Shown here: in pieces, positions 1 to 39,374 of the stretch | How positions within the stretch are numbered: the stretch's first letter is position 1 | Layout: every line of letters starts with the position of its first letter | Source: a virus | Lineage: Duplodnaviria; Heunggongvirae; Uroviricota; Caudoviricetes | Strand: one strand, 5' to 3' | Virus record (IMG/VR): IMGVR_UViG_2913147268_000006 | Span: 1 to 39,374 of that record | DNA: 39,374 nt | The notes under the pieces: generated by a model | Told to the model about the DNA's origin: nothing | The model's database searches: none | What the model saw: the letters and a program-made list of their open reading frames with translations, nothing else | Made by a program: the position numbers and the translations under genes

Positions 1-2376
1 TCACTGGCCAGACAGCGATGCCAGCATGAAATAATGCAGCTCATCATTCCTTACAGACATTATTTCACCAGCCTCCCTGACCAGCTTGCGCTCTCCGGTA
101 TCGTATTCTTCCATTGTAAGGAGTCCGTCAGGACCAAGCTCCATACGAGTCCCGTAAACCACTTCATATTCCGCCGGATATTCATCACGACACAAAATAC
201 CGTAATCAAAAGCGTCCAGCCCTTCCTCAGAGAAGACCTTCTGTACGTCCTGAGCAATCACTCCTACATGCCATCTGGCTGCGTTCCCTTTGCTGGACAC
301 TGCATCTCTGAAACGGAACCGACAGATATACCCGAGCAGCTTTCTGGCAACCCTTTTTTCTGCATCCGACAGAATTGTTTCGTCCTGTTTATGAGTCCGG
401 TCTGATGTACTGATACTTCCCGTAGCTGAATAAACCTGTGCGGGTCGCCATGAGGCATAACCGATCGAATACGTATTATCTGTATAAGGGCGGAGATTTC
501 CTGATGAATCTATGCGCCATCTCTTTTCTCCTCCTGTGGCATTTGCATCCTGATTCGTTGCAAAATCAATCACTGTCGCTGACCTGAACACAGATGAACC
601 ACCGCCAATTACCAGCGTGTTATTCCCCTCTGATGCCTGTTGGTCAACTACCAGTATTTTATCCTGATTTTTACCTGAACCACTTTTCGAGGCAGCGATA
701 ATACGATTAAACTGATCCTCACCATCGCTCTTTTGTGCGATGGTGATAACATTGGACCAGATTGCCTCTCTTTGTCGCTGAAAACCATATTCTCCGCTGT
801 CTGTAGTGACAGCTTTATATTTTATTCCACCTTCAGCTGACTCCTGCGTTATATAGAATGTCTGGTTATTAGCATTCTTGATGAACACATAATTGTCAGC
901 AGGAATGTCATTTCCACTCAGATCTTTAATCGGTGTCGTGGTTGTATGCAGACAAAACCATTTCTGACTCACAGAACGCATATATGCCAGAATTTCAGAC
1001 AGGGATGTGAATACCGTCCCCAACACCGGGTTTACCAACCCCTGGGCACTACGGGGAAATGTTCCAATACTGGCATGAGACACATCAAACCCCGTGTACA
1101 ACCAGGCTGCCTGACGAAAATCAATAGCATCTCTGCCAGTACTGAACTCTTTCATCAGAACAATTCCTTTCTGATAAGCCTGTGGTAACCCACGCTCCAG
1201 AAAGATATAAAGCGAATATATACTGCCGCCGTCGTCAGAAATACAAATTCCTTCGTTCTCAATGCGCGAAGGTGTAAAACCCTGCCTGGTAAGCACATCT
1301 ATCATTTTTTGGGGATGAAGAATGGATTCCTGCTGCTTTACTCCATCCGGAGAAAAGACCTTAACCCCCTGAAACTGGTTAAATCCGGCTGATGCCCCGG
1401 TATTAAAATAGCCACCATAAGAACAGGCAATATAATCGTCTCCCACAGCAATTCCCTGACGTTTTGTGAAGCGTCTTGCATAGCTGTCTGTGCTTTCCGT
1501 GATATATCCGGAATCATGCAACGGTAATGTGAATGTCCCTGTCCGACGAAACTGAAAATCATACACCGCAAATACTGTGCGGGTGATCAGGCCTCCCACT
1601 TCCGGCGCTGACTGTTCAACCACCCAGCGGTTTTTACGATAGCTGAACTGGTTGTAAACACCGACATCATGTTCATCAATTAACGGCAATACTGAACCAG
1701 AAATTGCCCCATCAAGCGAAAACTGTTTCAGTAATCCATTTTCTCCTGACATGAACAAACGTAATCCACCGTAATCCGTTGTCACCACAAGGCCTTCGCT
1801 GACAACGCCACGACCTCCATTATCGACATAATAATATCCCTCATATTCGCCGGATGTTGTGTACTGAACTATAACGTTCCGTGTCTGCTTTGGCTCAACG
1901 GTATAACTCAGATAGATTTTTTCTCCTGTCACCACAAATCCCTGTGGATACATATATTCCGCACCAGACTGAGCAGCCAGCACCGTATCGTAGTCTGGGA
2001 ATAATAACGGCAATTCCATTAAGACACTACGGGAATGGTTAGTGTACAGATTGTTCAATGAACCAGCTTTTACATCCTGTAACCCCAGATTTTCAAGAGC
2101 GCGTTCTACCGTGCCATCCGATTTGATATCGCCAAACGGATTTTTGCGGCTTAACAGCAGCGCACGAAGCGCGGTAAGCAGCTGGTCGTGCCGCGCCTTC
2201 TCCAGACTGGCACCGGAGGCCTCCACCACGCTGCAAAGTTCTTCCTGCAACATGTCAAAGTAGTCATCATCCAGATCGGTGGCAGGCGTGCCGGTCTGGG
2301 GGTTACCACGGGTAAAACCGTTCTTACCCGCGCCGAACTTATCCTTCTGCGCGGTTTTCGTGTCTATACGATGCAT
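1..2376 (-). CDS. Tail fiber / tailspike protein with C-terminal intramolecular chaperone (peptidase S74-like) domain
   Basis: 791 aa; C-terminal segment with SDRTHK and HVGVIAQDV motifs typical of self-cleaving chaperone domains; sits at the distal end of the tail module. Confidence 0.65.
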
Positions 2377-2379
2377 GGA

Positions 2380-2964
2380 TTACTCCGGATATTTGAAAAT
2401 TACGTAGGTATGCGAAGGGCAGAGTTTGTTAAGCACGCACTCGACAACGGTATCGCCCCAGATACGCAGTGCGGAATCACAGGGATCGCCACATGTCATC
2501 CAGGTGGTGTTGGTGGCGGCTGGCATGTTGACCTGCCAGTAATACCGCCATTCCGTCGCATTCACTGCGTCAGTACAGGCCGATGAGCAGGTGAACGTGC
2601 TTTTGTCGTATCGCGTGATGGTGGCGTCTGGTCTGCCCAGGGCAGCAAGCTGTGCAAGGTAAAAATCCTCATTGATGCCGCCCGCCAGATTAACCTTCGC
2701 ATCCAGCCGTTGCTGACGCTGGCGAAGGGTCTGCGTTCCCGCCGGAATACATTCATCCGGCAGGCCGCACAGACGCTCCCAGCGGTTTATCAGTTCAGTG
2801 GTGGTGCGCGGATCCAGCTCCCGCATCAGGGCATCCGCACGCTGATGAACGCGGGTTAATGACGGTGCCGCACCGGCAATCGCTGGATCGCTGGATGACC
2901 ACGCCGGACCGGGGGGCAACAGTGCCGACAACAGACGGATGTAATCATCGTTTGTCACGTCCAT
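2380..2964 (-). CDS. Mu gp48-like tail protein (DUF2313 / YmfQ-like)
   Basis: 194 aa; family resemblance and position between baseplate J and tail fiber. Confidence 0.65.
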
Positions 2965-4013
2965 GAAATCGTCCCCAGTACCGCCAGTTCATTTTTTGCA
3001 ATGGAGATATTGTCTGCCGGTGCAAGCAACTGATGGCTGTATTCCCCGTTCGCACCGGAAATCGCTTCACTGATACGCGACACCTTCAGTTCTCCCTGCG
3101 GATAACCATCACGCAGCAGGAACGAACGCAACTCGGCGGTGATGGCAGCCCGTATTTCCGGTGTGTCCGGCGTCACGCGGATATGAAAATCCACTTTATG
3201 CGCCACCGGCCTGAATACATATAAATCAGAGCCTGCCACCGGGGCCAGTGGCCCGATATGTTGTCTTGCCGCCGTTTCCGTTGATTCTTCCGGAATGGGA
3301 TTAATCAGGTCACTGCTGGCAATCATCACACCGACAGTTCCCGTTCCCATCCAGTGACGGTATGTCCATGCGCGGGTAATGCCGGGCACTTCTTTAGCCC
3401 AGACGACATAGTCCCCGTCAGCCCCGCCCTGCGGCGTCCAGTAATACCGCTCAATGACGCGGGCGCGCCACGTTTCCAGATCTTCAGTATCGAATCCGCC
3501 AGTCAGGGTATCTGCAACACCGGAAGACGGCAGACCATTCACCGGCGTGACCAGGATTAATGCCGTACCGTCGTCAGCGTTACCGACCGCGCCTGTAGTT
3601 GAGCAAGTGATCGGCGCACGCAGGACACCACCGGAGCTGGTTGCATCGGCAGTTGCCGTGTACTGAACCAGGTCATCGCGCTGAATCACGCTCCCGGCAG
3701 TCACCTTCAGGCCATCGCTGACACCTTCCCAGCGCATATACCCGCTGGCAGCCGTGGCCCCCTTGCGCGGACACCGTTTCATCGCAGCATGTCGTGCCAG
3801 CCAGGACTCATCGCACAGGTCAGGCAGCATATTCATTGCCAGATAATCGATGTACCCATAAACCGTATGCAGCGCCGCCGCATACACCTTTGCCCGCACG
3901 TCTTCATCCATGCGCCGGAGCGTGTCGCTGACGTCCAGCCTGGCGAATAAATCGTTACGGAGCATACTGATATTTTCTGCCAGCGTCGGGCGCTGAAATT
4001 CACTGTCCGCCAT
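2955..4013 (-). CDS. Baseplate J-like protein (Mu gp47-like)
   Basis: 352 aa; position in conserved Mu-type baseplate gene order. Confidence 0.75.
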
Positions 4014-4428
4014 GCGTTATCGCACTCCACAGATCATCAAAAGAAATCATTACCGGTCCGTCACGACGCCAGAGAGTGATACTGTTACCCAGTTCATTAA
4101 TCCCGGTGCGGCGGATATCCAGATCAATACGGGACACCACGCCGTCATCAATCATCCATTGCAGGCATTCGCGGATATACCCCCTTACCGTCTGCACCAG
4201 CTGATTGGTCAGTTTGCTGCGCTGAAGCAGCCACAGCCGGGAGCCGTAACGGTCATTCTGTACCGCAGGCCAGGTATCCCCCCACCATCCCATCGGGACG
4301 TCGGCGTTGTCATCAGGCTCCGCCCGCCGCCAGGTAAACAGGGAAATCACCACGGCGCGGGTCAGCGGATCCAGCGGTGCGCTGGCGCAGGTGCGTTTAC
4401 CGTTCACCGTCAGCCACAGTTCCATCAT
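4000..4428 (-). CDS. Mu gp46-like baseplate protein
   Basis: 142 aa; overlapping stop/start with neighbours in baseplate operon. Confidence 0.65.
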   Translation of the reverse strand: MMELWLTVNGKRTCASAPLDPLTRAVVISLFTWRRAEPDDNADVPMGWWGDTWPAVQNDRYGSRLWLLQRSKLTNQLVQTVRGYIRECLQWMIDDGVVSRIDLDIRRTGINELGNSITLWRRDGPVMISFDDLWSAITHGGQ

Positions 4429-4973
4429 GCCTCCATCGCTTTATCCGGTTTGTCGGTGTTACTGCCCTGACCGTTCTCTCTGTGACGATGCCCGTTATAG
4501 GCAAGCCGCATCGCTGACATGGTGGTGCCGCCGGAGTCGCACAGGTCTTTCACCTGTCCTGTCACTTCCAGGTCCATTTCAAAACGTGCTTTAGGTGAAT
4601 TGCGAAACGTGATCGTTTTACCTGCACCGTCCACCACGATCCCCTCCCGGGTCAGCGTCACGGACTGCCCCTGATCGTCATAGACAGCCACCTCACCCGT
4701 CTGCAGTCCTTTCAGGCGGTAGCGCCGGTCCGACACCGTAACAACCACCGCATGAGAACGGTCGCCATCCGGAAACAACACCACCGCTTCCGCACCGCTG
4801 TTTGCCCTTGCGGTAAAACCGTAGGGTTCAAGATGTTCAACCCCGGCTTTGGGTTCACCGGCAATCAGGGACACATCCACGGTCTGACATTTCGTGGCGG
4901 CACTGATGCTTTTCACCACGGCCCGCCCAATCAGGCCGAGTAGTTGTCGCTGCATGGCTTCAATCGCCCTCAT
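4425..4973 (-). CDS. Baseplate assembly protein V-like (Mu gp45-like spike)
   Basis: 182 aa; gpV-like N-terminal region. Confidence 0.7.
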   Translation of the reverse strand: MRAIEAMQRQLLGLIGRAVVKSISAATKCQTVDVSLIAGEPKAGVEHLEPYGFTARANSGAEAVVLFPDGDRSHAVVVTVSDRRYRLKGLQTGEVAVYDDQGQSVTLTREGIVVDGAGKTITFRNSPKARFEMDLEVTGQVKDLCDSGGTTMSAMRLAYNGHRHRENGQGSNTDKPDKAMEA

Positions 4974-6052
4974 CAGAACGGGTCCTCCTGTACTCTGGCT
5001 TTTTTCTTTTTCCGCGCGCCGGGGTCTTCGGGTTCAGGCAGATAAGCATCAGGCGGGCCGACACGGATTTCCGTCAGGGTGCCGTTCTGGTCCTGAGTAA
5101 ACGTGACTTCCGAGACAAGCAGTTCGGTATTGTCAAAACCACAGACCGGATCAAAGACAATCACCCGCTGGTTGGGCTGCCACAGCGTACCGTTACCCTG
5201 TCGCCAGCCCTGCACCACATAGGTGGTTTCATCCGTCCGCGCCGCCCGTTGTCGGGCTTCAAAGTCAGCACGCGCAATACAGCCTGCCCCCGTAGCCTGC
5301 CCTGTCTGCCTGATATACATCGGACGGTAACGGGCAATAAATGCGTCCTCTGTGCGGGCCCGCAGCGCGGTGGTGGTGGCCTCACCGAAATCATCGTCGT
5401 TTCCGGCACGCTGCCCCGCCACCTGGTAAACAGAAAACCGCTCCCGGATACTCTTCTCCGTATCACAGGAAAGGATATTTTCCCCAAGTACCAGCGCGGT
5501 ATGTGCCCGCGTTGAGCCAATACCGCCAATCACCAGCCTGCCGTGCGGGTCGTCGTAAGCCAGTGCCTGCTGCTGACCGAGTATTTTGTTGATTACCTCA
5601 ATCACCGTTTCACCGTGATCAGGCTGAACATCAGGAATAACACCCGATGGCGCACCGCTGTTCACCACCTCAATGCCGAAAGGCGCAGCAAGCGCCTGCG
5701 CAATCTGCACCAGCGAGCGTCCGTTAAACTGTGTCGGTTCGGCTGCACAGTCAATCAGGTCAGCCGTCAGACTACGTCCGGCAATACCGGTGCTGACCGA
5801 ACGGGCATCGTAATGAACGGGAGTCGCCTCCACCCAGCCGGTGATCACCAGCTCATCACCAATCAGCACTTCCACTTTTGAACCGTTTTTAATGCGCGGC
5901 TGAAGCGTGGTGATACCCTCATCACCCGGCCACTGGCGGGTGATCTCCACACTGAAATCCCGCGCCAGCCGTTCAATACCGGCACCGATGCGCACCGATG
6001 TCCAGCCATTCCACTCCCGGCCATTTACCCGTAGCGTGACATTGTCGTTCAT
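4973..6052 (-). CDS. Mu gp44-like baseplate hub / tail protein
   Basis: 359 aa; position between DNA circulation protein and gpV homologue. Confidence 0.6.
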   Translation of the reverse strand: MNDNVTLRVNGREWNGWTSVRIGAGIERLARDFSVEITRQWPGDEGITTLQPRIKNGSKVEVLIGDELVITGWVEATPVHYDARSVSTGIAGRSLTADLIDCAAEPTQFNGRSLVQIAQALAAPFGIEVVNSGAPSGVIPDVQPDHGETVIEVINKILGQQQALAYDDPHGRLVIGGIGSTRAHTALVLGENILSCDTEKSIRERFSVYQVAGQRAGNDDDFGEATTTALRARTEDAFIARYRPMYIRQTGQATGAGCIARADFEARQRAARTDETTYVVQGWRQGNGTLWQPNQRVIVFDPVCGFDNTELLVSEVTFTQDQNGTLTEIRVGPPDAYLPEPEDPGARKKKKARVQEDPF

Positions 6053-7422
6053 TGCACTGGCACCTTCAGAGGGATCACCGGCACAAAGCCGGGATGCGTA
6101 ATGGCATTACGCCGGATAATGTCCGCGTCACGCGCCGCGTTATCAAACCAGGTCGCCGCCAGCACCAGCGCGGGTAAAACCTCATCCGGTGTGCGCTGAA
6201 TGATCCGTGCAGACTGTTCAAGGCGCGTGTTGATATCCGCATTCAGATCTGCTTTCACCCGGCGCAGCGCCAGAAACAGCGCATCACTGGTTGTACGGGA
6301 CAACTCCTTATCAATTGCCGTATTCAGTGTGTCGCGAATGTCAGTCAGTTCTTCCCACGTCGGCAGGTCAACCGTGTTTTTCACCGCCGGTGCATTGTTC
6401 AGTGCCGGATGCGTGACGGCAGGCCAGCCAGTGCTCTGCGCGGGTGTTGTTGCCTGCCCCACTGCGGAATTCTGCATCACCGCGGAAGTTGTTGGCGCAG
6501 GCAATCGCGTGACGGCATACGCCGCTTCGCTGATTGCGGTCGTACGAAGGGTGCTGGCAACCACGTTACGCTGCTGCGTAGCCGTGGCGGTGGTTTTACT
6601 GTCCGTTTTCCAGACGCCGCGCGGTTGCAGATCGCTGCCGAGGCTGACACCGGAAAGCGTTTTGATCATGGTGACCAGGTCGCTGGCGTTACCATAAAGG
6701 CGTTTCCCGGTACGCCACATTTTCTGCACCTGCTCAACGAAATTTTTGCCTGACGATGGCGGCGGCAGAAGTACCGAGATATCCCCCTGCAACAGCCTGG
6801 CGGCATCCGATACGGTAGAATCCACCACTTTCATCGCATCAGAAACATACCCCAGCATTATGCTGGCATTACCGATAACGTCGTTCTGCACGAAATCCGC
6901 CACGCCATCGATACTGAAACCGCTGAAGCTGTCACTGATGCAGTCATCCAGTGCAGAACAGGATGACATCAGCGTCTGCGCCGTCGCCGCACCTGATGTG
7001 GGGTAAGAGAGTTCTCCCGCTTCGACAAACTTCAGGTCAAAGCGGACAATACGCCCTTCACTTTTCGATGTGCTGACCCGAACTTCCCCGTCAACACAGA
7101 CTTTCATCTCACCGTATGTCGGATGGACAAGCGTGCCGGGACCGGGTTTATTCAGCGCGTCAATCAGGCGATCGCGCTGGTCAAAGCAGTCATCTCCCAC
7201 CACATAAGCTGTGATGGACGGGCGGAAAGTGACTTTTCCCAGATCTTCGGTATAAGGCTTGTCGCGGTTCGGGTATTCATGTGTTTCCACACGGCGACCG
7301 GTTCCCGCACTTTCTTCTTCAACCTTAAACGGCACACCTCGAAATGATGCTTCAAGTAGCTTTTCACGCCAGCCACTTCGAGAATTAGAGGATAGGTACG
7401 AAGAAATATGAGAAAAATCCAT
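6049..7422 (-). CDS. DNA circulation protein (Mu gp43-like)
   Basis: 457 aa; N-terminal region typical of Mu gp43 family; downstream of tape measure. Confidence 0.65.
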   Translation of the reverse strand: MDFSHISSYLSSNSRSGWREKLLEASFRGVPFKVEEESAGTGRRVETHEYPNRDKPYTEDLGKVTFRPSITAYVVGDDCFDQRDRLIDALNKPGPGTLVHPTYGEMKVCVDGEVRVSTSKSEGRIVRFDLKFVEAGELSYPTSGAATAQTLMSSCSALDDCISDSFSGFSIDGVADFVQNDVIGNASIMLGYVSDAMKVVDSTVSDAARLLQGDISVLLPPPSSGKNFVEQVQKMWRTGKRLYGNASDLVTMIKTLSGVSLGSDLQPRGVWKTDSKTTATATQQRNVVASTLRTTAISEAAYAVTRLPAPTTSAVMQNSAVGQATTPAQSTGWPAVTHPALNNAPAVKNTVDLPTWEELTDIRDTLNTAIDKELSRTTSDALFLALRRVKADLNADINTRLEQSARIIQRTPDEVLPALVLAATWFDNAARDADIIRRNAITHPGFVPVIPLKVPVQ

Positions 7423-7440
7423 GGTGTCACCTCAAATAAA

Positions 7441-7470
7441 AACCGCGTGTAAACGCGGTTTTTTATTAGG
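7441..7470 (-). terminator. Intrinsic terminator downstream of cargo ORF 7479-7967
   Basis: Palindrome aaccgcg-tgtaaa-cgcggtt flanked by A/T runs on both sides. Confidence 0.5.
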
Positions 7471-7478
7471 TAATAAAA

Positions 7479-7967
7479 TTAAAGATCATAATCAACATTA
7501 TGAGTATCTATTCTACATGATGAATAAGTAATTCCGCTTTCACCACTAATATTTACGCCAGCCTTTACCTTCCCTGATTTCGTAACATCAACAAAGAATT
7601 GCCCTCTTGGCATTTTAAATGCAAAAGAGAAACCAATAATTTCCGAGTCAAAGTTATTTTCATCCTCACTAATTGGTACAATAAAAGCCAATGGTGCAGA
7701 TTGTGAGTTATTTTCAAAATCAAAAACACCAATACCTTTATTAAACTCGTAGGATGCTTTTTTTATTAAAAGAGTTCCACTTGCCGACTTTGCTGGGCAT
7801 ATTACAGACAGTCTATTTATTCCACCTACATCTAGATCTATATTCTTATCTGCTGAAGTTTTAACGTTATCTATAAAGTATGTAGCAAGCTGCTTTTCCG
7901 TTACTGGCTTCGCAAAGGAGTTTAATGGCAGTCCTGCAGCCAACAACAATATAAACATTTTCTTCAT
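7479..7967 (-). CDS. Secreted protein of unknown function (cargo gene inside tail module)
   Basis: Start taken at MKKMFILLLAAGLPLNSFA (12 codons inside track ORF 7479-8000); AGGAGA Shine-Dalgarno upstream; signal-peptidase I type signal peptide, two Cys; strongly AT-rich versus flanking tail genes. Confidence 0.6.
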   Translation of the reverse strand: MKKMFILLLAAGLPLNSFAKPVTEKQLATYFIDNVKTSADKNIDLDVGGINRLSVICPAKSASGTLLIKKASYEFNKGIGVFDFENNSQSAPLAFIVPISEDENNFDSEIIGFSFAFKMPRGQFFVDVTKSGKVKAGVNISGESGITYSSCRIDTHNVDYDL

Positions 7968-8002
7968 ATTCTCTCCTACATTCAGCACAAACTTTACCAC
8001 TC

Positions 8003-8033
8003 AATAACCCTACTTGATTAAAGTAGGGTTATT
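8003..8033. repeat. Perfect 13-bp inverted repeat (aataaccctactt / aagtagggttatt, 5-nt loop)
   Basis: Seen directly; overlaps stop codon of tape measure gene, immediately upstream of cargo ORF. Confidence 0.6.
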
Positions 8034-9933
8034 ATCGCCTGAATGGAGAATACCCCACATCGTGCGTGATTTTCATCAGGGGATCGGCTTTGCCCGGTAC
8101 ATCAATTATCTTCATGCCTGGCGGAGCATTCTCGAACGTGACTTTCAGTTCGCTGTGCTGTGTCATGGAAGAAGATGGATTCAACAGCGGAACATTGGGT
8201 TTGTACTGACTCAGGCTGGCCTGATACTGCTCGTACTCTTTACGATCAAAAAAAGGCGTCCAGTCTGAAGCCAGAAACAGCCCTTTATTATCCAGCCAGT
8301 TAACTGTATCTTCAGGAACAACACTTTCCAGAGTATCTTTAACCGGCTCATACATCAGGGTTCCCAGAAAACCATATACCCCGGCCTTCCCGATAAAGCC
8401 GCGGCCTTTCCCCATCAATCCCGTTTCTGCCGACACCTTCCCCAGCGTACGCATCTCTCTGGTCACTGCGGTAATGGATTTGGTAACGTCAGCAACCCAT
8501 TTGGTTGTCATAAACAGGGCGATCGCTTTCAGAACAGTTTCCCATCCCCCCATCGCCTGCGCCGTTTCATCCACCACGCGCCAGACTTTTTTTATGACAG
8601 GACCTACGGTTTCCCAGTTATCAATAATGAGGTAAGCGGCACCGACCAGAAGAGCAATCAGACCCTTAGCAGGCGTCATATTCATCACACCGCCGAGAAC
8701 TTTCATGATTCTGGACAAAGAGCCTGCAGCGGCCCCCACTGTCAGTAAAGCCAGACCGATTTTAGCAATGGTCTTAACGAGCTCCGGGTTTTCACGGACA
8801 AACGTTCTCACTTCCTCAAGGAGCGGTTTTACCGCTTCAAGACCATCATTAACCTCAGGAAGAAACGTTTCCCCCAGAGTGGAAGAAATGGCATCAAGTT
8901 GATTTTGCAGAAGTAAAAGCTGGTTTTCCGTCGTCGCTGCCCTCGAAGCATATTCCTTCTGCATCGAACTGCCATACTGCTGGGAATCCGCAACCCGCCT
9001 GAAGTTGGTACGCAACAAATCAAGGTTAGTCAGCAGAGGTGCTATCGCGCCCAGAGACTCTTTCCCGAACAGGGCATTCAGCACAGCTGCCTGTTTTTCT
9101 TTAGGCACTTTAGCCATCGCATCCAGTACAGACAGCATGGTTCCCCGGGCATCTTTCTGCATATCAGCAGCTAATTTCTTCGGATTGATCCGCAGAAAAC
9201 GTAATGCCTGTTTCTGCGATTTTGTCGCTGAATTTCCCGCGGTCAGGGAAAGCATGAAGTTCTTGATCCCTGTGGCGGCAATTTCTGACTCCACGCCCAT
9301 CCCGGCAATGGTTGCCCCCATTGCCGCGATTTCGCCGGAAGCCACACCTGCAACACCACCTAAAGGACCAATACGCGTAACAATATCGGAGATTTTCTTC
9401 GCATTCGCCGGGCCGGTATTACCAAGGTAGTTGATTTTGTCAGCCAGCCCAGCCACTTCATCCTGCGTCATATTAAACGCAGTACGCCACTGGGCCATCA
9501 TCTGCCCGGACTCTTCAGCCGTGGTATCAAAGGCCACGCCCATCTTCACCGCATCAGTGGCAAACTGCATCAGTTCATCACGTGCAATCCCGGCCTGACC
9601 GCCAGCCGCCACAATTTCCGCGATCCCGTCTGCAGACATGGGAAGCTCAGTAGACAAAGCGCGTACCTGCTCCGTCATGGCCTTAAACGCATCCGGCGTA
9701 TCCAGACCGTCCACCACTTTGCGGACATCAGCCATCTTCGATTCAAGGGTGATGGCTGATTTTACAGGGAGTGCCAGTGCCCCCATTATTGCAGTACCCG
9801 CCCCGGCAGCGCCCAGAGCAAGGCTGGAGACTTCTTTCTGAAACCCCTTAAGCTGACGCTGCATACCTTTAAGCGGGCCGGACAGCCTGTCAACGGCGGT
9901 GATGATGGCTTTCAGCTGAAAATTATCAGCCAT
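8032..9933 (-). CDS. Tail tape measure protein
   Basis: 633 aa, Ala/Gly-rich with predicted hydrophobic segments; between tail chaperone and baseplate genes. Confidence 0.8.
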   Translation of the reverse strand: MADNFQLKAIITAVDRLSGPLKGMQRQLKGFQKEVSSLALGAAGAGTAIMGALALPVKSAITLESKMADVRKVVDGLDTPDAFKAMTEQVRALSTELPMSADGIAEIVAAGGQAGIARDELMQFATDAVKMGVAFDTTAEESGQMMAQWRTAFNMTQDEVAGLADKINYLGNTGPANAKKISDIVTRIGPLGGVAGVASGEIAAMGATIAGMGVESEIAATGIKNFMLSLTAGNSATKSQKQALRFLRINPKKLAADMQKDARGTMLSVLDAMAKVPKEKQAAVLNALFGKESLGAIAPLLTNLDLLRTNFRRVADSQQYGSSMQKEYASRAATTENQLLLLQNQLDAISSTLGETFLPEVNDGLEAVKPLLEEVRTFVRENPELVKTIAKIGLALLTVGAAAGSLSRIMKVLGGVMNMTPAKGLIALLVGAAYLIIDNWETVGPVIKKVWRVVDETAQAMGGWETVLKAIALFMTTKWVADVTKSITAVTREMRTLGKVSAETGLMGKGRGFIGKAGVYGFLGTLMYEPVKDTLESVVPEDTVNWLDNKGLFLASDWTPFFDRKEYEQYQASLSQYKPNVPLLNPSSSMTQHSELKVTFENAPPGMKIIDVPGKADPLMKITHDVGYSPFRR

Positions 9934-10017
9934 GCTTCATCTCCTCATTTATACGGACGGCCTCTGCCTCCAGATCAGCAAAGTGGGAAATAGCCGTCCT
10001 GCGAAGTTCAAGGGGGT

Positions 10018-10341
10018 TTAATTTCCAGAACCACGCGACATTGTAGAATCGCTTCCGGAGGTCTCTTCCGTCTCCAAGCCGGTAAAAAAACGCATTACAA
10101 TCATGCCTGCCTTGAAAATATCCAGCTTCGTCATCTGCGCTGCAGACGAGCGCGGGATCCCGGCCAGAAGCGGGATATATTTCAGCGCCACCTGACTGTC
10201 CATTTTCATACCACCATCAGGCGAAACAGAGAAAGGGAACCCCAGCGCCTCAATCTCGTCATACGTAGGCTCACGTATTTCCAGCACATGCAGTGTTTCT
10301 TTGTGGGCGATGATCGGTTTTTTAAGTACAAGCTCAATCAC
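10018..10341 (-). CDS. Tail assembly chaperone-like protein (Mu gp41 position)
   Basis: 107 aa; position between tail tube and tape measure. Confidence 0.5.
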   Translation of the reverse strand: MIELVLKKPIIAHKETLHVLEIREPTYDEIEALGFPFSVSPDGGMKMDSQVALKYIPLLAGIPRSSAAQMTKLDIFKAGMIVMRFFTGLETEETSGSDSTMSRGSGN

Positions 10342-10694
10342 TGGTAATCCCCTTCTTCACCGTGGAACTCAAGATCAACCGTGCCTTCTTCGGCATTATG
10401 GTTCGCTTCACCGTGCAGCCAGGCAGACGACAATACATAGACCTGACCGTTCGCCAGCTCGGCAGTGATGGTCATCTCATCAGACGAGGTGATTTTGCTC
10501 ACCGGAAAATTCTTCGGCACCTTGAAGGTCCCTTTGACATAAGGTGCACGGTGAGTTTCCTTGCGGTCCACTGAACCGTCCAGGCCGATGATGTCATCAT
10601 TTACCGTCCTGTTCATGGGCACCTCAATGCCGCCGGTCAGCGATAGCTGCTGACCGTCAATTTTGAAATAACAGGTTCCCCCGATACGGGCCAT
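10338..10694 (-). CDS. Tail tube protein
   Basis: 118 aa; immediately downstream of sheath gene. Confidence 0.7.
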   Translation of the reverse strand: MARIGGTCYFKIDGQQLSLTGGIEVPMNRTVNDDIIGLDGSVDRKETHRAPYVKGTFKVPKNFPVSKITSSDEMTITAELANGQVYVLSSAWLHGEANHNAEEGTVDLEFHGEEGDYQ

Positions 10695-20882: not shown

Positions 20883-21350
20883 TTACTTCCGACACTGAGT
20901 GTCAATATATTCCTGTAACGCTCTCAATGATGCTTGATCTCTGATAATTCCGGATCTGATACCGAGAAGGTTTCGTCCAGCAATTGGAGAGAGTTCGACG
21001 GTGGCATCATTGCCCACGCTGGCGGTGCCGGAGGCTTTTGTTGTGGCTGGCACTGGACATCTGCCTTTGACGAGCACCCTACCACCATTATCAAGCTTGC
21101 GCCGAAGAGCATCATTTTCAGCTTTCGCATCAGCTAACTCCTTCGTGTATTTAGCATCAAGTGCATCAGCATCACGCTGGCGCTGCTGCATGTCAGTAAT
21201 GGTGGCGGTCGCCAGCTGCAGCTCACTAACTTTTTTATCGCGCTGGTCTTTATAGGTGATGGCGTTGTCACGGTAATGATTAACAGACCATGACAGGCAG
21301 ACGATGATGCAGATAACCAGAGCGGAGATAATCGCGGTGACTCTGCTCAT
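20883..21350 (-). CDS. Rz-like inner-membrane spanin (i-spanin)
   Basis: 155 aa; N-terminal TM, coiled-coil region; downstream of lysozyme. Confidence 0.8.
20924..21130 (-). CDS. Rz1-like outer-membrane lipoprotein spanin, embedded in Rz in alternate frame
   Basis: 68 aa; lipobox VVGCSS, Pro-rich mature region; fully nested in Rz. Confidence 0.75.
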
Positions 21351-21823
21351 GCCTCCATCTCTCTGACCGTTCCGCCAGCTTCTTTAAATTTTGCAATCAG
21401 GCTGTCAGCCTTATGCTCGAACTGACCGTAACCAGCCCCCGGCAGTGAAGCCCAGATATTGCTGCAACGGTCGATAGCCTGACGAATATCACCGCGATCA
21501 ATCATCGGTAAAGCGCCACGCTCTTTAATCTGCTGCAATGCCACTGCGTCCTGGCTTTTGGGGGAGAAGTCTTTCAAACCAAGCTGTTTACGGTAAGCAT
21601 CCCACCAGCGTGAAAGAAGCTGATAACGCCCGGCGGCTGTTGATTTGAGTTTGGGGTTTAGCGTGACAAGTTTGCGAGGGTGATCGGAGTAATCAGTAAA
21701 TAGCTCTCCGCCTACAATGACGTCATAACCATGATTTCTGGTTTTCTGCCGTCCGTTATCCGTTCCTTCTGACCATGCCACCATATCGAGGAAAGCTTTA
21801 CGCTGGGAATTTAGTATCTGCAT
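21347..21823 (-). CDS. Phage lysozyme (endolysin, T4/lambdoid R-type)
   Basis: 158 aa; [10 protein letters not shown] catalytic region motif. Confidence 0.9.
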
Positions 21824-21826
21824 AAA

Positions 21827-22162
21827 TTACTCCTTAGAGCCACTAAACTTATTACCGATTACTCGCATTGCAGCTCCACGAATGGCATCAACACCGATCA
21901 GCCCAACGCCACCACCAATGGCAACAGAAAGCGATTTAGGCCATCCGACATACTCAAGCGCGGATGCAAAAGTCAGCGTCAGAGCACCACAGAGCAAAAT
22001 CTCGAGCGTTTTTCGCTTCCAGCCACCACCTCCGCCAAAATAGGCGATACGCAAACCAGCCATAACGATCGACATAATCACTGCCCCCAGCGGGGTGTCT
22101 CCACGCCACCAGCTCTGGAACAACTCCAGCCAGTCCGGCCAAGTATTTGGGTTATGAGGCAT
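21827..22162 (-). CDS. Holin (three predicted TM segments)
   Basis: 111 aa; hydrophobic segments; immediately upstream of endolysin. Confidence 0.7.
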   Translation of the reverse strand: MPHNPNTWPDWLELFQSWWRGDTPLGAVIMSIVMAGLRIAYFGGGGGWKRKTLEILLCGALTLTFASALEYVGWPKSLSVAIGGGVGLIGVDAIRGAAMRVIGNKFSGSKE

Positions 22163-22207
22163 TTGTAGTTATCTCTCACCTGCGATTATTTGCGGGTGCT
22201 GTGTTGG

Positions 22208-22234
22208 AAATAAAAAGGCCACCCGAAGGCAGCC
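22208..22234 (-). terminator. Intrinsic terminator downstream of cargo ATPase
   Basis: Minus-strand hairpin ggctgcc-UUCG-ggtggcc followed by UUUUUAUUU. Confidence 0.5.
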
Positions 22235-22258
22235 TGATTTAATTATTCACATTAATCG

Positions 22259-23650
22259 TCACTTAATAGGATTTGGTTTTATGTCGTCAAGCCAGTCGTT
22301 ATCACCTCTTAGCTTGGCTACTCGTCCTTCAACATTAGTTAACGGTTTATAAGCAGAGTATTTGCCTATAGCCCTAGCAGAATGCTCTCCAGCAACACGA
22401 TAATTTTGGAAGTCCAACTCAAGTCCATGCTGCTCCGCTCTCATTCGAATATAACCACGAAGCATGTTTTCTCTAAATCGAAACCAAGATGGACGATTCC
22501 CTAAAGCAGGGATGATGATGCATCCAAATGTCGGTTTCTTCAATGCATTGAACTTTCGCTCAAACGTGGATTTATCTAAAGGTGTTACATCAAGCGATTT
22601 GCAAATTTTAACGTACGATTCTGATATATGAGTCTTATGTCTGGTCAAATCAGCCATATCGGACATAGCCCAAAGAATATGCTTATATGACTCATCACGT
22701 CCCTCTGTTGCATCCGTGTAACTTTGCCTTAAAGTTTCCGAGACTGAATCAATTGCATCATTTAACCCTTTAATGAAAAGGTTGTAATCAACAGAGCTGT
22801 ATTCACGTATTGAGCTTTGACATGTTAAAAGGATTTTTTCACAAATAAGATGAATGTAGTTCGGGAACCCGTCACTAAGACCCGCAATTTTATAGCGGAC
22901 AGAATCATCGACAGTCAGGCCAAACTCATCGAAAGCATTATCAATTATTTGAAAACGACCATTCCATGGTAAACTATCGAGATGTACCTGATGTATTTGT
23001 CGCTCACTTGATTTATGCCCTCCGATTAAAGTAACGAGAGAATCACCAATCCCCGTAAAAATTAATTTTACTTCACACGCCTGATCACCAAGTTGTTTAA
23101 TGAGTGATCCAAACTTTTGTCGTTCTTCATCAGAGTCAATTTGGTCAAACTCATCGATAACTATATAAGGAATCTTTGAGTGAACTTTAGTTAAAAATTG
23201 CAACGCCCGAACGGCTGCAGAAACTGAGTCAATTTTCAGTTCTGGATAATTATATTTTTGATTTTGACCAGCATTGATACCACCAATTCCAGCCACATTT
23301 AAGCCAAAGCTCCATCCCTGTGTATCGATTTTCTTATCCTGAGGTGTGCCTCGCAAAATAATGTCATTCATGACACTTGAAAAAGTGGATTCTTTCTCGC
23401 AGCCAACCAAAATAGGTTCAGCATCTTCCTGCAGCTTAAAAGCAACAGTTTGCGCTAAGGATGTCTTTCCTACTCCGCGATCACCATAAATGAAAGCATG
23501 CCGACCTGTAGCATAAAGCGCCAATTCGAGATCGGTTACATGTTTTTCACGTCCAAATAACAGTTCCATAGAAACAACTGGACCCGTTGGTCGCAAAACT
23601 TTATGCAGTTTATGCATAAAGTCTCGCAAAGAAAGACCTCCACAGAGCAT
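22259..23650 (-). CDS. P-loop ATPase (AAA-like) with uncharacterised C-terminal domain; cargo gene between Q and holin
   Basis: 463 aa; Walker A GDRGVGKTS, Walker B YIVIDEFD; AGGAGA SD 8-9 nt before ATG; AT-rich. Confidence 0.7.
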   Translation of the reverse strand: MLCGGLSLRDFMHKLHKVLRPTGPVVSMELLFGREKHVTDLELALYATGRHAFIYGDRGVGKTSLAQTVAFKLQEDAEPILVGCEKESTFSSVMNDIILRGTPQDKKIDTQGWSFGLNVAGIGGINAGQNQKYNYPELKIDSVSAAVRALQFLTKVHSKIPYIVIDEFDQIDSDEERQKFGSLIKQLGDQACEVKLIFTGIGDSLVTLIGGHKSSERQIHQVHLDSLPWNGRFQIIDNAFDEFGLTVDDSVRYKIAGLSDGFPNYIHLICEKILLTCQSSIREYSSVDYNLFIKGLNDAIDSVSETLRQSYTDATEGRDESYKHILWAMSDMADLTRHKTHISESYVKICKSLDVTPLDKSTFERKFNALKKPTFGCIIIPALGNRPSWFRFRENMLRGYIRMRAEQHGLELDFQNYRVAGEHSARAIGKYSAYKPLTNVEGRVAKLRGDNDWLDDIKPNPIK

Positions 23651-23659
23651 TTTTATTCT

Positions 23660-23700
23660 CCTGCATTTTTTTCGAAAACTATAACATCATTCTTTTTGGC
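23660..23700 (-). promoter_or_regulatory. Putative promoter (extended -10 TGtTATAGT) upstream of ATPase; could equally be the late promoter pR'
   Basis: Extended -10 near 23678-23692 on minus strand; -35-like TTGCCA is spaced too closely (13 nt) to count. Confidence 0.3.
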
Positions 23701-23717
23701 AAGCCTTTCCTAAACGC

Positions 23718-23745
23718 AAAAACCCGCACAATGGCGGGTTCTTAC
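23718..23745 (-). terminator. Intrinsic terminator downstream of Q
   Basis: Minus-strand hairpin aacccgc-cattgt-gcgggtt followed by UUUGCGUUU. Confidence 0.5.
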
Positions 23746-23789
23746 TATTATGTTGCTCAGTTCGCTTTTCGTCCCGAGCTTATCACAAT

Positions 23790-24368
23790 TCAAGCACTTT
23801 CTTGCTCACTTTGCAATTTAAATCTGTCGCTATTTGTGCCAAACGCATCACATAGTGGAGCGTACAGGAGCGATTCGGCCAAACTTATCCATGTGTCAAC
23901 TCGGCGGCGACAGGTAATGAGCGCCCAGTCAGGATGTTTAATATGAAGCTCATTGGCCATTTGCAACTTGCTCTTACGCAGACAATACCGGCCAACAATC
24001 ACACCGTATAGAGAACGGTAATCATTATTCATCAGCACCGAGGCGATCACACCGTCAATCTTCAGGCCTTCATCGTCCGAGCAAAACGCCAGACTACTTT
24101 TGTTTTTACTGTTGAGTATTTCGCGCAAATAAGCTTCGAGCTCTGGTTTCGTAATGCCTGACTTTTTCATACGGCGCAGCGCATCGTTGATTGCAGTTTT
24201 GGTAATTTTGCTGGATACAAGCAGTTGGTTAAACATGTTACCGCTAGTCCCTCCACTGATATAAGACCAACGCCCCCACATGCGGAGCTTCCCCTGAACC
24301 CAGATACTTTCCAGAGTACGAAGACGAACCATTTCACCCGTTTTGCCAATTTCAGAAGGATTAATCAT
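23790..24368 (-). CDS. Late-gene antitermination protein Q-like
   Basis: 192 aa; pattern resembles Q family of phage 82 / QuuD type; located directly upstream of lysis region and downstream of DUF968 gene. Confidence 0.6.
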   Translation of the reverse strand: MINPSEIGKTGEMVRLRTLESIWVQGKLRMWGRWSYISGGTSGNMFNQLLVSSKITKTAINDALRRMKKSGITKPELEAYLREILNSKNKSSLAFCSDDEGLKIDGVIASVLMNNDYRSLYGVIVGRYCLRKSKLQMANELHIKHPDWALITCRRRVDTWISLAESLLYAPLCDAFGTNSDRFKLQSEQESA

Positions 24369-24382
24369 TTAGAGTTCTCCAC

Positions 24383-25375
24383 TTACGCCAGCACGCCAAT
24401 TGCCAGCGCACGATCAATAAAACGAAATATCAGCTCCAACTGGGAGCCATACTTCTCTTCAAATACCACGGTATCCGCATGCAGCTCGTCGTGATGCTTT
24501 CTGCACAAAGGCAACACAAAGAGGTCATGCGCTTTTGTACCCATTCCACCCTGACCGTGACCTATCAGGTGGTGGGCATCATCAGCAGGCTTTCCACAAC
24601 ATGCGCACGGCTGCGTCTTAACCCAGCGCGTGTACTTTTCATTAACCCAGCGGCGACGTTTTGGGCGTAACATAAAAGACTCCGGCGACTCCGGATCCAC
24701 TTTCAGTACCAGCACCTTTTTCGCTTTATCCTGGATGATGCTGGTGGCAGGAACTGAAGGCACAAGGTCACTTTCCCGGGTGACAGATGGCACAACAGGC
24801 TTCGGTAATCTCAGTGCCTTACGGGCTGCACTTTCCGGTAAGGCATCCGCCAGGTCATTACGAATCAGCCACCAGCACAGTTCCGGCATTGTCACAACGT
24901 GACTATCATCAAAACCGAGATCCCGACGCACAACAGACAACACCCAGCGGGCACAGTTATCCGTTGCCATTGATTCCAGCCGTTCCGTGAACTGATCGCG
25001 CAGCTGGTTATCGCAGTGCCAGCACAACACCATTGCGCCGGCACCATAACGGTGAATGACGGTTTCACTGTGGTGATAATCGCCGTGCGGCCACTGGCAG
25101 GATTTAACATGGCGCAGTAACCAGTCAGACAATGCGCCAGCGCCACCAGCAGCACGAATCACTCGTTCGTCGCTGAAAAATGGCAGTAATGATTTATCCT
25201 CCGCCAGCGGCTGGCGAACGGCAGGAACGACCCCGGACGGCAGATTACGCATGCTTTTCGGTTCCGGCTCCACCAGTACCCGGGTATTGTGGAATACCGG
25301 CATGGATTCACGGCCCGGCTTAACGATCACCAGCCCGAGTTCCGGTACCAGAACAGGTCGAAGTAATACCCGCAC
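24383..25375 (-). CDS. DUF968 protein (YdfU-like, HNH-like Cys/His motif)
   Basis: 330 aa; CACCGKPADDAHHLIGHGQGG motif; conserved partner upstream of Q in Qin-type prophages. Confidence 0.8.
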   Translation of the reverse strand: MRVLLRPVLVPELGLVIVKPGRESMPVFHNTRVLVEPEPKSMRNLPSGVVPAVRQPLAEDKSLLPFFSDERVIRAAGGAGALSDWLLRHVKSCQWPHGDYHHSETVIHRYGAGAMVLCWHCDNQLRDQFTERLESMATDNCARWVLSVVRRDLGFDDSHVVTMPELCWWLIRNDLADALPESAARKALRLPKPVVPSVTRESDLVPSVPATSIIQDKAKKVLVLKVDPESPESFMLRPKRRRWVNEKYTRWVKTQPCACCGKPADDAHHLIGHGQGGMGTKAHDLFVLPLCRKHHDELHADTVVFEEKYGSQLELIFRFIDRALAIGVLA

Positions 25376-25376
25376 G

Positions 25377-25655
25377 TTACCTCCAGATGCGTTGCTGGAA
25401 TGTGCGGGACAGACGCGGTGGGCGTTCGGAGTAAGGAAGCCTGACGGAGATTATCCAGTGACGGTAGTCGAGGCTAAGGGCTTTTTTAACCTCGCATCCG
25501 CGCCTGCGGTAACACTGAATGAGCCATTCGGCCTGTTCTTCAGTGCATGGGGGATGCTGGTACCAGTCTGACTTAAATGCGTGAGAATACCGCTCGTGCG
25601 TGTGGGCAAGAACGGTCGAATTATCATGTTTGTAATATTTTGCGTTGCGTGCCAT
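25377..25655 (-). CDS. Hypothetical phage protein (nin-like region)
   Basis: 92 aa ORF, stop adjacent to DUF968 start. Confidence 0.45.
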   Translation of the reverse strand: MARNAKYYKHDNSTVLAHTHERYSHAFKSDWYQHPPCTEEQAEWLIQCYRRRGCEVKKALSLDYRHWIISVRLPYSERPPRLSRTFQQRIWR

Positions 25656-25721
25656 CGGTTTTCTCCGGTGGCACGGTGTTACTCAGCGGGAGTTCAGCCC
25701 CGCGCAAGATTGTAGATGAGT

Positions 25722-25973
25722 TTATTCTTCTGAAAAAGCAGAAAACCCAGCTTTTATTCCGATCTCTTTCAATACCTGTAATGAAGTGACAAACTCACCG
25801 TCGCGCAAGATAAATCCGTCCGTCACTCGGGCATCCACAAAATTAATTAACGCAGCCCCATTTTTTTGCAAACACACAATGCGGTAATGACTAACAATAT
25901 TTCCATTTTCAACGCACACAGCATAGAGGCCATCTTCACAAAAAATTTTACGCAGTTCTTCGATGTTCATCAT
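25722..25973 (-). CDS. Rem-like small protein of Qin-type prophages
   Basis: 83 aa; same size and position (between ydfU and hokD) as K-12 rem, from memory. Confidence 0.5.
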   Translation of the reverse strand: MMNIEELRKIFCEDGLYAVCVENGNIVSHYRIVCLQKNGAALINFVDARVTDGFILRDGEFVTSLQVLKEIGIKAGFSAFSEE

Positions 25974-26093
25974 CAGAATCCTTCCGGATAATTAGCTCTC
26001 CCCTTTAAGGGACCATCCCTCTTATCCCTGCGCGCTACTTAAGTATTTTTGATTCTATTCCGGCACCGTCCAGAACTTCAAACGCGTTGAAAA

Positions 26094-26121
26094 TAAAAAC
26101 AAAAACCCGCCGAAGCGGGTT
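26094..26121 (-). terminator. Intrinsic terminator at 3' end of hok mRNA
   Basis: Minus-strand hairpin acccgcttcggcgggt followed by UUUUUGUUUUU. Confidence 0.55.
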
Positions 26122-26189
26122 AAGTGCGGGTGCGTTGAGGATGCCTGCCACATCAGAGGTGGCGAGGGATTTATCCCTCGCCGGGTCTC

Positions 26190-26345
26190 TTACTCCTCAG
26201 GTTCGTAAGCTGTGAAGACAGCGACCTCCGTCTGGCCGGTTCGGATTCGTACCTCGCAGAGGTCTTTCCTCGTTACCAGTGCCGTCACTATGACGGTTAA
26301 ACAGATGACGATCAGGGCGATTAACATCGCCTTTTGCTGCTTCAT
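26190..26345 (-). CDS. hokD: Hok family type I toxin (HokD/RelF-like)
   Basis: Hand translation gives MKQQKAMLIALIVICLTVIVTALVTRKDLCEVRIRTGQTEVAVFTAYEPEE (51 aa), which I recognise as HokD; below track threshold. Confidence 0.85.
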   Translation of the reverse strand: MKQQKAMLIALIVICLTVIVTALVTRKDLCEVRIRTGQTEVAVFTAYEPEE

Positions 26346-26530
26346 AGCCTGCTTCTCCTTGACCTTTCGGTCCGTAAGAGGCTAATCTCTATGTGTCGCA
26401 TAGATATGGCCTCAGATTAATGTTAAGCGTCTTGCAGGACGCGTAATGTTAACTGGGGCTTTTCTCTATCTGCCTTTTGGTGTTCATGCCTGAGACAGAT
26501 AGCCTCAAGCACCCGCAGTTATTCTACTTA
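26346..26530. promoter_or_regulatory. hok mRNA leader with expected antisense Sok region and short mok-like frame
   Basis: Leader shows the conserved GCUUGAGGCU...CUCA and GAUAGCCUCUUAC...CAAGGAGAAG elements of hok mRNAs; the only upstream ATG-initiated frame stops after about 12 codons. Confidence 0.4.
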
Positions 26531-26603
26531 ACTAAGATTTCCCCGCAAACCGTTTTTGTCCGGCACAGTAAATATCCAACTAAACCAATGGCGTTCGCTG
26601 TAT

Positions 26604-26822
26604 TTACCGCCAGTATTCAATGCACATGACCGCCATGAACACCCCTAAAAAAAGGGCATTTATATGTCCAAACATTAATATCAAAACATCAATTTTTTCC
26701 ATATACCTTGCTGTGAAGATGATGGGCATACATGATGCGAACAACCAGAACGCAACAAACAAAAACTGCAATGCGTTTTTCATTATTCCCCCTACAATCA
26801 ATGTGCAATAACATTTAAACAC
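26604..26822 (-). CDS. Small hydrophobic membrane protein
   Basis: 72 aa, two predicted TM segments; AT-rich. Confidence 0.4.
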   Translation of the reverse strand: MFKCYCTLIVGGIMKNALQFLFVAFWLFASCMPIIFTARYMEKIDVLILMFGHINALFLGVFMAVMCIEYWR

Positions 26823-26903
26823 ACCTCAATTTGGCCGGACATATAAATATCTAAACCAGAAAAAATCACTTACATAGCGTTACAAACTCTTTAGTCTAAA
26901 TAT

Positions 26904-27419
26904 TCATCGTAAAACATCCTCCACGCTTATCAGTCCATTTCGTTTCAGGTAATCCATCGCCTTCTCCGGTAATTTGCAGTCCGGCTGAGCTTTTTTCAGT
27001 TGACTGACCAGTCGTTTAACCCACATTGTTAATTCGCTAACCTGATTGCCGGATGCTGGTGGATTGTCGGCTTTACCCAGAATGGCAGCGCAGCAGGCCT
27101 CTCTGAGCACCCAGTCAACAGCATCCTTCCATGCTCCTGTTTCGACTGGCGGATTCTCACGCTTTACCTGTTCATAAAAGCGCACGGCTTTAACCAGTCC
27201 TTCTGATGTCACCGGGACTGGCGGGCCGATGAATAAGGCCTGAATTTCATAGTTCGGCCTGTCGTTACAATCCTCTTTTGTCGGTACATATTTCCAGTCA
27301 CCAGCCCACGGCTTCCCCTGAAAGTCTGTAACGTCTTTTTTCACGTAGCGATATCGCCATGCAACTGGTTTTGCCTGCCCTGCCGTTTCATGCCCTTCCT
27401 GATAATTAATCTCGCTCAT
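26904..27419 (-). CDS. Hypothetical phage protein
   Basis: 171 aa ORF with overlapping start/stop with upstream small gene. Confidence 0.55.
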   Translation of the reverse strand: MSEINYQEGHETAGQAKPVAWRYRYVKKDVTDFQGKPWAGDWKYVPTKEDCNDRPNYEIQALFIGPPVPVTSEGLVKAVRFYEQVKRENPPVETGAWKDAVDWVLREACCAAILGKADNPPASGNQVSELTMWVKRLVSQLKKAQPDCKLPEKAMDYLKRNGLISVEDVLR

Positions 27420-27592
27420 TCATCGCCCCACTCATCACAATATGCTTCGACCGGAGTTTTTCCTGCTTCATAATCATCACGCCATGCTTCAGCATCAGCA
27501 GCACTGCCACCACGTAACTCTGCATAGTCCATTAACAGTTCATGCCATGCTTCAAAACTGACGTTGTATTTAGTTGAACCAAAATCAGCCAT
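27416..27592 (-). CDS. Small acidic protein (58 aa)
   Basis: Hand translation MADFGSTKYNVSFEAWHELLMDYAELRGGSAADAEAWRDDYEAGKTPVEAYCDEWGDE; ATGA overlap with downstream gene. Confidence 0.4.
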   Translation of the reverse strand: MADFGSTKYNVSFEAWHELLMDYAELRGGSAADAEAWRDDYEAGKTPVEAYCDEWGDE

Positions 27593-27767
27593 TTTGCTCT
27601 TCCTCTTCGTCTTTTATTTCGTGATATGAGTAATTGCAGTAGTTAAAGAAAATATCTTTTGCTTCGTCATGTATTTCATCAGGCGTCGCATCATCATCCA
27701 CTTCGAATTCATTCTCGAAATCTCCACCGGCTATTCCCGTTTCAATAATTATTTTAAACTTTCGCAT
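27585..27767 (-). CDS. Small highly acidic protein (60 aa)
   Basis: Track ORF; D/E-rich (EEEEQ C-terminus). Confidence 0.45.
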   Translation of the reverse strand: MRKFKIIIETGIAGGDFENEFEVDDDATPDEIHDEAKDIFFNYCNYSYHEIKDEEEEQNG

Positions 27768-27860
27768 TTAACTACCGCCCTTTCGGGCGGCCTCCTGATG
27801 TTCTGAGGGTGCAGAAATCCCTCCGGTTAAGGATTAAATTTTTAACAGAGCTAAATTTAA

Positions 27861-28217
27861 TTATTCAGTTCTGGATTTTGTCGCCCTGCGTATCCGCGCT
27901 TTCGCGTTACGCTCAATCTGAATTAGCTTTTCTATATTTTTTCGCCTTTCCCGCTCCTCCTGGCGCAAGTGCCTTACATCATCTGCCAGTCTGGTTTCTC
28001 TTTTCGCCACAGAGAGCATCCAGTCAAATGGCTCCACAACTGCACCGCAGATTTTACAGCGGACCTGACGCTCTTTTTCGTCAACCCGGACAGAGGCGTG
28101 ATGACAATATGGTCTTTCCGATGGCTCATAAAGAAAATTAACCTGATTACGAGGGTCATCCTCTTTTACCGGAAATAAAACGATATTGCTTAACTCATCC
28201 TCTGGTTTTATTTCCAT
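27861..28217 (-). CDS. Zinc-ribbon-containing hypothetical protein
   Basis: 118 aa; CHH...CKIC motif and basic C-terminus. Confidence 0.5.
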   Translation of the reverse strand: MEIKPEDELSNIVLFPVKEDDPRNQVNFLYEPSERPYCHHASVRVDEKERQVRCKICGAVVEPFDWMLSVAKRETRLADDVRHLRQEERERRKNIEKLIQIERNAKARIRRATKSRTE

Positions 28218-28656
28218 GCTCCTCTCCTTTGATGCGAATGCCAGAGACGCGTAATGCGTGTTCTAGGTCAATCAGGTAAAGCCAACTGCCATTTTCTTTA
28301 GGTATCATGACATGTCGCTCATCTGCATTTATCGGGTGTCCATATCGAAGGTCGTAGCGAGTCGGTAATTGAACTTCCCGCGCTTCCAGTTCAGCAATAC
28401 GCTTGCTCCCATCAGAGATAACGCCTTCGTAATACTCACGCTGCTCTTTGAGTTGTGATTTTGCTTCTTCCAGTCCATCCAGCAAATCAGCGATAATATC
28501 CGCTTCCCGATGACGGATGTGACGCTTAAACGCAGCAAGAGCCGCATCACAATCCCGTTCAGCATTTGGGCTGTCCGGGATAGCCTGATACCACGCCAGC
28601 GTCGACTGATAGTTTTGTGCTGCCTCACGAAGCGCCTCATAGTTAACCTCTCTCAT
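28195..28656 (-). CDS. Hypothetical phage protein
   Basis: 153 aa ORF in nin-like block. Confidence 0.5.
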   Translation of the reverse strand: MREVNYEALREAAQNYQSTLAWYQAIPDSPNAERDCDAALAAFKRHIRHREADIIADLLDGLEEAKSQLKEQREYYEGVISDGSKRIAELEAREVQLPTRYDLRYGHPINADERHVMIPKENGSWLYLIDLEHALRVSGIRIKGEEHGNKTRG

Positions 28657-29018
28657 TGAGCCACCTCCTGATAAATCACTGCATGCCCCAGTTTCTCCGC
28701 CAGTGCCAGCTCTGCCTTAGCGCCCGCTGACCGCTGCCAGCCATTCAGCATGTAAATCGCATCCACACAACGAATCATTGCCATGCAAATATCCATGTAG
28801 TGCGGCTGTGTCAGCCCGTCCGGAAGTACTGCCGGGTTTAAGACGGTATGCCCTTCCCGTTTCAGTTCCTCTTCCGCCTTGTGAAACGCCTCACGGTTGA
28901 AATTTTCATATCCCGTCATTGGACCGGCAATATAAACTCTGACCCTCACTCCATCACCTCCTGAAAGTTTCCCCGATAGAACGCCAGCACACGCTGCATA
29001 ACTTCGCTCTGGCGGCAC
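28653..29018 (-). CDS. DUF4406-like protein (nucleoside 2-deoxyribosyltransferase-like fold)
   Basis: YIAGPMTG...VLNP motif; true start probably internal (overlap with upstream ORF). Confidence 0.65.
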   Translation of the reverse strand: MPPERSYAACAGVLSGKLSGGDGVRVRVYIAGPMTGYENFNREAFHKAEEELKREGHTVLNPAVLPDGLTQPHYMDICMAMIRCVDAIYMLNGWQRSAGAKAELALAEKLGHAVIYQEVAQ

Positions 29019-29353
29019 TCACGACAAATTATGTTCTGCCGTCTGTTGTAACGACGTATTTCTCCGTCAGGTAACTTTCGAATCAGTGTCGGGTCAGCAG
29101 CCTTCTCCGGTGTCTTACGCCATACGCGATACGCCTGCTCTGATGGAAATACCCCGCAACCAGAGAGCCAGACATCACCACTGGCCGCAAGCGCACCAGA
29201 TAAACGACGAATAGCGGTCTTACTGACACCCGTTTTATCTGCCAGTTGTCGAAAAGTTTCTCGTCCGCTCAGGCGCACGAATTCCACAATGCGCGCCTTC
29301 ACTTCTTCCCGCTCTTCTGGTGTAAATACTTTTGCCATAAGCGTCTCCGGCAA
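28946..29353 (-). CDS. Helix-turn-helix DNA-binding protein
   Basis: 135 aa; FRQLADKTGVSKTAIRRL HTH-like segment; about 70-nt overlap with next ORF makes boundaries uncertain. Confidence 0.45.
   Translation of the reverse strand: MPETLMAKVFTPEEREEVKARIVEFVRLSGRETFRQLADKTGVSKTAIRRLSGALAASGDVWLSGCGVFPSEQAYRVWRKTPEKAADPTLIRKLPDGEIRRYNRRQNIICRECRQSEVMQRVLAFYRGNFQEVME

Positions 29354-39374: not shown

Follow-up and report, generated by a model that had tools for sequence, protein, structure and literature searches.

What is a gene for a 463-residue P-loop ATPase doing between the antiterminator and the holin of an Escherichia coli prophage? The original prediction for this locus, which lies in a window of 39,374 nucleotides (the whole stretch of DNA analysed), was of a self-contained cassette, possibly an undescribed defence or conversion gene. 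The open reading frame is real and the gene is an intact cargo of the prophage, read from the minus strand from an ATG start. The Walker A (GDRGVGKTS, residues 56–64) and Walker B (YIVIDEFD, residues 162–169) motifs are present as first described, and the gene is AT-rich as described, with a G+C content of 36–41% compared with ~51% in the lysis genes and 52–58% upstream. The protein matches phrog_6841, a PHROG family without an assigned function, over its full length (6e-103, residues 13–452 against profile positions 13–463 of 470). Comparison with an Enterobacter allele gives a pN/pS of 0.07, with synonymous sites saturated, which indicates a functional gene.

Table. Coordinates of the features of the ATPase locus in the window, with the evidence for each.
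Feature	Position	Strand	Basis
Lambda-family holin, downstream border of the slot	21827..22162	−	Pfam Phage_holin_3_1 (2.6e-27), RefSeq
Intrinsic terminator after the ATPase stop codon, ahead of the holin; belongs to the holin-upstream module	22207..22235	−	Scan and fold, −13.1 kcal/mol, z −2.5
CDS of the 463-residue stand-alone ATPase	22259..23650	−	ORF list; ATG start; RefSeq WP_021562676.1 'ATP-binding protein'
C-terminal tail, mostly disordered, residues 408–463	22262..22429	−	Model; tail alignment
Winged-helix domain, residues 321–407	22430..22690	−	Invariant W327, R337, Y346, E394, R398, G399
Lid/helical bundle, residues 229–320	22691..22966	−	Model and secondary structure; invariant G261-x-P263, H267
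AAA+ nucleotide-binding core, residues 30–228	22967..23563	−	Pfam AAA_16; invariant columns; model pLDDT >90
Hypervariable, length-conserved insert after strand 2, residues 102–142	23225..23347	−	Position of the ORC/Cdc6 'helix-extension-helix' insert
AGGAGA ribosome-binding site	23657..23662	−	Sequence; 6 nt ahead of the ATG
Candidate extended −10 element, TG-T-TATAGT	23678..23686	−	By inspection; no properly spaced −35
Q-module intrinsic terminator (tR'-like hairpin and U-run)	23716..23745	−	−18.6 kcal/mol, z −4.5
Q-type antiterminator (DUF1133/Phage_antitermQ), upstream border of the slot	23790..24368	−	Pfam, RefSeq

That the slot between Q and the holin is a position for cargo is borne out by comparison with other phages. 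The Q gene is readily recognised (DUF1133 at 2.9e-88; Phage_antitermQ at 35.5 bits, with a cut-off of 26), and the same Q allele is followed by an empty slot in strain GF60, by a different 249-residue gene in FAM21845 and by orf47 and a DNA methyltransferase in phage SfV. In GF60 the empty slot contains a stretch resembling a tRNA, which ARAGORN did not call as one. The terminator next to Q is retained with Q in four phages of differing cargo, the homology stopping right past the T-run, and is found with Q in phages that have other cargo or none; the boundary of the cargo can be placed from these comparisons immediately after it. The terminator next to the holin is also found in SfV, where it lies 3' of the DNA methyltransferase, the match to SfV running to position 22222, under the annotated terminator upstream of S. 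Hairpins with U-runs do therefore follow both Q and the stop codon of the reading frame, as first described, but both are features of the slot rather than of the gene. Nor does the gene travel with a terminator of its own, as one is present downstream at 6 of the 74 genome loci of the family compared with 93 of 898 other ORFs. The SfV genes occupy the same slot in the same terminator-cargo-terminator layout, and their products are unrelated to the ATPase; the toxin of Stx phages, also unrelated, is another cargo of the lambdoid Q-to-lysis slot. The position marks the ATPase as cargo without telling which function it has. With a gene that is optional between conserved flanks, a break in homology after the Q terminator and a deviant G+C content, it is well supported that the ATPase is an optional single-gene cargo, or moron, of an SfV/Qin-like prophage, lying past the Q-module terminator and ahead of the holin.

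The signals ahead of the gene suggest when it would be expressed. The ribosome-binding site is as originally read, and is kept as GGAGAAT in the Enterobacter allele. The extended −10 element is a less certain matter: the motif is present and TG-n-TATAGT is retained in this one diverged allele, though the flanking bases differ, but a sigma-70 consensus scan, in which a −35 is required, called no promoter for the gene. Of the proposed promoter-gene-terminator unit, then, a candidate promoter of the gene's own stands, while the terminators belong to the slot. The same scan calls a lambda-like late promoter, TTGGCA-16-TAAATT, at 23842–23815 inside the 3' end of Q; the Enterobacter allele does not share the −10 of this candidate, and no late promoter was assigned. 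Most simply, the terminator next to Q is one that Q overrides, so that induction should make the ATPase the first gene of the late transcript, in addition to its transcription in the lysogen. Two modes of expression are probable: a weak promoter of the extended −10 type, shielded from the Q module by the Q-module terminator, would serve in the lysogen, and Q-antiterminated read-through would serve after induction.

The core of the protein is matched by Pfam AAA_16 at 39.8 bits (cut-off 32.6). It contains, with roles given by position only, an LFGRE motif, the Walker A lysine Lys62, Asp166 and Glu167 of Walker B, Thr199 and Gly200 in a sensor-1-like position and Arg217 at the base of strand 5. 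All 51 aligned homologues keep GDRGVGK62T and VID166E167 unchanged, as they do Arg217, which in the model sits directly ahead of the strand formed by residues 219–224. The features of the ORC/Cdc6-STAND clade are seen in a helix at residues 90–101, an extension at 102–142, a second helix at 143–156 and a helical lid at 229–315. The extension is the most variable part of the protein, with a mean identity among homologues of only 14% compared with ~50% elsewhere and a length held to 37–45 residues; residues 106–133 have a pLDDT below 50 in the model. Its pN is 3–5 times that found elsewhere in the protein and its pN/pS stays below 1, hence the fast evolution does not demonstrate positive selection. 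Following the lid, residues 321–407 have the H-E-H-H-E-E topology of a winged helix with a pLDDT of ~90 or more, and are covered by the alignments to Cdc6/Orc1 and to the archaeal structures 2fna and 2qen. The C-terminal 250 residues, in which a separate sensor or effector domain had been envisaged, are instead the lid and winged helix of an ORC/Cdc6-STAND module. Only 30 residues precede the core and 55 follow the winged helix; the tail carries a clade-specific Y-x-P-L ... E motif and a short helix, and distant relatives align only up to about residue 412. The alignments and the model thus give good support for a catalytically intact AAA+ protein of the ORC/Cdc6-STAND clade, consisting of nucleotide-binding core, lid and winged helix only. 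It is also well supported that there is no enzymatic effector, repeat sensor, killing or cutting domain or partner gene, and the description of the protein as a single P-loop NTPase holds.

Among the relatives in fold, the archaeal PF01637 ('ATPase_2') proteins SSO1545 (PDB 2fna) and PABY2304 (PDB 2qen) match in fold with a sequence identity of only 16%, and, as the function of these two proteins is itself not known to us, the match names a fold and not a function. The prophage ATPase scores 24.7 bits against PF01637, below the gathering threshold of 33.2, although precomputed matches to PF01637 are present on many of its homologues; on these profile matches the family adjoins PF01637, though the prophage protein itself falls under the threshold. 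Along with DNA-loading AAA+ proteins, the Orc1/Cdc6 replication initiators are closest in fold. Only residues 29–115 are matched by TIGR02928 (orc1/cdc6), at 35.6 bits against a cut-off of 181.3, and by inspection the 'GDAR' arginine of Cdc6 sensor 2 is replaced in the ATPase family by G-x-P. Unlike Orc1/Cdc6, moreover, the ATPase is a dispensable cargo that does not lie next to an origin. A fold search of BFVD gave only generic AAA+ matches.

Comparison with known defence systems gave no identity for the protein. With the defence models of PADLOC 2.0 and NCBIfam 20.0, the ATPase had no match beyond the P-loop, the best being to mad8 (2e-4, residues 46–79 only), a protein whose domains are not described in the MADS preprint. 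Over all 51 members scanned, the best PADLOC matches were 8e-8 for mad8 and 1e-5 for PDC-S01, while DS41_1 and IteA matched at the P-loop only, far under their cut-offs; membership in the defence families covered by PADLOC (the single protein and the 51 homologues) and NCBIfam was accordingly rejected. The STAND immune NTPases (Avs/AVAST, bNACHT, NB-ARC/NLR and Pfam nSTAND1) differ in having an N-terminal effector and a C-terminal repeat sensor, and no TPR, WD40, LRR or N-terminal effector Pfam domain was found on the ATPase. nSTAND1 aligns to residues 29–332 at 22.4 bits (cut-off 27.1), with the lid motif G261-F-P263 invariant, and Avs3a matches only 7 of the 51 members, with E values of at least 0.0016. 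The BREX proteins BrxC and BrxD are ORC/Cdc6-clade ATPases of a defence system, and ORC/Cdc6-like ATPases act in BREX as scaffolds or sensors (PMC12839542). BrxC, however, has 1200–1300 residues with extra domains, both proteins work from operons of several genes, alongside PglZ, a methyltransferase or a helicase, whereas the prophage family is solitary, and none of the PADLOC BREX models matched the ATPase or its homologues. GiPD474 of Salmonella Gifsy-1 is a single prophage P-loop ATPase with no obvious effector that confers broad resistance to tailed phages and is spread over the prophages of Enterobacteriaceae (PMC12724215). It sits in the immunity region and is ParA/MinD-like (AAA_31), of a different fold and family with no homology to the present protein beyond the P-loop, and was ruled out as its identity; HepS (PMC13043305), a HEPN nuclease, is unrelated. 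Neither WP_021562676 nor WP_002211751, nor a relevant PF01637 entry, appears in the portions of the DefensePredictor supplements searched, and the literature search found no paper that names the ATPase accession or ties PF01637 or PF13191 to phage defence.

The gene is carried by 56 of 5426 E. coli genomes, including the pandemic ST131 lineage, and its family comprises ~957 clusters at E<=1e-30, ranging over Enterobacterales, Vibrio, Alpha- and Betaproteobacteria, Acidobacteriota and actinobacteriophages. The best 150 of the ~957 cluster representatives all have about 410–465 residues, with no fusions or longer fused relatives among them. No partner gene is conserved across 79 genome loci and 80 viral loci; a pair of genes upstream in Pantoea, Intestinirhabdus and Yersinia, considered as partners, proved to be plasmid parA-parB. 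The genes that recur nearby are those of recombinases, cI, DUF968, Q and holin, with recombinases and integrases the commonest (a serine recombinase at 13 of the 79 loci). Homologues are found in the DUF968-to-holin region in Vibrio, between cI and int next to HipA_2/DUF3037 in Edwardsiella, at integrase-proximal prophage ends in Providencia and Pseudenterobacter, in an island adjoining the Gabija genes GajA and GajB in Pseudomonas, and in the central variable region of the cluster N mycobacteriophage Kevin1, a region expected by the authors describing it to hold defence genes; a relative of 44% identity is carried on Yersinia pestis plasmid pMT1. Known defence genes lie within 5 kb at roughly a quarter to a third of the 48 loci scanned, a figure that is approximate, as the totals are counted by family and not by locus, and that has no matched control; most loci have no known defence gene at this distance. 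Those found include Kiwa, Ppl, PDC-M66, RmrA, SNF2-type matches to DpdE and ZorD, restriction–modification types II, IIG and IV, PD-T4-6 and MADS. The family is large and uncharacterised, and moves between prophages, plasmids and defence islands.

The explanation that we favour, tentatively and at slightly less than even confidence, is that the ATPase serves conflicts between mobile elements, most probably by keeping other phages out of the lysogen. The movement of the family between prophages, plasmids and defence islands makes such an anti-phage role plausible. Counted for this reading were the optional cargo, low G+C, low pN/pS of a functional gene, stand-alone unit, itinerant positions, defence neighbours and fast-evolving insert, together with the precedents of the BREX ORC/Cdc6-like ATPases (PMC12839542) and of a single prophage ATPase of different fold (PMC12724215). 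Counted against it were the lack of a match beyond the P-loop to the defence models of PADLOC 2.0 and NCBIfam 20.0, the majority of scanned loci with no known defence gene within 5 kb, the pN/pS of the insert below 1, the promoter of its own, which is a motif only, and the position right past the Q-module terminator, which predicts strong late expression and would equally suit a function in the phage's own lytic growth. The protein would act as an ATP-dependent switch, with a cue from the invader, possibly DNA, a replication intermediate or a phage protein, read by the insert after strand 2, the winged helix or both. This would lead to ATP-bound oligomerisation through Arg217 as arginine finger, and the assembled complex may itself be the effector: it would occupy or block the DNA of the invader while this is replicated or packaged, or titrate some factor of host or phage origin. 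Since the protein has no recognisable effector, the killing or blocking step is conjecture. A more specific form, which seems improbable as it stands, is an effector-less immune protein in which a minimal ORC/Cdc6-like module assembles ATP-dependently on invader DNA or replication intermediates and blocks origin firing, helicase loading or packaging, the insert setting the range of invaders. Such 'origin-recognition mimicry' would differ from the known STAND, BREX and abortive-infection systems in using no nuclease, protease, NADase or pore.

It is unlikely, though far from negligible, that the ATPase instead serves the prophage as a late or counter-defence function made in bulk during its own lytic growth, where it might aid replication or packaging, remodel host nucleoprotein or neutralise the defences of the host or of a rival. 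The location of the gene directly downstream of the Q-module terminator is consistent with this, as are the lack of a toxic effector domain, the recurrence of diverged alleles (43–48% identity) in the DUF968/Q-to-lysis region of other lambdoid prophages and the location of the pMT1 relative within ~1–4 kb of two genes of the anti-restriction type, for a DNA methylase and ArdA. Close phages, however, do without the gene, and no anti-defence family was matched in the general profile libraries searched. Homologues are also found at the lysogeny-side positions by cI, int and xis and in the non-phage island by Gabija, positions unsuited to late lytic helpers.

Somewhat more doubtful is a role in maintaining or regulating mobile elements, as an ATP-dependent DNA-binding factor like Orc1/Cdc6 or the MalT-type regulators acting in partition, control of replication or excision, or transcription. 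The likeness in fold to Orc1/Cdc6 and DNA-loading AAA+ proteins, with a winged helix present, would suit this, as would the frequency of recombinases and integrases next to the family; the relatives on pMT1 and in Pantoea and Intestinirhabdus lie directly 3' of parA-parB on the same strand, and some source annotations call relatives 'DNA-binding protein'. The weak orc1/cdc6 score and the missing sensor-2 arginine argue against it, the family keeps no fixed place beside a core module over the 79 genome and 80 viral loci, and the prophage does not need the ATPase to replicate, having its own DnaT-like/O-type and P replication genes. That the protein is a relic or solo relative of the target-selecting transposition ATPases (TnsC, MuB, TniB, IstB), moving with or aiding recombinases, is very improbable, as TniB matches only residues 148–206 at 15.4 bits (cut-off 22.4), no transposase partner is conserved at the same loci, the archaeal PF01637 ATPases and Orc1/Cdc6 give better structural scores (with NLRs below ORC) and, to our knowledge, a winged helix is no part of TnsC or MuB.

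Even if the ATPase serves the phage or a plasmid and not defence, the mobile elements of bacteria would have in it an ORC-like factor for handling DNA that is yet to be characterised. If the family is one of defence, a widespread single-gene system would be added to the immune repertoire encoded by prophages, with relevance to phage therapy against ST131. The bare nucleotide-binding module that ORC/Cdc6 has in common with NLR-type immune proteins would then protect the cell without an attached effector, which would bear on the evolution of such switches, and origin-recognition mimicry, if true, would be a principle of defence spread over roughly a thousand protein clusters.

The ATPase is encoded on the minus strand and is otherwise as the original prediction described it, with the Walker A (GDRGVGKTS, residues 56-64) and Walker B (YIVIDEFD, residues 162-169) motifs both present. 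The C-terminal region of some 250 residues, which had not been placed in any family and was thought to be a possible sensor or effector, instead comprises two parts of an ORC/Cdc6-STAND nucleotide-binding module, its lid and its winged helix, and is no separate sensor or effector. Invariant residues include K62, D166/E167, R217 (base of strand 5) and, in the lid, G261-x-P263, together with W327, R337, Y346, E394, R398 and G399 of the winged helix, in agreement with the ORC/Cdc6 hallmarks listed in PMC12839542. By inspection, the G-x-P motif at the site of the Cdc6 sensor-2 GDAR appears STAND-like. As the catalytic residues are intact, the protein would be expected to be an active ATPase.

The gene is currently annotated as 'ATP-binding protein', within a PHROG of unknown function, and a literature search found no paper on the protein or its family. 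It belongs to none of the known anti-phage families in PADLOC 2.0 or NCBIfam 20.0. An Orc1/Cdc6 initiator was rejected by score, and the prophage also carries replication genes of its own; a canonical STAND immune protein was rejected because there is neither a repeat sensor nor an effector. GiPD474, which is ParA-like, and a TniB/TnsC-type transposition ATPase were likewise rejected. The protein is thus of a known kind, an ORC/STAND-clade nucleotide-binding switch on a mobile element; what is new is the solitary, effector-less and uniformly ~450-residue variant, which has no prior description.

Profile searching against 1.84 billion cluster representatives gave 4940 matching clusters at E ≤ 1e-3, of which 957 reach E ≤ 1e-30. 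The 150 best are about 410-465 residues long or are fragments, match in a single stretch except for one fragment with two, and carry no added domains. Hosts include Enterobacterales, Vibrionaceae, Pseudomonas, Alpha- and Betaproteobacteria and Acidobacteriota, with distant members (25% identity) in mycobacteriophage Kevin1 and Gordonia phage Cashline. In E. coli the gene is rare (56 of 5426 complete genomes) and monomorphic (all copies at least 99.6% identical). Compared with the diverged allele of the Enterobacter sp. kpr-6 prophage, the protein is 91% identical, with pS of 0.78 (saturated) and pN/pS of 0.07, and constraint is seen in every domain. The exception is the insert after strand 2 (residues 102-142), which keeps a length of 37-45 residues but is hypervariable in sequence, with 14% mean identity against about 50% elsewhere and pN three to five times that of the rest of the protein; pN/pS is still below 1, which is no sign of positive selection.

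Features of the prophage and contexts of homologues
Feature	Position	Strand	Details
ATPase CDS	22259..23650	-	ATG start, 463 aa
Hairpin and U-run after Q	23745-23716	-	-18.6 kcal/mol, z -4.5
Hairpin and U-run after ATPase stop	22235-22207	-	-13.1 kcal/mol, z -2.5
Q-type antiterminator, upstream	23790-24368	-	DUF1133 2.9e-88; Phage_antitermQ over cut-off
Lambda-family holin, downstream	21827-22162	-	Family match; followed by GH24 lysozyme and spanin
Rfam small-RNA matches	26343-26514 (-); 33921-33972, 34206-34282, 34307-34394 (+)
Vibrio parahaemolyticus prophages			Homologue immediately after DUF968, in variable stretch before holin
Edwardsiella ictaluri prophage			Homologue between cI/HipA_2-DUF3037 and xis-int
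Providencia and Pseudenterobacter prophages			Homologue adjoins integrase
Metagenomic element			Homologue at integrase-proximal border; left flanks vary
Pseudomonas island			Homologue beside Gabija GajA/GajB and DEAD helicase
Yersinia pestis CO92 pMT1 (L099)	66212-67603 of NC_003134.1		Full-length 44% relative directly 3' of parA-parB
Mycobacteriophage Kevin1 gp30			Homologue in central variable region, between lysis and integrase

The window is an entire prophage; an identical copy in ST131-type E. coli is integrated at tRNA-Ser, with mtfA and the yersiniabactin island alongside. RefSeq annotates its integrase as frameshifted (L001, the copy in strain DA33137, 35235-36285), so excision may have been lost in at least some strains. 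At 36-41% G+C the ATPase gene is AT-rich as claimed, compared with ~51% for the lysis genes and 52-58% for the DNA further upstream. Also AT-rich (38% G+C) is a second cargo-like gene at 20169-20777 (minus strand), between the spanin and HNH/terminase genes, which encodes a 202-residue DUF2441 protein of unknown function. Upstream of Q, the product of 24383-25375 (minus strand) is a DUF968 protein with an HNHc_6 nuclease-like domain. The Rfam matches are sok antitoxin RNA (its partner hokD is annotated), DicF, isrK and C4 antisense RNA, typical of Qin/Rac-type early regions.

In an alignment of four phages (E. coli, Enterobacter, GF60 and FAM21845) the 3' end of Q and its terminator are conserved in all four and homology ends directly after the T-run, beyond which lie the ATPase in E. 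coli and Enterobacter, nothing before the holin in GF60 and an unrelated 249-residue gene in FAM21845. The holin-proximal terminator is common to phage SfV, which has the same order of Q, terminator, cargo, terminator and S, but with orf47 and a DNA methyltransferase as cargo. Judged from these comparisons, the ATPase is the cargo of a variable slot, to which both terminators belong. Since the Q-proximal hairpin is conserved with Q across differing cargo, and the SfV layout matches, it is most simply read as a terminator overridden by Q; if so, induction would make the ATPase the first gene read by Q-modified polymerase, in addition to any transcription it has in the lysogen.

The AGGAGA ribosome-binding site (23662-23657, minus strand), six bases 5' of the ATG, and the extended -10 motif (TG-T-TATAGT, 23686-23678, minus strand) are also present. 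The Enterobacter allele retains both, despite just 78.5% identity in the coding DNA, which gives modest support to a putative promoter for the ATPase itself. Between the two, the intergenic stretch from Q to the ATPase (window 23620-23800 and Enterobacter 9850-10030) keeps 89% identity while synonymous sites of the gene are saturated, so that the regulatory region must either be under constraint or have been swapped more recently than the gene. The proposed promoter-gene-terminator unit is therefore confined to this slot and is no general feature of the gene: its terminators are those of the slot, and across the genome loci one occurs within 130 nt downstream no more often for family genes (6 of 74) than for others (93 of 898).

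No conserved neighbour gene was found in 79 genome loci and 80 IMG/VR loci. The commonest co-occurring cluster in the former is a serine recombinase (13 loci), followed by tyrosine integrases, cI-type repressors and phage replication proteins. In eight loci, mostly alphaproteobacterial (L034, L052, L056, L069, L047, L057, L062 and L042), the small serine recombinase lies within 1 kb, at 45-175 bp in four of them and convergent in three; it may be a route by which the gene moves. Among the IMG/VR loci the recurrent neighbours are DUF968 (14), cI-type repressors (13), DUF1133 Q (11) and lambda holin (9), placing the gene in at least two classic lambdoid cargo sites, the pre-lysis and immunity regions. 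DUF968 also adjoins alleles just 43-48% identical; we read this as a probable shared slot position and not a functional pair. In the immunity region of the Edwardsiella ictaluri prophage, the paired HipA_2 kinase and DUF3037 genes (L082-L084, 5570-7122) are likely to be further cargo or defence genes.

These contexts bear on what the ATPase does. A role in the phage's own lytic cycle or in counter-defence, the main rival, would fit its place behind the Q-controlled terminator and the recurrence of its alleles there, but we think it unlikely given that the gene is dispensable and that homologues occupy lysogeny-side and island contexts. The fold, and the parAB genes adjoining the pMT1 relative, would suit a maintenance or regulatory DNA-binding protein; the family has no fixed position, and we rate this somewhat lower again. 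That relative, matched in 63 Yersinia plasmid records, also has a toxin-antitoxin pair (Phd/RelE) and genes for a DNA methylase and ArdA nearby. A transposition-ATPase relic is very improbable.

From 48 loci, the 237 neighbours that lie within 5 kb and have at least 200 residues were screened with PADLOC. Matches were to Kiwa KwaA, Ppl, PDC-M66A/B, RmrA, SNF2-type DpdE/ZorD, components of type II, IIG, III and IV restriction-modification and of MADS, and PD-T4-6. As the tool gives totals per family, the share of loci with a known defence gene nearby, about a quarter to a third, is an estimate and has no matched control. In the Enterobacter prophage, home of the closest non-E. coli relative, the stretch 3-5 kb upstream of the ATPase (L002 4487-6718) holds a homologue of Kiwa KwaA (9e-89) and a gene whose product has a restriction endonuclease domain of the DpnII/MboI type. 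The authors describing Kevin1 named its central variable region as the place to seek prophage-mediated defence.

The ATPase is optional mobile cargo with an intact ORC/STAND-type module, solitary and strongly conserved bar one variable surface insert, and its family recurs at sites that prophages, plasmids and islands use for accessory conflict genes. For these reasons we tentatively favour, at a little short of even confidence, a role in mobile-element conflict, probably in excluding other phages. As there is no enzymatic effector, the simplest mechanism would have ATP-driven oligomerisation as itself the action. The variable insert, the winged helix or both would read a cue; ATPase oligomers would then build up, by way of the R217 finger, on the DNA of the invader or on a factor from phage or host, much as ORC, MuB and TnsC coat or mark DNA, and would so block replication, helicase loading or packaging. 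Each step beyond the intact ATPase module is what we infer, and an effector-free defence in which the protein occupies invader DNA in the manner of ORC is, taken as a whole, doubtful. Another prophage-borne P-loop candidate would not greatly surprise a specialist. The role is still a proposal, for a well-delimited candidate that is cheap to test and is present in ST131 and on pMT1.

Follow-up and report, generated by a model that had tools for sequence, protein, structure and literature searches.

The studied system closest to the locus described here is hokW/mokW/sokW, which is carried by the Stx2 phage 933W and the Sakai prophage Sp5. hokW-sokW is a working type I toxin-antitoxin system (PMC8621323). 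In Sp5, HokW increases and sokW decreases in response to mitomycin C, and deletion of the locus halves the release of Sp5 (PMC8621323). The -10 element of sokW was also mutated experimentally (PMC8621323). A second reference system is hok/sok/mok (parB) of plasmid R1, for which post-segregational killing was demonstrated. Mutagenesis of R1 showed that translation of mok has to reach the hok initiation region, or at least the hok Shine-Dalgarno sequence, and that stops past the hok start have no effect (PMC9841398).

Chromosomal loci are represented by hokC/mokC (gef) of Escherichia and by hokD (relF) in the Qin prophage of K-12. The K-12 copy of hokC is IS-disrupted (PMC12214031). The K-12 hokD was described as the third gene of the relBEF operon (PMC12214031, PMC3598666), having lost its canonical components by rearrangement according to the literature (PMC12214031, PMC7232551, citing Pedersen and Gerdes 1999). 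Expression of HokD is toxic (bioRxiv 10.1101/2025.08.07.668861). Chromosomal hok loci tested in the past showed no post-segregational killing, as cited in the same preprint. Mok was left out of the analysis in this 2025 census of Hok because of the difficulty of calling it (bioRxiv 10.1101/2025.08.07.668861). Neither the system nor its mechanism nor its occurrence on prophages is new, and annotation of the gene is routine.

The hokD locus and its genomic setting

The window is the whole stretch of DNA that was analysed, 39,374 nt of a Caudoviricetes record in IMG/VR (IMGVR_UViG_2913147268_000006). Its hok gene, a hokD allele, was found in the ORF listing at 26345..26190 on the minus strand, with 51 aa plus stop and the product MKQQKAMLIALIVICLTVIVTALVTRKDLCEVRIRTGQTEVAVFTAYEPEE. 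Pfam HOK_GEF (PF01848) matched this protein with 82.9 bits (cut-off 22, E 1.2e-23), and PHROG 251, 'MokW-like host killing', matched with an E value of 2.8e-33. The RefSeq name hokD was obtained via an E. coli chromosome that was 100% identical to a 561-nt query spanning the hok locus. The accession of the window protein, WP_000813254.1, is also found in a K-12 derivative, whose HokD is identical. Pfam, PHROG and the accession confirmed what an earlier sequence-only reading of this DNA had proposed, namely a hokD-type type I toxin locus with a complete 51-aa Hok ORF. [quoted passage not shown] The hok Shine-Dalgarno sequence AAGGAG is located at 26360-26355 (-), 9 nt before the hok ATG. The codon for Tyr47 is UAC (26205-26207, (-)) and is followed by G, a conserved UACG context. 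In the K-12 hokD mRNA, the Tyr47 site is reported to undergo A-to-I editing to Cys at about 6% (PMC12214031).

Replication genes, ead/Ea22-like and DUF genes were present upstream of hok. Downstream were rem, DUF968, a Q-like antiterminator and lysis genes. These flanking genes support the nin-like position in a lambdoid prophage that the earlier reading had assigned. Directly upstream of the hok promoter, an AT-rich stretch (26530-26900, 36-40% GC) held no RefSeq annotation. It includes a very hydrophobic 72-aa ORF with a GTG start at 26604-26822 (-). This ORF was rejected as a hok partner gene, with neither a Pfam or PHROG match nor a RefSeq annotation.

At a distance from the cassette, three small RNAs on the plus strand were detected above the Rfam gathering score: DicF at 33921-33972 (71.5 bits), isrK at 34206-34282 (67.7 bits) and the C4 antisense RNA at 34307-34394 (81.9 bits). 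The isrK and C4 matches lie inside the start of a 284-aa Rha-family regulator ORF (34155-35009), and DicF is upstream of this ORF by about 230 nt. The Rha gene adjoins dicB in the matching RefSeq record. The group resembles an sRNA cluster for immunity and antirepression of the Qin/Gifsy type.

Homology to relBE was not detected anywhere in the whole window, which extends the reported absence of relBE beside hokD to the full stretch. The earlier statement that relBE adjoin hokD in K-12 Qin was correct as well, with the order relB-relE-hokD-rem. An alignment with K-12 hokD, put forward earlier as a check, gave an identical Hok protein and homology beginning at 26359, 14 nt upstream of the hok ATG. 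From this position through rem and the DUF968 gene, DNA identity was 93%, and the downstream neighbours are the same. Everything upstream of 26359 is replaced by relBE in K-12, which is without the hok promoter, the leader elements tac and ucb, Sok and mok. The window, in contrast, has the full cassette without relBE. Of 5,426 complete E. coli genomes, 2,940 contain at least 80% of the 561-nt locus. The complete, ancestral-type hokD is the common form in E. coli, and the relBE-hokD arrangement of K-12 is the rearranged exception. What the window holds is the well-known hok/sok cassette in a complete and unremarkable copy on a lambda-like prophage, and the finding matters little beyond correct annotation.

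Near-identical hokD of the E. coli type was also present on tiny contigs assembled for unrelated genera, in Acinetobacter idrijaensis (275 bp) and Xanthomonas pisi (431 bp), as well as in a phage record assigned to Actinobacillus (vB_Apl-pPE4). These records probably reflect contamination or mis-assignment and not the true distribution of the gene.

Leader elements, predicted folds and a putative antisense RNA

The Rfam family sok (RF01794) matched the window at 26514..26343 (-) with 106.7 bits, a gathering score of 59 and an E value of 1.9e-23. The match covered model positions 1-157 of 157. The conserved hok leader elements noticed earlier are borne out by this full-length match. A putative hok mRNA promoter was read from the sequence at 26549..26521 (-). 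It would comprise a weak -35 hexamer TTTGCG (26549-26544), a 17-nt spacer and the -10 hexamer TAGAAT (26526-26521), placing the putative +1 of the hok mRNA at G 26514. The -10 region, TTAAGTAGAAT, is kept in 933W, Rac and E. coli W, and the PPompW prophage has TAGGAT. A putative Sok promoter was read at 26359..26388 (+), the same position as the sokW promoter region in 933W. Its hexamers would be TTGACC (-35, 26359-26364) and TAATCT (-10, 26383-26388), separated by an 18-nt spacer. Neither promoter was reported by a generic consensus promoter scan, with the hexamers under its threshold; the scan was silent on the hok promoter because of the weak -35. Both promoters were placed by homology instead. 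At the putative Sok promoter, 933W has TTGCCT and a 17-nt spacer, compared with TTGACC and 18 nt in the window. The second hairpin of the window leader is 1 nt longer, which contributes to the mok register described below and also changes the putative Sok promoter. Length variants of the leader may affect not only the mok frame but also transcription of Sok.

The element tac (GGGUGCUUGAGG, 26514-26503, (-)) represents the predicted 5' end of the hok mRNA and the start of the Rfam sok match. The element ucb (AGCCCCAG, 26460-26453, (-)) is the mok anti-Shine-Dalgarno according to the predicted folds, and dcb (GCCUC, 26382-26378, (-)) pairs with the mok Shine-Dalgarno in the predicted truncated fold. 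The element fbi (CCUCAACGCACCC, 26140-26128, (-)) is complementary to tac with one bulged C. An intrinsic terminator of the full-length hok mRNA was located at 26121..26104 (-), followed by a T run to 26094. It consists of the stem-loop AACCCGC-TTCG-GCGGGTT and the T run, in agreement with the 3' terminator of the earlier reading.

The predicted fold of the full-length 418-nt RNA had a free energy of -168.7 kcal/mol and a z score of -7.3. In this minimum free energy (MFE) structure, tac was paired with fbi, and ucb with CUGAGGC, which holds the mok Shine-Dalgarno. In the predicted fold of the 3'-truncated RNA, the partner of tac was ucb, and dcb was bound to the mok Shine-Dalgarno. In the MFE structure, downstream coding sequence was paired with the hok AUG and with some of the hok Shine-Dalgarno. 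Structure prediction for tac, ucb and fbi, which the earlier reading had named as a check, yielded both R1-type fold states, and the predicted switch is the same as the published folding switch of R1 hok/sok (summarised in PMC9841398). The tac/fbi duplex comprised 12 pairs and one bulge with -21.1 kcal/mol. In 30 relatives, it was found at the same site, 48-55 nt past the hok stop, and the two strands covaried, for example from GGGUGC/GCACCC to GGGCGC/GCGCCC. The duplex table and the Rfam score formed the basis for covariation and were judged sufficient. For the window and for four relatives, the probability of being unpaired was computed for the Shine-Dalgarno sequences and AUG codons of mok and hok, in full-length as well as truncated RNAs. 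These values failed to distinguish active from inactive forms and did not set the window allele apart from the others.

A putative Sok antisense RNA of about 70 nt was assigned to 26393..26463 (+) by homology to sokW. The annotated sokW of 933W aligned to window positions 26395-26463 (+). The predicted fold of this strand (-32.2 kcal/mol, z -6.1) consists of a single-stranded 5' tail, a long terminator-like hairpin and the U-rich CUUUUCU. The 5' tail is complementary to the mok Shine-Dalgarno and start.

The mok frame, its register and its spread

The mok leader ORF (MRHIEISLLRTERSRRSRL, 26401..26342, (-)) comprises 19 codons. Its ATG (26401-26399) starts 8 nt after the Shine-Dalgarno sequence GAGG (26413-26410, (-)). 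In the alignment, this ATG is homologous to the annotated mokW/mok starts of 933W and of phage Rac, whose hok/mok is also colinear with the window locus. The segment with the mok Shine-Dalgarno, CTGAGGCCATATCTATG, is identical in the commonest -57 allele, and Shine-Dalgarno and ATG are at the same place in nearly all relatives. From ATG 26401, the frame passes through the hok Shine-Dalgarno up to the hok ATG, where the mok TGA (26344-26342) overlaps the hok ATG (26345-26343) to form ATGA. A mok of 67-70 codons that overlaps most of hok was absent in the window.

The sequence-only reading had described a single candidate mok ATG with a stop after about 12 codons. This does not hold, as ATG 26401 behind GAGG was overlooked. 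The 12-codon frame in question (MNTKRQIEKSPS plus TAA, 26487..26449, (-)) was rejected as mok or as an alternative leader ORF. It has no Shine-Dalgarno at a usable distance, lies inside the conserved leader hairpin after tac and is unchanged in loci with a normal mok. The mok of the window is indeed short, with 19 codons vs 67-70 in relatives, but the ORF concerned is not the one described, and the alternative raised in that reading, a different organisation at this locus, proved correct. An in-frame N-terminal extension of Hok as in mokW or mokC was also rejected, with no frame-0 start upstream in the window allele. The window allele cannot make an N-extended Hok.

The loci compared differ in their register, given as the position of the mok ATG relative to that of hok. 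At -57, which applies to mokW, mokC and most other hokD- and hokC-type loci, mok is in frame with hok and its ATG would give an N-extended Hok of 69-70 aa (MokW, MokC). At -58, mok is out of frame with 68-69 codons, as in Rac, P1-like plasmids and, by the coordinates of PMC9841398, R1. The R1 Mok is a peptide unrelated to Hok, in contrast to the N-extended Hok of the -57 register. The E. coli W locus has mok at -55, out of frame with 67 codons. The window allele has mok at -56, with 19 codons and the stop on the hok ATG. Every hok compared begins with ATGA, and therefore any -56 frame must end there. In the alignment, the mok-hairpin segment of the window is 2 nt shorter than usual, in common with E. 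coli W, and the second hairpin is 1 nt longer than usual, in common with Rac and PPompW. Of the four combinations of both length variants, only that of the window gives the short mok frame, and the other three give a long mok. The short-mok register seems to be undocumented so far.

The allele is widespread in E. coli. An exact 83-nt segment was present at 100% identity and full length in about 750-780 of 1,830 matching E. coli records, including ST131, a count estimated from the identity band and an evenly spaced listing. Among the matches listed for IMG/VR, 120 hokD-type loci were assigned to -57 (99 loci), -58 (seven) and -56 (14). The 14 copies at -56 encode five Hok variants, and the flanks of several have little or no similarity to the window. 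Their leader is represented by one variant, vs 23 in the -57 class, among these listed matches. Since all 14 copies share one identical leader, the -56 allele looks young. It could have spread by neutral hitch-hiking and not because its function is maintained.

The same arrangement, with mok at -56, 19 codons and ATGA, was found outside hokD. In hokC of E. ruysiae and E. whittamii, a mok-loop deletion is the cause. Erwinia (two copies) and Kalamiella (one copy) have the -56 ATGA mok through a deletion between the hok Shine-Dalgarno and the ATG. The E. ruysiae, E. whittamii and Erwinia/Kalamiella copies differ by substitutions and have an intact hok. Their sequences point to independent origins of the -56 mok in Erwinia/Kalamiella and in the hokC of the two Escherichia species.

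Probable coupling of hok to mok and comparison with described systems

The window probably carries a functional hok cassette in which hok is coupled to mok. The window mok has an intact start and Shine-Dalgarno, and its frame ends on the start codon of hok. Coupling is probably intact because R1 mok needs translating only as far as the hok start; the R1 evidence covers stops after the hok start, unlike the window stop, which overlaps it. Overlapping stop and start codons are a classic arrangement for termination-reinitiation.

A likely course of events can be drawn from R1 and hokW-sokW, on which the proposed transcription starts, 3' processing, effect of Sok and short-mok coupling are modelled. 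The weak promoter would give rise to a stable hok mRNA of about 415 nt, in which the 5' tac pairs with the 3' fbi and ucb then sequesters the mok Shine-Dalgarno. Slow 3' trimming would remove fbi, and tac would switch to ucb. The mok initiation region would then be open to ribosomes or to Sok, with Sok normally winning and the mRNA decaying. If Sok falls, ribosomes would initiate at the mok AUG 26401 and read 19 codons through the hok Shine-Dalgarno. They would terminate at the UGA that overlaps the hok AUG, the local structure would open, and ribosomes would reach the hok start by termination-reinitiation or facilitated initiation. The product would be Hok, a membrane toxin of 51 aa.

The opposite outcome, a silenced or attenuated cassette, was also considered. 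Ribosomes stopping atop the hok start would then block hok initiation or fail to promote it. The 16-nt mok-hairpin and 40-nt second-hairpin segments would together have put mok in the +1 register, and the locus would persist only as neutral cargo of mosaic prophages. This would fit an allele that resembles a recombinant of the length variants of E. coli W (-55) and Rac/PPompW (-58/-57), that is the only one of four segment combinations with a short mok, and that shows a single sequence variant without diversity in 14 copies among the matches listed. Other natural damage is known at such loci. In E. coli WEC, the mok ATG is changed to ATA, on plasmid p2_115106 hok is shortened to 32 codons, and seven truncated hok ORFs were present in the 120 hokD-type loci among the IMG/VR matches listed. 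However, the -56 class showed no faster decay, with hok intact in 13 of 14 copies vs 93 of 99 at -57 among the same listed matches. The remaining regulatory elements of the window cassette are all intact, and a search at the window locus for the inactivation routes known from K-12 revealed no IS insertion and no leader loss. The -56 arrangement is also kept in the diverged copies of Erwinia/Kalamiella and of two Escherichia species, and translation past the hok start is dispensable in R1 (PMC9841398). Silencing of the cassette is considered unlikely on balance. The suggestion of the sequence-only reading that coupling may be broken, as in inactivated chromosomal hok loci, found no support, as neither the true mok start nor its Shine-Dalgarno is damaged; broken coupling is disfavoured because of the R1 data, the abundance and spread of the allele and the independent origins of -56.

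Translation of hok might instead be independent of mok. The AAGGAG 9 nt before the hok ATG would then suffice, the 19-codon frame would be irrelevant, and Sok would act mainly via RNase III-mediated decay and not by blocking mok. The hok Shine-Dalgarno is strong, its predicted unpaired probability of 0.42-0.46 is not below that of some relatives, and K-12 hokD is expressed from the relBEF transcript without any mok (PMC3598666). In R1, however, loss of the mok start abolishes Hok toxicity despite the Shine-Dalgarno of hok itself (PMC9841398). The placement of mok Shine-Dalgarno and ATG, conserved in nearly all relatives, and the pairing of the hok AUG and part of its Shine-Dalgarno in the MFE structure also speak against independence, which appears very improbable.

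The short mok, whose 19 codons end in AUGA, may well represent a third functional register next to the Mok-Hok fusion (-57, in frame) and the overlapping mok (-58, out of frame). Coupling would then work by termination-reinitiation and without an N-extended Hok, and the evidence tips slightly towards this proposal. If it is true, the recurrence of this register in three hok lineages would mean that ribosome traffic to the hok start is all that selection acts on, and the loci would be natural alleles with which modes of coupling could be compared. The use of all three registers by natural hok leaders is consistent with the conclusion from R1 that only translation as far as the hok start counts. 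The short-mok register is a small variation, and the behaviour expected of it follows from the published R1 data.

Among the described systems, the hokC/mokC toxin of Escherichia shares 80-82% identity with the window Hok. Its mok is normally at -57, in frame, and gives a MokC of 69 aa. The hokC of E. ruysiae and E. whittamii has the 19-codon form of the window instead. hokC is a locus of the core chromosome and its leader is without the extended Sok hairpin of the window, where hokD is prophage cargo. R1 hok/sok/mok has the same architecture as the window, where the putative cis-antisense Sok would likewise lie over the mok start. It differs in being a plasmid system, in a Hok that is only distantly similar and in a mok of 70 codons that begins 58 nt before hok (positions 116 and 174; PMC9841398) and is out of frame. 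The 933W cassette is colinear with that of the window element by element, with about 91% DNA identity over the whole window cassette. The mokW of 933W is at -57, in frame, and encodes an N-extended Hok of 70 aa, compared with -56 and 19 codons in the window. The C-terminal residues of HokW differ from those of the window Hok, and hokW is located near the end of the 933W genome, whereas hok of the window is in the nin-like region. By analogy with hokW-sokW, the window cassette could promote lysis and the release of phage once the prophage is induced, and it could also make the prophage more stable. Both cassettes are prophage-borne and encode a toxin of 51 aa, and 933W has an annotated antisense RNA at the place that matches the putative Sok of the window.

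Follow-up and report, generated by a model that had tools for sequence, protein, structure and literature searches.

Small phage inhibitors and DNA mimics work by binding and blocking basic, nucleic-acid-binding surfaces of host and defence proteins. The DNA-mimic and anti-restriction proteins T7 Ocr, ArdA, T4 Arn, phi29-type p56, Ugi and T7 Gp5.9 are small and have very low pI values. The closest described systems also include the small alpha/beta inhibitors T7 Gp2, which inhibits RNA polymerase, T4 Dmd, AcrIIC3, AcrIC9 and AcrIE2. Many small acidic phage proteins serve other roles. The small ORFs of the lambdoid nin and exo-xis regions (NinD/E/F/H, Orf63) are short, packed, coupled and non-essential, and lie either between the replication genes and Q or in the early-left region; for those of phage lambda, roles in the element's own biology have been proposed. 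DarTG is an anti-phage system, and NADAR enzymes reverse the ADP-ribosylation of guanine in DNA that is carried out by DarT1.

The window, that is, the whole 39,374-nucleotide stretch of Caudoviricetes DNA analysed here (IMG/VR record IMGVR_UViG_2913147268_000006), encodes two small proteins, orf60 and orf58, which an earlier note had described as a translationally coupled pair of highly acidic early proteins of a kind that frequently proves to be DNA mimics or other anti-defence factors. Three aspects are newly recognised: orf60 and orf58 are not a conserved pair, the orf58 family is common to phages, both temperate and virulent, and to hundreds of conjugative plasmids, and no characterised inhibitor is similar to either family.

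Gene organization and putative translational coupling

The features of the locus are listed below in the direction of transcription.

27861–28217, minus strand: orf118, zinc-ribbon-like, phrog_1621; the last gene 5' of the orf60 leader
27768–27860, minus strand: intergenic leader of orf60, with AGGAGG at 27791–27796 and a hairpin at 27775–27790
27585–27767, minus strand: orf60, a 60-residue DUF7167 protein with a net charge of -14 (ORF list, Pfam PF23768, phrog_1997)
27585–27592, minus strand: orf60/orf58 stop/start overlap ATGGCTGA, 8 nt, read from the sequence
27416–27592, minus strand: orf58, a 58-residue phrog_519-family protein without a Pfam match, net charge -11
27416–27419, minus strand: orf58/orf171 stop/start overlap ATGA, read from the sequence
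26904–27419, minus strand: orf171, 171 residues, phrog_660, pI 7.6 and not acidic; the downstream, putatively coupled gene

Both ORFs exist with the lengths and the 8-nt overlap first reported, on the minus strand, which the earlier note did not give, and the peptides EIKDEEEEQNG and DDYEAGKTPVEAYCDEWGDE are both found in the translations. The orf60/orf58 junction reads GAGGAAGAGCAAAATGGCTGATTTT on the minus strand. Here GAGGAAGAG precedes ATGGCTGA, a Shine-Dalgarno-like GAGGA lies ~9 nt 5' of the orf58 ATG, and the junction has the sequence features by which translationally coupled genes are recognised. Because the orf60 stop codon TGA falls within codons 2–3 of orf58, and the stop codon of orf58 shares nucleotides with the orf171 start codon, we infer that orf60, orf58 and orf171 are expressed through translational coupling. 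The proposed coupling of orf60 to orf58 thus agrees with the sequence, but the unit comprises three genes rather than two, with orf171 joined through ATGA.

The same ATGGCTGA junction, with the same TGA, occurs on the IncI2 plasmid KX580716 (locus positions 9001–9008), where the upstream gene is an unrelated DUF1187 gene. The overlapping stop is therefore built into the 5' end of orf58 and is no evidence of a partnership with orf60. The orf58 cassette may itself supply the coupling signal at each new site of recombination.

The sole good Shine-Dalgarno sequence for orf60 is the AGGAGG of the leader, 23 nt from the ATG. Between the two lies the CCGCCC-GAAA-GGGCGG hairpin, followed by 7 nt to the ATG, and the computed RNA fold of the 108-nt leader contains this hairpin (-28.8 kcal/mol, z -1.9). 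Folding of the hairpin would reduce the spacing between AGGAGG and ATG to 7 nt, pointing to a ribosome-binding site that is structured or 'split'. The diverged copy in MN652886 carries a C-to-T change in the hairpin that retains a G-U pair. No Rfam family matched in the leader or beneath orf60 and orf58.

Prophage context and predicted timing of expression

Positions 15300–37664 of the window match, with 100% identity, a Rac/Qin-like lambdoid prophage that lies beside a tRNA-Ser gene and mtfA in E. coli Ecol_AZ146. The RefSeq annotation gives the minus-strand gene order as a Cro/CI-type regulator, a YdaT-family protein, a DnaT-like replication protein, P, DUF1627, DUF977, DUF4406 and an Ead/Ea22-like protein, followed by orf118, orf60, orf58, orf171, hokD, rem, DUF968, DUF1133 (a Q-like antiterminator) and the lysis and head genes. 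Existing labels are DUF7167 family protein for orf60 and hypothetical protein for orf58. Scanning with consensus patterns revealed nothing that resembles a promoter or terminator between orf60 and the genes 5' of it. Since orf60 and orf58 lie 3' of the replication genes and 5' of the Q-like antiterminator, in the equivalent of the nin region, they would be delayed-early genes. Their description as early proteins is accordingly kept as regards the cro-side (PR-type) operon, but in the delayed-early and not the immediate-early sense.

Several other features of the element were recorded. A complete hok/sok-type module is located at 26190–26514 on the minus strand, ~0.6 kb 3' of orf171, and comprises hokD (51 residues) with a nearby Rfam sok match (26343–26514, 106.7 bits). 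A weak isrK-like Rfam match, which at 27.4 bits is below the cutoff, covers a terminator-like hairpin at 26100–26181. The low-GC gap between hokD and orf171 (0.36–0.40) contains a very hydrophobic ORF of 72 residues (26604–26822, minus strand) that is unannotated in RefSeq and has no PHROG match; it could be a small membrane protein or a chance ORF. In the RefSeq annotation the integrase gene is frameshifted and a second copy of dicB is only partial (locus positions 18743–18826 and 22925–23975); the prophage, otherwise intact-looking, may be unable to excise.

Sequence conservation and acidity

Orf60 matches the Pfam DUF7167 profile (PF23768) over positions 1–60 of 60 with 52.1 bits (cutoff 24.4, E 6.9e-14), and phrog_1997 with an E value of 1e-30. 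Orf58 has no match in Pfam or NCBIfam and matches phrog_519 (E 2e-22) only over positions 76–137 of 143, the C-terminal half of that profile. Homologous DNA was collected from ~90 loci, and pairwise estimates were pooled; dN/dS is 0.11 over 33 unique orf60 sequences and 0.05 over 24 unique orf58 sequences. Orf60 and orf58 are true genes under purifying selection.

Asp and Glu account for 32% of the residues of orf60 and 26% of those of orf58, and the pI of each protein is 4.06. The strong acidity noted earlier is borne out: the two proteins are the most acidic among the 36 annotated prophage proteins checked, and the property is kept throughout both families. Net charges range from -4 to -15 in all 30 diverse orf58-family members and from -7 to -15 in all 14 DUF7167 members, and at least 70% of the residues are Asp or Glu in 8 alignment columns of the orf58 family and 16 of DUF7167. 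Both proteins thus show the charge properties of DNA-mimic proteins, namely negative charge and low pI that extend family-wide. The window copies each depart from their relatives at one acidic position. Codon 19 of orf60 (27711–27713) encodes Asn where nearly all relatives have Asp, and codon 15 of orf58 (27548–27550) encodes Ala where the consensus is Glu.

Linkage of orf60 and orf58

Of 5426 complete E. coli genomes, 2569 contain matching DNA; among deposited phage genomes only 16 do, including that of Stx phage ArgO145. There the orf60–orf58 cassette, with the 8-nt overlap intact, is located in the early-left region by Ead/Ea22 genes, and its other flanking genes differ. Orf60 is placed 5' of orf58, with the same overlap, in 79 of 80 close IMG/VR loci. 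All of these linked loci are nearly identical to the window (at least ~95% for the orf58 protein, and 96.8% for the ArgO145 DNA), and their linkage therefore reflects recent common descent.

The linkage vanishes with divergence. None of the 13 loci with diverged DUF7167 genes (61–75% identity) has an orf58 relative, either downstream or elsewhere in the locus. Conversely, Enterobacter prophages have an Ead/Ea22 gene immediately followed by an orf58 homologue (78% identity), without DUF7167, in a nin-type context and also beside xis-int, and a Serratia prophage has an orf58 relative between an unrelated 107-residue gene and a NinX-like gene. On IncI2 plasmids the orf58 relative comes after the DUF1187 gene. 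One Rac-like prophage retains an intact orf58 next to an orf60 pseudogene, in which the start codon is gone and a stop codon has arisen. The notion of a dedicated pair does not survive this comparison: the association is confined to a recent lineage, and orf60 and orf58 are two unrelated, independently mobile accessory genes. The 127-residue protein P0142 was considered as an orf60–orf58 fusion and rejected, as its N-terminus is DUF1187 and not DUF7167.

Distribution of the two families

An exhaustive HMMER search of 1.84 billion cluster representatives identified only 58 orf58-family matches at E<=0.001, nearly all of them stand-alone proteins of 50–65 residues. By tblastn the family is found in 192 phage records, many of them Ackermannviridae (Menlow, Det7, PhiSH19), together with a T5-like phage and a Morganella phage; the Ackermannviridae, Morganella-phage and T5-like homologues match the same part of phrog_519 as the window protein. 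The relative in phage Menlow is located in a run of small hypothetical genes 3' of the major head gene, on the same strand, and early expression is therefore not universal in the family. A scan of genome contigs for distant orf58 loci returned only three loci, one of which is a mis-binned E. coli-like contig. One orf58 homologue bears the depositor label 'DUF5419', which the Pfam search did not bear out.

Beyond phages, orf58-family genes are carried by 554 plasmids, and 516 of these are classed as conjugative by prediction. Among the plasmids are mcr-1 IncI2 plasmids and large MOBH plasmids. The homologue on the mcr-1 IncI2 plasmid KX580716 is part of a co-directional run (locus 8294–10974) that encodes a CaiF/GrlA-family regulator, DUF1187, the orf58 homologue, an SPFH-domain protein and NfeD, and is located between repA and the type IV secretion genes. 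It lies on the recipient-first side of the mobC/relaxase junction and is co-oriented with the first genes, at a distance of ~16.6 kb and ~27 listed ORFs from that junction and beyond repA, a position that depends on an inferred oriT and an incomplete gene table.

DUF7167 relatives were found in 113 phage records and on 22 plasmids, including Pseudomonas and Klebsiella plasmids. The family extends tentatively to Phapecoctavirus and Enterococcus Herelleviridae proteins, which are 41–45% identical (tblastn E ~2e-6); the Enterococcus and Phapecoctavirus proteins score 18.9 and 23.2 bits, respectively, against DUF7167, just under the Pfam cutoff. Enterococcus phage PBEF129 (locus 1258–3671) carries its DUF7167 relative directly after an ASCH/DUF3850 gene annotated 'exonuclease', with a NADAR gene annotated 'GTP cyclohydrolase II' 1.7 kb upstream. 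Some records bear doubtful host names. A contig binned as a Collinsella MAG contains an E. coli prophage module whose orf60 and orf58 homologues differ from those of the window by 2–4 residues, and the records of 'Actinobacillus phage vB_Apl-pPE4' and 'Enterococcus phage Efm 3-10' (PP818812.1 and OR844942.1) carry E. coli-phage-like sequence; all three are probably mis-binned or host-mislabelled.

One orf58-type domain is part of a larger protein. The T5-like Escherichia phage EP_H11 encodes a 218-residue protein (locus 3512–4168) whose C-terminal 58 residues form an orf58-type domain, in frame with an N-terminal NADAR domain (Pfam E 7e-27). This fusion constitutes one cluster, with 9 member sequences, among 935 NADAR matches, and is present in 4 of 646 phage records. 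The orf58-type domain of EP_H11 keeps its internal Met, and the fusion may thus have arisen by loss of the stop codon between two coupled genes.

Predicted structures and homology searches

AlphaFold2, run with shallow alignments, yielded compact models of both proteins with mean pLDDT values of 79–80 (79 for orf60). Orf60 is predicted to adopt a beta-beta-alpha-beta arrangement followed by a short acidic C-terminal helix or tail, and orf58 is predicted to form a three-helix bundle (helices 13–26, 35–42 and 47–55). Alignment of 30 diverse orf58-family members shows that W37 is invariant and that F13, W16, Y41, G44 and P47 are nearly so, with the consensus FEEW..L...A...GGsaaD..AWr.DYdaGkTPeeAw.DEW; the predicted bundle has a conserved aromatic core. 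The family can be described as an acidic predicted three-helix bundle of ~55 residues with the motif W-x3-Y-x2-G-x-T-P, in which the Trp is invariant.

A Foldseek search of the PDB gave no match at E<=0.001 for either model, and orf58 is without any structural neighbour in the fold search; its best E value in the PDB profile search, 0.45, is at chance level. Two candidate relatives of orf60 were judged to be chance matches: ribosomal protein L23 (PDB profile E 0.08, over 31 residues only) and the AnkX insertion domain (PDB E 0.02; Pfam E 0.0037, below the cutoff). Pfam and NCBIfam revealed no DNA-binding or enzymatic motif in orf60 or orf58.

PADLOC, at E<=0.1, returned no defence-system match for orf60, orf58, orf171 or the Ead/Ea22-like protein, and a prophage-encoded defence system was accordingly rejected. 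A type II toxin–antitoxin pair was rejected as well: Pfam, NCBIfam and PADLOC identified neither a toxin nor an antitoxin domain, and orf60 and orf58 assort independently. DUF7167, DUF1187 and the protein accessions are nowhere mentioned in the literature searched, and the orf60 and orf58 sequences are absent from the text supplements of large studies on accessory genes or plasmid anti-defence genes.

Discussion

An anti-defence or host-inhibitor role is a plausible candidate function of orf60 and orf58. Each protein would act singly, during lytic growth or when a mobile element enters a cell, and would engage a host or defence protein one-to-one, at a basic surface that binds nucleic acid, thereby blocking that protein. 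The reading is suggested by the position-specific acidity, the compact predicted folds and the spread over very different mobile elements that share hosts; host-interaction and anti-defence genes typically show such a distribution, over phages both temperate and virulent and over conjugative plasmids. As a counterpoint, the surroundings of the IncI2 orf58 homologue, beyond repA and with a regulator and SPFH/NfeD genes, are not a classic anti-defence setting. Also weighing against the reading are the failure to find a homology link to any inhibitor or a structural neighbour of orf58, the absence of both sequences from the supplements mentioned above, the place of the Ackermannviridae relative 3' of the head gene, and the other roles of many small acidic phage proteins. 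That each protein by itself inhibits a host or defence protein that is basic and probably binds nucleic acid is a real possibility, with chances somewhat short of even.

Orf60 and orf58 could instead serve the element's own biology rather than counter-defence, for instance by adjusting replication, recombination, the choice between lysis and lysogeny, or host physiology. Their neighbours are nin-region-type and Ead/Ea22-type genes, presumably with phage-internal functions, the Serratia orf58 relative adjoins a NinX-like gene, and the IncI2 homologue lies 3' of a regulator gene in the interval that separates repA from the transfer genes. However, the families span lambdoid and T5-like phages, Ackermannviridae, Herelleviridae, and IncI2 and MOBH plasmids, which have differing lifestyles and replication systems, and the occurrence of the same proteins across them argues for a common host-side target; the lack of DNA-binding and enzymatic motifs in Pfam and NCBIfam also counts against such a role, which is rather unlikely but deserves consideration. 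A two-component unit (a heterodimer, a chaperone and client, or an inhibitor and regulator), whose overlap would match the amounts of the two proteins, could account for the constant adjacency in the close loci and for the transfer of both genes as one cassette into the early-left operon of ArgO145. It is nonetheless improbable, given that the linked loci are of recent descent, that the diverged DUF7167 loci do not adjoin an orf58 relative while orf58 follows other genes, that the ATGGCTGA junction is a property of orf58, seen again where another gene lies upstream, and that the Rac-like prophage keeps orf58 beside a broken orf60. Moreover, both proteins are strongly negative, so that a tight mutual complex is less likely.

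The EP_H11 fusion hints at a shared pathway, in which the orf58-type domain, fused or separate, would be an accessory or targeting module of enzymes that reverse DNA ADP-ribosylation by DarT-type toxins. Such a module is highly improbable: the fusion represents a single lineage, the internal Met is kept, the Ackermannviridae with orf58 relatives have no NADAR match in the same records, and no NADAR gene is annotated within the 24.6 kb of the prophage inspected. Finally, frameshifted, truncated and nonsense copies are present in the databases, and the window copies each lack a consensus acidic residue (at N19 of orf60 and A15 of orf58), as functionless passengers or decaying remnants of a cryptic prophage might. 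This last explanation is hardly credible and is largely refuted by the strong purifying selection (dN/dS 0.05–0.11) and the breadth of the families, whose relatives are conserved in virulent phages and plasmids; the presence of matching DNA in 2569 of the 5426 E. coli genomes also speaks against it.

In its strongest form, the inhibitor reading would make the orf58 family a new, broad counter-defence or host-takeover protein directed against a conserved enterobacterial DNA-binding or defence protein, and DUF7167 a second, independent inhibitor family with a wider host range that reaches from Enterobacteria to Enterococcus phages; this is unlikely. Matching DNA is found in about half of the complete E. 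coli genomes, and the orf58 family is carried by hundreds of conjugative resistance plasmids and by virulent phages considered for therapy. If a defence or core DNA-handling protein were inhibited, the finding would matter for the host range of phages and the spread of plasmids, and the protein could be of use as a compact laboratory inhibitor. If neither protein inhibits, they are typical uncharacterised small genes of phage early accessory regions. Both are reasonable targets for an anti-defence screen, which does not make them a surprising finding.

Comparison with characterised systems

Neither family resembles any characterised inhibitor, and sequence and fold searches provided no homology link from orf60 or orf58 to any inhibitor. 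Sequence and fold comparisons with the known anti-restriction families Ocr, ArdA, ArdB/KlcA, Ral and Arn revealed no homology, and the only DNA mimic in the Foldseek lists is p56, with TM scores of 0.38–0.41 and E values of 1.7–4.0. Despite this lack of relationship in sequence or fold, orf60 and orf58 share with the DNA-mimic and anti-restriction proteins their small size and very low pI, the conservation of acidic residues by position, and their presence in phages and on conjugative plasmids, in regions that may be expressed early or enter the recipient early. They occupy the same niche as the small ORFs of the lambdoid nin and exo-xis regions but differ from the Nin families, to which no Pfam match connects them; nor did PDB sequence and fold searches return the lambda Orf63 or an Ea8.5-type structure. 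Orf60 and orf58 belong to a well-known type, that of small acidic accessory proteins encoded in the early regions of phages.
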